DNA of 64,000 nucleotides from Gammaproteobacteria bacterium (GTDB lineage Bacteria; Pseudomonadota; Gammaproteobacteria; Arenicellales; JAANXG01). Location of the stretch: contig JAHEIO010000009.1 in assembly GCA_024639325.1 (NCBI GenBank), forward strand, positions 14 to 64,013, written 5' to 3'. Positions within the stretch are counted from its first letter, which is position 1; each line of letters begins with the position of its first letter. Under the pieces are notes generated by a model. That model did not search any database. It had not been told where the DNA came from and was given only the letters and a program-made list of their open reading frames with translations. Below, piece after piece: positions 1 through 64,000 of the stretch. The position numbers and the translations under genes are program-made.

Positions 1-498
1 CGGCATGTCAAACCTCATTACGTGTACCTCTCGTTGACCAGCGGCATCAAGGTCGGCGTCACCCGCAAGGCACAGATCCCGACCCGCTGGATAGATCAGG
101 GTGCCGTGAAAGCGCTTTTGTTGGCGGAGACCCCCTACCGGCAGGCTGCAGGATTGATAGAGGTGGCCTTGAAGGCGTACATCGCGGATAAGACCAATTG
201 GCGGAACATGCTGAAAAATGTGTTTGCCCACGCCACGTCGCTGGAAGAGGAAAAACTGAGGCTCAAAGAACTGATTCCCGATGAGCTCAAGCAGTATGGT
301 TCCGCGGACGATACGGTCACGTCGATCGATTACCCCGTATTGCACTATCCGGAAAAAGTCACCAGCTTGAAACTCGACAAAGTGCCCGAGATCGAAAAAC
401 AGCTCATCGGGATCAAGGGCCAGTACCTGATCTTCGACGACAATACGGTGATGAATGTGAGAAGCCATGCCGGCTATCAAATAACCCTGGAAGCATAG
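1..498 (+). CDS. DUF2797-like protein (5' end lies upstream of the window)
   Basis: Frame 1 is open from base 1 into the track ORF 22..498, so the gene is cut by the window edge. The segment SGIKVGVTRKAQIPTRWIDQGA recalls the DUF2797 family (memory, not searched). Confidence 0.55.
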   Translation, partial: RHVKPHYVYLSLTSGIKVGVTRKAQIPTRWIDQGAVKALLLAETPYRQAAGLIEVALKAYIADKTNWRNMLKNVFAHATSLEEEKLRLKELIPDELKQYGSADDTVTSIDYPVLHYPEKVTSLKLDKVPEIEKQLIGIKGQYLIFDDNTVMNVRSHAGYQITLEA

Positions 499-615
499 TG
501 CTAATAGTAAGGGGGCACGATACAAAACACCGCTCTGGCGCAAGTGTTCTAAGCTGGTTAAGTATTGTGTCCCCTGTGAATTAAATACTATGAATAACAA
601 TGAAGGACACGGGGC

Positions 616-993
616 ATGAACCAATCAAACTGTATTTTCTGCAATCCGCATTCTGATTGCATTTTTATGACGGAGCAATTGTGCTTCGCACGTTGGGACG
701 GCCACCCTGTCGGCAAAGGCCATGCTCTGATCATCCCGACACGCCACTTCTCCAGCTATTTCGAAGCGACCCTCGAAGAGAGACAGGCGCTTTGGAGTCT
801 TGTCGAGTCCGTGAAAAACCTGATTGTGGAAAAGTACGAGCCCGACGGGTTCAACATCGGCATCAACATCGGGTCCGCGGCGGGGCAGTCGGTCCTGCAT
901 TTGCATATCCATCTCATCCCGCGGTACCAAGGCGATATGCCCAACCCGAAAGGCGGGGTTCGGGGGGTTATTCCGGAGCGGCAAAAGTATTGA
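616..993 (+). CDS. HIT (histidine triad) family protein
   Basis: 125 aa with an N-terminal CIFC motif and the histidine triad HLHIHLIP near the C-terminus. The antisense ORF 625..984 is judged a GC-rich shadow. Confidence 0.9.
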   Translation: MNQSNCIFCNPHSDCIFMTEQLCFARWDGHPVGKGHALIIPTRHFSSYFEATLEERQALWSLVESVKNLIVEKYEPDGFNIGINIGSAAGQSVLHLHIHLIPRYQGDMPNPKGGVRGVIPERQKY

Positions 994-1152
994 ATTTTCC
1001 TAGGCTGAATGAGAAAAGTCGTCAGGAACCATTTCAGGGCTCCGAGGAATTGGATTCAATGCATGATGACGCCGCCGAGCTGGAGCAAGTCTGCCCAATT
1101 TCGGTGACGATTCCGGCGCGGATTCATAGATGCTGTATGTCAAGGGGGCCGC

Positions 1153-1782
1153 ATGATAGTTTCTTTGGTCAAACCGCTCCTAATCGAGATGTTTCCAATG
1201 AAAGACACGAATGACCTGGTGTTGCGCGCAATGCGCCTGGCCGAAAAGGCGCACCGCACCCGAGAGGCCGGGTCTCACTTTCGAAAAGGCCCGGGGAGCG
1301 TGGACAAGCCTTCCTATTTTCTGCACCTGACCGAGGTTGCCTGGATGCTGCAGGATGCCGGATACACCGCGCCGGTGGTGGCTGCGGGGTATCTGCACGA
1401 CGTGATCGAGGACTGTGACTACACCAGGGAGATGCTCGCAGCGGAAATCTCAAACGAGCGCGTGGTGAGTCTGGTGTGTGCGGTCACGGAGCCGGGAATG
1501 CACCAAACGTGGGAGGAGCGCAACGCGGTGTACCTTAAAAATATACGGCATGCGGCGGAGGACGTGCTCGCCCTGTCCTGCGCGGACAAGGCCTCCAACG
1601 TGAACGACATGAACCGGCTGAATGCGGAAGGGCATGCGGTCGGGGCGTTCACCAGCCGCGGCCACTCGAGCCAGCTCGGCAAGTTCGTCAGCCTGGATCG
1701 GGTGTACCGGGGAAAGGTGGCTGAATCCATTTACACGCGATACAGAGTGGCCCTGAATACGTTCGAAAGTTCGGGTTATTGA
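1153..1782 (+). CDS. HD-domain phosphohydrolase, RelA/SpoT-type hydrolase-like
   Basis: H...HD pattern (HLTEVAWML, AAGYLHDVIED). The ADKASN segment sits where SpoT-type hydrolase domains carry ADRLHN (memory-based). Start uncertain: ATG at 1153, 1189 or 1198. Confidence 0.7.
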   Translation: MIVSLVKPLLIEMFPMKDTNDLVLRAMRLAEKAHRTREAGSHFRKGPGSVDKPSYFLHLTEVAWMLQDAGYTAPVVAAGYLHDVIEDCDYTREMLAAEISNERVVSLVCAVTEPGMHQTWEERNAVYLKNIRHAAEDVLALSCADKASNVNDMNRLNAEGHAVGAFTSRGHSSQLGKFVSLDRVYRGKVAESIYTRYRVALNTFESSGY

Positions 1783-1920
1783 CTCATTTTGAAGCCAGAA
1801 CATGCGTTCCGTTTTCGCTTTGTAAATGCATATTTCACCCATTTGGGTGAGGATATTTTTGGATTTCAATGGTAGCTTTCATCGTACCTGTAATCTGTCT
1901 GAATCCATGGAGGGATAAGG

Positions 1921-3171
1921 ATGCATGGCCGAACATCGAATTGGCAACGGAATGCAACGAGGACGATCATTTTTCTTGGTTTGATTGCGGCGCTGGGTCA
2001 TGGATTCATCGATGACGCCGGTGCAGATATCGAAGTTTGGGGATGTCAACTCCCGCGAGAAGACTACCTGGCATTTGGCACGGAAAGCACGGGCGCGGAA
2101 ACCTGTGCATACGCGCATGTGCAAAGATTCGCTTCAGAAAAGCCGGATCCATGCATTGATGTTTATGGTCTCCCCGTTGAATATTGCGAGCGTAATTATC
2201 ATTCCGAGTGGTTGCATCACTATTTATGTATAAGGCGCTACTTCAGTTGCGAGGATGACACTTACCGAAGTACATCTTTACTTGACCAATGGACATATCA
2301 ATATCTTGGAAAAGCATGTTCCGACGCAAGCGTCATCGATCTGCTTACCGGGGAATGTAACTGTCCCGCTGGCACACTCTTGAAGCGCGGGCAATGTATC
2401 GTTCCGCCAGCCTGTGAGAATTCGGGCTCGGCTGTGGGAAACCCCTGTGATGCGGCAACAGGCAACAAGTACCAGGTGGAAACCGACTATTCGGTGAGCG
2501 ATACGGGCATTGACCTGACGCGGTCCTATCACAGTGCCCAGCGGCAGGATTTTGGTTTCGGTACCGGCTGGACGGCCGGATTTGTCAAAAAGCTCCTGAT
2601 CGATGGCGACAATCTGTTGATTCAGAGTGGTGCAGGCTGGCAGGACCCGTTCACCAGGCAGGGAGGCGAATGGCAAGGCGACCCGGATTCGGAATTCATC
2701 CTCGTGGAGGATGAAGGATTCACCCTGCAACTAAGGAACGGCGATACGGAAGAATACGACTATACCGGCAAACTTGTTTTTGAAAAGAGCGCGTCGGGCC
2801 TGACGACCATGTACCAATACGATGGGGAAGGCCGCGTGGCGGGAGTCACGGGTCCGTTCGGCCACACCCTGTCATTGACGTATGACGACAGCGGACACAT
2901 CGAGGCCGCGACGGTGCCGGGTAATCTGGTTTATCGCTATACCTATGAAAACAACAATCTTGCGAGGGTAGAGTATCCGGATGGCACATCCAGAATCTAT
3001 CACTACGAGGATACCGATCATCCCCACGCCCTCACCGGAATCACGGATGCCAATGGAGACCGGTTTGCGACCTTTGCCTACGACAGCGAGGGGCGTGCGA
3101 TAACGACCGAGCATGCTCAAACAGACAACAACTCACCGCAGGAGTCGTATCATTTGCGGTACGATCAATGA
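1921..3171 (+). CDS. RHS/YD-repeat protein, N-terminal fragment only
   Basis: GGAGGG (1909-1914) lies 6 nt before ATG 1921. The N-terminus is signal-like and there are 12 Cys in the first ~175 aa. Then come GNPCDAATGNKYQVETDY and repeated YD units (YDYTGKL, YQYDGEGRV, TYDDSGH, YTYENNNL, FAYDSEGR). The ORF stops after 416 aa with no RHS core or toxin domain. Confidence 0.8.
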   Translation: MHGRTSNWQRNATRTIIFLGLIAALGHGFIDDAGADIEVWGCQLPREDYLAFGTESTGAETCAYAHVQRFASEKPDPCIDVYGLPVEYCERNYHSEWLHHYLCIRRYFSCEDDTYRSTSLLDQWTYQYLGKACSDASVIDLLTGECNCPAGTLLKRGQCIVPPACENSGSAVGNPCDAATGNKYQVETDYSVSDTGIDLTRSYHSAQRQDFGFGTGWTAGFVKKLLIDGDNLLIQSGAGWQDPFTRQGGEWQGDPDSEFILVEDEGFTLQLRNGDTEEYDYTGKLVFEKSASGLTTMYQYDGEGRVAGVTGPFGHTLSLTYDDSGHIEAATVPGNLVYRYTYENNNLARVEYPDGTSRIYHYEDTDHPHALTGITDANGDRFATFAYDSEGRAITTEHAQTDNNSPQESYHLRYDQ

Positions 3172-3255
3172 GGAATGAGGCGCACTAAATACCCCACGTC
3201 CGGATATTAGCCCTCTAACGGTAGCCGTTCTCGGTATTGTCAGGTAGTGTTTCGT

Positions 3256-3534
3256 CTACTCTGACTTATTGAACAGGGCGGTGTCTTCCGCCTCTTCGAG
3301 TATCGTAACGGCCTGCTCGAAGGCTTTCACCGCCTCTTCGGTCTTGCCCTGGCTGAGCGCTTCGTTGCCCTGGTTCGTGAAGTTGGCCAGTTGTTCCTTT
3401 TTCTCATCGGTCATCGGATAGTTTTTTTCGGTCAACTCTTCGATTTGACTGGCCAGGGACTGCGGATCACTACTCCCGCAACCGGCCGCCAGCGTGATGG
3501 CGGCCGCGATTACAACAGCGACTAGTTTATTCAT
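3256..3534 (-). CDS. small lipoprotein, unknown function
   Basis: MNKLVAVVIAAAITLAAGC has a signal peptide plus lipobox (LAAG|C). ATG at 3534 is preferred over the GTG at 3546. The rest is a charged helical region. Confidence 0.6.
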   Translation of the reverse strand: MNKLVAVVIAAAITLAAGCGSSDPQSLASQIEELTEKNYPMTDEKKEQLANFTNQGNEALSQGKTEEAVKAFEQAVTILEEAEDTALFNKSE

Positions 3535-3654
3535 GTCGATTTCCACTCTTGTGTTATTGAATTCCTGAAATAGTCTGCGATTTTAAGGTAAAACTTGTGG
3601 TTTTGTATCCTGGTATTTCCAACGTATCCGCCGGTCGGTTTAAAATCGAAAGCT

Positions 3655-4407
3655 ATGCCTCCGTATAAACCGCAGCGCAGCCGAAATCTTTTCGATTCCG
3701 CGAGTGACAGGCCGTTCAAGTTGTCGCGTTCCAAGATCGATCTCTATCTGAACTGCCCGCGCTGTTTTTACATCGACCGGGTATTGGGCACGGGGCAGCC
3801 GCCGGGTTTTCCTTTCAATCTGAATTCCGCCGTGGATCATCTGCTCAAGAAAGAGTTCGATCATTATCGTGCGCTGGGTGAGCCGCACCCGCTGATGGTG
3901 GAATACGACGTCGATGCGATCCCTTATCAGCATGCGTCCCTCGACGAGTGGCGGGAGAATTTCAAGGGTGTTCAAGTGCTGCACGATCCGACCAACCTGC
4001 GCTTGACCGGCGCGGTGGACGATGTGTGGATCAACCCGGCGGGGGAGCTGATCGTGGTCGACTACAAGTCGACCAGCAAGAACGGCGAAATCACCCTCGA
4101 TGCGGCCTGGCAGATCGGTTACCGGCGGCAGATGGAGTTCTATCAATGGCTGCTGCGGTGCAAGGGGTTCCAGGTATCGAGCACGGGATACTTCGTCTAT
4201 GCCAACGGGGACAAAGGCAAGCCGGGATTCAACAATCGACTCGAATTCATAACCAAGTTGATACCATACGAGGGGAACGATGCCTGGGTGGAACCGGCTC
4301 TTCATGCGGTGCGTGCGTGTCTGGTCGCGGATCACATCCCGGCACCGGGCGAGGACTGTGACTATTGTGCGTTTCAAAGGGCGGTTCAGGCGCACCTGGA
4401 TACATGA
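3655..4407 (+). CDS. PD-(D/E)XK nuclease family protein with Cas4/AddB-like 4-Cys pattern
   Basis: CPRC near the N-terminus and CDYC near the C-terminus, with a VVDYKS core motif. Start taken at MPPYK (ATG 3655) rather than the track start 3595. Confidence 0.75.
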   Translation: MPPYKPQRSRNLFDSASDRPFKLSRSKIDLYLNCPRCFYIDRVLGTGQPPGFPFNLNSAVDHLLKKEFDHYRALGEPHPLMVEYDVDAIPYQHASLDEWRENFKGVQVLHDPTNLRLTGAVDDVWINPAGELIVVDYKSTSKNGEITLDAAWQIGYRRQMEFYQWLLRCKGFQVSSTGYFVYANGDKGKPGFNNRLEFITKLIPYEGNDAWVEPALHAVRACLVADHIPAPGEDCDYCAFQRAVQAHLDT

Positions 4408-4495
4408 CCCGGGTGCGTATCCTTACCGCCGGTATTGTGCTCAGATTGATCTGAGTCATGCCACATTTCCGGCCGGTGGGTAAGATTGTTGTCAA

Positions 4496-5056
4496 ATGAC
4501 AGCCGAGACCCGGTCGATGACGCCTGACGTTTTAAGAAATAGGTTCCCCGCTCTGGAAAAAGTGGCGGACGAGGCGCTCGAGCTCCTGCTTCGAACGGTT
4601 TCCGAGATCGAACTCGACTCTGGGGATCAGGTCATTTCGTCCGGGATCGAGAACGATACGATGTACTTCATTTGCGCCGGCCGCGTCAGGGTCAGTCTGG
4701 AGTCCGCGGATGAGTGCGTAATCCTGGGTGATTTCGGACCCGGCCAGTGGATCGGAGAGATGGGCATGATTCAGCCCGCCCCCGCCGCGGCGAGCGTGGT
4801 GGCGCTCGATGGCTGCGTCCTGCTCAGCTTGTCGCATGACGAGTTCATCGAACTGCGGCGAAGCTCACCGGCATTGACCAGCGTTCTCCTGCAAATGTTG
4901 TGCCGAGACCTGTCTGCGCGGCTGCACAAGACGGTTGCATTTATCGACAACGAAAAAATCGAGGGAGACTCGGATCCGGCCGCAGCGGTTGCACGAACGT
5001 CCCTGATCGAAGTCGCCAAAAGCCTGCTCGGCATAGCCGCCCGCAGTGGAGCCTGA
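4496..5056 (+). CDS. cyclic nucleotide-binding domain protein (no DNA-binding or effector domain seen)
   Basis: 186 aa with CAP_ED-like beta-roll segments (MYFICAGRVRVSL, GQWIGEMGMI). No HTH-like C-terminus. Confidence 0.75.
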   Translation: MTAETRSMTPDVLRNRFPALEKVADEALELLLRTVSEIELDSGDQVISSGIENDTMYFICAGRVRVSLESADECVILGDFGPGQWIGEMGMIQPAPAAASVVALDGCVLLSLSHDEFIELRRSSPALTSVLLQMLCRDLSARLHKTVAFIDNEKIEGDSDPAAAVARTSLIEVAKSLLGIAARSGA

Positions 5057-5058
5057 AT

Positions 5059-5544
5059 ATGGATCTGCCTGAATTCCTGCGCACCAACCCGGCCTTCGAG
5101 GGGTTTACCCAATCCGACATCACCGTGCTCGAACGGGCATTGCGCGTGGACCGGTTCCCGGCCAACCACGTGCTGTTGAGAGAAGGGAAGAAAGGCCACG
5201 AATTTTACATTTTGATGGACGGGCAGGTTCGGGTGTCTCACACGCACAAATCCGGTCGCGGTTTCGATGACCTCGGGGTATTGACCGCGGGCGATGTGTT
5301 CGGTCTGCAGTCGCTGATCGACGACCGGCGGAGATACTCCACCTGCCGCACGCTCACGCCGGTGGTCGTGGCGTCGCTGCCGAAGCCGGCCTTCGAACTG
5401 CTCTACAACCAGCACACCGAACTGGCGGAACATTTCCAGTACCTGGTGGCGGGCCAACTGGTGCGTGATCTGCGACGCCTGGACCGTGGCATCGTGGCTT
5501 CAGTGCACGCAGGAGAAGTCGACCCGCTGACGCACGTTCTTTAG
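5059..5544 (+). CDS. cyclic nucleotide-binding domain protein (second, stand-alone)
   Basis: ATG 5059 lies 2 nt after the previous stop. The 161 aa include FEGFTQSDITVLE, EFYILMDGQVRV and GDVFGLQSL, typical of cNMP-binding folds. The track ORF start 4900 is rejected because it overlaps the upstream gene. Confidence 0.75.
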   Translation: MDLPEFLRTNPAFEGFTQSDITVLERALRVDRFPANHVLLREGKKGHEFYILMDGQVRVSHTHKSGRGFDDLGVLTAGDVFGLQSLIDDRRRYSTCRTLTPVVVASLPKPAFELLYNQHTELAEHFQYLVAGQLVRDLRRLDRGIVASVHAGEVDPLTHVL

Positions 5545-5584
5545 CCCGCATATTGCACCGGTATCCCGGTGCAATATGCGGGCT
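5543..5584. terminator. perfect 19-bp stem-loop between convergent genes (putative bidirectional terminator / REP-like hairpin)
   Basis: agcccgcatattgcaccgg - tatc - ccggtgcaatatgcgggct. The arms are exact reverse complements. It starts inside the TAG stop of 5059..5544 and lies about 100 nt past the stop of the convergent ABC ATPase. There is no long U tract. Confidence 0.6.
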
Positions 5585-5682
5585 TGGTCATCTCGTCGCC
5601 CGCGAACGCGCTCAACGGCGTGGGCAGGGGCGAGAACGTGTTTGTCTCGTGCTGTACGAGGGCGACTACGCAGCGCATGGGG

Positions 5683-6660
5683 CTATCCTCGAGGGTAGTG
5701 GCAGGTGAGGGTGTGCGCGCCGCTGACGGTAAAGAGGGGAGGCGGGTTGGTGTCGCAGCCATCGCCGACAAAAGGGCAGCGGGTGTGGAACTCGCACCCT
5801 CCGGGTCGGTCCATCAGGCTTGGCACCTCGCCCTTCAGTTCGATGCGGCTGATTGCCGCGTCCGGGTCGGGTTCGGGGTTGGCCGAGAGCAGGGCCAGGG
5901 TGTAGGGGTGTCTCGGCTGCTCGAAGATATCGTCGGTGGGACCCAGTTCGACGAAGCGGCCCAGGTACATAATGGCGGTGTGGTCGGAGATGTGCCGCAC
6001 GATATTGAGATTGTGGGTGATGATGAACATGGCCACGCCGAGTTCGTCCTGCAGCCGGTTCAGCAGATTCAGGATCTCACCCTGCACCGAGACGTCCAGC
6101 CCGGCGGTAGGTTCGTCGGCGATGATCAGTTTCGGATTCAACGCAAGCGCCCTCGCTACGCCGACCCGGCGCGCCTGGCCGCCGCTCAGCTGATGGGGGT
6201 AGCGCGTCGAAAACTCCCGCGGCAGACCGACCATCTTGAGCAGCCGCGCACACTCGGCCTTGAGATCGCGCTCCGCCAGTTTGTGGATCTTGTAGGGCTC
6301 GGTGATCAGCGACCCGACGCTGAGGCGCGGGCTCAATGACCCCACCGGGTTCTGCCACATGAAAGAGATCTGTTTGCGGTAGGCCTGAAGCGCGGCGTGA
6401 TCCATGGTGGTGACCTCGGCGCCGCCAAACCTGACAGAGCCTTCCTCGGCGGGCAGCAGACCGGCGACCGCCAGTGCCAGCGTCGATTTGCCGGATCCGC
6501 TTTCGCCGACCAGGGTGAAGGTTTCGCCTTCCAAGATTGCGAACGAGGCGTCACGTACGGCATCGATGAACGGGTCTTCGATTCCCTGCACGAGCGCCTG
6601 AAAATTGGACTTCACGCGGAAGCGCACGCGCACGTTCTTGACCTCGAGGACGTCAGTCAT
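5683..6660 (-). CDS. peptide/opine-type ABC transporter ATP-binding protein (DppF/OppF-like)
   Basis: Walker A GESGSGKST, signature LSGGQARR, Walker B LIIADEPT. There is a C-terminal extension typical of Dpp/Opp ATPases. The start overlaps the upstream stop by 8 nt. Confidence 0.9.
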   Translation of the reverse strand: MTDVLEVKNVRVRFRVKSNFQALVQGIEDPFIDAVRDASFAILEGETFTLVGESGSGKSTLALAVAGLLPAEEGSVRFGGAEVTTMDHAALQAYRKQISFMWQNPVGSLSPRLSVGSLITEPYKIHKLAERDLKAECARLLKMVGLPREFSTRYPHQLSGGQARRVGVARALALNPKLIIADEPTAGLDVSVQGEILNLLNRLQDELGVAMFIITHNLNIVRHISDHTAIMYLGRFVELGPTDDIFEQPRHPYTLALLSANPEPDPDAAISRIELKGEVPSLMDRPGGCEFHTRCPFVGDGCDTNPPPLFTVSGAHTLTCHYPRG

Positions 6661-7633
6661 TGCCGGGTTTGGCTGCGAGGTGGCAGCTGACGAAGTGTCC
6701 GGAGTGGGACTCGATCCACGCTGGTACCAAGTGTTCGCACTGCGTCATGACGTGCTCACAGCGGTTCTTGAAGATGCAGCCTTGCGGAAGCGTAACCAGG
6801 TCGGGGATCTCGCCCGGGATGGTCGGCAGTGACCGGGTCTTGGTGGCGATGCTGGCCGGGTCGCAGCGCAGCAGTCTTTCCGTGTAAGGATGTGCGGGGT
6901 TGTGAAACACCTCGCGCGTGGTGCCTTCTTCAACCACCTCGCCCGCGTACATTACCACCACGTAGTCGCAGAGCTCGGCGATGACGCCGAGGTGGTGCGA
7001 GATGAAGAGGATGGAGCATCCGATGTCGGTCTGCAGTTTTTTCAGCAGGTGGATGATTTGCACTTCGAGGGTGGCGTCGAGTGCGGTGGTGGGCTCGTCC
7101 GCGATGAGCAGCGCGGGTTCGGCCTGCAGGGCCATGGCAATGGAAATGCGCTGCTGCATGCCCCCGGAGAACTCGTGGGGAAACTGCTTGAGGCGGCTGC
7201 CGGGGTCGGAGATGCCGACACTGGCCAGCATCTCGGTCGCGCGTTTGATCTTATGCGCACGGGACGCACTGCTGCGGTACTGGATGTCCACCATCTGGCG
7301 GCCGATGGACAGCACCGGATTCAAGGTGGACATCGGATCCTGGAACACGATGGAGATGCGGTCGCCGCGGAGCCGGCGCATTTCTTCCCGGGAGAGGCCC
7401 AGCAGGTCGCGGCCCTCGAAGGTGATGCTGCCGCACGGGATAATCGCGTTGGATGCGAGCAGCCGGATGATGGAGGAGATCAGCGTCGACTTGCCGCAGC
7501 CGCTTTCACCGACGACGCCGACAATGGACCCGCCCGGCACATCCATGTTCACGTGCCGCATCGCCTTCAGTTCGCCGCGGTCGGTGTGGTAGTGCACCGA
7601 CAGATCCCGAATGGTGAGGAGCGCGTCGTTCAA
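6653..7633 (-). CDS. peptide/opine-type ABC transporter ATP-binding protein (DppD/OppD-like)
   Basis: Walker A GESGCGKST, signature FSGGMQQR, Walker B LLIADEPT. The TTG start overlaps the upstream stop (TTGA). Confidence 0.9.
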   Translation of the reverse strand: MNDALLTIRDLSVHYHTDRGELKAMRHVNMDVPGGSIVGVVGESGCGKSTLISSIIRLLASNAIIPCGSITFEGRDLLGLSREEMRRLRGDRISIVFQDPMSTLNPVLSIGRQMVDIQYRSSASRAHKIKRATEMLASVGISDPGSRLKQFPHEFSGGMQQRISIAMALQAEPALLIADEPTTALDATLEVQIIHLLKKLQTDIGCSILFISHHLGVIAELCDYVVVMYAGEVVEEGTTREVFHNPAHPYTERLLRCDPASIATKTRSLPTIPGEIPDLVTLPQGCIFKNRCEHVMTQCEHLVPAWIESHSGHFVSCHLAAKPGND

Positions 7634-8466
7634 ATATTCTTCCTGAGCTTGGGGTCGATGAGGTCGCGCAGCGATTCCCCGAGAAATGTAAAGCCCAGGG
7701 TAATCAGCACCAGGGGAATGCTTCCCGCGATGATGGGCCAGGGCGTGTTGCGGATGAGGGTGTAGCCGTCATTGAGGATGCTGCCCCAGGACGGCGTGGG
7801 CGGCTTGACTCCCATGCCCAGAAAACTCAGGCCTGCCTCCAGCGCGATGACGGTGGGGATGTCCATGGACGCGAGGATCATCAGCGGACCGATTACATTG
7901 GGCAATACGTGCACACCGAGAATGCGCACCATCGAAGCGCCCATGGCCCGCTCCGCCTTGATGAACTCGTTGGACCTGATCGACAGAGTCTGCGTGCGTA
8001 CAACCCGGCCGTAGTTGGGGATGGTCGTCACCACGATGACGGCGATGACGGTTTCCAGCGAAGGGCCCACCAGCGCCACCGTGGCGAGCGCGAACATCAC
8101 GGTGGGGAAGGAGCGGATGGTGTCGAAGAACAGCATGATGATGTTGTCCAGCCAGCGCGGTCCGAACCCGGCGATCATGCCAAACAACACGCCGACGCCG
8201 AGGGCGGCGCCGATGGAGATCAGCGCCACCTTGAGCGCGACCTGACCGCCGTAAAGCACCCGCGAGAAGAGATCGCGCCCGAGCTGGTCTGTGCCGAGCA
8301 GGTGGGCGGCCGATGGGCCCTGCAGTCGGTCGACAATGCGCAGTTCGATGGGGTCGTAGGGCGCGATGACGCCGGCAAGCAGCGCACTGATCACGATCAG
8401 CACGACCAGGACGAGCCCGATCATGCCGAGCGGCTCGCGGGTTATTCGCCGCAGGATGTCGATCAC
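7630..8466 (-). CDS. ABC transporter permease (DppC/OppC-like)
   Basis: Multi-TM protein with a RRITREPLGMIGLVLV...APYDP N-terminus typical of DppC. I prefer the GTG at 8466, which forms a GTGA overlap with the upstream stop. The track start 8496 would give a 34-nt overlap. Confidence 0.85.
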   Translation of the reverse strand: MIDILRRITREPLGMIGLVLVVLIVISALLAGVIAPYDPIELRIVDRLQGPSAAHLLGTDQLGRDLFSRVLYGGQVALKVALISIGAALGVGVLFGMIAGFGPRWLDNIIMLFFDTIRSFPTVMFALATVALVGPSLETVIAVIVVTTIPNYGRVVRTQTLSIRSNEFIKAERAMGASMVRILGVHVLPNVIGPLMILASMDIPTVIALEAGLSFLGMGVKPPTPSWGSILNDGYTLIRNTPWPIIAGSIPLVLITLGFTFLGESLRDLIDPKLRKNI

Positions 8467-9407
8467 AGCGACGACCGGATGCGCGGATCGAGCCACGCGT
8501 TGACGAGGTCGGACAGCGTTGTGCTGATGACGAACAGGACGGTGCTGACCAGCACCGAACCCATGACTACCGGGTAGTTGCGGGTGGTGATGGAATCGAA
8601 GATGAGCTTGCCGATGCCGGGGCGCGCAAAGACGATCTCGGTAAACAGGGCCGCCGACAGCAGGAAGCCCATGCCGACGCCGATGACGGTGACGGTGGGC
8701 AGCACCGCCAGTTTGAGGGCATAGCGAAACACCACAACGCGCTCCGGCAGGCCGTAGGCGCGCGCGGTGCGGATATGGTTCTCGCCCATCACCTCCAACA
8801 TGGAGGCGCGCACCAGCCGCGCCAGGTAGCCGATCCAGGACAGGCCGATGGCGAGGGCGGGCAGTACGATGTGCCTAACCTGATCCCAGAAATTGCCTTG
8901 CTCACCCGCGCCCACCGCAGGGAACCAGTTCAAAGTGACGGCGAATATGAGCAGCGAGTACAGCGCCACCACGAATGCGGGTACGGTAATGCAGGCGACC
9001 GACAGTACGCCGGTGACGCGATCGATCAGCGTATTACGGTGCAGCGCCGAGTAGCAGCCGAGAGGGATGCCGATCACCATGGCGAAGCCTATGGCGGTGA
9101 AGATCAGCCAGAGCGTGTAGGGCAGCTGACCGAACACCATGTCGGCGACGGGCCGATTGGTGATGACGTCCATGCCGAGGTCGCCGCGAAACAGGTTGCC
9201 GAAGAACAGCAGGATCTGAATCGGCAGCGGTTGATCGAGGCCCATCCGGGCGGACATGCCGGCGATGAGTTCAGGCGTCGCGCGCGGCCCGAGCAGGATG
9301 CGTGCGGGATCGCCCGGCACCAGGTGGATCATGCAGAACAGCAGGGTCACCGCCAGCATGACGATAACCACACCGAGCGCGAGGCGCTTGATCAGGTAGA
9401 ACAGCAC
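8463..9407 (-). CDS. ABC transporter permease (DppB/OppB-like)
   Basis: MLFYLIKRLALGVVIVML...HLVPGDPA is a classic DppB/OppB N-terminus. There are about 6 hydrophobic segments. Confidence 0.9.
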   Translation of the reverse strand: MLFYLIKRLALGVVIVMLAVTLLFCMIHLVPGDPARILLGPRATPELIAGMSARMGLDQPLPIQILLFFGNLFRGDLGMDVITNRPVADMVFGQLPYTLWLIFTAIGFAMVIGIPLGCYSALHRNTLIDRVTGVLSVACITVPAFVVALYSLLIFAVTLNWFPAVGAGEQGNFWDQVRHIVLPALAIGLSWIGYLARLVRASMLEVMGENHIRTARAYGLPERVVVFRYALKLAVLPTVTVIGVGMGFLLSAALFTEIVFARPGIGKLIFDSITTRNYPVVMGSVLVSTVLFVISTTLSDLVNAWLDPRIRSSL

Positions 9408-9428
9408 TCGCGCCCCCGATCGGGGCGA

Positions 9429-11015
9429 TCAGGCCGCGGAGAAGTTGCGCAGCAGTGGCAGGCCGTCCGGCCGGAACGCCGGTTTAATGGTGTTGCGATA
9501 GATCACCGGCGTCGCCTCGTGGGTGATGAAGCGGTAGGCGCCGCTCTCTTCCATCATGTCCTGCATTTTCTGATACATCTGGTGGCGTGCGGCCTGGTCG
9601 GAGTTGGCTTTGGCAGCCGCTTCCAGTTTGTCGAACTCGGCGTCGCTGTACCACTCCCAGTTCCAGACGCCGCGCTGATCGGTGACGAACCACGCCGTGG
9701 CATAGGAGGGGTCCGGAGCCATGGAGAAGCGATTCAGGATGAGCTGCACATCCTTGTAGCGTTCGCCGGCGCTCTTGTCTCCGAGAGACCAGAATGCACC
9801 GGACTCGTGCAGGTTCACGTCGACGTTTATACCGGCCTGTGCACAAGTGGCTTGAATGACCTGTGCGGTGGTGACGTTGGCGGCCTTGTTGAGAACATCG
9901 AGCGTGACCGAGGCGCTGTCCATACCGGCGGCGGCGAGATATTCCTTCGCCTTGGTGATGTCGGCGGTGGGAGGAACCATACTTTTTTCACGGTGGCCGA
10001 TTAGCCCAGGCGCGATGATGCCGGTGGCCGCGCCGGCGGCGCCGAAGTAGGACGCCTGCAGAATCGAAGGCACGTCAATGCAGTGCTGGATGGCCTTGCG
10101 CAGGTTCTGATTGGAAGTCACCTCGTTCTCGACGTTCATTCCCACCCAAACGTAGTAAAGCGAGGGATAGTCTTCAACGGTCGAGTTCTCCGGTGGTGAT
10201 GCTTTTAGGTTGACCACCGCGCTCAGGGAAACCCGGGTGTAGTCGATGTCGCCGGATTCGAAGGCGATCTGCGCGGTGTTCTCGTCGTCGATCGGGAATA
10301 TGTGAATCTCGTCGAAGGCCGCGGTGCCGCCGTGCCAGTCCGGGTTGCGCGCAAGGATGGTCTTCTGCTTGGGCTGCCATTCCTTGTGCACGTAGGGACC
10401 GGAGCCGCAGGGGGTGGTGGTGTCGATCCTGCCGCCGGCTTCCTCCCACGCTTTCTTGCAGACGATGTTGCCAACGATATAGGGCAGGGCGATGTTCCAG
10501 GCGGGCGGGTAGGGCTCATCGAATACGATGGTGCCCTCGTACTTGCCGTCGACGACGACTTCTTTCAGTGAACCCCAGTCCGGCTTGTTGGTGGACTCGA
10601 CCTTTTCGTCGAGTATCCGCTCGAAGGAGTACTTGACGTCTTCGGCGGTCATCTCGCCGTAGCCGTTGGTGAACATGATGTCCTGCTTGAGCTTGAACTT
10701 GATGTGGGTATCGTCTAACTGCTCTAAGGACTCCGCTGCGTCGAGCTGCCAGCCCCATTCACGACCGGGCTTGTACTGGATCAGCTTGCTATAGATGCAG
10801 CTGTGAATTTCCTCGTCGGTGATTCCCTGGGAGAGCGCGGGGTCCAGGCTGCGCATGTCGGCGTAGGCGCGAACTTTCAGGATCTTCTTGCCCTGCGCGT
10901 AGACGATCTGTGGCAGTGCACCGGTGGCCGCGGCGAATCCCAGCGCGCCGGAAGTCTGCAGGAACTGCCTGCGATCGGGATTTAAAATCAGTTTGTTTCG
11001 CTGCTTCGTCTGCAT
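9429..11015 (-). CDS. ABC transporter substrate-binding protein, family 5 (peptide/nickel/opine type), Tat signal
   Basis: Start taken at ATG 11015 (MQTKQRNK...). A twin-arginine motif DRRQFLQTSGALGFAAATGA is followed by AQG. The length and composition fit family-5 SBPs. Confidence 0.85.
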   Translation of the reverse strand: MQTKQRNKLILNPDRRQFLQTSGALGFAAATGALPQIVYAQGKKILKVRAYADMRSLDPALSQGITDEEIHSCIYSKLIQYKPGREWGWQLDAAESLEQLDDTHIKFKLKQDIMFTNGYGEMTAEDVKYSFERILDEKVESTNKPDWGSLKEVVVDGKYEGTIVFDEPYPPAWNIALPYIVGNIVCKKAWEEAGGRIDTTTPCGSGPYVHKEWQPKQKTILARNPDWHGGTAAFDEIHIFPIDDENTAQIAFESGDIDYTRVSLSAVVNLKASPPENSTVEDYPSLYYVWVGMNVENEVTSNQNLRKAIQHCIDVPSILQASYFGAAGAATGIIAPGLIGHREKSMVPPTADITKAKEYLAAAGMDSASVTLDVLNKAANVTTAQVIQATCAQAGINVDVNLHESGAFWSLGDKSAGERYKDVQLILNRFSMAPDPSYATAWFVTDQRGVWNWEWYSDAEFDKLEAAAKANSDQAARHQMYQKMQDMMEESGAYRFITHEATPVIYRNTIKPAFRPDGLPLLRNFSAA

Positions 11016-11223
11016 TGCGTTCTCTCCTCCAGGGGTGGATCGGGACGGATCCCGATCGGTGGTGATATTTGATTCTGCAAAATTCGACGCGAATAACACA
11101 AGTGGGGATTTTTCCTGATACTTGCCGCCTGGCGGCAAATTATTATGATTGGTGAATTATTACAAGAGAAAACGGACGAAATCGAATTTACGTCAACCGG
11201 GACGATTTACAGTCTGTAGCAAT

Positions 11224-11985
11224 TCAGAAATCCTTCATACGCCGGGTGGTCTCCGGATTCAGGAATGCGTCCACCGTTGCTTCGGTTTCCAACTCGATGG
11301 CTCTGTTCAGATCGGTCATTGCAACCTGATTTAGCACGCGCTTCATCGCTCGCACCGATTCAGAAGGCAGGGCACTTAGCTTCCGGGCCACGGTAGCCGC
11401 TTCTTCCATCAGCCGGTCGCCGCTGACGACGCGCCACGCGACGCCGAATTGGAGCAGTTCACCGGCCTCGTACTGCTGTCCGAGGAACAGCATCTCGCGG
11501 GCCCTGTTGAGGCCGACCATCGCGGGCAGCAATGAGGTCACACCGCCGGTGGTGAATATGCCGAGCGAAACTTCGGGGAAAAATCCTCTGGCGCCATTGG
11601 CCCAGATGGGGAAGTCGCAGTTGATCGCCCATTCGAATCCGCCGCCCACCGCCCAGCCTTTGATGGCGCCGACCGTAGGCTTGGCTCCGAAGGCAATGCT
11701 GCGCGTCGCGTGTTGAATTGCCCCGACCAGATCGCGGGCTTCCGCTTCGTTTTCAGGTTGACTGTGTTCCTTGCGGTCGTCGCCGGCGCAGAATGCACGA
11801 CCCGCACCGGTAAAGATGATTGACCTCGTCGACCCGTCGGCATTGGCGTCGTCGAAGGCCCGCGCAACGTCGTCGATCAGCTGCCGGTTCATAGCGTTCA
11901 GGGAATCCGGCCGGTTCAGGGAGATGGTTCGCACACCGTGTTCATCGATCTCGCTCAGCACGGTCCGATAGTCGAATGGATTCAT
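11224..11985 (-). CDS. enoyl-CoA hydratase/isomerase (crotonase) family protein
   Basis: 253 aa with ISLNRPDSLNAM, FTGAGRAFCAGDD and GWAVGGGFEWAINCD crotonase-fold motifs. Overlaps the upstream ligase stop by 4 nt. Confidence 0.85.
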   Translation of the reverse strand: MNPFDYRTVLSEIDEHGVRTISLNRPDSLNAMNRQLIDDVARAFDDANADGSTRSIIFTGAGRAFCAGDDRKEHSQPENEAEARDLVGAIQHATRSIAFGAKPTVGAIKGWAVGGGFEWAINCDFPIWANGARGFFPEVSLGIFTTGGVTSLLPAMVGLNRAREMLFLGQQYEAGELLQFGVAWRVVSGDRLMEEAATVARKLSALPSESVRAMKRVLNQVAMTDLNRAIELETEATVDAFLNPETTRRMKDF

Positions 11986-13286
11986 CTATAGCTCCGGATG
12001 ACCCGCCGCGTTTTCCCTTCGGTTACCGGGAACGAACCGTGCGGCAGGGTAGTGACTTTTGCTGTGGCGCCCAGCCTGGATTTGATGACTTGCTCGATTG
12101 CATCGGCGAGCCCGATTTCGTTTTTCCGACCCTCGGCCAGTTCCACCCGGATCGGCAGAAAATCATGCGGCGGTTCGTGGTCGAGGACGATGCGGTAGTC
12201 GCCCGACAGTTCCGCGAAGCCTGTGACTACCGCGGCGACCATGCTCGGAAAGAGGTTGATTCCGCGAATGATTACCATGTCGTCGCTGCGGCCGATGACA
12301 CGGAAACGCATGCCGCTGCGGCCGCACTCGCAGGTGTTCGTTTCATCGACGGCAACGATGTCGCCGGTGCGAAAGCGAACCAGGGGTTGGCAATCCCTTC
12401 GCAGATGTGTCAGCACCAGTTCGCCCCGCTGGCCGGGTTCGATGTCGAACGGCGCTTCGCTCCCGGGGTCGATTAGTTCGGGATACAGGACGTCACCCGC
12501 CAGGAAGTGCAGCCGGGTATCGAGTGCACACTGCGCGGCGAAATTCGAGAAGACGTCCGATACCCCGTAGTTGGCGTTGCGCGGTTCCATGCCCCAGGTG
12601 ACGAGGATGCGCTCGCGCAGCGCGGGATCATCAAGCCCCGCCTCACCGCCGAACAGACCGAGCTTTAGCCCGAGGTCCCGGGGTCGAACGTCGGCGAATC
12701 GTTCCGCCAGTACACGCTCGAGGACCGCGGGGTAGGAGGGGGTGCAGGAGATGGCGTTGATGCCGATCTCACGGATCGTGCGGATCAACAGCTCCGTGTT
12801 TCCTGCGCCAAAAGGCACCACTGTCGCCCCGGTTCGCTCCAGTGTCAGATGGTCGGTCACCCCGCCCATCCACATCTGGTAGTTGAGGCAGTGGACGACC
12901 GTGTGCGCTGGGGTCAGCCCCGCGGCACGTTGGCTGCGCCCCCCAACCGACTCCACGATCCCGCAGTCCCTTTCGGACAGTGCAAGGTTCATGGCCTGAC
13001 CGGTCGTTCCGGATGTGCGGTGGAGTCGAGATACCGATTCAGGGCTGGTCGCCAGATAGTCCCCGAAAGGCGGGTGATTTGCCTGGGACTTCCGCAGCTG
13101 TGTTTTCGACGACAGCGGCAGCAACGGCAAATCGCGCAGGTCCTCAGGTGGATTACGTCCACGCCATAGTGCGTTGTAAAAAGAAGAATGGTGCAAAACA
13201 TGCTCGCGCTGCGCCGCCCAGGCCGACTGTTGATATGGCAGCAGTTCGGTCGGGGTCATCGTTTCTGCGTGTTGCAAAGGTATCAC
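11982..13286 (-). CDS. phenylacetate-CoA ligase family (PaaK / F390-synthetase-like) adenylating enzyme
   Basis: 434 aa with the AMP-binding motif TSGTTGQ, then PSY...FGGE, and GRSDDMVIIRGINLFPS near the C-terminus as in PaaK. It is more divergent than a canonical PaaK. Confidence 0.8.
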   Translation of the reverse strand: MIPLQHAETMTPTELLPYQQSAWAAQREHVLHHSSFYNALWRGRNPPEDLRDLPLLPLSSKTQLRKSQANHPPFGDYLATSPESVSRLHRTSGTTGQAMNLALSERDCGIVESVGGRSQRAAGLTPAHTVVHCLNYQMWMGGVTDHLTLERTGATVVPFGAGNTELLIRTIREIGINAISCTPSYPAVLERVLAERFADVRPRDLGLKLGLFGGEAGLDDPALRERILVTWGMEPRNANYGVSDVFSNFAAQCALDTRLHFLAGDVLYPELIDPGSEAPFDIEPGQRGELVLTHLRRDCQPLVRFRTGDIVAVDETNTCECGRSGMRFRVIGRSDDMVIIRGINLFPSMVAAVVTGFAELSGDYRIVLDHEPPHDFLPIRVELAEGRKNEIGLADAIEQVIKSRLGATAKVTTLPHGSFPVTEGKTRRVIRSYR

Positions 13287-13584
13287 GCGAGCTGGTATCG
13301 GAGCGGCGCCCTTGCCGGGATGCGTCGGCCTACATGATCATCGTGGGCATTCACCCGGGTCGAGATCGATGGAATTGCACCTCGATACCGGCGCGTAGTC
13401 GACAACGACTCCGCTGCCGCCGCAGCCCGAAATTACGGCAATCGTCAGGCATGCCGTCAGTGCCAACCATAGTCTTGTTTGCTTCATTCGTAATCTTTCT
13501 GTCAGGTTCCGTTGGGTTTATCTTTGGTCGACGGGTTACGCCAACATTTCATGTCAATTGTACACCGCGGCACCGACAATAGGT

Positions 13585-14811
13585 TCATTGCCGACGGAAC
13601 CTTCTTAGGCCGGCAATCAACAGTAACGTTGTCAGCGTGCACCATACCGCAAAAGCGAGGCTCACGTCTTCGATGCCGAAGCCCCGGTCGAGCATGGCGC
13701 CAATGGTGACCGGACCCATCGCGCTGGCAAAGACGCCCAGTGAACCCACCAGCGACTTGATTGCGCCAAGATACCGGGCGCCGTAGAGTTCGGCCCACAG
13801 GGCGCTGATTGCGGTGAAATAAATGCCGGTATTGATGCCGATCAGGACCATGTACGGGATCACCCATAAGGGATCCTTTGCGGGCACTAGCAGCAACAGC
13901 GCGGCGATCAACGGAGCGAGATAAAAAGGAACCACGCGGGCGGCGGTGAAGCGGTCGATCAACGGCCCCGCAATCAGCGACGTCATTACGGTGCAAAGTG
14001 CATATACCCAATAATTACTGGTCACCCAGAGGCCGGACCAGCCTTTGCCTTCGGCAAGCGAAAGATGGTGAAAAAAAAGTGCCGTGAGGACGTACGACGG
14101 AGTCAGCACTGCGGGAAGTATCAGATAAAAACGACCTTCGCTCAGCATCTCGCGCCGTGACTTGCTCACCAGGGTACGCTCGTCTTCCCTTTGCATCGCG
14201 CTGATATGTGCCGCATGACGTTCGCTCTGACCGCGCAGCAACCACAAAATGATCGCCAGCAACGAAATCACGCATAGTGCGGTCAGCAGGTAGGACGGGC
14301 GCCAGCCTGCCGCGGCAATGGCTATAACGGCAAGAAACGGCAGCACGGCCTCGCCGAGCGAAAATCCCATGGACGCGATCGCGATGGCCTTGCCTCGATC
14401 GCCGGTCATGTAGCGCGCCATTGATGTGATCGCCGCATGGCTGCTGAGTCCCTGGCCGAACTGGCGAAGTAAAAAAATTGCAAAGGTGAGTGCGATTACG
14501 GTTGGCGCAAGGCTGATCGTCACGCAAGCCAGGGCGAGACCCACCACAACGGCGGCGACATAGCGGCGAAGATCTACGCGGTCGATGAGTTGCCCGCTCC
14601 AGGGCAGGACGAGCGCGCTGGAAAGCGTGCCGATCAGGTAGATGCCGCCCCATTGGGTATGGGTCAGTTGGAAGGTTTGCCGTATTTCAGGCCCGAATAT
14701 CCCGATGAAATGGGTTTGCCCCGCACTCGATACCAATGTCAGCAGACACCCGAAGGCGAGAAAGCGGGCGTGGCGCCGCGCGAACGCGACGTATCCGTAA
14801 ACGAGTCGCAA
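13585..14811 (-). CDS. MFS transporter
   Basis: 408 aa with about 12 hydrophobic segments and an MFS-like loop (DRVDLRRY). The out-of-frame same-strand ORFs nested within or overlapping its 3' end are judged shadows. Confidence 0.8.
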   Translation of the reverse strand: MRLVYGYVAFARRHARFLAFGCLLTLVSSAGQTHFIGIFGPEIRQTFQLTHTQWGGIYLIGTLSSALVLPWSGQLIDRVDLRRYVAAVVVGLALACVTISLAPTVIALTFAIFLLRQFGQGLSSHAAITSMARYMTGDRGKAIAIASMGFSLGEAVLPFLAVIAIAAAGWRPSYLLTALCVISLLAIILWLLRGQSERHAAHISAMQREDERTLVSKSRREMLSEGRFYLILPAVLTPSYVLTALFFHHLSLAEGKGWSGLWVTSNYWVYALCTVMTSLIAGPLIDRFTAARVVPFYLAPLIAALLLLVPAKDPLWVIPYMVLIGINTGIYFTAISALWAELYGARYLGAIKSLVGSLGVFASAMGPVTIGAMLDRGFGIEDVSLAFAVWCTLTTLLLIAGLRRFRRQ

Positions 14812-14998
14812 TTAAAGGTGTCGGGAAGCTACCGGAGCCTGCCGGATCGATGTTTGCAGGTCGTGGGATGACACGCAATTACGCGCACCGGCGGCCGCCC
14901 TGGTGAGTCGAGGTGGTCATGACATTTGCTCCGCTTACTGCAAGAATCGTGGCCGTCCTGACTATACACGATGTCCGGGGAAACATGGATTCAACGCT

Positions 14999-15919
14999 AT
15001 GAGCGAACGACCATCGCTGCTGACTGCCAGTCTCGGCATGCTGCTGGTCGCGCTGCTGTGGGGCGCACAGGTGCCGGTGGTGAACCAGCTGGCGGAGAGG
15101 TGGGACCCGTTTTTTCTGGCCTTGGTGCGCTACCTCGTTGCGCTGCCCGTGATCTGGGTATTACTGCGCGTGTTTGAACCGGGCGGGCCTGCACTATCGC
15201 GAGGTAGTGTCGTCAGGCTGTTCGGGCTCGGCCTGGGCACCAGCGGCTTCGCCGTGTTTTATATGTTCGGCGTGGCGTGGTCGAACCCGGTAACCGCCGC
15301 GTTGATCGTTGCGGGCAGTCCGATAGTCAATGGTCTGGTTGCCTGGGGGATCGGGGGCGCTCGGCCTTCGAGTGGAGTGCTCGCGGGTCTGTTCCTGGTC
15401 GTTCCGGGCGGTGTCCTCGCCACTGTCGACTGGCGGGAAGGCGGTGCCGCATTGAACCTGAGCGGCGGCGAGCCGATGATCCTGTTCGCCATCATCTGCT
15501 GGGCCTGGTACTCGCTGATGGCGCAGCGATGGCTGCCGAATTGCTCGCAGTTTCGAATTACGGCATTGAGTGTGATTGCGACGCTTCCGATCTTGATCTT
15601 CGTGTACGGGTTGGCTGTATTGTTCGGGGCGACGTACAGGCCGCTCGACGGCATCAACAGCGTCGACCTTGTTCTGTTCTTCTATCTGGCGATAGGTGTG
15701 CTGGTCATTGCGGTTACATTGTGGCACCGGGGCGTCGCAATTATGGGTCTCGGCGTTGCTTCAATGTATCTCAATCTGGTCCCGATCGTGGCCATCCTGA
15801 TCGCCATGGTGCTGGGTGTCATGCCGCGTGCCGGGCAAATTATCGGAGGTGTGCTGGTGCTGGCAGGATTGATTGTCGCTCAGTTGGTCGACCGACGTGG
15901 ATCATTTCCACAGCGATGA
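14999..15919 (+). CDS. DMT superfamily (EamA-like) transporter
   Basis: Start taken at ATG 14999 (MSERPSLL). There are about 10 TM segments in two EamA-like halves. Confidence 0.8.
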   Translation: MSERPSLLTASLGMLLVALLWGAQVPVVNQLAERWDPFFLALVRYLVALPVIWVLLRVFEPGGPALSRGSVVRLFGLGLGTSGFAVFYMFGVAWSNPVTAALIVAGSPIVNGLVAWGIGGARPSSGVLAGLFLVVPGGVLATVDWREGGAALNLSGGEPMILFAIICWAWYSLMAQRWLPNCSQFRITALSVIATLPILIFVYGLAVLFGATYRPLDGINSVDLVLFFYLAIGVLVIAVTLWHRGVAIMGLGVASMYLNLVPIVAILIAMVLGVMPRAGQIIGGVLVLAGLIVAQLVDRRGSFPQR

Positions 15920-16079
15920 ACGCTGCGGGAGACCCAGTGAGTCTATCCCGAGGATGCTTGGCTCGTTCAGCTAATCGTGCTAGCTTGCATTAATTGCCAT
16001 TCAATCTTCGCCGGGCGGAAAATACGGCAATTGGATTCCGGCTGGTGGCACCAATCCGATCAACCTTTTGGCAAACGAA

Positions 16080-18329
16080 ATGAAAATTCTCAAGATAACG
16101 ACGCTGTTTGCCGCACTGCTATTTACCTGTTTGATGGTCACACAGGGTGGACAGGCTTCCGCCCGGAGCAGCGAGGCCGGGAGTGAAGAGGTCGTCGTTC
16201 CCGAGGCGCTTGGTCCTGAAGCCATCAGCGAACTGGTGTCGAAGCTCGACGCGGAACAGACGGAGGCATTGTCCAGTCTGATCACGCTGTTGAGCAAGTC
16301 CGCCGCCACCGTAGCGGAAACCCCCACTGCTGCCGGGGACGCTTCATTCATCGAGTCCATCGAAGGTCGGTTAGAGGGAATCGGCGACTATTTGGTGGCG
16401 CAGGCCGTCAATCTGCCCGAAATGTTTGCCGGTATCGGTACGGCAATTACATCCCTCTTTGAAGGCAGGGACTTCGACGGTGGCTTACTGCTGGTCGGTA
16501 TCTTCGTGCTCATCATCGTCATCGCCGCGGCAACGGAATGGGCCTACAATCGCGCCACCGTAAAGTGGCGCAGCGATATCCGGGAAACCAGTCCGGACGG
16601 TCTCGCTGATATCCTGAAGCTGCTCTCATTCCGGGCCCTGGTGCAGATCAGCAGCCTGATCGTTTTTACCGTTGCGGCGCTGTTCGCGGCACATCTTCTA
16701 TACACCAATGAACTGGATGAACTGATCGCCACGACGTTCTTCCTACATGCCGTTCTGATACCCCGATTTTCAGCGGCGATTCTACGCTTCGTTCTCGCTC
16801 CAAACCGTTCGGACCTGCGTCTGGTATCCACTGACGATCAGACGGCGAACTACATCTACAAGCAGATGGTTCTCATTGCAGCCGTCATTGGCGCGGTGCT
16901 GTTTGTTGCCGCCGCAATGAATTACTTCAGGATCGATGTTCGGGTAACGTTTCGATTCTGGGCAGGCCTGCTCATCACGGCCTGGGTCATCTATGTCACG
17001 TGGAGAGCGCGCAGTGGCCTGACCGACATCATCAAGGGCGACGAACAGCACCTGACCCCCGGGCTGGAACGGGTGGCCGCCTGGTGGCCCGGTTTATCCA
17101 TCATTTACATTGCCCTCGACTGGTTGACGAAGCAATTCTCGCTGAGCATGGGGGCGGAAACGATATCGCCGGGCCGCAGCGCGGTGTCGCTGGCGCTGAT
17201 CGTCGTTGCACCGTTTTTGGATACCATGGTGCGGGGAATAGCGGCAAATCTGGTACCGGCTATGGCCGGCGAGGGCGCCGTCGCGGAGAAAGCGTACAAG
17301 GAAACCCGCCTGTGTTACGTGCGCATGGGACGGGTAGTCTTATTTGCGCTGCTGATTATCCTAATCGCGAAGCTCAGGGGACTGAACCTCTACAACCTGA
17401 CCGAAACCGGTTTGGGCTCGACCATCGCCGCGAACGGCGTGGGTTTTCTTCTCGTCCTCGCGGCGGGCTACCTGGCCTGGGAGGTCACCAACCTCTGGAT
17501 CAATCGACGGCTGGCCCATGAAATCCCGGTGGAACAGGGTGCGACAGAGGGCGGTGAGGCGGGTGGTATGGGTCTGTCCCGCATGGCGACGATTCTGCCG
17601 ATTGTGCGCATGGCGCTGCAGGCCTCGATCATTACCATCACCGTGCTGCTGGCGCTGAGCCAGCTCGGTGTCAACATCACGCCGCTTCTGGCCGGCGCGG
17701 GCGTGCTGGGGCTGGCCATCGGCTTCGGTGCACAGACGCTGGTCAAGGATGTGGTATCGGGGGTTTTCTTTCTGTTGGACGACGCGTTCCGCGTCGGCGA
17801 GTACATCGATGTGGGCGGAACCGAAGGCACGGTCGAAAAGATCTTGATCAGGTCGCTGCAGCTGCGTGGCGCCACCGGCCCGGTGCACATCGTCCCCTAT
17901 GGCTCCATGTCCATGCTGACCAACATGAGCCGGGACTGGGTGACGATGAAATTGAAATTCACCGTGCCCTTCGATACCGATCTCGAAAAAGTGCGCAAGA
18001 TATTCAAAAAGATCGGCCAGCAACTCCAGGAAGTGCCCGAGTATGCCGAGGACCTGATTTCTCCCTTCAAATCGCAGGGTGGTGTTGATGTGACCGATGT
18101 CGGTATCGTCGTCCGGGGCAAATTTACCACCAAGCCGGGCGGGCAGTGGGGTCTGCGCAAGGAGATTTACACCCGGGTGCAGCGGGCGTTCGAGGAAAAC
18201 GGCATCGAATTTGCCCGCAAGGAAGTCCGGGTCCGCTGGTCTGACGACGAGGAAGAGCGGCCGCTCACCCCGGAACAAAAACAAGCCGTATCCGGCGCCG
18301 CGGCCGATGCCGCGGAGCGCCCGGCCTGA
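16080..18329 (+). CDS. mechanosensitive ion channel family protein (large MscS/MscK-like)
   Basis: Signal-like MKILKITTLFAALLFTCLMV at the N-terminus and many TM segments. The conserved MscS core is GFGAQTLVKDVVSGVFFLLDDAFRVGEYIDV. ATG 16080 is preferred to TTG 16068. Confidence 0.85.
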   Translation: MKILKITTLFAALLFTCLMVTQGGQASARSSEAGSEEVVVPEALGPEAISELVSKLDAEQTEALSSLITLLSKSAATVAETPTAAGDASFIESIEGRLEGIGDYLVAQAVNLPEMFAGIGTAITSLFEGRDFDGGLLLVGIFVLIIVIAAATEWAYNRATVKWRSDIRETSPDGLADILKLLSFRALVQISSLIVFTVAALFAAHLLYTNELDELIATTFFLHAVLIPRFSAAILRFVLAPNRSDLRLVSTDDQTANYIYKQMVLIAAVIGAVLFVAAAMNYFRIDVRVTFRFWAGLLITAWVIYVTWRARSGLTDIIKGDEQHLTPGLERVAAWWPGLSIIYIALDWLTKQFSLSMGAETISPGRSAVSLALIVVAPFLDTMVRGIAANLVPAMAGEGAVAEKAYKETRLCYVRMGRVVLFALLIILIAKLRGLNLYNLTETGLGSTIAANGVGFLLVLAAGYLAWEVTNLWINRRLAHEIPVEQGATEGGEAGGMGLSRMATILPIVRMALQASIITITVLLALSQLGVNITPLLAGAGVLGLAIGFGAQTLVKDVVSGVFFLLDDAFRVGEYIDVGGTEGTVEKILIRSLQLRGATGPVHIVPYGSMSMLTNMSRDWVTMKLKFTVPFDTDLEKVRKIFKKIGQQLQEVPEYAEDLISPFKSQGGVDVTDVGIVVRGKFTTKPGGQWGLRKEIYTRVQRAFEENGIEFARKEVRVRWSDDEEERPLTPEQKQAVSGAAADAAERPA

Positions 18330-18345
18330 TTGGCAGCCTAATTAC

Positions 18346-19296
18346 TTACACGACGCCGACCGGCGGCCGCGTTTTTACCCCGTGTATGGCCTGTGCCAAG
18401 ATTGCGGTCAGCACGATAGCGCCGCCCAGCAGCGTCAGTTGCGACGGTATCTCACCCACGCCCAGCCACACCCAGATCGGGCCGAGCACGACCTCGGTCA
18501 GTGACAACAAGGTAATTTCGGCGGCGGGAAGGTGGCGCGACCCCAGGGTAAATAGAATCAGACCCAGACCCGCCTGAACACACCCGAGCAGCGCGCACAA
18601 TAGAAGATCGTTGGATGAGAGCGCGAAGCCCGATTGTGCGCCGGACAGCATGAACGCACCGAACAGCCCGGCCCAGACCCCGGCCCAGCACACGGCGGGG
18701 GTCATGTCGACGGCTTTTCCCTTGCGCAGCGTTACGGAAAACGCGGCGAAGCCGGTGGCCGCGCCGAGTGCGAACAGGTTGCCGGCAAGCATACCCACGG
18801 CGGCGCCTTCCGCCACCATGACCGCGACGCCCGATGACGCGAGCAGCATGTAGAGCCAGGTCGAGGACTTGACGCGTTCGGCGATGAACAGTCGCGCGAA
18901 TATCGCGGCCAGGAACGGGGCGGCTGAAAGCACGAACAATGCGTTGGCGATGGTTGTGTGGGTCATCGCAAATATCCAGCAGGCGAACCCGATGGACAGG
19001 AACGCTCCGGCCAGCGCGGCATCGGGTCCGGCCCGCCTGAATGCCCCGGACAGGTCGCCTCGGTTTCTGGCACCGACGTAGAGCAGCAGCGTGACGACCA
19101 GGGCCAATGAACGGTAGAACAGTATCTGCCACTCCGTTGCATCATGCATCAGCCGAACCACCAGCCCGGCGATACTCCAGAAGCAACCGGCGATGAGCAC
19201 CAGAACCACGCCCTGGGCGTAGTGTTGATCGTGCGTTGCTAGGGGTTCGCTAGCGACCATGGAGCTTGTCCCGGGGAAGGAATGCGAAACATACAC
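18346..19296 (-). CDS. DMT superfamily (EamA-like) transporter
   Basis: About 10 TM segments. Start uncertain: 19296, or ATG 19260 (MVASEPL). Confidence 0.8.
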   Translation of the reverse strand: MYVSHSFPGTSSMVASEPLATHDQHYAQGVVLVLIAGCFWSIAGLVVRLMHDATEWQILFYRSLALVVTLLLYVGARNRGDLSGAFRRAGPDAALAGAFLSIGFACWIFAMTHTTIANALFVLSAAPFLAAIFARLFIAERVKSSTWLYMLLASSGVAVMVAEGAAVGMLAGNLFALGAATGFAAFSVTLRKGKAVDMTPAVCWAGVWAGLFGAFMLSGAQSGFALSSNDLLLCALLGCVQAGLGLILFTLGSRHLPAAEITLLSLTEVVLGPIWVWLGVGEIPSQLTLLGGAIVLTAILAQAIHGVKTRPPVGVV

Positions 19297-19387
19297 CGGT
19301 AACGCCGCCTTTCAAATCAAAATCGTTGCCATATACCGCGATTCGCTCGCGCTGGAGGTTTGGGTCAAAACAGCGTATGTTAAGCGG

Positions 19388-19666
19388 ATGAGTGAATCTA
19401 AACCCAAAACGGAAAAATCGGCGGATTGGGCCGTTCCTTTCAAGATCATTTCGGTGACCAAGTCAGAGGGTCCGGCGGGAAATGAACAGAAAGATTGGTA
19501 TCGTTATGTGATCAGCCAGGGCAACGATCCCATCATCGGGCACCGCCGCGGCACGCGCAAGAGCGTGGTGGCGGCGGCTGAAGAAATCGTATTCAGTCTG
19601 AACGAGCGCCTGGTTGGGAAACCGGGGCGGGTCCACGTAAAGTACAAGAAAGAAAGCAGCAATTAA
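19388..19666 (+). CDS. hypothetical small basic protein
   Basis: 92 aa from ATG 19388 (MSESKPKTEK...). The track start 19259 would overlap the divergent transporter. No family recognised. Confidence 0.4.
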   Translation: MSESKPKTEKSADWAVPFKIISVTKSEGPAGNEQKDWYRYVISQGNDPIIGHRRGTRKSVVAAAEEIVFSLNERLVGKPGRVHVKYKKESSN

Positions 19667-19689
19667 CGAATAGGAAACGCGCTCATCCC

Positions 19690-19718
19690 GGACCTCTCCC
19701 GAAGAAACCGGGGGAGGT
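19690..19718 (+). terminator. 11-bp stem-loop downstream of 19388..19666
   Basis: gacctctcccg - aagaaac - cgggggaggtc (10 Watson-Crick pairs plus 1 G.U). It begins 24 nt after the stop. No U tract, so its terminator function is uncertain. Confidence 0.35.
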
Positions 19719-19803
19719 CAGGTGCTGGTCACTCCACCGGTAATATAATCCATAACGTATTCTTCTTAAGCAACATGTTGTAGTGGATTTGGAGGCCGAC
19801 CCG

Positions 19804-20595
19804 ATGCCGAATTCGATATTGCTGGACGTTCAGAACGGAGTTGCCACGATAACGCTCAATCGCCCCGATCGACTCAACAGTTTCAATGAGGAGATGCATC
19901 TTGCGCTGCAGGAGGCGTTGCGGAATGTGAAGCATCGGATTCCAGAGGTCCGGGCACTCTTGCTGACGGGTGCGGGTAAAGCATTCTGTGCCGGACAGGA
20001 TTTGAGCGACAGGAATGTTGCACCCGGAGCTGAATCGCCGGACCTCGGATATTCCCTGGAGAAATTCTACAACCCCCTGGTTCGCGCATTGGGCGATTTG
20101 CCGCTGCCGGTGATATGCGCCGTCAACGGTGTGGCTGCCGGGGCCGGGGCGAACATCGCGCTGGCGTGCGATCTCGTCCTAGCGGCACGGTCGGCGAACT
20201 TCGTGCAGGCGTTCTGCAGGCTCGGTCTGTTGCCGGACTCGGGCGGCAGCTTTTTTCTGCCGAGAACCGTCGGCTCGGCCCGGGCTATGGGATTGGCGCT
20301 GCTGGGTGACAAGCTGAGCGCACAGCAGGCCGAGGAGTGGGGCCTGATCTGGCGCAGTGTAGATGATGACGTACTAGAGGGCGAAGCGTGGCAACTCGCC
20401 GAACACCTGGCGACGCAGCCAACGTCGGGTCTGGCACTGATCAAGAAGGCGATGCATGCATCGTCCGCCAATACCCTCGACGAGCAGCTCGACCTGGAGC
20501 GGGACCTGCAGCGTCAGGCGGGCGGCAGCGCCGACTATCGGGAGGGTGTGACCGCTTTCATGGAAAAGCGCCCGCCGGAATTCAAAGGTTACTGA
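19804..20595 (+). CDS. paaG: 2-(1,2-epoxy-1,2-dihydrophenyl)acetyl-CoA isomerase (PaaG-type crotonase)
   Basis: Collinear high similarity to E. coli PaaG as I recall it: TLNRPDRLNSFN, LLLTGAGKAFCAGQDLSDRNV, FYNPLVRAL, PVICAVNGVAAGAGA, ARAMGLALLG, LDLERDLQRQAG.SADYREGV.AF..KR.P.F.G. Confidence 0.85.
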   Translation: MPNSILLDVQNGVATITLNRPDRLNSFNEEMHLALQEALRNVKHRIPEVRALLLTGAGKAFCAGQDLSDRNVAPGAESPDLGYSLEKFYNPLVRALGDLPLPVICAVNGVAAGAGANIALACDLVLAARSANFVQAFCRLGLLPDSGGSFFLPRTVGSARAMGLALLGDKLSAQQAEEWGLIWRSVDDDVLEGEAWQLAEHLATQPTSGLALIKKAMHASSANTLDEQLDLERDLQRQAGGSADYREGVTAFMEKRPPEFKGY

Positions 20596-20596
20596 C

Positions 20597-22120
20597 TTGG
20601 CGCCGCTGCACGCTTCCGATACGGTAGCGGTTGTCGGTGCCGGTACCATGGGAACCGGCATTGCCCAGATTGCCGCCGCCGCCGGCCATCCGGTGCTGCT
20701 GTACGACCATTGGCCCGATGCCGTCGACCGTTCACTGACCGCCCTCGAGAAAACCCTGGAGCGTGTTGTCGCCAGGGGAAAGATGACCCCGGAGGAACGG
20801 TTGGCCTTGCTGGCCAGGATCACGCCGTGCGGCGAACTTGCCGCGTTGAAAACCGCAAGGCTTGTCGTCGAGGCCATCGTCGAGTCGCTCGAAATCAAAC
20901 GGAAGCTGTTTGCCGATGTCGAGAAGTTGGTCGACGACGAGGCCGTCCTTGCAACCAATACCTCATCGATTTCGATCACCGCCATCGCTTCGGGGCTGCA
21001 GCGTCCGGAACGGTTGGTTGGGATGCATTTTTTCAATCCGGTGCCGCTGATGGCCCTGGTCGAGATCATCAGCGGAGTTGCCACGGAACCGCGGGTCGCG
21101 GATATGGCCTACGAAAGGGCGGCTGCCTGGGGGAAAAGTCCCGTGTACGCCAGATCCACGCCTGGATTCATCGTCAACCGGGTTGCGCGACCGTTCTATG
21201 CCGAGGCGCTTCGCGTGCTGCAGGAGGGGGCGGCGGAACCTGAAACCCTGGACGCCCTCATGCGCGATGCGGGCGGCTTCCGCATGGGGCCGTTCGAACT
21301 GATGGACCTGATCGGACACGACGTCAATTTCGCGGTGACCCGCTCGGTGTTCGAGGCCCACTACTACGATCCGCGGTTCACACCTTCACTGATCCAGCAG
21401 GAACTGGTCGAGGCGGGATTCCTCGGGCGCAAATCCGGACGCGGGTTCTTTCGCTACGATGAAGCCGAGCGGCCGCAGCCGCAAACCGCGTCCGATGTCG
21501 ATGCTCCCTCGAGTATCGTCGCGCATGGTGATCTCGGGCCGTTGGCGCCGCTGGTCGAGTTGCTGGCGTCGAAAGGCATCGATGTCGGGCGAGCCTCGCA
21601 TGAGACCGGCGGCGGCTGGATCGAACTCGACGGCAGGGTTGCCGTTGCTATGACCGATGGACGCAGCGCCACCGAACGCATGGCGACCGAACTGAAAAAG
21701 CCGCTGGTGCTTGTGGACCTAGCCCGCGACCTGGCCCAGGCAACCCGGATCGGGCTGACACCGGCCGATCAGACCACGGAATCGGAACGCGACCTGGCGG
21801 TCGGATTGTTTCAGCTGCTCGATAAAGCGGTGTCGGTCATCGCCGATGTTCCGGGCATGCTCGTCATGCGCACCGTGTGCATGCTGGCCAACGAAGCCGC
21901 CGACGCCGTCAATCAGGGTGTGTGCGACACCGAGTCCGTCGACACCGCCATGCGAAAGGGGGTCAACTATCCGCAGGGTCCGATGGAATGGGCGCGGCGA
22001 ATCGGGCTCGGCTATGTGGTCGGTGTCCTGAGCAATCTGGCCACCGGCTATGGTGAGGATCGCTATCGGGTCTCGCCGTTGCTGCGCCGATTGCTGTTTG
22101 CAGAAGCCGGTCCGCGATGA
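20597..22120 (+). CDS. paaH: 3-hydroxyacyl-CoA dehydrogenase (PaaH/PaaC-type, long form)
   Basis: 507 aa. Rossmann motif VAVVGAGTMGTGIAQIAA, HFFNPVP motif and a duplicated C-terminal dimerisation domain. The TTG start lies 1 nt after the paaG stop. Confidence 0.8.
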   Translation: MAPLHASDTVAVVGAGTMGTGIAQIAAAAGHPVLLYDHWPDAVDRSLTALEKTLERVVARGKMTPEERLALLARITPCGELAALKTARLVVEAIVESLEIKRKLFADVEKLVDDEAVLATNTSSISITAIASGLQRPERLVGMHFFNPVPLMALVEIISGVATEPRVADMAYERAAAWGKSPVYARSTPGFIVNRVARPFYAEALRVLQEGAAEPETLDALMRDAGGFRMGPFELMDLIGHDVNFAVTRSVFEAHYYDPRFTPSLIQQELVEAGFLGRKSGRGFFRYDEAERPQPQTASDVDAPSSIVAHGDLGPLAPLVELLASKGIDVGRASHETGGGWIELDGRVAVAMTDGRSATERMATELKKPLVLVDLARDLAQATRIGLTPADQTTESERDLAVGLFQLLDKAVSVIADVPGMLVMRTVCMLANEAADAVNQGVCDTESVDTAMRKGVNYPQGPMEWARRIGLGYVVGVLSNLATGYGEDRYRVSPLLRRLLFAEAGPR

Positions 22121-22491
22121 GCGATATCGGTCAGGGTATCGCAATGATTATCGAACGGGCAGGCGAACAGATCAAACTAATTGCGCTGGTCAACGATGTG
22201 TCGCTGCGTAACCTGATCCCGGCGGAGCTGGCAAAGCAATTTTGCTTTTATCAGTCGAAGCCGCAAACAGCGTTCTCACCGGTCGCGGTGACCCCCGATG
22301 AACTGGGCGACGCCAGGGACGGTTCCTGCTGCATTGCCGAGGTGCGGTGCCTGGAGACCATCGCCAACGGCAAACCCAAGACACCGTTCATGTCGTTTGG
22401 GGATCGAATCGAGATCGACATGCTCGACGCCGACGGCAGCAGTATCTTCGGCAGGATTTATCAGCGCGTAACGCAGGACAATCGGCCATGA
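22117..22491 (+). pseudogene. fumarylacetoacetate hydrolase (FAH) family remnant
   Basis: 124 aa. LVNDVSLRNLIPAELAK...SKPQTAFSPVAVTPDELG and KPKTPFMSFGDRIEIDMLDADGSSIFG match the middle and the extreme C-terminus of ~330-aa FAH-family proteins (memory). The N-terminal third and about 90 internal residues are absent. ATGA overlaps are kept at both ends. Confidence 0.55.
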
Positions 22492-23300
22492 CAGCACAAC
22501 CACCCGGGACCATAGAAGCGGACCTGCAGTATCTCGCCAACGACGAGGGGCTGGCGGTGTACATCGCCTCCGCCGGCGGCGGGGAAATCCTTCCGCACGA
22601 GGGCAACTACTTAATGCAAAAAGTAATGGTCAAGAACGGCCGCAACCGGAATTTCGATCTGGATAGGGAAGGTTTCAAGCTGGTATCGCGGGTAAGTCGG
22701 GTGAGCGATTTCTATGACGAATCCCAGATCGCCGCGGTCTACGAAGCAGAGATCGAGGCGCTGGTGAAAGAACAGGCTGGGGCGACGCGGGTGGAGGTAT
22801 TCGACCATACCCGGCGCGCCACGTCGGACCAGGTGCGCAAGGCGAGAAAAACCCGCGAGCCCGCCTCGATCGTCCACAACGATTACACTGCGGATTCCGC
22901 TCCAAAGCGGCTGAGGGACCATCACCCGGATGACGCGGAGGCGCTCCTCGGGCGTCGTTTCGCCATAGTCAATGTCTGGCGTCCGATCAGGGGACCGGTG
23001 CGAAACTTCCCGCTTGCGTTTTGTGACGCTGCCAGCGTGGCTTCAGGTGACCTGGTTCCCGTGGAGCGTCAGGCGGAAGACCGTATCGGGGAGATTCAGC
23101 TCGCCTTGTACAATCCCAGTCACAGCTGGTACTACTTTCCCGCAATGAGGACGGAAGAGGCATTGCTGTTCAAGACCTACGACTCGGCGACGGACGGCCG
23201 CGCACGGTTTACTCCACACACCTCGTTCGCGGACCCCACCGCGGCGGATCAGGCACCGCCCCGGGAAAGCATAGAAACCCGCTGTTTCGTATTCTACTGA
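22488..23300 (+). CDS. CmcJ/NvfI-like oxidoreductase family protein
   Basis: Start ATG 22488 (MTAQPPG...). The pattern NFDLDREGFKL...SDFYDESQI..VYEAEIEALVKE..GATRVEVFDHTRR is typical of that family (memory). Confidence 0.65.
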   Translation: MTAQPPGTIEADLQYLANDEGLAVYIASAGGGEILPHEGNYLMQKVMVKNGRNRNFDLDREGFKLVSRVSRVSDFYDESQIAAVYEAEIEALVKEQAGATRVEVFDHTRRATSDQVRKARKTREPASIVHNDYTADSAPKRLRDHHPDDAEALLGRRFAIVNVWRPIRGPVRNFPLAFCDAASVASGDLVPVERQAEDRIGEIQLALYNPSHSWYYFPAMRTEEALLFKTYDSATDGRARFTPHTSFADPTAADQAPPRESIETRCFVFY

Positions 23301-23453
23301 ATGCGGCGGGAGCGCCGCTCCGATAAATCCTGGTACGTCGTTAAATATTCTTGCAGGAGGCACGCCTCGCGCCGATTCGATTCATTCCAACAGCGCTGCG
23401 CGGCGATCACTTCGAGCTAGAATAACGACCTGCCAACAACCCGGGGAGGATTA

Positions 23454-24551
23454 GTGGACTACGATATTGCCGTGATCGGTGGTGGTCTGGTCGGGTCGAG
23501 CATTGCCTATGGTTTGTCGAAAAAGGGGCACGGGGTAGCGCTTCTGGACGAAGGCGACCGGGCCTTCAGGGCCTCCCGCGGAAACTTTGGTTTGATCTGG
23601 GTACAGGGCAAGGGATGGGATTTCCCCGCGTACGCCAAATGGACCGATGAAGCGGCCGGCCTCTGGCCAGCTTTCGATGCCGAATTACAGGAATCGACCG
23701 GCGTGGATCTGGGCTACACACGGCCCGGCGGCATGGAATTTTGTTTCGACGAACGTGGCTGGAACGACCTGAACGACTGTATGGCCAGGGTGAGGACCAA
23801 TAGCGATGGTGCCTTCGAATACGAAATGCTTGAACACGCCGAACTCAGGAAACGCATACCCGAGGTTTCGTCAGCGGTGATCGGCGCCAGCTATTCGCCC
23901 CGTGACGGCCACGTCAATCCACTTTACCTGTTGCGTGCTCTACACCAGCGCCTGGATGCAGGCCGGGTCGATTACCTGCCCAACCGGCATGTCGACTCAA
24001 TCGAATGCTTGCACGGTGGATTCGAACTGCGGACGAACGATGAACGGCTTGCAGCCGGCAGGGTTGTGCTGTGCGCCGGGATTGACAACGTGCGCCTCGG
24101 TAAACTGCTGGGGCTGAACATCCCGGTGCGTCCAAACCGGGGACAGTTGCTCATCACCGAAAGGGTGCAGCATTTCTTGAACTATCCGACGTTGCAGGTC
24201 AGGCAAACGCGGGAAGGCAGCCTTCAGATTGGGGATTCCCAGGAGGATGCGGGACGGGACGACGGCACGACCACCGAAGTAATGAACCGTCTGGCATCCA
24301 GGGCGGTATCGATTTTCCCCATGCTGAAAACCGTACACGTCGTCCGCGCGTGGGCGGCGCTGCGCGTAATGACTCCGGATGGCAAGCCGGTGTATCAGCA
24401 ATCCTCCCACTGCCAAGGTGCATTTGGCATTGCGTGCCACAGCGGGGTGACGTTGGCTGCCATTCATGCCGGACCGGTGGCGGACTGGGTGGCCGGCGGC
24501 AATCCTCATCCGCTGATTGCTCGATTCCATCCGGACCGATTCGATGTTTAG
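23454..24551 (+). CDS. FAD-dependent oxidoreductase, DAO family (OoxB/HcnC/LhpB-like subunit)
   Basis: The N-terminal YDIAVIGGGLVGSSIAYGL is a dinucleotide-binding motif. 365 aa with a GTG start. Confidence 0.85.
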   Translation: MDYDIAVIGGGLVGSSIAYGLSKKGHGVALLDEGDRAFRASRGNFGLIWVQGKGWDFPAYAKWTDEAAGLWPAFDAELQESTGVDLGYTRPGGMEFCFDERGWNDLNDCMARVRTNSDGAFEYEMLEHAELRKRIPEVSSAVIGASYSPRDGHVNPLYLLRALHQRLDAGRVDYLPNRHVDSIECLHGGFELRTNDERLAAGRVVLCAGIDNVRLGKLLGLNIPVRPNRGQLLITERVQHFLNYPTLQVRQTREGSLQIGDSQEDAGRDDGTTTEVMNRLASRAVSIFPMLKTVHVVRAWAALRVMTPDGKPVYQQSSHCQGAFGIACHSGVTLAAIHAGPVADWVAGGNPHPLIARFHPDRFDV

Positions 24552-24858
24552 AACTCTGACAACGGTCCGCCGGAATTTGATCCGTTTCACGCTCGATGGG
24601 CAATTCCACCAGGCGCCGGCGGGAATCAGCGTTGCCGCGGCGCTGTTGACCGCTGTCCGGTTCAGCCGCCGCAGCGTCGTCTCCGGCCGCGGGCGCGGCC
24701 CGTATTGCATGATGGGCACGTGCTTTGATTGTCTGGTATGCATCGACGGCGAACCCAATCAGCAGGCGTGCATGGTGACGCTGCGGGAGGGCATGAATAT
24801 CGAAACACAGACCGGCATCAGGGATCTCGATACAGGAACCACAGCGGACATGGATTAA
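24544..24858 (+). CDS. (2Fe-2S)-binding small subunit (HcnA/LhpF-like)
   Basis: About 104 aa from ATG 24544, overlapping the upstream stop. Cys cluster GPYCMMGTCFDCLVCIDG...QACM. Confidence 0.8.
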   Translation: MFRTLTTVRRNLIRFTLDGQFHQAPAGISVAAALLTAVRFSRRSVVSGRGRGPYCMMGTCFDCLVCIDGEPNQQACMVTLREGMNIETQTGIRDLDTGTTADMD

Positions 24859-26232
24859 ATGAAAGCTCGATATTCACTCGTCGTCGTGGGAGCCGGACCG
24901 GCGGGAATGGCCGCGGCCAGGTGTGCGGCGGCGCACGGGGTCGATGTCGCGCTGCTGGATGAGCAGGAGCGACCGGGAGGGCAGATATATCGTAGCGTCG
25001 ATGATTCGCCGCTGTCTGATCCCTCTCTGCTGGGAAGCGACTACCTTTACGGTAGGCAGCATGTAGCAGAGTTCCGCAATGCGGATATCGACTACTTTCC
25101 AGGGACAACGGTATGGAATCTTGACCGGAATCGTGACGTCAGCGTGCTGGTTGACGGCAAGAGCCGGGGCCTTGGCGCCGACCGTATCGTTATTGCCACC
25201 GGTGCCCAGGAGCGGCCCATGCCGGTGCCGGGCTGGCAGTTGCCCGGCGTCATGACGGCCGGCGCCGGGCAGATCCTGCTCAAGTCCGCCGCCATCGTCC
25301 CTCCCGACGATGTCGTGCTGGCGGGCAGCGGACCCCTTCTTCTGTTAATGGCATCGCAGTACCTCAAAGCCGGCGTCGGGATCCAGGCAATCCTTGACAC
25401 CACGCCGCGAAGCAACCGGCCCGGTGCTGTCCGCCACCTGATCGGGGCATTGGAATCTGCATCGTACCTGGCCAAGGGTATGGGCCTGATCGCGTCGATA
25501 CGGCAGAGCAGGGTCCCGGTCTACAAAGAGGTCACCGCGCTGAACGCCCACGGTGATGAGGTGTTGGAGGCGGTGAGATTCAATAGCCGTGGTCGAGACC
25601 ATGAATTGCCCACGGGAACCCTGATGTTGCATATCGGCGTCATTCCCCAAGTGCACCTGGCGATGGCCGCGGATTGTGAAGTTCGCTGGGACGAAGCGCA
25701 GTTGTGTTGGCGGCCCGGCCTGGATCAATGGCTCTGCAGTACGGTCCCAGGAATTGGCATCGCCGGTGATGGCGCGGGGATTGTGGGGGCACGGGCATCG
25801 CAGCTGCAGGGCCGGCTTGCCGGGCTCCAATGCGTATACGAACTCGGTGCTTTGACCCGCGATCAACGCGACCTGAAGGCCGTTGCCATCAGAAAGACCC
25901 TCGACAAACATCTCGCCATTCGTCCGTTTCTGGATTCGATGTACCGGCCGTCGCCGGAATTCCTGACCCCGGTTGACGATACCATGGTGTGTCGGTGTGA
26001 GGAGGTCAGCGCCGGCGAGATCCGGGAGATTGCCAGGCTGGGTTGCCAGGGCCCGAATCAGGCCAAGGCATTCAGCCGCTGCGGCATGGGGCCGTGTCAG
26101 GGCCGTCAATGCGGCAGCACCGTCGCCGCGCTCATCGCGGAGGTGCAGGGACGCAAAATATCGGACGTGGGGTATTACCGTGTGCGGCCGCCGGTCAAGC
26201 CGATTACTCTGGGTCAGATGGGTAACTCGTAA
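24859..26232 (+). CDS. FAD/NAD(P)-binding oxidoreductase (OoxA/HcnB/LhpE-like subunit)
   Basis: YSLVVVGAGPAGMAAA motif. C-terminal Cys-rich BFD-like segment VCRCEEVSAGEI...CGMGPCQGRQC. The start directly abuts the previous stop. Confidence 0.85.
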   Translation: MKARYSLVVVGAGPAGMAAARCAAAHGVDVALLDEQERPGGQIYRSVDDSPLSDPSLLGSDYLYGRQHVAEFRNADIDYFPGTTVWNLDRNRDVSVLVDGKSRGLGADRIVIATGAQERPMPVPGWQLPGVMTAGAGQILLKSAAIVPPDDVVLAGSGPLLLLMASQYLKAGVGIQAILDTTPRSNRPGAVRHLIGALESASYLAKGMGLIASIRQSRVPVYKEVTALNAHGDEVLEAVRFNSRGRDHELPTGTLMLHIGVIPQVHLAMAADCEVRWDEAQLCWRPGLDQWLCSTVPGIGIAGDGAGIVGARASQLQGRLAGLQCVYELGALTRDQRDLKAVAIRKTLDKHLAIRPFLDSMYRPSPEFLTPVDDTMVCRCEEVSAGEIREIARLGCQGPNQAKAFSRCGMGPCQGRQCGSTVAALIAEVQGRKISDVGYYRVRPPVKPITLGQMGNS

Positions 26233-26334
26233 CGTGCGACGATTCGCGCCCAAGTGATCTACCTGGCATGGTCAATTAAGATGTGAACGATTCTCGGTGA
26301 ACTCTGTGATATTCAAAAAGTGAGGAGCCAAACT

Positions 26335-27156
26335 ATGCGTGAGGGACTGGTTACTGAAAAGGACATCGAAGACTTCGAAACAGACGGCGTTGTTTGCCTG
26401 CGCGGCGTGTTCGAGGCGGCATGGCTGGAAAAACTGGCGGCGGGGCTCGACAAGAACTTTGCCGATCCGGGTCCGGACGGCACGATGTATACAGAAAAGG
26501 GCGGGCCGGGGGGCTTCTATGACGACTACTGCAACTGGAGGCGTATACCGGAGTACCGCGCGTTCGTGTTGACCTCTCCTGCGGGCGAGGTCGCCGGGCG
26601 ACTGACCCGTTCCCGAACCGCGCGAATCTATCACGAGCACGTGCTGGTCAAGGAGCCCGGCACCCGGGAGGTCACCCCCTGGCACCATGATCTGACCTAC
26701 TACGGCGTCGACGGCGAGCAACTTTGTTCCATCTGGCTGCCGCTGGACCCGGTGCCGCAGTCGGCGTGCCCCGAGTTCGTCGCCGGGTCCCATCTCGGCG
26801 GAAAGTTGTATTACCCGCGCCTGTTCATCGATCACCGCAATTACGCCGACGGCGCCGATGGTTACGAGACCGTGCCCGACATCGAAAGCAATCGTAGCAA
26901 TCACACCATCCTGTCGTGGCAACTCGAGCCGGGCGATTGCATCGTGTTCCACATGCGCACCTTGCACGGCGCGCCGGGGACGAGCGATCTGAAGACGCGC
27001 CGACGGGGATTTTCCACCCGCTGGCTGGGGGATGACGCCCGCTTCGCCGTCCGTCCCTGGAAAACATCGCCGCCCTACCCGGAGGTCAGCCTCACCGCGG
27101 GCGAGCGCATGGAACACGCCTCATTTCCGGTGGTGTGGACGGCTCAGGACGGGTAA
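26335..27156 (+). CDS. phytanoyl-CoA dioxygenase (PhyH) family Fe(II)/2-oxoglutarate-type oxygenase
   Basis: GAGGAG lies 6 nt before ATG 26335. WHHD (HxD) motif and a distal His in FHMRTLHGAPG. Confidence 0.8.
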   Translation: MREGLVTEKDIEDFETDGVVCLRGVFEAAWLEKLAAGLDKNFADPGPDGTMYTEKGGPGGFYDDYCNWRRIPEYRAFVLTSPAGEVAGRLTRSRTARIYHEHVLVKEPGTREVTPWHHDLTYYGVDGEQLCSIWLPLDPVPQSACPEFVAGSHLGGKLYYPRLFIDHRNYADGADGYETVPDIESNRSNHTILSWQLEPGDCIVFHMRTLHGAPGTSDLKTRRRGFSTRWLGDDARFAVRPWKTSPPYPEVSLTAGERMEHASFPVVWTAQDG

Positions 27157-28749
27157 CTCGGGGAAAGAGAATGTCCGGTCGCGCTGCAGTATTTGCAGGA
27201 GTTCACCCTGCCAATCGAGCATTCTCCGCTGGGCCGCCCTCACCGTAACGGGATCGTCGCCCTCGCGCACAACGAATTCGGCCGCGGCGTCGTCCACGTC
27301 ACCAAGCGTTCTGGTCAACCCCGTTGCCAGGCTTCGACCCGAGACGTGCCAGGCTTCGGTGCCGCCGGTGAGCACGGCCACGGGCCGGTGCGTCAAATCG
27401 GCAAGATCCCGTGCGGCCAGCGACGCCAACCGGCCGTCCGGGCAGGTGGCAACCAGCATGTCCGAGGCGGGCATATCGTCCACCAGGTCGGGCAGGCGTG
27501 AACGCAGCGTCCACCAAGCGCCCGGAATGTGTCCGAGCACATACGTCGAGCTGTCGGCGAAATCCAGCACGAGTATGTTTTCCGACTGGATCCGCCGCGA
27601 CAGGTCTTCAGGGTTCATGGCGGCGGCATCGACACGGCTCAATTCGGGTATGTGCTCGCCCCGTGGCCCGGCGGCCAGCTCGTGTCCATGGACGCCGCCG
27701 TCCAGCACCGCGACATCCGGCCAACCCATCCGGCCAAGCCAGCTTGCGACGAGCGTCGACCGGGCGCCATCGTCATCGACCAGGCAGATTCGGGCGTTCA
27801 TGGTTGCGATATGATCCTCGTACAGGCCGATCAACTCGCCGCCGGGGATCCATATGGCGTCGGGCAGGTGGCCCGCTTCATATTCTTCGCGTGTCCTGAC
27901 GTCCACGACGTAGAGGGTCCTGTCCTGATCGGCCCGCCATCGATCGAGCTCGGCGGGCGTGATGCTTTCAACGCCGGTATCCACGGCCAGGCTCCGGGCC
28001 GCCTCCACCGCCAGGGCGGCTGCCTCAGCTGACGGCGGCTGCCCAACTAATTTCGAACCGGCTTCGCTCGGTTGGCCCGCCAGTTCCCAGCCGCGGACGC
28101 CGTTGGTAAGAACCAGCACCGGGTTGTCCAAACCGGCCTCGATCAGGGACTCACCGCCGAGCACGCCCCGCGTCACCGCGCCGCAGCCGACCACCACCGG
28201 CGTTCCGGGTTCGGAAACCAGATCATGTATCCGATACGGGAGTTCACCCAGCGGCACGTTGATCGCACCCGGAATGCTGCCGCCGCGGAATTCTTCCTCC
28301 GTGCGGCTGTCTATAACGACCAGCTTTTCGCCCGAACTCATTCTGGTGCTGAGTTCATCCGGTGATATGCGCGGAGGATGGTAGTGCTGATCCACGTAGA
28401 GCCCAAAGGCGTAGGTGGTCACGTAGTGGCCCCTGAACAACTCGAACCCGGATCCGGTGCAGTTGTAGACGCCCCCTTCGATAGTGGAGACATCGGTGTA
28501 GCCGGCCGCTTCCATGGTTCGCGCGGCCCTTGCCGCTAGCCCGCTGTCGTCATCACACAGCAACACCCGGGTGGTGTACCTTGGTACGAACCGCCTCATT
28601 CGCAGTTCGAGATGGCTCAACGGCAGGTTGATTGCCAGGAACAGGTGCGCGCGGGCGAATCGGCCGCGTTCGCGCACATCGAGCAGCGCGTACTCCCGGC
28701 CGTCATCGAGGATCTTTCTGAGTCCGTCGGGGTGTACCGATGTTGCCAT
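27121..28749 (-). CDS. multi-rhodanese (four tandem rhodanese-like domains) sulfurtransferase
   Basis: 542 aa with four repeats of the LLDVR / VIDSR / VVDVR / VLDF ... AxHIPGA pattern. Candidate active-site loops are CDDDSG, CGAVTRG, CLVDDDGARS and CPDGRLAS. The 3' end overlaps the convergent PhyH gene by 36 nt. Confidence 0.8.
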   Translation of the reverse strand: MATSVHPDGLRKILDDGREYALLDVRERGRFARAHLFLAINLPLSHLELRMRRFVPRYTTRVLLCDDDSGLAARAARTMEAAGYTDVSTIEGGVYNCTGSGFELFRGHYVTTYAFGLYVDQHYHPPRISPDELSTRMSSGEKLVVIDSRTEEEFRGGSIPGAINVPLGELPYRIHDLVSEPGTPVVVGCGAVTRGVLGGESLIEAGLDNPVLVLTNGVRGWELAGQPSEAGSKLVGQPPSAEAAALAVEAARSLAVDTGVESITPAELDRWRADQDRTLYVVDVRTREEYEAGHLPDAIWIPGGELIGLYEDHIATMNARICLVDDDGARSTLVASWLGRMGWPDVAVLDGGVHGHELAAGPRGEHIPELSRVDAAAMNPEDLSRRIQSENILVLDFADSSTYVLGHIPGAWWTLRSRLPDLVDDMPASDMLVATCPDGRLASLAARDLADLTHRPVAVLTGGTEAWHVSGRSLATGLTRTLGDVDDAAAEFVVREGDDPVTVRAAQRRMLDWQGELLQILQRDRTFSFPELPVLSRPHHRK

Positions 28750-28838
28750 CAGAGCGGCACGTTAAATGGATACGCAATAATATTTTTCGATCTGCGGGCA
28801 GCCTACGGCAGCCCGCTTGTGCCCGTTCAATGCCCGGA

Positions 28839-29615
28839 TCATCGAATCCGTCGCCAGTTACTTGTCGGCGGTTGCTTCTGGTGCCATCCGTAGTACGGGT
28901 GTCGGTTGACCATGGCGGGTACCTTGAAAAACCAGATCAGTATGGCGCCCGCGGCGAACCCGCCAATGTGGGCCCAGAATGCGGTGCCGCCGCCGCTCGC
29001 ACCAATGGATGCGAATCCACCGATGACCTGCAGCAGCAGCCAGTAACCCAGCATGAATATAGCGGGCACCGCGACCGTGTTCACTATAAAGCCGAGGAAG
29101 ATGAACAAGTGCACGTGCACGCGCGGATACAGCACGATGTAGGCGCCCATGACTCCTCCGATGGCACCGGACGCGCCGACCATGGGAATGGCGGACTGCG
29201 GATCGGAAAGGATCTGGCCGGCCGCGGCGGCCAGTCCGCAGAGTACGTAGAACACGGCGAATCGTACGTGCCCCATGGAATCCTCGACATTGTTGCCGAA
29301 GATCCACAGGAACCACATATTGCCCAGGATATGCATCCATCCGCCGTGCATGAACATGGAGGTCAACAAGGTGTAGGCGCTGGAAGAATCGGACAATACG
29401 CAGTAGGTCCCCGGCCCCACCTGGAAGGCGGTCCCCGGGGGCAGGGTATTGAGGAGTTCACCGGGTGTCAGGCCTAGAGTGCAGACCGATCTGGACAATG
29501 ATGGCTCGCTGCCCAATCCCTGAGCCAAAACCCACGCGATGGCGTTCAGGGCGATGATGCCGTAGGTGACATAGGGCGTTATGAAGTGGGGATTGTCATC
29601 TCGGATCGGAAACAT
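28839..29615 (-). CDS. rhomboid family intramembrane serine protease
   Basis: HGGWMHILGNMWFLWIFG and GASGAIGGVMGAY (catalytic Ser), plus a downstream AHIGGF (His). Multi-TM. Confidence 0.9.
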   Translation of the reverse strand: MFPIRDDNPHFITPYVTYGIIALNAIAWVLAQGLGSEPSLSRSVCTLGLTPGELLNTLPPGTAFQVGPGTYCVLSDSSSAYTLLTSMFMHGGWMHILGNMWFLWIFGNNVEDSMGHVRFAVFYVLCGLAAAAGQILSDPQSAIPMVGASGAIGGVMGAYIVLYPRVHVHLFIFLGFIVNTVAVPAIFMLGYWLLLQVIGGFASIGASGGGTAFWAHIGGFAAGAILIWFFKVPAMVNRHPYYGWHQKQPPTSNWRRIR

Positions 29616-29638
29616 GGGCAGATACCGGAAAGAACGGG

Positions 29639-30484
29639 CTAGTCCGGATTTGCGTCAGCGTACATGGCCTGGTTCTGGGCTGAAAGTATTCTCGAATGCC
29701 ACGCCATCGCCTCACGGGTCATATCGCCAGAGGGGGGCGGAACATGCCTAAAATGTCCATACCTGTCCCGTCCGCGAACCAGTACCGCAAAATCTTCCCT
29801 GGCGACCACCTGTCGCACGTGGGGCGCGATGTAGTTTATGGCCAGGCCGATCCTGCGTTCCCCGGAATGGTTGCAACCCGAGGCATGCAGCAGCTTACCG
29901 TGGTGGAGTGACATCTGCCCCGGTGCAAGCTGTGCAAGAACGGTTTTGTTTTCGTCGATCTCGATGTCGGCCTCCTGACCGCGCGTGAGGAAATTCGTTT
30001 CCTCGTTAGTATCCCGGTGGGGAAGCAATGCGCCTTTGTGGGAAGCGGGGACGAAGCGCATGCAGCCGTTGGTTTCCGTTGCCGGGCTCAACGCCAGCCA
30101 TGCGCTGACCTCGGCCTCGCTGTCCAGGCCCCAGTAGCGGAGATCCTGGTGCCAACTGACATAGCTCTCGCTGTGGGGCTCCTTGATGAAGAATGTCGCC
30201 CCCCAGACCAGGATGTCGGGGCCTAGGATGGATGCGACCGCATCCAGTATTCGGGGATGGCGTACGACGTCGTTTGCAAATGTAAAAATGACGTGCGGGT
30301 AGTTGAGCTGGGATTTGTTGCCAAGTTTGCTGCCCTCATTCTTCTTTTCCAGCGACTCCAGTACCTGCCGATAGTCGGCGGCCTCATCGGCACTCAAAAC
30401 ATCTACGGGAAAAAAATAGCCGTCGCTATCGAATTTCCCGGGGATGTCTGGGTAATCGTGGGCTGCCTTGAAGGATTCGCTCAT
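29639..30484 (-). CDS. phytanoyl-CoA dioxygenase (PhyH) family oxygenase
   Basis: Start taken at MSESFKAAH (ATG 30484). WHQDLRYW (HxD) and LHHGKLLHAS motifs. Confidence 0.8.
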   Translation of the reverse strand: MSESFKAAHDYPDIPGKFDSDGYFFPVDVLSADEAADYRQVLESLEKKNEGSKLGNKSQLNYPHVIFTFANDVVRHPRILDAVASILGPDILVWGATFFIKEPHSESYVSWHQDLRYWGLDSEAEVSAWLALSPATETNGCMRFVPASHKGALLPHRDTNEETNFLTRGQEADIEIDENKTVLAQLAPGQMSLHHGKLLHASGCNHSGERRIGLAINYIAPHVRQVVAREDFAVLVRGRDRYGHFRHVPPPSGDMTREAMAWHSRILSAQNQAMYADANPD

Positions 30485-30596
30485 TCCAGTATCCTCGCTT
30501 GAAACGATTTCGCTCTGTCGGGGTAGGGTAACTTTATCCACACACACACCCCGGGCGCAAGGCGCCTCGACCGGCTCGGTAAGGTATACGCGCTGC

Positions 30597-31481
30597 TTAT
30601 TTGTCCAGGCCTTCGGTTGCGGCCGGGCATTTGCCGGTATCGCTCTCCCCGGCGGCCGCAGCCGGCAGTTCGAAAGTGGTGGAGGCCCAGAGGCTTTCCC
30701 AAACCGCGTTGATGTCTTCCAGTGTTCGAGGGGTTGGTTCGATCACGTGAACGGCGTTCAGCAGAAACCGGCCACCGTCGCTGCGGGGCACCAGGGCCCG
30801 ACCGGTATCGTCCGTGGCTATCGTCGATCGTGTGGCGTCGCAACCGCCGTACTTTCTGAATACGGATATCTGCGCGGAAGCAAGCCCCTTGCCTTGCCAC
30901 AACAGCATCACCGCGATGTCGTCACCGGTTGAATCGGCGTACGGATTGGTTTCCAGCACAAGTTCCAACGGCATTCCCATGATCCTGTCCGCCCCGGCGG
31001 CGTCTCCGACCTGAACGAGCGCTTTTGCGTACCGTGTGTAGGCCTCGATGACTTTTCTGCGGGAAAGTCCCCGGCGCTTGTGTTCGTCGAGAACCCATGC
31101 ATTTCCCTCTTTGGTTGCGAAGCGTTCGAACTTTGAAAAATCTTCGTATACCGCGGATTGTGGCCTGGATTGGTAGGTGAGAATATGAAGATCTGCCCGC
31201 TGAACCGGGACGTTGACGGCTGGTAACTCTCCGAGCCTTCCGCTGACGGGTCTATTCCCCTTAGAATCGGTTATGCTGAGTTCCACGAACTTATCCGGAA
31301 TAAACGACTGCGGGTTACCTTTGAAGTGTTGACCCACATTCAAATTCGCAACGAGGTTTTCCGTGGTCGATATGTCAAAACGTACCGGTTCGATCCAGAA
31401 TTCATGTGCACCGGTGTAAGCGGGTAACAGGAATGATAAACACAACAAGTAGATGTGGCGGTATGTGCGGCGTACCTTCAT
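30597..31481 (-). CDS. DUF4198-domain periplasmic protein (Ni/Co-uptake associated family)
   Basis: A signal peptide is followed by AHEFWIEP, a characteristic DUF4198 N-terminus (memory). Confidence 0.7.
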   Translation of the reverse strand: MKVRRTYRHIYLLCLSFLLPAYTGAHEFWIEPVRFDISTTENLVANLNVGQHFKGNPQSFIPDKFVELSITDSKGNRPVSGRLGELPAVNVPVQRADLHILTYQSRPQSAVYEDFSKFERFATKEGNAWVLDEHKRRGLSRRKVIEAYTRYAKALVQVGDAAGADRIMGMPLELVLETNPYADSTGDDIAVMLLWQGKGLASAQISVFRKYGGCDATRSTIATDDTGRALVPRSDGGRFLLNAVHVIEPTPRTLEDINAVWESLWASTTFELPAAAAGESDTGKCPAATEGLDK

Positions 31482-31510
31482 TTCTTGAATAATCCCACAA
31501 GGTTGACCTC

Positions 31511-32677
31511 ATGATGTTCCGCTGCCGGCGCTTTCGTCAAGCCGGGGTGAATCGTAAGTCGTTCGCGTTTTGTTTCCTGGTTCTGCTCGTGAGCGCTGTC
31601 CCTTGCGTTGCCCACGAAATCAATCCGGCCCTCGTCGATCTGGCTTTCCGGGAAGACGGACGATATGAACTCAACGTAAAACTCAATCTAGAAGCGCTGA
31701 TGGCGGAAATCGGGCCGGAGCATTCCGACACCGCGGACTCCGCCAACAGCGAGAAGTACGAGGCGTTGAGGGCGCGGCCGCCGGAGGAACTGCGCGATGA
31801 ATTCGAGCGCTTCCGGAGTCGGTTCCTCAACGGCATCAGAGTGCGAGTGCAGGACGGTCAAATGCTCCAGCACGAAGTCAGGGCGATCCACCTTCCGGAG
31901 GTGGGGGACACCGACCTGGCGCGTATCTCGACAATCGTTCTCGAATCCACGGCACGGGTAACCGGTGAAAGTATCGTGTGGTCGTGGGACGGGCGATTCG
32001 GCGCCAACATCATTCGCGTCGTCGGGCCGGACGGGCAAGACCGCTATTCGGCTTACCTGACGGACGGTGCGCCGAGTGATCCGATCCCCGTCACCGGCGG
32101 GCCGCAACAGGGCATGGCGGCGGTAATCGCCAATTATCTCAAAATCGGGTTTACCCATATCCTGCCCCTGGGTCTGGATCACATCCTGTTCGTCGTCGGT
32201 CTGTTTTTGTTGAGCACCGCGCTGCGCCCCCTGGTTCTGCAGGTTACGAGCTTCACCGTAGCCCACACCATTACGCTCGCTTTGGGTTTCCTGGATATTG
32301 TTCAAATCCCGGCATCGATTGTCGAACCGCTGATTGCCGCGTCGATCGTATACGTGTGCATTGAAAACATCATGACCGACGAACTCCACAAATGGCGCAC
32401 GCTGGTGGTGTTCTGCTTCGGCCTGTTGCACGGGCTGGGATTTGCCGGCGTGCTTTCGGATGTCGGGGTGTCGTCCACATACTTCATGACGGCGCTGCTG
32501 GCGTTCAATATCGGGGTGGAGTTGGGACAGCTCGCGGTGATTGCCGGCTGTTTCGTTGTTTTAGGCTGGTTTCGCAATCAGCCCTGGTACCGGGCCGCGG
32601 TTACAATCCCGGCTTCGGCGGTGATTGGCCTGATTGGCGCGTACTGGTGCGTTCAGCGAATCTCACTGGCGCTGTAA
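31511..32677 (+). CDS. HupE/UreJ family metal transporter-like membrane protein with long periplasmic N-domain
   Basis: The C-terminal half has GLDHILFVVGL and LHGLGFAG motifs and about 6 TM segments. The start is uncertain because only 29 nt separate it from the divergent DUF4198 start. GTG 31547 is an alternative. Confidence 0.75.
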   Translation: MMFRCRRFRQAGVNRKSFAFCFLVLLVSAVPCVAHEINPALVDLAFREDGRYELNVKLNLEALMAEIGPEHSDTADSANSEKYEALRARPPEELRDEFERFRSRFLNGIRVRVQDGQMLQHEVRAIHLPEVGDTDLARISTIVLESTARVTGESIVWSWDGRFGANIIRVVGPDGQDRYSAYLTDGAPSDPIPVTGGPQQGMAAVIANYLKIGFTHILPLGLDHILFVVGLFLLSTALRPLVLQVTSFTVAHTITLALGFLDIVQIPASIVEPLIAASIVYVCIENIMTDELHKWRTLVVFCFGLLHGLGFAGVLSDVGVSSTYFMTALLAFNIGVELGQLAVIAGCFVVLGWFRNQPWYRAAVTIPASAVIGLIGAYWCVQRISLAL

Positions 32678-33013
32678 GGTGATCAACCCGCATTTCTCAA
32701 CAGGCAGCTATATAAGCTTTTTTATCATTCGAAGGTCCGCTGCAAGTTGCCGCATACCAAAACAACCGTACAATGGCACCAGGGTATGATCATCCGGGGC
32801 CGTGGACCTCATCTGATCCTGAGCTCGTCCTTCGAAGTAGAAGTGCCGGAGATCCCCCGCGGCGCCTCGTTCTTCGTGCAACAAGCCGGCCCGAATCACT
32901 TGGCTGGCCCAATGCTTGCATGAAAATATGCAAGGGGGGGTTACGCCCGGCGTGACCGGCAGTGTAAGCTCAGCACCGCTAAACAATCATATTTAAAAGA
33001 GAGAGAACCAGTC

Positions 33014-33646
33014 ATGATGCTGATCGATTTTCTGTTCCGCTGGGGACACGTGCTGTTTGGGATTACCTGGATCGGATTGCTCTACTATTTCAATTTCGTC
33101 CAGGGAGAATACTTTAAGGAGGCGACCGCGGATGCGAAGGCGGACGCCACCAAAAAACTCGCACCGCGAGCGCTGTGGTGGTTTCGATGGGGGGCCATGT
33201 TCACGTTCCTGACGGGCCTGTATCTGTACGGAATGTTGGGCGGCGGGTTTAACCAGTACATCACCCTGGGCGCGCTCATGGGAACGTTTATGTTTCTGAA
33301 CGTCTGGTTGATAATCTGGCCAAACCAGAAAATCGTGTGCGGACTGGTGGAGGGCGACGCGGCGGCCGCGGGTCCCAAGGCACTACTGGCCTCTCGAACC
33401 AACACGCTGTTTTCCGCCCCCATGTTGTTTGGTATGCTGGGCTCCAAACACGGCACCTATTCGATGTCCGGTCTTGAGGGTATCAGTCTCGGCGATGCCG
33501 GATTTATGATCGCGCTGCTTGCTATCCTGGCCCTGGAGGCAAATGCCATATTTGGCAAGCTGGGTCCGATCGCGACCGTAAAGGGGGTCATCCACTCCAG
33601 TCTGGTGCTGACTATCGTGCTGTTCGGGATTGTTCATTTTCTCTAG
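33014..33646 (+). CDS. integral membrane protein with PuuD-N-terminal-like motif, function unknown
   Basis: 210 aa with 5-6 TM segments. FRWGHVLFGITWIGLLYYFNF resembles the membrane domain of urate hydroxylase PuuD-type proteins (memory only). Confidence 0.6.
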   Translation: MMLIDFLFRWGHVLFGITWIGLLYYFNFVQGEYFKEATADAKADATKKLAPRALWWFRWGAMFTFLTGLYLYGMLGGGFNQYITLGALMGTFMFLNVWLIIWPNQKIVCGLVEGDAAAAGPKALLASRTNTLFSAPMLFGMLGSKHGTYSMSGLEGISLGDAGFMIALLAILALEANAIFGKLGPIATVKGVIHSSLVLTIVLFGIVHFL

Positions 33647-33728
33647 CCGGCTAGCCCGCATATAACGGGCTGGACGTATTCCAAGGCCAAGGGGGCGGTT
33701 TTCGGAAAAGAACCCGGACCTTTAACTG

Positions 33729-34808
33729 TTACTCGGTGGTACGCGTCTGAGGCGTGGACCTCTGCGCCCGACGATAGCGCTGGGGACTCATGCCGGTCCA
33801 GTTGCGGAATGCGCGAGAAAACGCCGACAACTCGGAGTATCCGAGAAGCAGCGCAACCTCGGTCAGCGGCATGTCCGAGTCCTTGATGTAGTGCAGCGAC
33901 AGCTCCTGTCTGGCGGCGCGGACTAGGTCCTGGAACGACAACCCGTGTGCGTTCAGTTCGTTTTGAAACCGGCATTCGGAAATGCCAAACAGACGGGCGA
34001 TCTGTGCCAGGCTGGGGGGGGTAGTGCTGAGGTTCAGTTTTATCTGATTGCGAACGATGGAAGCGAAAGTCTCGGGATTGTCGTGAAGCTCGCAGCGAGA
34101 CCTCAGAAACGGTTCAATGATGGAAAAAAGGTACGGGTCCTGGTCGGGCATTCGAGCGTCCAGATCACTGCGCCTGAAAGCCATGGCATTGGTGCGCCGG
34201 CCGAACAGTACGGGTGCGCCGAATACGTTCTCGTGTTCCGAATCGAATTGCGGCGCAGGGTGCTCGAAACGGATCTCGAGTGGTGACCAGCCCTTGCCGA
34301 GAGCGCTGCGGAACACATTCCAGAACATTCCCATCGACAGCTCGGCATCCTGTCTGCGGTCGCTGATGCGCGGATCATAGATCCTGTAGCTGAGCCAGAG
34401 AATGTCGCCGTCCTGGATGAGACTGAAGCTAGACTGCTCCTGGTGCGCCGGAAAATAAGTCTCCATGTTGCGCAGCGCGGCGGAAAGCGTCGGGGAGCTG
34501 ATTGCGGCGTAGCCGATGGCACCCAGCTTTTTGGGCTCGAACTGTGCGCCGAAGTGAAGACCGAAATTGTCATTGCCGGTTTGCCGGGCGGCCTCGGTGA
34601 ACAGCTGACAGAACTGTTGCAGGCTGATCTCCCGTATTGGACTGCCGAGATCCTCGACACTGAGCGCGGTAGAGCCGAAGATCGAATCCACATCACCATG
34701 ATTTAGCTCGATCATATCGGCCACACCCGTTGCGGCTGACGCAAGTACTTTCGACGGCTCTGCAATAGTGTTCATATTGCCGCTGCTTGGCAGTTGCTTT
34801 CGATTCAA
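33729..34808 (-). CDS. AraC family transcriptional regulator (N-terminal ligand/arabinose-binding-like domain + C-terminal HTH_18)
   Basis: The C-terminal tandem HTH is SLAQIARLFGISECRFQNELN...PLTEVALLLGYSELSAFSRAFRNWTGMSPQRYR. It is divergent from the BMC/ABC operon. Start 34808 or ATG 34775. Confidence 0.9.
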   Translation of the reverse strand: MNRKQLPSSGNMNTIAEPSKVLASAATGVADMIELNHGDVDSIFGSTALSVEDLGSPIREISLQQFCQLFTEAARQTGNDNFGLHFGAQFEPKKLGAIGYAAISSPTLSAALRNMETYFPAHQEQSSFSLIQDGDILWLSYRIYDPRISDRRQDAELSMGMFWNVFRSALGKGWSPLEIRFEHPAPQFDSEHENVFGAPVLFGRRTNAMAFRRSDLDARMPDQDPYLFSIIEPFLRSRCELHDNPETFASIVRNQIKLNLSTTPPSLAQIARLFGISECRFQNELNAHGLSFQDLVRAARQELSLHYIKDSDMPLTEVALLLGYSELSAFSRAFRNWTGMSPQRYRRAQRSTPQTRTTE

Positions 34809-34928
34809 CCTGCTCCGAGCGGCATAGCGCCGTCCACATCACAGGCTTTAAGCGGTCAGAATGTCTTAATATTCACCCGAAATCAACCGGCGCGGCGGCG
34901 ATAACCAGGGACTTGGACGGGGAAATAC

Positions 34929-34989
34929 TGTCAAATTCTAGAGAAAAGCTGTCAAGCGGGGTTGCAATAAAGCGGGCAAACTCAATAAT
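34929..34989 (+). promoter_or_regulatory. direct TGTCAA repeats (21-bp spacing) abutting a sigma70-like promoter for the ABC/BMC operon
   Basis: TGTCAA at 34929-34934 and 34950-34955. TTGCAA (34962-34967), a 16-nt spacer, then AATAAT (34984-34989). AGGAGG RBS before ATG 35044. Also AAGCGGG at 34954 and 34970. Confidence 0.4.
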
Positions 34990-35043
34990 GGGGCGAAATA
35001 AAGAAGATAAATCTCAACAGCCATACCAAACAGGAGGATACAG

Positions 35044-36177
35044 ATGAAGCTCACCCGGAGACAATTCAATAAAACCGCAGCCGCCACCGTAGGCTTGGCC
35101 GCAATGAGCCCGCTTCACCGGGCCCTCGCAGATCGTAATGATCAGATGAATATACTGTGTTGGGAGGGGTACAACTCGGACGAAGTGCTGGGCCCTTTTC
35201 GCGACGCGAATGCCGGTGCCACGGTGCGGGCGGAGAGTGGAACGTCTGATCCGGACATGATCAACAAGCTCCGTGCAGGTGAAGTCAACGTATGGGACCT
35301 GATCAATGTGAACCAGCCCTGGGCAAGTGCACAGCTGTATCCCGAAAAATTGATTAAGCCGCTCAACAAGGATCGGTTCATGCCTTATTTCGAGAGGATG
35401 CTGCCGGAATTTTCGGGTCCATATCCCCTGGCCTTCGCCGACGACGGTGAACTCATCGGCATGCCCCAGCGGTATGGTCCGTTCAGCTTCGTGGTCAATA
35501 CGGACAAGATAAGCCGAGGCATGGCGGAAGATCAGGGTTGGAAACTGTTTCTGGATCCCGGTCTGAACCAGCGTTACGGTATCCTCACTTATGACAACTG
35601 GAACATCATGCACATGTGCCTGACCGGCGACCAAAATCCTTTCGACCCAATGGACGACGCCGGACTGGAGACCTTCAAGGGCACGGCGGAAGCCGTTTTT
35701 GCGGGCGCCAAGCTGCTGACGGACGACCTGGTGGCCATGAACACCGCGCTGATCAACGGGGAAATCGACGCTTATTTCACGGGGGGCACCTATACCGCGT
35801 CTCCCGCACGCCTGGATGGTGCGACCAATATCCGGGGAATTACGCCGAATTCCGGTCCGGTTGACGGCAAGGGCGGCGTTGTCTGGATCGAACTCACCTC
35901 GGCCGTAAACAATCCCGACCCGTCGATACTGGCGGAAGATTTCCTCGAATTCGTGCAGGATCCCGAAATCTGCAAGGCGGTGAGCTTTGCGGAGGGTACT
36001 TACAACCCCGTGAGCCAGATGGGCGATTCGAAGGTATTTGCCCAGTACGACGAAGATGAACTCGATGCAATACAGTGGGACAGCCTCGGCGAAGAGATGG
36101 CGCGATCGCTGGATTATCAGGTCGTTGCCTCCTACGACAAGCTGAACGAGATCTACAACGCTGCCAAGCGGGGTTGA
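35044..36177 (+). CDS. ABC transporter substrate-binding protein, PotD/PotF-like (polyamine/amine family), Tat signal
   Basis: MKLTRRQFNKTAAATVGLAAMSPLHRALA is a twin-arginine signal. The size and composition fit PotD-family receptors. Confidence 0.8.
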   Translation: MKLTRRQFNKTAAATVGLAAMSPLHRALADRNDQMNILCWEGYNSDEVLGPFRDANAGATVRAESGTSDPDMINKLRAGEVNVWDLINVNQPWASAQLYPEKLIKPLNKDRFMPYFERMLPEFSGPYPLAFADDGELIGMPQRYGPFSFVVNTDKISRGMAEDQGWKLFLDPGLNQRYGILTYDNWNIMHMCLTGDQNPFDPMDDAGLETFKGTAEAVFAGAKLLTDDLVAMNTALINGEIDAYFTGGTYTASPARLDGATNIRGITPNSGPVDGKGGVVWIELTSAVNNPDPSILAEDFLEFVQDPEICKAVSFAEGTYNPVSQMGDSKVFAQYDEDELDAIQWDSLGEEMARSLDYQVVASYDKLNEIYNAAKRG

Positions 36178-36197
36178 TACGCTCCTTCCAGGCCCTA

Positions 36198-36225
36198 CCG
36201 ACCGGGCAGCACGATGCCCGGTCGG
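36198..36225 (+). other. intercistronic stem-loop between the SBP and ATPase genes
   Basis: ccgaccgggc - agcacgat - gcccggtcgg is a perfect 10-bp stem (11 bp if a36208 pairs with t36215). There is no U tract. Confidence 0.6.
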
Positions 36226-36259
36226 GGACGCCTAAAGCCTGCTCAATAATCTTTCTCCC

Positions 36260-37345
36260 ATGCCGCCGGAACCGATACTTCGCCTTGAAAATATCGTCAA
36301 GCGCTTCGGCGCCTTTACGGCGCTCCACCATATTGATCTGGAAATCGATGAAGGCGAGTTTCTGACCATAGTCGGGCCGTCCGGCTGCGGTAAAACCACC
36401 CTGATCCGACTGCTGGTTGGAATCGATGAACCGACAGAAGGCCGAATCTGGTTGCGCGACAAGCGCATAGAAAAAGTGCCCGCAAATCTGCGGCCGACCT
36501 GCATGGTGTTTCAGTCGCTGGCGCTGTTCCCGCATCGTTCCGTGGGAGAAAACATAGAATTTCCATTGAAGATTCGCGGTGAGACTGCGTCTCGGCGCAA
36601 GGAACGGGCGCTAGAGCTGCTCGACCTGCTTCATTTGCCCCACGATTTCTATGACAAAAGGATCAACCAGTGCTCGGGCGGAGAGCGTCAGCGGATTGCG
36701 CTGGCACGGGCGTTGGCGTTCGATCCGGAAATCTTGTTCTTCGACGAACCGCTTTCAGCACTGGATTTCCGCTTGCGCAAAAAACTGGAAAAGGAACTCA
36801 AGGATCTTCACGAACGCACGGGCAAAACTTTCGTGTACATTACCCACAGCCTGGAAGAGGCGATGGTCATGTCAGACCGAATCGCCATCATGAGACAGGG
36901 GCGCTTCGAGCAGATCGCCGTGACGGACGAGATTTATGCGCGTCCGATCAGCAGGTTCGTGGCCGAGTTCATGGGCGAGGTGAATCTGTTCGACGTGGAG
37001 GGAACGGCTTCGGGCGGCCTGCGCGGGCGAGGTGTGGAAATACAAGCCAACGCCACGGGTGGGGGTACGGAGCTCACTTTGCCGCAAGGGACGCAAGGCG
37101 CCCTGATGGTGCGTCCGGAGTCGGTGCGATTTCTCCACCCGGGCCAAACCGCGGATTTTATCGTGCGGGGGATTCTACGCGCGTCCTACGCGCTTGGTTC
37201 CCGCACGCAGTACAAGGTCGAATCCTCCGAAGGAATCGAACTCGCGGTGGAAAAGCTCAGGCAGGACCGGTTTATGGGAAACGTGGGGGACGAGGTCGTG
37301 CTGGGTTTCGATATGCAGAACACGCATATGATCAGGGAGCGCTAG
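36260..37345 (+). CDS. ABC transporter ATP-binding protein (PotA-like, with C-terminal TOBE-like domain)
   Basis: Walker A GPSGCGKTT, signature CSGGERQR, Walker B ILFFDEPLSALD. 361 aa. Confidence 0.9.
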   Translation: MPPEPILRLENIVKRFGAFTALHHIDLEIDEGEFLTIVGPSGCGKTTLIRLLVGIDEPTEGRIWLRDKRIEKVPANLRPTCMVFQSLALFPHRSVGENIEFPLKIRGETASRRKERALELLDLLHLPHDFYDKRINQCSGGERQRIALARALAFDPEILFFDEPLSALDFRLRKKLEKELKDLHERTGKTFVYITHSLEEAMVMSDRIAIMRQGRFEQIAVTDEIYARPISRFVAEFMGEVNLFDVEGTASGGLRGRGVEIQANATGGGTELTLPQGTQGALMVRPESVRFLHPGQTADFIVRGILRASYALGSRTQYKVESSEGIELAVEKLRQDRFMGNVGDEVVLGFDMQNTHMIRER

Positions 37346-37349
37346 CGGT

Positions 37350-38204
37350 TTGGAACGTTCAGACCGCAAAATCGGCTTTCTGAGCGCCGTTCCGATCACC
37401 GTGATCCTGATGCTCAGCTTCACGGCGCCTCTGCTGGTGGTCCTGCTGTTTTCCGTGATGCCTCCGAAGGTGTTTACCCTTGCTCACGTGCCGGACTTTT
37501 CGTCCTACGGCGTGCTCTTCAGCCAGGGCTACTACCGGTCCCTGCTCTGGTCCCTTGGCACGGCGCTGGCGGCAACGGTCCTGTTGTTTCTGATTTGCTG
37601 GCCGCTGGCTTTTGCCATGGCCAAGGTGTTCAAGGGATTCACTCTGTTCATTACCGTCGCCGTGGTAATCACCCTGTTCGTGTCCGAGAATATCAGGTTG
37701 TTCGGTTGGGTTCTTACCCTGATGAAGGGGGGGTTGATCGAAGGGCATCTCCGGGCATGGGTGGGCTGGAGTTTCGAGGGCGCGCTCTACAACGTTCCCG
37801 TGATCATCTTCGGACTGGTTTACGTCTATTTTCCGTTCATGCTGTTTCCTCTGGTCCAGGGGATTTCAATGGTCCCGGATGACGCGCGCCAGGCGGCGGC
37901 GGACCTGGGCGCAACCAGACGGCAGATATTCTGGGAAGTCGATCTACCGCTGTCGGCGCCGGGCATCGTCATCGGATCGCTGCTGACATTCGTGCTGGGT
38001 GCGGGGGCACTGGCCGAATCCAAGCTGCTTGGCGGTCAGGCGGTTATCGTTATCGCCGATGAGATCGAAACGGCTTTCACCTACGGTCAGAACTGGCCTT
38101 TGGGATCGGCCTTATCGATCATACTCATCATTATTATCGGGTCTTTGGCGGTGTTCGGGGTCAGCCGGGTGGATCTGGACAAGATAATGGGCAGGCGGCG
38201 CTGA
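37350..38204 (+). CDS. ABC transporter permease (PotB-like)
   Basis: 284 aa with 6 TM segments and an EAA-type loop DDARQAAADLGATRRQIFWEV. TTG start 4 nt after the upstream stop. Confidence 0.85.
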   Translation: MERSDRKIGFLSAVPITVILMLSFTAPLLVVLLFSVMPPKVFTLAHVPDFSSYGVLFSQGYYRSLLWSLGTALAATVLLFLICWPLAFAMAKVFKGFTLFITVAVVITLFVSENIRLFGWVLTLMKGGLIEGHLRAWVGWSFEGALYNVPVIIFGLVYVYFPFMLFPLVQGISMVPDDARQAAADLGATRRQIFWEVDLPLSAPGIVIGSLLTFVLGAGALAESKLLGGQAVIVIADEIETAFTYGQNWPLGSALSIILIIIIGSLAVFGVSRVDLDKIMGRRR

Positions 38205-39016
38205 TGCGGATCGGCCGAGCGACACGGATTGCACTCTATCTCTATGGCGTTCTTGTCATAGCGTTTCTGTATCTTCCTCTCCTGTCAGTGGGATTTGCTT
38301 CGGTGTCCAAGGCGCGGTACCTGACATTTCCCATAAAACGCTACGCTTTTCAGTGGTACGGCAAGGCGCTGGAGAGCTACACCGTCCAGGATCTGCTGTG
38401 GACGTCGTTGAGCATTGCCGGCATCGTGACCGTGATTAGCATGATCGTCGGTTTTTTCGGTGCCTTGGCGTTCGCCAGGTATCAGTGGCGTTTTCGCGGC
38501 GTGTTCCAGAAGCTCATCCTGTTGCCCATCTTTTTCCCCCAGGCCGTCCTTGGGCTGGCCTTGTTGATGTGGTTCAACTCGATTGGCATCATTCCGGACT
38601 GGAAGACGGCGGTGGTGGCTCATCTCGTCTGGATATCGCCGATTGCGACGCTGGTCATCGCAATTCGTGCGTACAGTTTTGATCCCGCGCTTGAAGAGGC
38701 CGCCCGCGACATGGGAGCCTCGACCTGGGTGGTATTGAAGGAGGTAACCGGACCGCTGCTGATGCCGGGTGTGATTTCGGCGGGATTGTTTTCATTCCTG
38801 TTGAGCTGGGGAAACTTCCCTTTGTCATTGTTTACAACCGGGGCCGATTCAACATTGCCGGAATGGCTTTATGCCAAGATGGTGTCGGGTTATTCCCCGC
38901 TGGTGCCCACCGTGGGCATACTTTCCATCGCGACGTCGATGATACTCTTGATCGTCGCGTTTACTATTTACTGGTTCGTCCGCTCGGCTCGCGAAAGGGG
39001 TGCGCGGATCATTTGA
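38204..39016 (+). CDS. ABC transporter permease (PotC-like)
   Basis: 270 aa with 6 TM segments and an EAA-type loop LEEAARDMGASTWVVLKEV. The ATG overlaps the upstream TGA by 1 nt. Confidence 0.85.
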   Translation: MRIGRATRIALYLYGVLVIAFLYLPLLSVGFASVSKARYLTFPIKRYAFQWYGKALESYTVQDLLWTSLSIAGIVTVISMIVGFFGALAFARYQWRFRGVFQKLILLPIFFPQAVLGLALLMWFNSIGIIPDWKTAVVAHLVWISPIATLVIAIRAYSFDPALEEAARDMGASTWVVLKEVTGPLLMPGVISAGLFSFLLSWGNFPLSLFTTGADSTLPEWLYAKMVSGYSPLVPTVGILSIATSMILLIVAFTIYWFVRSARERGARII

Positions 39017-39038
39017 CACCAATTACGGAGGTGCTGAT

Positions 39039-39818
39039 ATGTTGACATCCATCAAGGATCGTTCGGTCATCGTTACCGGCGGTTCCAAAGGTATAGGTAA
39101 GGGCATCGCCCAGGTGTTTGCCGCGCAGGGGGCCAAGGTCATGATCGCCGCGCGGGGCGAAGTGGCCGGCGCCGCCGCCGCCGCCGAATTACAGGCGGCC
39201 GGTGGAACGGCGGATTTCTGCCGGTGCGACGTCTCCGACTGGGACTCCGTGCAGCACCTTGTGGACAGGACGGTTGACGCTTTCGGCGGACTCGACGTCA
39301 TGTGTGCGAACGCCGGGGCCTTTCCCCAGACCAAAATGATCGATATGGATCCCGAGGAGTGGGACGACGTCATGGCTACTAATCTCAAGAGCGCATTTCT
39401 GTGCGTCAAGGCCTGTATCCCGCAGTTCGACAAAGCGGGCGGAGGCCGAGTAGTCTTGACGTCTTCCATTACCGGTCCGGTTACGGGCTATCCCGGTTGG
39501 TCGCACTACGGTGCATCGAAATCCGGACAGCTGGGTTTTTTGAAAACCGCGTGCATGGAACTGTCAAAATACAACGTTACCATCAACGCGGTGATGCCGG
39601 GCAACATCTACACCGAGGGGCTGAAGGATCTGGGCCAGGATTATCTGAACACCATGGCGGCCTCAATTCCGCTCAAGCGGCTCGGCGACGTCAAGGATAT
39701 TGGCAACGCCGCTCTGTTCTTCGCCTCTGACGAAGCGGGGTACATCACCGGCCAGACCATGGTGGTCGATGGCGGCCAGATCATACCCGAGTCCCTGGAA
39801 GCCATCGAGGAAATCTGA
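39039..39818 (+). CDS. short-chain dehydrogenase/reductase (candidate amino-ketone / amino-alcohol dehydrogenase)
   Basis: GGAGG RBS before ATG 39039. TGGSKGIGKG cofactor motif, NAG, and the catalytic YGASK. Confidence 0.85.
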   Translation: MLTSIKDRSVIVTGGSKGIGKGIAQVFAAQGAKVMIAARGEVAGAAAAAELQAAGGTADFCRCDVSDWDSVQHLVDRTVDAFGGLDVMCANAGAFPQTKMIDMDPEEWDDVMATNLKSAFLCVKACIPQFDKAGGGRVVLTSSITGPVTGYPGWSHYGASKSGQLGFLKTACMELSKYNVTINAVMPGNIYTEGLKDLGQDYLNTMAASIPLKRLGDVKDIGNAALFFASDEAGYITGQTMVVDGGQIIPESLEAIEEI

Positions 39819-39850
39819 CTTCATCACGGATCGTTAGCCGGGATACGACA

Positions 39851-40858
39851 ATGCCAGAAAGTGCCACGCCTTACGATGTAATGATAGAGCGCCTGGGCGT
39901 TCTTGCCAATCAGTCCCTCGGGCTATGGGATTTGCCGGAGGGCGCAACGGCGCGCCTGATCAACGTATCGGAAAATGCCACCTACCTCGTCGAGGCTCCG
40001 AACGGGTTCAAATCGATTCTTCGAGTGCATCGCGAAGACTATCACACACGCAACGCAATCAGTTGCGAGCACGCCTGGTCCAAAGCGCTCGACGAAGAGG
40101 GCGGGGTCCACACTCCGGATATTCTTCCGGGCCGTGACGGCAGCGGCATCCAGACCGCTTCGGTGGATGGTTTACCCGGCGAACGCCACATGGCCATGTT
40201 CGAGTTCCTGGAAGGCGAACATCCCGAAGAGGACGCGGACCACCTGGTGGAGTCGTTCGAGGAATTGGGCGAGATAGCCGCACGGACGCACAATCATTCC
40301 GTGGCATGGGTGCGCCCGGCCAATTTCGAACGGCTCGTTTGGGACCTCGACACCGTATTCGGTCCGCGGGCGTACTGGGGTGACTGGCGAGATGCGCCCG
40401 GCGTAACGGAGCAGATAAAATCGCTGCTCGAGCGGCTTCAGTCCGTCGTCGTTCGGCGCTTGACAGAATTTGGCAAAGGGGCTGAGCGATTCGGCCTGAT
40501 CCACGCCGACATGCGGCTGGCCAACCTGATCATAAGCGACGGAACAACCAGGCTCATCGATTTCGATGATTGCGGGCTGGGTTGGTTCATGTATGACTTC
40601 GCTGCCGGGATCAGCTTCATGGAGGACCATCCACAGATACCCGCTCTGAAGGACGCGTGGGTTCGGGGTTACAGAAAAGTACGCGGGCTGAGCGCCGCAG
40701 ATGAAGATGAGATCGATACCTTCGTCATGCTGCGCCGCCTGGCCCTGCTGGCCTGGATAGGCTCCCATATCGAGGTCGATACGGCAAAGGAGCTTGCACC
40801 CGCATTCGCACCCGTCACGGCGGAGTTGGCGGAAATTTATCTTGCCCATCAGGAATGA
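39851..40858 (+). CDS. APH/choline-kinase-fold phosphotransferase (candidate amino-alcohol kinase)
   Basis: Brenner motif HADMRLANL and the metal-binding IDFDD. 335 aa. It occupies the same position and has the same fold as the amino-propanol kinase of RMM-type BMC loci (established literature). Confidence 0.8.
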   Translation: MPESATPYDVMIERLGVLANQSLGLWDLPEGATARLINVSENATYLVEAPNGFKSILRVHREDYHTRNAISCEHAWSKALDEEGGVHTPDILPGRDGSGIQTASVDGLPGERHMAMFEFLEGEHPEEDADHLVESFEELGEIAARTHNHSVAWVRPANFERLVWDLDTVFGPRAYWGDWRDAPGVTEQIKSLLERLQSVVVRRLTEFGKGAERFGLIHADMRLANLIISDGTTRLIDFDDCGLGWFMYDFAAGISFMEDHPQIPALKDAWVRGYRKVRGLSAADEDEIDTFVMLRRLALLAWIGSHIEVDTAKELAPAFAPVTAELAEIYLAHQE

Positions 40859-40888
40859 GCGATCGCCGCCGAGCGCTTCGACTACCAA

Positions 40889-40914
40889 TGTCAATTCGCC
40901 GCAGTTAGTGTCAA
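40889..40914 (+). promoter_or_regulatory. second pair of direct TGTCAA repeats (20-bp spacing) in the 253-nt gap upstream of the aminotransferase-AldDh-shell genes
   Basis: TGTCAA at 40889-40894 and 40909-40914, in the same orientation as the pair at 34929/34950. Confidence 0.35.
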
Positions 40915-41111
40915 GTTTCAAAGCCGCGCCTGTGCCACGCTAGATCTCGGAATGCATCGAGGCGGCGCCGTCTGGGCACTTTTCGCGGTCACATCACTTC
41001 ATCCTTCGGCAAGCCGTGACCATGCCGCGGCACCTGCGGCAAAGTGCCTTTAACGTCGTCAGGCCGCATCGATGCCGCCGCGCACTGGGTAACGAACCGG
41101 GAGGCAACACC

Positions 41112-42383
41112 ATGAGCGAAGCAAAACTCGAATTCCTGGATAGATCGAGGGCATTCTGGAATCCCGGGAAGACGCAGGATTGGCAGGACATGGGCGTCGA
41201 CCTCGTGATCGACCGGCGGGAGGGATATTACCTGTTCGATATGGATGGACGGCGCCTTATCGATCTGCATTTGAATGGAGGCACGTACAATTTGGGCCAT
41301 CGGAATCCTGAACTGGTGGAGGCGCTGAAGGCCGGCAGTGCCCGTTTCGATATGGGTAATCACCATTTCCCCGCACTTGCCCGCACCGCGCTGGCCGAAG
41401 CGCTTGCAGCCTGCGCACCGGCACCGAATATGGTGTACACCGCGTACGGTTCGGGTGGTGGTGAAGCCATCGATATTGCCATCAAAACCGCCCGCCACGC
41501 CAAGCAAAGACGCAAGATCGTGTCCATCGTCAAGGCCTACCACGGGCACACGGGTCTGGCGCTGAAAACCGGTGACGACCGGTTTTCCAAACTGTTTCTG
41601 TCAGAGGATACGCTGGGTGAGTTCGTGCAGGTCCCGTTCAACGACCTCAATGCCATGGAAGATGCCCTGCGCGGGCGGGACGTCGCAGCCGTAATCATGG
41701 AAACCATCCCGGCAACCTACGGTTTTCCGATGCCGCAGGAGGGTTATCTGCCCAATGTCAAGAAGCTCTGCGAAAAGTACGATGCCCTGTACATTGCCGA
41801 CGAGGTTCAGACGGGCCTGATGCGATGCGGTGAGCTCTGGGCATGCACGAAATACGGCATCGAGCCGGACATCATGGTGACGGGCAAGGGCATCGGCGGC
41901 GGCATGTATCCGATCGCCTGCACCTGTATCGGTGAGCATTGCGGCGGCTGGCTGACTGAAGATGGATTCGGCCACATCTCCACCGGCGGCGGCGCCGAAC
42001 TCGGTTGCATCGTGGCGATGAAAGTCCTCGAGATCGTGCAGCGCCCGGAAGTGAGGACCATGGTTCGATACGTTTCCGACTACATGCGCGCGGGGCTGGA
42101 CCGGATCATGACCGAGTACCCCGACTTCTTCATTGGGATCCGTCAGCACGGCGTCGTGATGGGCCTCGAGTTCAATCACGAGCAGGGAGCAAAACCGGTG
42201 ATGAAAAACCTATACGACAACGGCGTGTGGGCTATTTTTTCGACCCTCGATCCACGCGTGCTGCAGTTCAAGCCAGGCCTGCTCATGACCCAGGCCGACT
42301 GTGAAGAAGTATTGCGGCGGGTCGAGATCGGCATCGGTCTCGCCCGGGATGAAGTCATGGGCCGCCACAGGAAGAGCGCCTGA
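41112..42383 (+). CDS. class-III aminotransferase-fold PLP enzyme (candidate amino-alcohol-phosphate phospho-lyase)
   Basis: Start ATG 41112 (MSEAKLEF). ADEVQTGLMRCG and VTGKGIGGG (PLP-Lys region). About 423 aa. Phospho-lyases of amino-alcohol phosphates share this fold. Confidence 0.8.
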   Translation: MSEAKLEFLDRSRAFWNPGKTQDWQDMGVDLVIDRREGYYLFDMDGRRLIDLHLNGGTYNLGHRNPELVEALKAGSARFDMGNHHFPALARTALAEALAACAPAPNMVYTAYGSGGGEAIDIAIKTARHAKQRRKIVSIVKAYHGHTGLALKTGDDRFSKLFLSEDTLGEFVQVPFNDLNAMEDALRGRDVAAVIMETIPATYGFPMPQEGYLPNVKKLCEKYDALYIADEVQTGLMRCGELWACTKYGIEPDIMVTGKGIGGGMYPIACTCIGEHCGGWLTEDGFGHISTGGGAELGCIVAMKVLEIVQRPEVRTMVRYVSDYMRAGLDRIMTEYPDFFIGIRQHGVVMGLEFNHEQGAKPVMKNLYDNGVWAIFSTLDPRVLQFKPGLLMTQADCEEVLRRVEIGIGLARDEVMGRHRKSA

Positions 42384-43954
42384 TGGAACCCCAAGCGAGG
42401 ACCCTGGTCGATATATCGGGCAGCCACGCCGCGCTGGCGGGACGCGCCGACATGGTGCTGGAAAGGGCGCGCTGGGCGGCGGAAGTTTTCCAGCGTTATG
42501 ATCGTGAGTCGACCATGGCGATAGCCGATGCCGTTGCCGCGGCGGCACACGATAGCGCCGAAAGATTCGCCGACTGGGCGGTGCGGGAAACGGGATTCGG
42601 CGTTGCTGCACACAAGAAACTTAAGAACCAGTTGACGTCCCGGCCTTTGGTGGATTTTTATCGAAACGACGACTACGTCAATCCGCGCATCGACGAGGCG
42701 CGAAAGATCGTCGAGATCCCCCGGCCCGCCGGCGTAATCCTGGCGCTTACTCCTTCGACCAACCCCATAGCCACGCTCAACTACAAGGTTCTGATCTCGC
42801 TGATGACGCGCAACGCGATCGTTATCAGCCCGCATCCGGCGGCGCGCGAATGCAGCGTCGATGCGGCCCGCGCACTCGGCGAGGCCGCGATGGATGCGGG
42901 CGCCCCCGACGGCGCCATCCAGATCATAGAGAATCCCGGCATTCCTCTAGTCGAAGAACTCATGGTGTCGCCCAAGACCTCGGTGATCCTCGCCACCGGC
43001 GGCACGGCGATGGTGCGTTCCGCCTACTCGTCGTCGAATCCGGCAATTGGCGTCGGACCCGGCAACGCACCGGTGTTCGTTGATTCAACCGCGGACATCG
43101 ACAAGGCGGCAAAGCGTATCGTGGAGTCGAAATCTTTCGACAACTCGGCGTTGTGTACGAACGAGAGCGTCCTGATTACCCTGGAAGACGTCGATGCGCG
43201 CTTGCGCCGTTCGTTCAAGCAGGCAAAGGCTTACATTTGCGACGCCGACGACGTCGACCGCTTGCGACGGTATTTGTTTCACGATCGTGGATTCAATATC
43301 GAATGCATTGGTCGGGATGCCGCGTGGATTGCACAGGAATGCGGTATCCGTGTACCCGACGGCACGCTGGTTCTGCTGGCGCCTATTGCGCAGATTGGCG
43401 TTGAGGAGCCGCTTTCGAGGGAGAAACTGTGTCCGGTGCTTGCCTATCATGTGGTCAAGCGCCGCAACCAGGCGATCACGCAGGCTCGCGCGGTGCTGCG
43501 CCTTGCCGGCGCCGGCCACTCCGCCGCCGTGCACGCCATGGACGAGCAGGTGGCGATGGCATTTGCGTCCGCGGTGGAGGCTTATCGGGTCGTCGTGAAT
43601 ACCCCCTGTACCCAGGGCGCCGCCGGTTTTCAGACCGCGCTGGCACCTACTTTCACCGTGGGCACCGGATTTTACGGCCGCAGTTCAATTGGAGAGAATA
43701 TAGGGCCAGGACACCTCGTGCACTGGACTCGCCTGGCCTATAACTCGGATGCGTCTGAATATTTCGGCAACTACCGCGGGTTGAAACCGGGTTTCAGCGG
43801 CCCGCTGCCCGAGGCGCCCTCCGACGGTGTGCCGGGATCCAACGGATACCGGGCGAGACGCGCGGAAGCCGATGCCGGTGTTTTTTCCGGCGTAACGCGT
43901 GAGGAGTTGCGGCGCATGATTGCCGAAGAACTTCGCGCGGTGCTTAGGAAGTAG
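42383..43954 (+). CDS. CoA-acylating aldehyde dehydrogenase (EutE/PduP-type) with C-terminal encapsulation-peptide-like tail
   Basis: ILATGGTAMVRSAYSSSNPAIGVGPGNAPV and the catalytic-Cys segment FDNSALCTNES. A Pro/Gly-rich linker is followed by the amphipathic TREELRRMIAEELRAVLRK at the C-terminus. The ATG overlaps the upstream TGA. Confidence 0.9.
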   Translation: MEPQARTLVDISGSHAALAGRADMVLERARWAAEVFQRYDRESTMAIADAVAAAAHDSAERFADWAVRETGFGVAAHKKLKNQLTSRPLVDFYRNDDYVNPRIDEARKIVEIPRPAGVILALTPSTNPIATLNYKVLISLMTRNAIVISPHPAARECSVDAARALGEAAMDAGAPDGAIQIIENPGIPLVEELMVSPKTSVILATGGTAMVRSAYSSSNPAIGVGPGNAPVFVDSTADIDKAAKRIVESKSFDNSALCTNESVLITLEDVDARLRRSFKQAKAYICDADDVDRLRRYLFHDRGFNIECIGRDAAWIAQECGIRVPDGTLVLLAPIAQIGVEEPLSREKLCPVLAYHVVKRRNQAITQARAVLRLAGAGHSAAVHAMDEQVAMAFASAVEAYRVVVNTPCTQGAAGFQTALAPTFTVGTGFYGRSSIGENIGPGHLVHWTRLAYNSDASEYFGNYRGLKPGFSGPLPEAPSDGVPGSNGYRARRAEADAGVFSGVTREELRRMIAEELRAVLRK

Positions 43955-43963
43955 GCGGACAGC

Positions 43964-44575
43964 ATGGCGGAACTGCGTTCGTTCATTTTTATAGATCAGT
44001 TGCAGCCGCAGACGCTGGCCTATATCGCGACCTGGATGCGGGGTTCATTGCCGCGTCGAAACATGGCCGCACAAATTATCGAGGTATCGCCCGGACTGGA
44101 TATCGAGGCGCTGACCGATGTTGCACTCAAGGGCGCCAACATCAAAGTCGGACTGCTCGTAGTCGAGCGCCAGTATGGGTACTTGGAGTTTCACTCCCGA
44201 TCCACCGCCGAGGTCAAGGCCGGCGCGCAGGCCCTGCTGGATGCGCTGGGCGCGAGCGTCGAGGATGCCACGCCACCACAGATTCTCGGTTCCAAGGTCG
44301 TTACTCGCGTCGACCACCAGCATGCCTTTCTGATCAATCGCAACAAGCTTGGTTCCATGGTGCTTGGCAACGAGTCGCTGTACCTGCTGGAGTGTCGTCC
44401 CGCGTCTTACGCCATTTTGGCCTGCAACGAAGCGGAGAAAGAAGCCAACATCAAAGTCATCGACTACCGAATGATCGGCGCCAACGGGCGGCTCTATCTC
44501 TCCGGCGACGAGGCCGAGATCCGAAATGCGCGCAGCGTAGCCGAGGCTGTACTTCACGAAGGCGGGGTGGCCTAG
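43964..44575 (+). CDS. tandem BMC-domain shell protein (BMC-T type) 1
   Basis: 203 aa with two BMC-like halves (IIEVSPGLDIEALTDVALKGANIKV... and LLECRPASYAILACNEAEKEANIKV...). The N-terminus MAELRSFIFIDQLQPQ is as I recall for RMM-locus BMC-T proteins. Confidence 0.8.
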   Translation: MAELRSFIFIDQLQPQTLAYIATWMRGSLPRRNMAAQIIEVSPGLDIEALTDVALKGANIKVGLLVVERQYGYLEFHSRSTAEVKAGAQALLDALGASVEDATPPQILGSKVVTRVDHQHAFLINRNKLGSMVLGNESLYLLECRPASYAILACNEAEKEANIKVIDYRMIGANGRLYLSGDEAEIRNARSVAEAVLHEGGVA

Positions 44576-44578
44576 GAA

Positions 44579-45028
44579 ATGGTCGACGAACTGCGCCAGG
44601 CGATCCGAAGCATTCTGCTCGAGGAGCTTGCTGCACATGGAGTCGGGCCGACTCCGCAGTCCGCGCCGGGGATTCACGTCGAGGAGGTCGAGATCAATTC
44701 CGACGTAGACCTGGCACAATTCGTTCGACGCTTGCTGCAGCTCGCCCGCGACGGCGGCGCACTCTCGGCAATCGAATCGGGGCGCCACGTATTCAGGTTG
44801 CGCACAGCCAGTGCCCCGCAGCGGTCGGTGCAACCGCCGGTGGCATCCAGTCGAACGCCGGTTGGCGGTACGATGACGTTCGACGCGGGCCTCATCACTG
44901 AAAAACAGGTTCGCAATCTTCCTGAAAATATCTCAGTGGTAAGGGTGGGCGGCAGCGTGCGGCTCACGCCGCTGGCCAGCGATGCCATGCGGCGCGCGGG
45001 GATTAAAATAGAAAAGGTGACATCATGA
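44579..45028 (+). CDS. BMC-associated protein of unknown function with N-terminal encapsulation-peptide-like helix
   Basis: 149 aa: an amphipathic MVDELRQAIRSILLEELAA, then a Pro/Ser-rich linker, then a ~50-aa C-terminal module LITEKQVRNLPENISVVRVGGSVRLTPLASDAMRRAGIKIEKV. The start is 3 nt after the BMC-T stop and the end overlaps the BMC-P start (ATGA). Confidence 0.7.
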   Translation: MVDELRQAIRSILLEELAAHGVGPTPQSAPGIHVEEVEINSDVDLAQFVRRLLQLARDGGALSAIESGRHVFRLRTASAPQRSVQPPVASSRTPVGGTMTFDAGLITEKQVRNLPENISVVRVGGSVRLTPLASDAMRRAGIKIEKVTS

Positions 45029-45267
45029 TTCGTGGACGCATAACGGGCCGAATCTGGTCCAGCAAACACATCGAAACCCTGCCCAACGGAGCGCTTCTTG
45101 AAGTGACTCTCGATACCGGCGGCAGTCTGATCGCGCTGGATCCGCTCGGATGCGCCGAAGGTGAAGCCGTTCTCGTGACTCAGGGCTCGGTTGCCGCGGG
45201 CTACTTTACCAAGTCCAAAGCACCGATAGATGCGCTGATCATCGGGTCTATCGATGAACAGGGCTGA
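45025..45267 (+). CDS. BMC-P pentameric vertex protein (EutN/CcmL family)
   Basis: 80 aa. MIRGRITGRIWSSKHIETLPNGALLEV...ALDPLGCAEGEAVLVTQGSVAA...PIDALIIGSID is collinear with EutN/CcmL. Confidence 0.9.
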   Translation: MIRGRITGRIWSSKHIETLPNGALLEVTLDTGGSLIALDPLGCAEGEAVLVTQGSVAAGYFTKSKAPIDALIIGSIDEQG

Positions 45268-45324
45268 CCCAGGCGCAGCTATATTGTCAACGGCCAACAG
45301 GCCACAACTTTAGGAGAACACAAC

Positions 45325-45609
45325 ATGTCGAATCAGGCTATCGGAATGATCGAGACCCGCGGCTACGTTCCGGCGCTGGCCAGCGCCGACGCGATGGTCA
45401 AAGCAGCCAATGTCGAAATCGTATCACGCAATGAAGTCGGAGGCGGACTGGTATCCGTAGTGATCAAGGGCGACGTCGGTGCCGTCAAGGCGGCGACGGA
45501 AGCCGGCTCCGAGGCGGCTAATCAGGTTGGCGAAGTGGTCGCAGTACACGTTATTCCCAGGCCCCACCAGGACCTGAACCAGCATTTCAGTCTGGCGGCC
45601 GGCAAGTGA
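45325..45609 (+). CDS. BMC-H hexameric shell protein (PduA/EutM/CcmK-like)
   Basis: 94 aa. Canonical AIGMIETRGYVPALASADAMVKAANVEIV...GGGLVSVVIKGDVGAVKAATEAG..A. AGGAG RBS. Confidence 0.95.
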   Translation: MSNQAIGMIETRGYVPALASADAMVKAANVEIVSRNEVGGGLVSVVIKGDVGAVKAATEAGSEAANQVGEVVAVHVIPRPHQDLNQHFSLAAGK

Positions 45610-45642
45610 CGCCGGGTTGGGTCGGGAGAGGCGAGTGCTGAC

Positions 45643-46272
45643 ATGACCGAGTTGAGGGTCTATCTGCCAATCCACGATCTGCAATCCCAGTTCTCCGCTT
45701 ATCTGAGCACGCCGATGCGGGCCAGGGGATATCCGCCTTTCGAAGGACAGCACAGTCTTATCATCGAGGTGTCTCCGGCGCTCGCCATACACCGAATATC
45801 AGACCTCGCCCTGAAGGCGGCGCCCGATATGGAACCGGGCATTCTGTTCACTGAAAGACAGTACGGATTGCTGGAACTGCATTCTTCGGATCGGGATGAG
45901 CTGGATGCGGCGGGCAAGGCGATCCTCAAGGGTATAGGCGCAATTGCAGGAGACCAGCTCGCGCCCGCCATCCTGTTCGAAGACATCATCGAGAATTTAT
46001 CGGACCAGCACGCAATCATTTTGAACCGCTCCCGCTCTGCCTCCATGCTGGTCCCGGGCTCGTCGCTGCTTCTTTACGAAATGAGCCCCGCGCTGTTCGC
46101 CTGTGTCGCCGCCAACGAAGCGGAACGCGCCGCGCCTGCAGCGATCCTCAACGACGTTCAGATGATGGGGGTGTCGGGTCGCATCTTCATGTCCGGCGAT
46201 ACCGGTGACCTGACCAGGGCGCGGGATGCCATTACGCGGACGCTGAAAGCGGTCAAGGGGCGCAAGAAATGA
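45643..46272 (+). CDS. tandem BMC-domain shell protein (BMC-T type) 2, paralog of 43964..44575
   Basis: 209 aa. It shares MxELR...I..LQ.Q..AY..T.MR, IIEVSPAL, ERQYGLLELHS, DQHAIILNR and NEAER with BMC-T 1. 13 of the first 27 residues are identical by hand alignment. Confidence 0.8.
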   Translation: MTELRVYLPIHDLQSQFSAYLSTPMRARGYPPFEGQHSLIIEVSPALAIHRISDLALKAAPDMEPGILFTERQYGLLELHSSDRDELDAAGKAILKGIGAIAGDQLAPAILFEDIIENLSDQHAIILNRSRSASMLVPGSSLLLYEMSPALFACVAANEAERAAPAAILNDVQMMGVSGRIFMSGDTGDLTRARDAITRTLKAVKGRKK

Positions 46273-46943
46273 GCAACTGGAAAAACGCTTACAGGTCATT
46301 TTATTACGCGAACGCCGACGAGCCGGAAGACCCGGTTCTGGCGCCGCGCGAGACCGCGCTGCTGGTGATCGATATTCAGAATACCTACATGGAGGTGCCC
46401 GGCGATGCCGCCGAGGCAGCACGATGGGGCCCGTTTTTTTCCAGGATGCACGAAACGGTTATTCCCAATACGGCTGCGTTGATCGAATTGTGCAGAGCAA
46501 GGAACATCGAGGTCATCTTCGCGCGCATTGCTTGCCTTACGGAAGACGGCCGGGATCGGTCTCTGAGCCAGAAGAAACCCGGCTTCAATTACCTGTTGCT
46601 GCCGAAGGACCGCGAGGACAGCCAGCTTGTGCCCCAACTACAGCCCAAAGGCGACGAGATAGTCATGCTGAAGACCACGGACAGCGCTTTGACAGGTTCG
46701 AACCTGCGGTTGATCCTGAACAACATGGGCATTCGAAACGTCGTCTTGGCGGGTATTTTTACGGATCAATGCGTCAGCAGCACAGTGCGCAGTCTCGCTG
46801 ACGAAAGCTTCAACGTACTGGTGGTCGACGACTGCTGCGCCGCGGCGACAATGGAACTGCACGACCACGAACTGGAAATCATAAATATGATCTACTGTCA
46901 CGTGGTTCAGTCCGAGGATATCCGGTCTTTCATCCGTAATTGA
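46269..46943 (+). CDS. isochorismatase-family cysteine hydrolase
   Basis: 224 aa. Candidate triad elements are LLVIDIQN (Asp), LKTTDSA (Lys) and FTDQCVSST (Cys). ATGA overlap with the BMC-T 2 stop. Confidence 0.85.
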   Translation: MSNWKNAYRSFYYANADEPEDPVLAPRETALLVIDIQNTYMEVPGDAAEAARWGPFFSRMHETVIPNTAALIELCRARNIEVIFARIACLTEDGRDRSLSQKKPGFNYLLLPKDREDSQLVPQLQPKGDEIVMLKTTDSALTGSNLRLILNNMGIRNVVLAGIFTDQCVSSTVRSLADESFNVLVVDDCCAAATMELHDHELEIINMIYCHVVQSEDIRSFIRN

Positions 46944-46981
46944 TGGCAAAAGCTGAAAAGATCCGTTAAAACCATGCCGGC

Positions 46982-48181
46982 ATGCCACGCGCGGAAGCAA
47001 AAATCATCGGCCTTGTCAGCACGGGACATTTTTTCAGCCATTTCTACCTGCTGCTGCTGCCGCCGCTGTTCCCCATTTTGCGCGACTATTATGGCGTCGG
47101 TTTTACCGAACTCGGTTTTGCACTGACCGCCTACAGTATCGCGACGGCCTGTACCCAGGTCCCTGCCGGATATATCGTAGACCGCCATGGTGCACGAAGG
47201 CTGTTGATCGCCGGACTGCTGCTCGAATCTTTCGCCATCGCCGGCATCGGTTTGTTCAATACGTTCAACGCGTTCATCGTGATGCTGGTGGTCGCCGGGG
47301 TAGCCAATTCCGTGTACCACCCCGCCGACTATTCGATACTGAACCGGGCGGTGAATAAATCGCGCATGGGCCGCGCATTTTCAATACATACGTTCGCCGG
47401 GTACCTTGGTGAAGCCGTCGCTCCAGTTACGATCCTTGCCCTCATGGTTTGGGTGGACTGGCACACGGCTCTGATCGTGTGCGGCATCGGAGGTGGTATC
47501 GCCGCCGTATTCCTGGCGTTCAATTCCCCTTTGCTGGACGCCGCGCCGAATCCCGATGAATGTCCTCAGGCCGGCGCGAACGGTGGAGGTCTGCGCTTGC
47601 TGATATCCCTGCCCATCGTCATGGGGCTGCTTTTTTTCATAGGCATATCCATCACCGGCCGCGGCATCACCGGTTTTGGCGTCAGCGCAATGACCGAACT
47701 CCACGCGATTTCCCTGGCCAGTGCGGGTGCCCTGTTGTCCTGCTACCTGTTCGCCATGCCCGTGGGTGTGTTGGTGGGAGGCTGGGTCGCGGACAGTACA
47801 TCGCAGCACGGCCGCATGGCGGCCGTATGCTTCAGCGTGGTTTGTTTTGTCATGTTCGCCGTTGCCGCATTGCCGCTGCCGCCGACAGTCATAGGGATGC
47901 TGTTCGGAATTGCCGGTTTGTTTTCCGGAATGGTGGCGCCGTCGCGTGACATGCTGATACGTTCCATTACGCCGCCCAAAGAAACCGGCAAGGTGTTTGC
48001 ATTTGTCTCCACCGGGTATAACATCGGCGGCATTCTGGGGCCTCCGTTGTTCGGGTATTTGCTCGATCACTACTCGCCCCGGTCACTGTTCTGGGTGGTC
48101 GGTGTGGCGGCCCTGATGACGATGCTGACCGTGATGTTTGCCGCCGGGCGGCACATACGTCCCGCGGCGGCGAATGGATGA
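46982..48181 (+). CDS. MFS transporter
   Basis: 399 aa with about 12 TM segments and an MFS loop GYIVDRHGARRLL. Confidence 0.85.
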   Translation: MPRAEAKIIGLVSTGHFFSHFYLLLLPPLFPILRDYYGVGFTELGFALTAYSIATACTQVPAGYIVDRHGARRLLIAGLLLESFAIAGIGLFNTFNAFIVMLVVAGVANSVYHPADYSILNRAVNKSRMGRAFSIHTFAGYLGEAVAPVTILALMVWVDWHTALIVCGIGGGIAAVFLAFNSPLLDAAPNPDECPQAGANGGGLRLLISLPIVMGLLFFIGISITGRGITGFGVSAMTELHAISLASAGALLSCYLFAMPVGVLVGGWVADSTSQHGRMAAVCFSVVCFVMFAVAALPLPPTVIGMLFGIAGLFSGMVAPSRDMLIRSITPPKETGKVFAFVSTGYNIGGILGPPLFGYLLDHYSPRSLFWVVGVAALMTMLTVMFAAGRHIRPAAANG

Positions 48182-48188
48182 AAAACGA

Positions 48189-49628
48189 ATGAGTTTGAGA
48201 AGAATAGGCCGAATCGTACTGCTGAGTGTATTCACTGCCCTGGTGGTTGGGGGCTGCGCAACCAACCCGGTGACCGGAAAGCAGAATTTCGTCCTCATGA
48301 GTGAGGATCAGGAGATCGATCTGGGAAAGCAGTATCACGGGCAGGTCATGAAGCAGTACAAAGAGTACCGCGACCCGGAGCTGACCGCGCTGGTGAACAA
48401 GCTGGGTGGGGAGCTTGCCGCAAACAGCCATCGCGGTGATCTAAATTTTCATTTCACCGTGCTGGACAGCCCCGAGGTCAACGCGTTTGCGCTCCCCGGC
48501 GGATATATCTATATCACGCGTGGCATCGTTGCCTACATGAACAGTGAGGAAGAGCTGGCCGGAGTGCTCGGCCATGAGATCGGGCATGTAACGGCCCGGC
48601 ACAGCGTTCGGCAGCACGCCGCTTCCACAACCGCCGGGCTGCTCGGTGCGGTTGCCACTGTCGCCACCGGCAGCCAGGGGGTCGGGCAGTTGTCCGGCCA
48701 GCTGGGCGGCGCGCTGGTAAGCGGGTATGGTCGCGGCCACGAGCTGGAGGCGGACCGTCTCGGCGCCGAGTACCTGGCCCGCACCGGATATGATCCCGAT
48801 ATGATGCTGGAGGTCGTGGGCATACTCAAAGACCAGGAAGAATTCGAGATCCAGCGGGCAAAGGAGGAGGGGCGCCCGCCCCGTATCTATCACGGTGTGT
48901 TTGCCAGCCACCCCCGAAATGACCAGCGGCTCCAGGAAGTCGTCAAGGCGGCAGAAAAATACAGTAACCCGCAGGCCAAACGAACGGATCCCGATACGTT
49001 CATCACCATGCTCGAAGGCGTTACCTTCGGTGACAGCGAAGAGCAGGGCATCGTTCGGGGGAATCGCTTCTATCACCTCCCCCTGGACTTCCGCATCGAG
49101 TTTCCGTCCGGTTGGCGAATACAGAACACTCAGGATCAACTCCTTGCGGTCAAACCGGATGATAGCGCCGTATTCCTGGTAATACTCGACAGCCGGGCCG
49201 GGCGCGAGTCAGCCGGGGCGTATCTGCGGCGAAATTTCGACAACCTGAGACAGGGTAAGGTGCTCGATGCGGACAGTTATGCGGGCCTGATACAGGGCAA
49301 GAGTCCCTTCGGCACCGGCACCATCAGGGTGGCTGCCCGCCTCCACGACGCCAACGTGTTCGTGGTACAAGGTGCAGCGAGGGGGAGTATCCCGGAAGAT
49401 GCGTTCTTCGATACGGTGAGGAGCATCCGCCGCCTCGATTCTTCGGAACGCGCGCTCGCAGTGGAAAAGCGGATCAAGGTGATTCGGGTCCGGGCCGGAG
49501 ACACATTTGCATCGCTGGCCAGGCGAAGCGACCTTGGGGTATACGCAGAAGCACAGCTTCGCCTGATGAATGGCATGTATCCTGACGGTCAACCGCGGGC
49601 GGGGCAACTTATCAAGATTGTGCAGTAG
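48189..49628 (+). CDS. M48 family metalloprotease lipoprotein with C-terminal LysM domain
   Basis: Start ATG 48189 (MSLRRIGRIVLLSVFTALVVGGC, lipobox). Zinc motif HEIGHV. C-terminal LysM-like IRVRAGDTFASLARR...GQLIKIV. Confidence 0.85.
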   Translation: MSLRRIGRIVLLSVFTALVVGGCATNPVTGKQNFVLMSEDQEIDLGKQYHGQVMKQYKEYRDPELTALVNKLGGELAANSHRGDLNFHFTVLDSPEVNAFALPGGYIYITRGIVAYMNSEEELAGVLGHEIGHVTARHSVRQHAASTTAGLLGAVATVATGSQGVGQLSGQLGGALVSGYGRGHELEADRLGAEYLARTGYDPDMMLEVVGILKDQEEFEIQRAKEEGRPPRIYHGVFASHPRNDQRLQEVVKAAEKYSNPQAKRTDPDTFITMLEGVTFGDSEEQGIVRGNRFYHLPLDFRIEFPSGWRIQNTQDQLLAVKPDDSAVFLVILDSRAGRESAGAYLRRNFDNLRQGKVLDADSYAGLIQGKSPFGTGTIRVAARLHDANVFVVQGAARGSIPEDAFFDTVRSIRRLDSSERALAVEKRIKVIRVRAGDTFASLARRSDLGVYAEAQLRLMNGMYPDGQPRAGQLIKIVQ

Positions 49629-49803
49629 GAATCGCGCCTAACTCCTTCAAACAAAAGGCAGATTATACATCTAAGTGTGCTATTATTCTTGTATATACCG
49701 GCAACTTGGGGTACACCTGAGATAGTGAGAATCTGGAAGGACCACTCAAAAATCAAGAAATTCTATTCCAGGTACCCGTTGAACCTTGTGGGGTGAATAC
49801 GAT

Positions 49804-52800
49804 ATGACAACCCGGGCGTGGGGTTGTTTTGGCTTGGTCAAGTGCGGCTCGCGCCTCGTGGGCCTTTTGGCCTTGGCGTCTACGGGCCCTGCGTTCGGCC
49901 TGGGTTTGGGCGAAATGCGCGTGCAATCGGGCCTCGGTGAGCCCCTTGTAGCGGAAATCGAGTTATCGACGGCTTCAGCCATTGAGCTTTCGACACTCGA
50001 AGTGACGCTCGGAGCGGAGGATGTGTTCAATAACGCCGGTGTGATCCGTCACCAGTTCCTGACACAACTCGAATTCGAAGTGATCGAATCCACGCCACCC
50101 GTGATCAGGGTCACGTCGGTTCAGCCCATAAGCGAACCGTTCCTTCATATCATCATTCGAACCCGTTGGGAATTCGGCATGCTGCTGAGTGAGTACACTG
50201 CGCTGCTGGACCCGCCGTTGTATGCGCAGCAGCAGCCGGGCTCGATAAGCACGCCCGTTGTTCTCGAAGAACCGGATACGGGCCAGGCCGTCGAGCCGGC
50301 TTCGATCCCGCAAGCGGAGGTGTCTGGGATGCCGGCTGGCAGTTTTCAGTACGGTCCAGTGGCTCCCGGCGACAATCTTTGGGGTATCGCATCGCTAGTC
50401 GACACCGCCGGCCTCGATGCCAACATATTCCAGGTGATGATCGCTCTGTTGAGACAAAACCCGGATGCTTTCATAGACAATAACATCAACCAACTGAAAA
50501 GCGGCGAAACGCTAACGCTGGAGGACTACCAATCGATCCTGCTGATCTCGAAGGCGGAGGCCGGCAGGTCTTACAAGGCCCAGATCGAACGGTGGCAAGG
50601 GGCGGGGCCGAGCACCGTGATCGCTGCGCGGCCTGACGCGGCGCCGCCGCGGTCTGGACTGGTTCAGGCGCAAGCAGAAGCCCCGGCCGAGACCGCGACA
50701 CCGGAGGTGGTGGAAGTCGAGCCTTCGATGGAACAAGGCGCGGCAGGGGCCGCGGACCAGGACGCCGCGGATATGCAAGCCAAAGCGCAACCAACCGACC
50801 CGGATAAATACGTATTCAAGATCACACCTCCGGCATCCGACGCGGCGGGCGATGCATCCGAGGTAGCGGGCGAAGTGGATATGGAGGTCGCAGCCATGAG
50901 GGCGGCAATTGACAGGGAGATCGCCGCTTTGCGACAGCAGGTCGTGAAGCTCGAAAACGAGCAGCGGGTATCGAAAGCCCTTTCCACTAAAGAAGGTGAC
51001 ATAGAATCGATAAAAGCGGAGGCTGAAAAGGAAATAACCACGCTCAGGGAACAGATTGGCTTCCTCAAACAGGCTGGGGCTGACCAGGAAATACTGGCGT
51101 TGCGCGGACAGCTCGCCGCCCTCAGGCGGCAGGAAACGATGACGAAAGAGGCTTCCAGCGCTTCCGCCGCGTTGGCGGAAGCTGAGCAGGAAATCCGCGA
51201 ATTGCGTGCGCAGGTTGCGGCTCTGGCAAAAAGCGACTCCGCCGAGGCAGTGCCGGGGCAGAAGGACTTCAGCGACCTGAGCGATCAGGTAGATGTTTCG
51301 CAATCACCCGCGGTTGCGGCAACTGCTTCGCCCAATGTCAAAGTTGAAATCGACTCGATCAGAGCGGGAGCGAACCAGCAGATTACCGCCATGCGTGAAC
51401 AGATGGAGGCCATGCGCGCGGAAATGGGACAGCTTCTGGCCGCCCAGAAGCTTCGCGACGCGCAAAACACGGAACTCGAGAAGCGGATCGCGTCCCTGGC
51501 GGGCATGCTCGAAGGCAGGGTCGAATCGAGTACGCTTGCATCGTTGACTGCATCCGGGAACGGCAGCTCGAGCGCCCAGACGAAATCGCGCGCAGCGGCA
51601 GGTTCAGACAGTGACGGTAAATCCGTTTGGGAAAAGTGGTTCGACAAGCTGCCTGAAGACGACGAGTCCCGTATCGCGCTCGCCGCCGGGATTCTGCTGA
51701 TCTTGCTGTTGCTCTGGCTGCTCATTCGTCGGCATAGGGCCTTGATGAGAATGGAACAGAGCATTTTGATGGCTAGCGGAAACATGGATGAAGCAGCCAG
51801 CCAGTTATCGGAGTTCAAATCGAAAAAGCCCCGTTACCTGAGCGATCTGAGCATCGCCGGAATGGGAAGGATGGAAGCGGCCGAGGTCGACCCGTTGGCC
51901 GAAGCCGAGGTGTATCTGGCGTATGGACGAGCCGCGCAGGCGTTAGAGGTGCTAAAGGAAGCGTCTAGCCGGAATCCGGATCGCGAGGAGCTGAAGCTGA
52001 AGCTTCTGGAGGTCTATCAACACCAGGGCGATGTCGACTCCTTCGACGATCTCGTAGCGGAGATGGATCTAAGAGAGGAAGACATGGACCAGGCGACATG
52101 GAGCAAGGTTGTCGAGTTGAAGCTCAAAATGCAGGAGAAAACCCCCTCGCAAACGCCTGAACTGGATGAGCAAAACGACTCGCAGGAAAGCGAATCCACA
52201 CCAAGCGAATCCACACCAAGCGAATCCACACCAAGCGAATCCGCGGACCGGGAACTGCCGCTCGACGAAAGTATTGAAAAGCAGAATTCGCAAGAAAAAA
52301 TATCGGCTTCCGAATTACCTCGAGACGTACTCGCAAAAGCGTCCGTTCCCGTCGATCCAGCGCTGCGACCGTTTCCCGAGCCGGATGAGAATGCGCGTGT
52401 CGGTGAAGAAGTTTTGGGTACGCTCGGGCGGGCCGATGAGTCCGGCAGCGGTTCGCGTTCCGAAACCATACCTCCGGGCGCAAGCTCGGACGATTCGGAC
52501 ATGATGAACTTCGCTACCTCGGAATCCTCGGAGTTGGATTTCGATCTGGAGTCGGATCTGGAAAAGCCGCTCGACCCCGAGTCCGATTCCGCCGCTCCGG
52601 CTGCAGCCGATGAATCGAAGCAAACTTTCACTCTGGAATCCAGCGACACGGAGGAAGAGGGCGGCGATTTGAACGAAGTGTTGATCAAGACCGAACTTGC
52701 CGAGGCATATATGAATATGGGCGACAGGGATGAGGCGCTTCGTATACTCAGAGAGATCGTCGAAGTCGCAAACCCGGATGAGAAAATGCAGATTAACGAG

Positions 52801-52824
52801 TTGATGAAGCGCGCTAATCAATAA
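49804..52824 (+). CDS. fimV: FimV/HubP-family polar landmark protein
   Basis: N-terminal GLGLGEMRVQSGLGEPLVAEIEL, LysM (GDNLWGIA...LKSGETLTL), long acidic coiled-coil, one TM (IALAAGILLILLLLWLLIRRHR) and TPR-like repeats. The conserved FimV C-terminal motif is IKTELAEAYMNMGDRDEALRILREIV. ATG 49804 is preferred to TTG 49786. Confidence 0.85.
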   Translation: MTTRAWGCFGLVKCGSRLVGLLALASTGPAFGLGLGEMRVQSGLGEPLVAEIELSTASAIELSTLEVTLGAEDVFNNAGVIRHQFLTQLEFEVIESTPPVIRVTSVQPISEPFLHIIIRTRWEFGMLLSEYTALLDPPLYAQQQPGSISTPVVLEEPDTGQAVEPASIPQAEVSGMPAGSFQYGPVAPGDNLWGIASLVDTAGLDANIFQVMIALLRQNPDAFIDNNINQLKSGETLTLEDYQSILLISKAEAGRSYKAQIERWQGAGPSTVIAARPDAAPPRSGLVQAQAEAPAETATPEVVEVEPSMEQGAAGAADQDAADMQAKAQPTDPDKYVFKITPPASDAAGDASEVAGEVDMEVAAMRAAIDREIAALRQQVVKLENEQRVSKALSTKEGDIESIKAEAEKEITTLREQIGFLKQAGADQEILALRGQLAALRRQETMTKEASSASAALAEAEQEIRELRAQVAALAKSDSAEAVPGQKDFSDLSDQVDVSQSPAVAATASPNVKVEIDSIRAGANQQITAMREQMEAMRAEMGQLLAAQKLRDAQNTELEKRIASLAGMLEGRVESSTLASLTASGNGSSSAQTKSRAAAGSDSDGKSVWEKWFDKLPEDDESRIALAAGILLILLLLWLLIRRHRALMRMEQSILMASGNMDEAASQLSEFKSKKPRYLSDLSIAGMGRMEAAEVDPLAEAEVYLAYGRAAQALEVLKEASSRNPDREELKLKLLEVYQHQGDVDSFDDLVAEMDLREEDMDQATWSKVVELKLKMQEKTPSQTPELDEQNDSQESESTPSESTPSESTPSESADRELPLDESIEKQNSQEKISASELPRDVLAKASVPVDPALRPFPEPDENARVGEEVLGTLGRADESGSGSRSETIPPGASSDDSDMMNFATSESSELDFDLESDLEKPLDPESDSAAPAAADESKQTFTLESSDTEEEGGDLNEVLIKTELAEAYMNMGDRDEALRILREIVEVANPDEKMQINELMKRANQ
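52189..52242 (+). repeat. 15-bp tandem repeat x3.6 inside fimV
   Basis: agcgaatccacacca x3 (52189-52233) plus a partial agcgaatcc. It encodes SESTPSESTPSESTPSES. Confidence 0.95.
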
Positions 52825-52854
52825 GACTTACCCGTTCGCGGGAACCGGGGTTTT

Positions 52855-53574
52855 TTATTGCCGGTGCACGCGAAAAAATTCTGCAGCCCAGTCCGCAATC
52901 AGTTTGCTGTCGGCCTGCTGCGCCAGGGATCTGCGTGCAGCCTCGGTGCGATCCACGGGAAATAGGACGCCGCCACGCAGATCGAGCAAATCGATCATGT
53001 ACTCCTCGCTGAACTCGGGGTGAAACTGAACGGTCAGCACGATGTCGTCGTAACGCACGGCACCAATCGGGCAAAACTCGTTGCCACCGATGATTTTCGC
53101 GGTGTCCGGCACGGCAATCACCTGGTCCTGGTGCATGACCATGACGGGGACCTGTCTTCCGGCGTCGTTGGTTCCGAGTCGCATGTGGTAGGTGTGTACT
53201 CCTATCCCCCATCCCTGATCAGATTTCAACGCTTTCCCTCCCAACGCCTCGGCGGCGATCTGATGGCCGAAACAGATGCCGAACTGGGGTTTGCCGGCAG
53301 CGGTGGCGCGACGAATGAAATCCTCGAGGGGCTCGATCCAGTGCAGCTCATCGTATACACCATGCCGCGATCCCGAGTAGATGTAGCCGTCGAATGCCTG
53401 GACGGGGGGCAACACCTCGCCCGTGACGGGCGACACGCCGGTAAATACGGCCTCCGGCATGAAAGGCGATAGCCACTGTGCAATCATTTTGGGGTAGTAG
53501 GGATATTTTTCGTTGAGCTCCTCGGGTATTTCACCAAGTTCGAAGACCGCGATTTTCATTGGCTTATTGTTCAT
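52855..53574 (-). CDS. class I (type 1) glutamine amidotransferase-like protein
   Basis: 239 aa. GICFGHQ nucleophile-elbow motif and a downstream QFHPEF. Confidence 0.85.
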   Translation of the reverse strand: MNNKPMKIAVFELGEIPEELNEKYPYYPKMIAQWLSPFMPEAVFTGVSPVTGEVLPPVQAFDGYIYSGSRHGVYDELHWIEPLEDFIRRATAAGKPQFGICFGHQIAAEALGGKALKSDQGWGIGVHTYHMRLGTNDAGRQVPVMVMHQDQVIAVPDTAKIIGGNEFCPIGAVRYDDIVLTVQFHPEFSEEYMIDLLDLRGGVLFPVDRTEAARRSLAQQADSKLIADWAAEFFRVHRQ

Positions 53575-53743
53575 TCTTGCCTGACTAGAACGCTTTGACG
53601 ATCAGATCATTCAGCTCCCGGAATGCGAACGAAGCCGCCGCGTTCACGATCGCGAGCTTGTCAGGCATCGATCGGAGGGAATCGTCGAGCAATGCGGACT
53701 AGGGACGACGACACGAATCGGTTGTTTCTATCCCTAAGGTTCT

Positions 53744-55108
53744 TCAGGGCGCCACCGCGGGCAGCCCGGCCAGCGCCATGGCCAACTCCGATTCGTCGTA
53801 GGGCTGATCATCGAGCTGTCCGGCCGCATAATCCATGTAAGCCTGCATGTCGAAATGACCGTGCCCGCATAGGTTGAACAGAATGGTCCTGCTTCTGCCT
53901 TCCTCCCGGCAACGAATGGCCTCGTCCAGAGTCGCTTTTATCGCGTGGTTGGCTTCCGGGGCGGGAATGATGCCCTCGGCTCTGGCGAACTGCAGGCCGG
54001 CTTCGAAGCATTCCACCTGCTGGTAGGCACGGGGTTCAATTTCCCCAAGCCGGGTCAGGTGGCTCACCATCGGGGCCATGCCGTGATAGCGCAGACCGCC
54101 CGCATGGAACCCCGGCGGGACGAACGACGCGCCAAGGGTATGCATTTTGACCAGTGGGGTAAGTTGCGCGGTATCGCCGAAGTCATAGGCGTACTTGCCG
54201 CGGGTAAGGGTGGGGCAGTTTGCCGGCTCGACCGCGATGATCTCCACCTCGCGGCCGTTGCGCAGTTTCTCACCGATGAACGGGAACGCGATACCCGCGA
54301 AATTGCTGCCGCCACCGGTACAGCCGATGACGATGTCCGGGTAGGTGTCCGCTTTTTCGAGCTGCAGCCAGGCCTCCTGTCCGATAACGGTCTGATGCAT
54401 GAGGACGTGATTGAGCACGCTGCCCAGCGCGTATTTGGTGTCGTCGGCCTGGGCGGCGCACTCCACCGCCTCGCTTATAGCGATGCCGAGGCTGCCCGTG
54501 CTGTCCGGGTGCTCCGCCAGTATTGCCCGTCCCGCGGCGGTCAACTCGCTCGGGCTGGCTATGCACTGTGCACCGAACGTCTCCATGAACGCACGTCGGT
54601 AAGGTTTCTGGTCGAAGCTGACGCGCACCATGAAGACCTCGATGTCGAGACCGAACATGCATCCCGCCAGAGCCAGTGACGAGCCCCATTGCCCCGCGCC
54701 GGTTTCGGTAACCATGCGTTTGACACCTTCTTCCTTGCAGTAGAACGCTTGCGCAACGGCGGTGTTGGGTTTGTGGCTGCCGGCCGGGCTGACCCCCTCG
54801 TACTTGTAGAATATCTTAGCCGGAGTATTCAGCTCCCTTTCGAGCCTGCGCGCACGGTACAGCGGCGTCGGCCGCCACTGTTTGAGCGCGTCGCGAACCG
54901 GTTGGGGAATTTCTATGTTTCGCTCGGTGCTGACCTCCTGCTCGATCACCGACATCGTAAACAGCGGCGCCAGGTCGTCAGGCCCGATCGGATCCCCGGT
55001 CCCCGGGTGCAGCACCGGCGGTGGCGGAACCGGCAAATCCGCGGCTATGTTGTACCAGAAGCGGGGGATCTCATTTTCTTCCAGTGTATATTTTATTTGT
55101 TCCTGCAT
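53744..55108 (-). CDS. TrpB-like PLP-dependent enzyme (tryptophan synthase beta-like, TrpB2 clade)
   Basis: Start taken at [11 protein letters not shown] (ATG 55108). [19 protein letters not shown] (PLP-Lys) and [11 protein letters not shown] motifs. Confidence 0.85.
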
Positions 55109-55251
55109 GGCGGAATAATTGACGCGTATTTGTTTGGTTTCTTCGGTACCGGTTCTCAAGTAAGAACCCTACCCATTGTAACCTCGCTTGGGGAATGGGC
55201 GTAGTCTATACGATACTGTATTGCGGGGACTACATTTGATATGCTGAACTC

Positions 55252-55539
55252 ATGCGTCATTGGTGTAGCCGGTCCGGGGTAGCGATATGGGCCTCCTGTC
55301 TGGTGCCCAATCATATTCACCTGATTGCGTGTCCCGGCGATGCGAAAGGTTTGAGCAAAGCAATCGGTGGGGCGCACCGTCGCTACACGTGTGCAATAAA
55401 TTTACGAGAAGATTGGCGCGGCTATTTGTGGCAAGGGCGATTCGCTTCCATTCCCATCGACGAAATGTACTTATTGACGTCGGTGCGCTGCGTGGAGTCA
55501 AACCCTGTTCGCGCGGGGTTGGGTGCATCCGCAATCTAA
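55252..55539 (+). pseudogene. IS200-like / REP-associated tyrosine transposase (Y1) fragment
   Basis: ASCLVPNHIHLIACP (HUH region), RGYLWQGRFASIPI and VESNPVRAGL match the middle of Y1 transposases. About 55 N-terminal residues and the C-terminal end are missing. Confidence 0.65.
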
Positions 55540-55807
55540 AAAAACAGAAACCGGGAACGAAAGTTTACGCGAGTTAAGTATGGTATCCCCATAATTGCGG
55601 TGGCTTTGTCGATGTGGACCCTGTATGGTCGCGCCACCTCCCGAGTGGGAGCTATACGTTCTGACCTTTCACGTGTTTTTTCATCATCCGTTATCTGGTT
55701 AGCAGCGTCACGTGGATACCGGGGAAAAGCCGGTTCTACGATCCGAGTGAGCCAGATCCGGTGATGCCACAGCGCATCCCGCCGAAGTTCGTTTTAGTTA
55801 CCTTTCA

Positions 55808-56368
55808 ATGAATTCGCCGAATAAGTCCATTCAACGGCACATCCATCATGCGGACAGTGTGTCGCACCAGCATCAACTGCTGCATCACCACCTGGGCAAC
55901 GTGGACGTAACCCAGGCACTCATCTTCACCGCCACAAAACGCGCCGCCGAAAAGCTGGCAAAGAACCTGAGGGCGCAGAAGCACACGAGTGCCGCACTGC
56001 ACGGTGATATGAGCCAGAGCAAGCGTAAACGGACCGTAGAAAACATGCGCCAGGGCAAGCTTCGATTGCCGGTGGCAACCGAGGTTGCCGCGCGCGGCCT
56101 TGATATCAAAGGCATCAGTCATGTGATCAACTTCGATATCCCCATGGCGGCCGAGGACTATATGCATCGCATCGGGCGAACCGGCCGCGCAGGCGGCAAG
56201 GGCAATGCGATCTCTCTGGTGGGGCCGGGTGACTGGGATAAACTCGGCAGGGTCGAGCGCCTTACCGGGCAAAAGATCAAACGAAGTGTCGTGGAGGGCC
56301 TGGAACCCGACACCTCGGAGCCGCGACTCAAACGTAGCGGGAGCGCGGGTCCTAGATCCGGAAATTGA
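55808..56368 (+). pseudogene. DEAD-box RNA helicase C-terminal domain fragment (RhlE-like)
   Basis: ALIFTATKRAAEKLAKNL...AALHGDMSQSKR...ATEVAARGLDI..ISHVINFDIP...YMHRIGRTGRAG are helicase motifs IV-VI. The whole N-terminal DEAD domain (motifs Q, I-III) is absent upstream. Confidence 0.7.
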
Positions 56369-56702
56369 GGGAAAAGCGTGCCGCGGTGCCGTGGAAAGAG
56401 GAGTAGCAGCGGTCGAGGGTTCGCGTCCGGGCATGAAGCGCGGCCTGCTCAACGCGTCAGTCGAAGAACTCGGTCTGCGAGGAAAAACGCGAGCCGAACC
56501 GGGGGCGCGCTTCACAGATAGTCGATGTTCGAAACGGTGGGCGACCAGGGCGCCTACCGGCCGATACAAGACTGTTGCCGTGAGTGCCGGACGTCGCCGG
56601 GCCGCGGGTGACCGGGCGATCGATTTCACGGATAATCCCGGCTAACCTCGAATTGACGCGGCTGCATATTGCCGTTGCGGAGAGCGAATTGAGACCGTTC
56701 GA

Positions 56703-58604
56703 TTGATCGATAAGATTTTCAATTGGCTGGAAAACCTAAGCGATCCATTTCCGGTCGAACCGCCGGAAAAGCCGCCGGATACGCTCCTGGGCTTCCTGGT
56801 TCACTACTCTTGGCCGTTCTGGCCCCTGCTGCTCATGGTGTCGGTATTCGCAACGATCGTTGCCATCGTTGAGGTCGGCCTGTTTGCATTCGTCGGCAAC
56901 CTGGTGGACTGGCTGGTAGCGTCCGATCGGGCGTCCTTCTGGTCGGAGCACAAATATTATCTCATCGGCATGAGTGTGCTGGTACTGATCGTACTTCCGA
57001 TATTGAAATTCGGCTACGAATCCGTCGTTCACCAGGGACTGCTGGGCAACTTTGCCATGCGCACGCGGTGGCAGGCGCACCGTTACCTGCTGAGGCAAAG
57101 CGTGGAGTTCTTTCAGGACGATTTTGCCGGCCGGGTGGCCACCAAGATGATGCAGACGGCGCTGGCGGTGCGGGAAGTCGTCATGAAACTGACCGAGGTG
57201 CTGGTTTATATCGGCGTGTACTTCACGGCCGCGCTGGTGTTATTTGCATCGAGTGACCTCAGGCTTTCCGCGCCGATGATCCTCTGGCTGGCAGGCTATT
57301 TGATTGCCCTGCGGTACTTCATACCTCGCCTGCGCGCCGTCTCGATGGCGCAGGCGGAGGCGCGCTCGGCCGTAACCGGCCGCGTGGTCGACAGCTACAC
57401 CAATATCGGTACGGTAAAGATGTTCGCCCACGCCGCTCACGAGGACGAATACGCCCGCGCGAGCATGGGTGCTTTTCTCGACAACGTCTATCTGCAGATG
57501 CGTTTGTCCACGCTGTTGACCGCCGCATTGAACTGGCTCAACGCCGCCCTGCTCTTTTCGGTGGCCGCGATGTCGATCTGGCTGTGGCACCTCGGCACGA
57601 TCACGACCGGGGCCATCGCGTTTGCCGTGGGGCTGGTGTTGAGGCTGCAGGGGATGTCTCAGTGGATACTGTGGGAGATCTACGCGCTGTTCGAGAATAT
57701 CGGAGTGGTGCAGGACGGCATCCAAACCCTAGCCCGCGACAGAAAGATCGTGGACGTTCCGAATGCCCCGGTGCTGCACGTGCGCGAGGGGACTATCCGC
57801 TACGATGCAATCCATTTCAACTACGGCAAGGTCAGGACGGATATCGCCTCCGGCGTGATCGACGATTTCTCGTTCACGATTCAAGCCGGGGAGAAGATCG
57901 GGTTGGTGGGGCGATCCGGTTCGGGCAAGTCCACGCTGGTCAGCCTGCTACTTCGTTTCTACGACCTGGAGGCAGGCAGAATTCTCATCGACGATCAGGA
58001 TATCTCAAGGGTGCAGCAGGACAGCCTCCGTTCCGAGATCGGCATGGTTACCCAGGACACCTCCCTGATGCATCGCTCGGTCATCGACAACATTCGCTAT
58101 GGCCGCAGTGACGCGACGATGGAAGAAGTGATCGCCGCCGCGAAAAAGGCCCATGCCCACGAATTCATCGTCGGCCTGGAGGATGCCATGGAGAGAACCG
58201 GCTATGAGGCGCATGTCGGCGAGCGCGGCGTGAAGCTGTCGGGCGGGCAGCGGCAACGCATCGCCATAGCGCGCGTGCTTTTGAAAAACGCACCCATCCT
58301 GGTTCTGGACGAGGCCACCAGCGCCCTTGATTCGGAGGTCGAGGCCGCCATTCAGGAGAATCTCTACAGCCTGATGCAGAACAAGACCGTCATTGCCATC
58401 GCCCACAGGTTGTCGACCATCGCGGCCATGGACCGACTGGTGGTCATGGACGCCGGAAAGCTCGTGGAGCAAGGGTCGCACGAGGAACTGCTCAGGCACC
58501 GCGGCCACTATGCCAATCTGTGGGCACATCAGTCCGGCGGTTTTCTCACCGAGCAGGCGTTCGATGGACCAATTGCGAACCGCATCGACGTGCCCGCGAC
58601 CTGA
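56703..58604 (+). CDS. ABC transporter permease/ATP-binding fusion protein (exporter type)
   Basis: 633 aa: an N-terminal 6-TM domain, then Walker A GRSGSGKST, signature LSGGQRQR and Walker B ILVLDEATS. TTG start. Confidence 0.85.
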   Translation: MIDKIFNWLENLSDPFPVEPPEKPPDTLLGFLVHYSWPFWPLLLMVSVFATIVAIVEVGLFAFVGNLVDWLVASDRASFWSEHKYYLIGMSVLVLIVLPILKFGYESVVHQGLLGNFAMRTRWQAHRYLLRQSVEFFQDDFAGRVATKMMQTALAVREVVMKLTEVLVYIGVYFTAALVLFASSDLRLSAPMILWLAGYLIALRYFIPRLRAVSMAQAEARSAVTGRVVDSYTNIGTVKMFAHAAHEDEYARASMGAFLDNVYLQMRLSTLLTAALNWLNAALLFSVAAMSIWLWHLGTITTGAIAFAVGLVLRLQGMSQWILWEIYALFENIGVVQDGIQTLARDRKIVDVPNAPVLHVREGTIRYDAIHFNYGKVRTDIASGVIDDFSFTIQAGEKIGLVGRSGSGKSTLVSLLLRFYDLEAGRILIDDQDISRVQQDSLRSEIGMVTQDTSLMHRSVIDNIRYGRSDATMEEVIAAAKKAHAHEFIVGLEDAMERTGYEAHVGERGVKLSGGQRQRIAIARVLLKNAPILVLDEATSALDSEVEAAIQENLYSLMQNKTVIAIAHRLSTIAAMDRLVVMDAGKLVEQGSHEELLRHRGHYANLWAHQSGGFLTEQAFDGPIANRIDVPAT

Positions 58605-58899
58605 AGGCGTTGGACTCCAGCCAAAGTACGGCTCTTCGTGAAAGTATGAGCCTTCGTGTTGTTACCGGCTGATATATGTTGAATAATCCACCACTAATTA
58701 AGGACCCGTTGACTGCCGGTTCGAACGGATTAACAATAATTCGGGGAAGATGCCGATCAACGCGAGGCCAAGTCATTGCGAACGAAGTGAAGCAATCCAG
58801 TGTCGCTGGAATTCCGTCGCGCATGGAGTGCGACGTCGCTCCGCTCCTCACAATGACCAACCATATCAGAACAAACCAGAGTTTTCGTAGATAAGCTAA

Positions 58900-60150
58900 G
58901 TGCAGTACTCCGCTTTTTCCATTTTTTGGCAGGGCCTCAAAGGCCACACGGGCTGGAAACCCATGTGGCGAGATCCCGAACCCCGACGGGAATACGACAT
59001 CATTATTATCGGAGGAGGCGGCCACGGCCTCTCCACGGCGTACTATCTCGCCCGCGAGCACGGACTGACCAACATCGCCGTGCTGGAGAAGGGCTGGATA
59101 GGCAGCGGCAATGTCGGACGCAACACCACCATCATCCGTTCGAACTACATGCTGCCGCCGAACACCCACTTCTACGAGAAGTCGATGCAGCTGTGGGAGG
59201 GCCTTGAGCAGGACTTCAACTTCAACGCCATGGTCAGCCAGCGCGGCGTGATCAATCTGTTTCATTCCGATCCCCAGCGCGATGCGTTCGCACGCCGGGG
59301 CAACGCCATGCGGCTGGCCGGTATCGACGCCGAACTGCTGGATCCGGATCAGCTGCGCGAGCTGGTGCCCGTACTGGATTTCGACAACGCCCGATTTCCG
59401 ATCCAGGGCGGACTGATGCAGCGGCGCGGCGGCACCGTTCGGCATGATGCGGTGGCGTGGGGCTACGCCAGAGGTGCGGACAGCCGGGGTGTGGACATTA
59501 TCCAGAATTGCGAGGTCATGGACATCCGCGTGGAGGGCGGCAGGGCGGTGGGCGTGGAAACTTCCCGGGGATATTTCGCGGCCAAGAAAATCGGCATCGC
59601 GGTTGCCGGCCACACTTCCCGCCTCGCTCAAATGGCCGGCATCGAACTGCCCATCGAGAGCCACGTGTTGCAGGCCTTCGTCAGCGAGGGGATCAAGCCC
59701 CTCATCGACACCGTGGTCACCTTCGGCGCCGGGCATTTCTATATTTCGCAATCCGATAAGGGCGGGCTCGTTTTCGGCGGTGATCTCGACGGCTACAACT
59801 CCTACGCCCAGCGCGGCAACCTGCCGATGATGGAACACGTGATGGCGGGCGGCATGGCCGTCATGCCCGCTATCGGACGGTTGCGGATGCTGCGCCACTG
59901 GGGCGGCATCATGGACATGAGTTTCGACGGCAGCCCGTTTATCTGCAAGACCGGCATAGAAGGGCTTTATCTCAACGGCGGGTGGTGCTACGGCGGATTC
60001 AAGGCGACGCCGGCATCCGGCTGGTGCTTCGCCCACACCATAGCCCGGGACGAACCACACCCTCTCAACGCCGACTTCACCATCGACCGCTTCGAAAAGG
60101 GTCGCATGCTCGACGAGAAGGGCGTCGGGCCGAATCCCTGGATCCAGTAG
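58900..60150 (+). CDS. soxB: sarcosine oxidase subunit beta
   Basis: W.PMWRDPEPRREYDIIIIGGGGHGLSTAYYLAREHG.TN.AVLEKGW.G.GN.GRNTTIIRSNY is collinear with heterotetrameric SoxB. GTG start. Confidence 0.9.
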   Translation: MQYSAFSIFWQGLKGHTGWKPMWRDPEPRREYDIIIIGGGGHGLSTAYYLAREHGLTNIAVLEKGWIGSGNVGRNTTIIRSNYMLPPNTHFYEKSMQLWEGLEQDFNFNAMVSQRGVINLFHSDPQRDAFARRGNAMRLAGIDAELLDPDQLRELVPVLDFDNARFPIQGGLMQRRGGTVRHDAVAWGYARGADSRGVDIIQNCEVMDIRVEGGRAVGVETSRGYFAAKKIGIAVAGHTSRLAQMAGIELPIESHVLQAFVSEGIKPLIDTVVTFGAGHFYISQSDKGGLVFGGDLDGYNSYAQRGNLPMMEHVMAGGMAVMPAIGRLRMLRHWGGIMDMSFDGSPFICKTGIEGLYLNGGWCYGGFKATPASGWCFAHTIARDEPHPLNADFTIDRFEKGRMLDEKGVGPNPWIQ

Positions 60151-60158
60151 GAGTCATC

Positions 60159-60443
60159 GTGCACAGGATCAACTGCCCCTGGTGCGGCACGCGGGACGAA
60201 GCCGAGTTTCAATACCAGGGCGATGCCACGGTGAAGCGACCCGATGCGGACGCGCCGGAGCAGGACTTTTTTCGCTACGTGTATATCCGTGGCAATCCCA
60301 AAGGCTGGCACACGGAGTGGTGGCATCACATTGGCGGCTGTCGGCAATGGGTCAAAGTCGTGCGCAACACGCTGACCCACGAGATCGCCGCCTGCGGAGG
60401 ACCTCATGACGATCTCGAGGTCCCGGGCGGGGAGGGCGGATGA
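60159..60443 (+). CDS. soxD: sarcosine oxidase subunit delta
   Basis: GTG 60159 preceded by AGGAG. INCPWCGTRDEAEF...GD zinc-ribbon-like N-terminus and a length of ~94 aa, typical of SoxD. Confidence 0.85.
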   Translation: MHRINCPWCGTRDEAEFQYQGDATVKRPDADAPEQDFFRYVYIRGNPKGWHTEWWHHIGGCRQWVKVVRNTLTHEIAACGGPHDDLEVPGGEGG

Positions 60444-63418
60444 GCACGCAGATCAATCGACTCGCTACGGGCGGCCTCATCGAAAGAGGCAGGCCTGTCG
60501 GGTTCAGTTTCGACGGCAAAACCTATTCCGGCTATGCCGGCGACTCGCTCGCCTCGGCGCTGCTCGCCAACGGCATCGCACTCCTGGGGCGGAGCTTCAA
60601 ATATCACCGTCCCCGCGGCGTGCTTTGCGCCGGGTCCGAAGAACCGAACGCGCTGGTCGAGCTGAGGACGGGTCCGCGCCGGGAGCCGAACACCCGCGCC
60701 ACCATGGTGGAGATCTTCGAGGGACTGGAGGCGCGGAGCCAGAACCGGTATCCATCGCTCAAAGTCGATCTGGCGTCCGCCAATCAGCTGTTCGGAAGAT
60801 TTTTCACTACGGGGTTCTACTACAAGACCTTTATGTGGCCCCCGTCGTTCTGGGAGTCGGTTTACGAGAAGCTGATCCGCCGCTCCGCCGGATTGGGCAG
60901 GGCGGCCGTCGATCCGGACCCCGACCTCTACGAGCACGGGCACGCGCATTGCGACGTGCTCGTCGTTGGCGGCGGCCCCGCCGGTCTGGCGGCGGCCCTG
61001 GCGGCGGCGGAGACGGGCGCGCGGGTGCTGGTCGCCGAGGAAATGCCGCACTTGGGCGGCAACCTGTTACTGCACAGCGAGGTGATAAACGGTGTTCCGG
61101 CTTCGGACTGGGTGCGGCAGGCCGTGGAGTCCTTGTCGGCCATGGCGGATGTCACGCTCATGAGGCGCACTACCGTGACGGGTTACTACGACCACAATGT
61201 GCTGGTCGCCCTTGAACGTGCGAACGATCACGTGGCCGTGCCGCCGGCGCACCAGCCGCGCCAGCGGCTATGGACGATCCGCGCCGGTGAAGTGGTGTTG
61301 GCAACGGGCGCGCACGAACGTCCGATGGTGTTCGACGACAACGACAAACCGGGCATCATGCTGTCTTCCGCGGTACGACGCTACGTCGATCGATATGCCG
61401 TCGCACCGGGTCGGCGCTTCGCGATCTGCACCAACAACGACGACGCCTACAAAACCGCCATGCTGCTTAAGAAGCACGGTTTGCGCGTCCCGGTCATCGC
61501 GGATGTTCGACTCGATCCGGGCCCGGTGGCGGAGGCGGCCCGCGCGGAGGGCATCCGGGTCGAGACCGGTATGCTGCCGATGAAGGCGCACGGACATCAT
61601 CGCGTCGCCGCACTGTCTCTCCAGCGGCCGAGCGGATTGTTTGCCGAAAAAGTCGAATGCGACTGCGTCGCGGTGTCCGGCGGTTACTCGCCCAATGTGC
61701 ACCTGGCCAGTCAGACCGGCGCGTCCCCGATATGGCGCGAGGACATCCAGGGATTCGTGCCGGATGCCCCGATTCGCCGGGAGCGCTCCGCGGGGGCCGG
61801 CCGCGGTACCTTCGATCTTTCCGGGTGTCTGAATGAAGGCCACGTTGCCGGCCTGGACGCGGCGGAGGATGCGGGCTTCGAAGCGTCGGACTCGAGCGCT
61901 GCACCGGCGGCCGACCCGGAAACGAGCACACCGATCGAGGCCATGTGGCGCGCCCCCGGCACGGGCAAGGCCTTCGTTGATTTTCAGAACGACGTCACCG
62001 CGCAGGATATCCACCAGGCCCGGCAGGAGGGCTACGTGTCCGTGGAGCACACCAAGCGATACACGACCCTCGGCATGGCCACGGACCAGGGCAAGACTTC
62101 GAACGTCAACGGTATGGCGCTGCTGGCCATGGCGCGCGGGCAGGCAATCCGTTCGGTTGGTACGACGCGGTTACGGCCGCCGTATTCACCGGTCGCGATC
62201 GGCGCCTTTGCCGGCCACGAGCGCGGCAAGACATATCAACCGGTGCGCCGCAGCGCCATGCACGCCTGCCACGAGAGGCTGGGCGCGACGTTCGTTGAGG
62301 CCGGCCAGTGGCTGCGGCCCCAGTACTACCCGCGTCCGGGCGAGGACATCATGGCGGCGATATGGCGCGAGACCGATCAGGTGCGCAAGACCGTCGGCAT
62401 GTGCGACGTGTCCACGCTGGGCAAGATCGACATCTTCGGCAGCGACGCCGGGGAATTCCTCAACCGGGTCTATATCAACGGCTGGAAGCTGCTGCCGGTC
62501 GGCAAGGCCCGCTACGGTCTGATGCTGCGTGAAGACGGGTACGTATTCGACGACGGCACGACCTCGCGGCTGGCCGAAGATCACTATTTCATGACGACCA
62601 CGACGGCCAACGCGGCCAGGGTGCTGGCGCACCTGGAGCACGCATCGCAGGTGCTGTGGCCCGATCTGGAGGTGCATTTCTGCTCGGCTACCGAGCAGTG
62701 GTGCGGGGTGGCGGTTGCGGGACCGAACTCGCGTAACGTGCTGGCGGACGCGTTCGACGGCGCCGTCGAAATTTCCGGCGAAGCGCTGCCTTTCATGGGC
62801 GTCAGGGAATTCGACTGGAACGATGCCCGCGCCCGCATATTCCGCATCAGCTTTTCCGGAGAACTGGCCTACGAGGTCAACGTGCCCTGGCGCTTTGGCG
62901 AATCCATGTGGCAATCGATCTACAACGCCGGTGTGCCCCACGGCCTCATTCCCTACGGTACGGAAGCGCTGGGCGTGCTGCGCATAGAAAAGGGACACGT
63001 CGCCGGCAACGAACTCGACGGCCGCACCACCGCAGCCGACATGGGCCTGGGGCGAATGATGTCCAACAAAAAGCACTTCATCGGATTGCCGCTGTCCCAG
63101 CGAGAGGGCATGGTCGATCCGGATCGTCCCGCACTGGCGGGCTTCAGGATGGTCGGCGCCGAGGGGCGTTTGCGCGGCGGCGCTCACCTGGTCGAAGACC
63201 CGGAAAAAGCGAGTACGGAAACCAGCCTGGGCTGGATCACCTCGGTGGGCGACAGCCCGGCGGTGGGTACCTGGATCGGTCTCGGCTACGTCAAGGGCGG
63301 TCTGTCCCGCAAGGGCGAGCGGCTCTACGCCGTTTACCCACTGAAGGATGAAGCGGTGGAGGTGGAAGTCTGCCATCCGGTATTCGTCGATCCCGACGGG
63401 GAGCGGCTGCGTGTCTGA
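60440..63418 (+). CDS. soxA: sarcosine oxidase subunit alpha
   Basis: 992 aa. F.FDGK.Y.GY.GD.LASALLANG, CDVLVVGGGPAGLAAA, and a C-terminal aminomethyltransferase (GcvT-like) folate-binding domain. ATGA overlap with soxD. Confidence 0.9.
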   Translation: MSTQINRLATGGLIERGRPVGFSFDGKTYSGYAGDSLASALLANGIALLGRSFKYHRPRGVLCAGSEEPNALVELRTGPRREPNTRATMVEIFEGLEARSQNRYPSLKVDLASANQLFGRFFTTGFYYKTFMWPPSFWESVYEKLIRRSAGLGRAAVDPDPDLYEHGHAHCDVLVVGGGPAGLAAALAAAETGARVLVAEEMPHLGGNLLLHSEVINGVPASDWVRQAVESLSAMADVTLMRRTTVTGYYDHNVLVALERANDHVAVPPAHQPRQRLWTIRAGEVVLATGAHERPMVFDDNDKPGIMLSSAVRRYVDRYAVAPGRRFAICTNNDDAYKTAMLLKKHGLRVPVIADVRLDPGPVAEAARAEGIRVETGMLPMKAHGHHRVAALSLQRPSGLFAEKVECDCVAVSGGYSPNVHLASQTGASPIWREDIQGFVPDAPIRRERSAGAGRGTFDLSGCLNEGHVAGLDAAEDAGFEASDSSAAPAADPETSTPIEAMWRAPGTGKAFVDFQNDVTAQDIHQARQEGYVSVEHTKRYTTLGMATDQGKTSNVNGMALLAMARGQAIRSVGTTRLRPPYSPVAIGAFAGHERGKTYQPVRRSAMHACHERLGATFVEAGQWLRPQYYPRPGEDIMAAIWRETDQVRKTVGMCDVSTLGKIDIFGSDAGEFLNRVYINGWKLLPVGKARYGLMLREDGYVFDDGTTSRLAEDHYFMTTTTANAARVLAHLEHASQVLWPDLEVHFCSATEQWCGVAVAGPNSRNVLADAFDGAVEISGEALPFMGVREFDWNDARARIFRISFSGELAYEVNVPWRFGESMWQSIYNAGVPHGLIPYGTEALGVLRIEKGHVAGNELDGRTTAADMGLGRMMSNKKHFIGLPLSQREGMVDPDRPALAGFRMVGAEGRLRGGAHLVEDPEKASTETSLGWITSVGDSPAVGTWIGLGYVKGGLSRKGERLYAVYPLKDEAVEVEVCHPVFVDPDGERLRV

Positions 63419-63983
63419 TTCGTCATCGACTTTCGATGCGGTCTTTCCGCTGGATGGCTTCGCGGAGCCGAAGTCCTCGGAGCAGATCGAGGTGTCGGTC
63501 GTTCCGGGCCTGACATTCGTACAGCTGTTTGCAAGAAATGGCAAAGCGTCGAAAGTGTGCAAACGGCTCGATATCAGCGGCAAGCCCGGACGCGCGACCG
63601 TGCAGAAGGAATTCACCGCGATGCCGCTGTCGTCGGGGCACTGGATGCTCGTATCCGGGGAATCGACACACAAAGGCGGCCTCGCCGCTAATGTTGCCGC
63701 CCGTGTCGAAGACCGGGGTTATGTGTCCGAGCAGGGGGATTCCCGGGTCTGCGTCCGGTTGCGCGGTCCAAAGGCACGCCGTGTGATGGCCAAGGGCTGC
63801 CGGCTCGATCTGCATCCTGATGCATTCAAGGCCGGATTTTGTGCCCAGACCGTCATGGCGCAGGTGGGTGTTATCCTTCACCAGGTCGATGAAACACCGA
63901 CTTACGATTTGCTGGTTTACTCGGGCTTTGCCCGATCATTCTGGCAGTGGATCTCGGAGGCGGCCGCCGAGTTTGCGGACTGA
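63411..63983 (+). CDS. soxG: sarcosine oxidase subunit gamma
   Basis: GTG 63411 overlaps the soxA stop. About 190 aa. The position and size fit SoxG. Sequence similarity is judged only loosely. Confidence 0.7.
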   Translation: MSDSSSTFDAVFPLDGFAEPKSSEQIEVSVVPGLTFVQLFARNGKASKVCKRLDISGKPGRATVQKEFTAMPLSSGHWMLVSGESTHKGGLAANVAARVEDRGYVSEQGDSRVCVRLRGPKARRVMAKGCRLDLHPDAFKAGFCAQTVMAQVGVILHQVDETPTYDLLVYSGFARSFWQWISEAAAEFAD

Positions 63984-64000
63984 CTTACATAAAGGGGACA

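Follow-up and report, generated by a model that had tools for sequence, protein, structure and literature searches.

How is the core of a metabolosome fastened to its shell? This remains a central open question, and the recent work that addresses it concerns only the Pdu system, with PduB residues 1-37 and PduM, and the Eut system, with EutQ. The locus described here raises the question for another type of compartment. In the window, by which we mean the whole 64,000-nucleotide stretch of DNA that was analysed, a short open reading frame lies embedded in a block of shell genes at positions 44579..45028 of the + strand. This frame, ORF149, has an ATG start and encodes 149 amino acids plus a stop. 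What would a protein of this size be doing between the building blocks of a shell, and does its sequence connect it to any of the tethers that are already known?

ORF149 is a conserved gene of RMM-type shell operons

The genes leading up to ORF149, on the same strand, encode an SDR (39000-39818), an APH-family kinase (39851-40858), a class-III aminotransferase (41016-42383), an acylating AldDh (42383-43954) and, immediately upstream, a BMC-T of the CcmP/CsoS1D-like double-stacking trimer type (43964..44575). Downstream follow a BMC-P, which is an EutN/CcmL-type pentamer (45025..45267), a BMC-H (45325-45609), a second BMC-T (45643-46272) and an isochorismatase-family hydrolase (46269-46943), again on the + strand. 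ORF149 starts after a gap of 3 nt from the BMC-T stop, and its TGA is overlapped by the ATG of the BMC-P gene (at 45025) in the sequence ATGA. The first-pass annotation, made from the letters of the DNA, had already placed the ORF in this way; our coordinates agree with it, as do the identities of both BMC-T proteins, BMC-P, BMC-H and AldDh, and the termini that it quoted (the N-terminus MVDELRQAIRSILLEELAAHG and a C-terminal sequence) are both present in ORF149. The combination of aminotransferase, APH, SDR and AldDh with one BMC-H, one BMC-P and two BMC-Tdp is that of the RMM2/AAUM2 type, as described for Proteobacteria in the 2021 BMC catalogue (Sutter et al. 2021; PMC8217296). Judged by its gene content, the compartment is of the amino-alcohol/aminoacetone utilisation type. 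The locus is not a pdu operon, and diol dehydratase genes were seen in only one of the related loci (L027), on the opposite strand.

ORF149 belongs to a large family. It has 29 unnamed close homologues at 40-98% identity, and an exhaustive HMMER profile search over 50% clusters recovered 732 representatives at E<=1e-3 (448 at E<=1e-10). Almost all are 135-165 aa long and are matched over their full length. In 13 gamma- and alphaproteobacterial genome loci the order aminotransferase, AldDh, BMC-T, ORF, BMC-P, BMC-H, BMC-T is kept, and across these loci ORF149 has diverged much faster than its neighbours (30-49% vs 70-90% identity). Because the 13 loci had been retrieved via ORF149 itself, we carried out a non-circular test seeded with the BMC-T protein. 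This yielded 80 metagenome loci, 72 of which had enough downstream DNA to be evaluated, and in all 72 a full-length ORF149 homologue lies directly between BMC-T and BMC-P. The slot is also occupied in RMM1-type loci (L021/L022), and it is likewise filled for the most divergent of the listed relatives. Overlap with BMC-P, or immediate adjacency to it, is conserved in all loci, as is adjacency to BMC-T, and every locus of the family that was inspected in detail is an RMM-type BMC shell operon. ORF149 is therefore obligatory in RMM loci in the sense of this survey, with universal synteny among the loci examined.

Selection on the sequence gives the same picture. Compared with its counterpart in the closest locus (L001), ORF149 has a dN/dS of 0.31; for loci further away the values are 0.24-0.35, and the substitutions lie mostly in the linkers described below. 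ORF149 is a genuine gene under purifying selection. A lack of conservation in related loci, which the first-pass annotation had named as fatal to its reading, can be set aside because of the 72 BMC-T-seeded loci, the RMM1-type and divergent loci and the dN/dS values. Two overlapping ORFs on the minus strand, at 44045-44833 and 44674-45297, were dismissed as by-products of high GC, since it is the + frame that accounts for the pattern of conservation and for dN/dS.

Three conserved blocks are joined by two variable linkers

The ORF149 protein is modular, with three conserved blocks of fixed length split by two hypervariable linkers. In an AF2 model for which 109 sequences were used (mean pLDDT 86.9), residues 2-19 (44582..44635; this and the following segments on the + strand) form an N-terminal amphipathic helix with a pLDDT of ~85-88 and a fixed length of 18 residues. 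Linker 1 (residues 20-32; 44636..44674) is Gly/Pro-rich and varies from 6 to 23 aa in the family, with an entropy of 3.3 bits and a pLDDT of 63. It leads into a middle domain (residues 33-75; 44675..44803) modelled as beta-alpha-alpha-beta with a pLDDT of 94-98, which keeps a length of 41-43 aa and in which close homologues all share E66, R69, F72 and L74. Linker 2 (residues 76-99; 44804..44875), rich in Ser, Pro, Thr, Ala and Val, spans 12-33 aa, with an entropy of 3.4 bits and a pLDDT of 53-80. The remainder is a C-terminal module, hereafter the C-module (residues 100-147; 44876..45019), with the consensus GLxTE...TPLAxDxxRRxGIxIER and a predicted beta-beta-alpha-beta-beta-alpha-beta fold (pLDDT 95-97). 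The first-pass annotation had seen a helix, a linker and a C-terminal module, all of which stand, and had overlooked the conserved middle domain together with the second linker.

How much of this architecture is needed? One family member of 85 aa (P0197, from locus L023) occupies the same gene slot and consists of helix, linker and C-module only, without the middle domain. This minimal variant suggests that the two ends, the helix and the C-module, are the essential parts of ORF149. As for the middle domain, it showed no similarity to H3/H4 of EutQ or to the central part of PduM, and in two family members it could be aligned to positions 109-160 of the TIGR02536 profile.

The C-module is related to PduM and TIGR02536

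Searches of Pfam and NCBIfam gave no match to ORF149 at E<=0.1. At E<=10, its only matches among 18,950 NCBIfam models are the C-termini of PduM (TIGR04493) and of 'eut_hyp' (TIGR02536). Residues 101-144 of ORF149 fall on positions 112-153 of TIGR04493 with 12.3 bits (cut-off 50; genuine PduM reaches 200-248 bits), and the score against TIGR02536 is 11.6 bits (cut-off 152.6). The family as a whole gives a stronger signal. TIGR02536 is matched by 74 of the 109 family members (best E 5e-11), at profile positions ~155-205 of 207, TIGR04493 by 65 of 109 (best E 1.8e-5), and PF15953, 'PDU_like', which is the PduM family (in NCBIfam, TIGR04493 / NF011957), by 11 of 109 (best E 8.9e-5). These matches fall on the last ~45 profile positions of the PduM and eut models; two family members reach into the middle domain on TIGR02536, from profile position 109 or 115 to 205. 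All family members that were inspected remain below 25 bits against TIGR02536.

Comparison of alignments by hhalign agrees with the profile matches. The full-length ORF149 family against an alignment of genuine PduM gave a probability of 85.9% (E 5.3e-6), and the C-module alone 91.9% (E 7e-7), against 0.4% for a reversed control. A greedy hhalign alignment of the family and PduM is colinear from the N-terminus, at low confidence. By these profile comparisons, the C-module of ORF149 is homologous to the C-termini of PduM and TIGR02536, over about 45 residues, and ORF149 is on the same grounds a distant and previously unlinked relative of PduM. As curated, the PduM and TIGR02536 families both exclude it.

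The likeness to PduM extends beyond the module, which in PduM reads VTALARE/D...RNIQLI. The two proteins are of similar size (163 vs 149 aa), and both genes lie directly upstream of a BMC-P gene; in Salmonella, pduM directly precedes pduN. There are also clear differences. ORF149 lacks a full-length match to the PduM family, its middle part appears unrelated, it has two long disordered linkers, and its loci are of the RMM/AAUM type, with BMC-Tdp and amino-alcohol enzymes, instead of pdu operons. TIGR02536, an uncharacterised family from Firmicute-type ethanolamine utilisation loci, shows the best HMM similarity to the ORF149 family in its C-terminal 45 positions; it was compared through its profile, which is longer (207 positions), and it belongs to another type of locus.

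Structural and broader searches added little to these relationships. Sequence searches of the PDB with ORF149 and with the 109-sequence profile gave chance-level matches only, and Foldseek, a check that the first-pass annotation had recommended, returned nothing from the PDB at E<=1e-3 for either AF2 model. A weak local likeness to the N-terminal beta domain of Cas1, over ~65 aa (E ~0.2), was judged uninformative. When a large database was searched with the C-module alignment, only short ORFs of 27-88 aa were found, so this search did not reveal domain partners of the module; most of the short ORFs that were inspected resemble high-GC homologues whose gene calls have been cut short.

The module recurs in other metabolosome proteins

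Partners did appear in a genome scan, which recovered acidobacterial proteins whose match is confined to the C-module. In these proteins the module lies inside an N-terminal extension of the sugar-phosphate isomerase RpiB, in the layout EP-like helix (EP, encapsulation peptide), linker, module, RpiB (SPU-type), and a DeoC aldolase gene is found nearby. The module of these RpiB fusions matches PF15953 weakly, which was the first clue to PduM. E. coli EutT offers a further case. Its N-terminal residues 3-46, compared as a single target sequence, gave 76.9% with hhalign (E 2e-5) and 7.6 bits with HMMER, and the same module is probably present there. The module that the first-pass annotation ascribed to other BMC-associated proteins, as '(I/L)TP.A.D......GI', is real: it occurs in PduM, TIGR02536 and the RpiB fusions and, probably, in EutT.

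The degree of confidence is lower for EutQ. Residues 2-47, again a single target sequence, gave 1.8% with hhalign and 3.6 bits with HMMER, and direct homology is not significant at this level. With a broadened profile the same residues reach 56% (E 1e-4), and they align without gaps to the EutT N-terminus, with the pattern LIT...ITPxAR...G..I. EutQ may possibly carry the module as well. What makes the resemblance important is an experimental finding on EutQ: residues 9-41 attach to the shell, at the EutM/EutL interface, and residues 62-99 to cargo EPs (PMC12487888). EutQ 1-99 would share with ORF149 the logic of a bivalent tether, in which a shell-binding and a cargo-binding part are joined by a flexible segment. 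However, the two proteins have the module at opposite ends (the N-terminus in EutQ, the C-terminus in ORF149), EutQ carries a cupin acetate-kinase domain, and it binds the EPs of other proteins without having an EP-like helix of its own.

One could go further and regard the ~45-aa 'LxTE...TP(L)AxD...R.GI.I' module as an unrecognised general docking domain for metabolosome shells, that is, as a second targeting device beside EPs. Such a domain would span PduM (PDU), TIGR02536 (EUT2), the RMM/AAUM family, the N-termini of EutT and EutQ (EUT1) and the RpiB fusions (SPU-like). We offer this generalisation tentatively, as a possibility with the odds somewhat against it.

The composition of the module allows for a different kind of function. 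The C-module is Arg-rich (TPLAxDExRRRGIxIER), and ORF149 might be an accessory subunit or regulator that has nothing to do with architecture, either an enzyme activator or a nucleic-acid binder acting through this basic module. However, ORF149 matches no DNA-binding or enzymatic family in Pfam, NCBIfam or the PDB, the family's loci inspected in detail are shell operons throughout, and the module recurs in BMC-resident proteins. We consider such a role very improbable, and the first-pass annotation's second suggestion, a small accessory subunit of the lumen enzymes, gained no support from any of the analyses.

The N-terminal helix resembles an encapsulation peptide

At the other end of the protein, the first-pass annotation had likened the N-terminus to encapsulation peptides. 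The comparison holds up: AF2 places a helix at residues 2-19, its pattern is conserved, a variable linker follows, and PduM has its signal sequence in the same place. Across the family the hydrophobic positions of the helix are 5, 8, 9, 12, 13, 17 and 20, with residues that include L5, I9, I/V12, L13 and L17, and R6, R10, E15 and E16 are nearly invariant. Classical EPs, such as the N-termini of PduP, PduD, EutC and EutE and the C-termini of AldDh, are likewise terminal amphipathic helices of ~18 residues with a poorly conserved linker, and they have the hydrophobic pattern x-phi-xx-phi-phi-xx-phi-phi in common with the ORF149 helix. The doublet pattern, the AF2 helix and the variable linker together support the description of the helix as EP-like. 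The helix differs from classical EPs in that it sits on a non-enzymatic protein, with no non-BMC homologue for comparison, and the hydrophobic moment of ORF149's own N-terminal helix is not above that of shuffled sequences.

A single further EP-like helix occurs in the locus, at the C-terminus of AldDh (TREELRRMIAEELRAVLRK; 43895..43951, + strand). It is conserved in all RMM loci examined as R[ED]ELR[RQ]xIxEELRxxL behind a Pro/Gly-rich linker. An HMM of this EP from 16 loci scores the ORF149 N-terminus at -0.7 bits, with a family median of -0.5 and a maximum of 18.5 bits, and only the 'ELRxxI' start is common to the two helices. Since the AldDh profile fails on the ORF149 helix, we do not claim that the two belong to one EP class.

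A recognisable EP is thus seen on AldDh alone; in the ORF translations, the aminotransferase, the kinase and the SDR have no terminal extension. How, then, would these enzymes be packaged? ORF149 could be an adaptor for EP-less cargo, with its middle domain and/or C-module binding the aminotransferase/phospholyase, the kinase or the SDR and its helix bringing the bound enzyme in by piggy-backing, so that contact with the shell would not be involved. Its constant position inside the AT3-AldDh-shell block agrees with this, and the family-specific middle domain would suit a locus-specific partner. However, the 85-aa variant keeps the gene slot without having that domain, and the C-module is common to PduM, TIGR02536, RpiB fusions and, it seems, EutT, proteins of compartments with quite different cargo, which makes a shell protein the likelier common partner than a locus-specific enzyme. 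On balance, we regard an adaptor function as unlikely.

A proposed PduM-like tether between core and shell

Because of the homologous C-module, the same layout and the same gene position, we propose that ORF149 is the counterpart of PduM in the RMM2/AAUM2 compartment, a non-enzymatic core-shell tether or assembly factor. We give this reading a probability of about 60%. As with every functional statement made here on ORF149, we infer the tethering, and which end binds what, from remote and partial homology and from synteny. Of the roles suggested by the first-pass annotation, that of a scaffold or cargo-organising protein has the best support, from the homology to PduM.

What is known of PduM, a structural protein of the 1,2-propanediol utilisation compartment, gives this proposal its content. 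PduM residues 1-23 are a proven, functional core-targeting signal sequence (PMC12108088), and once cargo and shell assemblies are separated, PduM is found with the cargo (PMC9132943). The protein links core and shell, its loss partly uncouples the two, and compartments become enlarged or elongated without it (PMC12108088, PMC9132943); the authors caution that the phenotypes may in part be confounded by polar effects on pduN (PMC12108088). ORF149 has its amphipathic helix at the matching place, as a putative counterpart of this signal sequence, and both are presumed to be non-enzymatic proteins of low abundance that couple the core to the shell. The other end of the proposed tether can be compared with TIGR02536. 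In a large-scale prediction of complexes, the Listeria protein of this family was predicted as a trimer stacked on the BMC-T trimer EutL (PMC13181095), which fits a shell-docking role for the module.

In the mechanism that we envisage, ORF149 would be a protein of beads on a string, with an EP-type helix, a small middle domain and a C-module of ~47 aa connected by two flexible linkers. The helix would embed in the cargo core, possibly together with the middle domain, where AldDh is the main EP-bearing enzyme and its C-terminal EP a candidate cargo-side partner. The C-module would attach to the shell from the lumenal side, with BMC-T or a BMC-T/BMC-H interface as the probable site. With the helix in the core and the C-module on the shell, the two would be physically coupled during assembly, and this may help to set closed compartments of the correct size. 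Coupling of the gene to BMC-T across the 3-nt gap and to BMC-P through the ATGA could keep its synthesis in step with that of the shell proteins. The locus offers no other obvious tether. Its BMC-T proteins begin straight at the BMC fold, unlike PduB with its N-terminal extension.

The gene order also invites a different reading, in which the partner of ORF149 is the vertex of the shell. As an assembly or regulatory factor of BMC-P, ORF149 might accompany the pentamer or restrict how much of it is built in, thereby controlling closure and size. The overlap with BMC-P or immediate adjacency to it in all loci, the corresponding order of pduM and pduN in Salmonella, and the enlarged or elongated compartments without PduM, a class of phenotype that is also tied to loss of the pentamer, are all consistent with such a factor. 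However, gene adjacency is weak evidence for physical interaction, and ORF149 is equally adjacent to the upstream BMC-T. In addition, PduM colocalises with cargo rather than with shell assemblies (PMC9132943), and the predicted partner of TIGR02536 is the BMC-T EutL and not EutN (PMC13181095). We think it quite unlikely that ORF149 acts primarily at the vertex, and we retain the core-shell tether as the preferred reading.

Implications for metabolosome assembly

Part of this is already known, namely that the two related NCBIfam/Pfam families exist and that tethers of such logic operate in Pdu and Eut. PduM, on the other hand, has been stated to have no known homologues outside Pdu compartments (PMC12108088), and the HMM table of the BMC catalogue gives PF15953 for PDU loci only (PMC8217296). 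If a PduM-like protein were shown to act in RMM/AAUM compartments, it would be the first candidate assembly factor for the RMM system. It would also suggest that different types of compartment share one principle of tethering, with a module that recurs in TIGR02536 (mostly below threshold), in RpiB and, less securely, in EutT and EutQ, and its small, portable domain would be a candidate tag for engineering. Should the module turn out to be a general docking domain, tethers made of EP helix, linker and module could be near-universal for coupling core to shell, and the module itself might anchor proteins inside BMC shells as a portable tag.

Even if the proposed function is wrong, the ORF149 family is well defined and widespread, and it has no Pfam or NCBIfam model of its own. 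Searches of the literature turned up no earlier account of the family, whether under MSMEG_0274, 'PduM homolog' or PF15953. For M. smegmatis, the BMC catalogue names all the other RMM shell and enzyme genes, msmeg_0271, 0272, 0273, 0275, 0276 and 0277, and passes over the gene between them, in the MSMEG_0274 slot (PMC8217296).

Variant and Fragmented Members of the ORF149 Family

The three-part architecture of ORF149, the PduM-like protein of the RMM2/AAUM2 locus, is reduced in one relative, P0197. This 85-aa minimal variant (L023:8001-8258) retains the N-terminal helix, a linker, and the C-terminal module, with the middle domain absent. Its gene lies between BMC-T and BMC-P, the usual place for the family, and has an ATGA-type overlap at each end. 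The homologue in the RMM1-type, high-GC locus (L021/L022:7542-8207) is broken up across frames: the N-terminal helix and the C-terminal module share one frame, and the middle-domain sequence lies in another (7879-8148). Gene callers report only a 68-aa C-terminal piece. The frame split is probably due to miscalled starts or to indels in the assembly. In the databases, many short entries labelled "hypothetical protein" resemble truncated calls of this kind.

The Module and Its Pattern in Other Proteins

An ORF149-type module of ∼45 aa was also seen in acidobacterial (Pyrinomonadaceae) RpiB isomerases (PF02502) at loci L014-L020, within an N-terminal extension (e.g., L016:7827-8606 and L014:7773-8603). 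The extension is ordered as an encapsulation peptide-like helix, a linker, and the module. A DeoC aldolase, encoded 0.4 to 1.4 kb 3′ of RpiB, has a helical N-terminal extension of its own. No gene for a shell protein turned up within 8 kb, so these look like satellite cargo loci of the SPU type.

The pattern xITxxxxR...TPxARE...I of the family module recurs in the first ∼47 residues of EutT (E. coli K-12 eutT, L024:11503-12306) and EutQ (L025:103-804), a stretch over which the two proteins align without gaps. The module profile matched EutT at 77% (hhalign) and EutQ weakly.

Enzymes of the Window Locus

All RMM loci examined encode a C-terminal encapsulation peptide on AldDh (window 43895-43951), which is strongly conserved (consensus R[ED]ELR[RQ]xIxEELRxxL) and preceded by a Pro/Gly-rich linker. 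No terminal extensions were seen on the window kinase or SDR. The class III aminotransferase appears to have an N-terminal extension (window 41016-41112), but this is probably a start-codon artefact: the mechanical ORF opens at a GTG (41016), and homologues align only from residue ∼25 to 37 onward. Translation probably begins instead at an ATG, residue 33 of that ORF (MSEAKLEF...).

Genes Traveling with the RMM Locus

The gene of an isochorismatase-family hydrolase (window 46269-46943) shares 4 nt with the end of the second BMC-T gene. It directly follows this BMC-T in the gammaproteobacterial loci L001, L003, L004, L006, and L007, and it is not found directly after it in alphaproteobacterial loci. 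In the HMM table of the 2021 catalogue of BMC loci (PMC8217296), its Pfam family is listed for BUF1 loci only. The hydrolase may belong to RMM2 as an accessory enzyme that has gone unrecognised.

A substrate-binding protein, an ATPase, and two permeases make up an ABC transporter (window 35044-39016) that accompanies the BMC genes. Its genes lie upstream of them in L001, L002, L004, and L007; in L011, L013, and L027 they lie downstream. The amino-alcohol substrate is probably taken up by this system. In L027, diol dehydratase large/medium and small subunit genes (L027:1-2647) adjoin the RMM-type locus on the opposite strand, the layout from which the older name "RMM2/PDU2" originated.

Elsewhere in the window, a 1012-aa ORF (49786-52824) has long coiled-coil-like stretches rich in Ala, Glu, and Gln, an acidic C-terminal half, and a tandem "ESTPS" repeat; it appears to be unrelated to the BMC locus.
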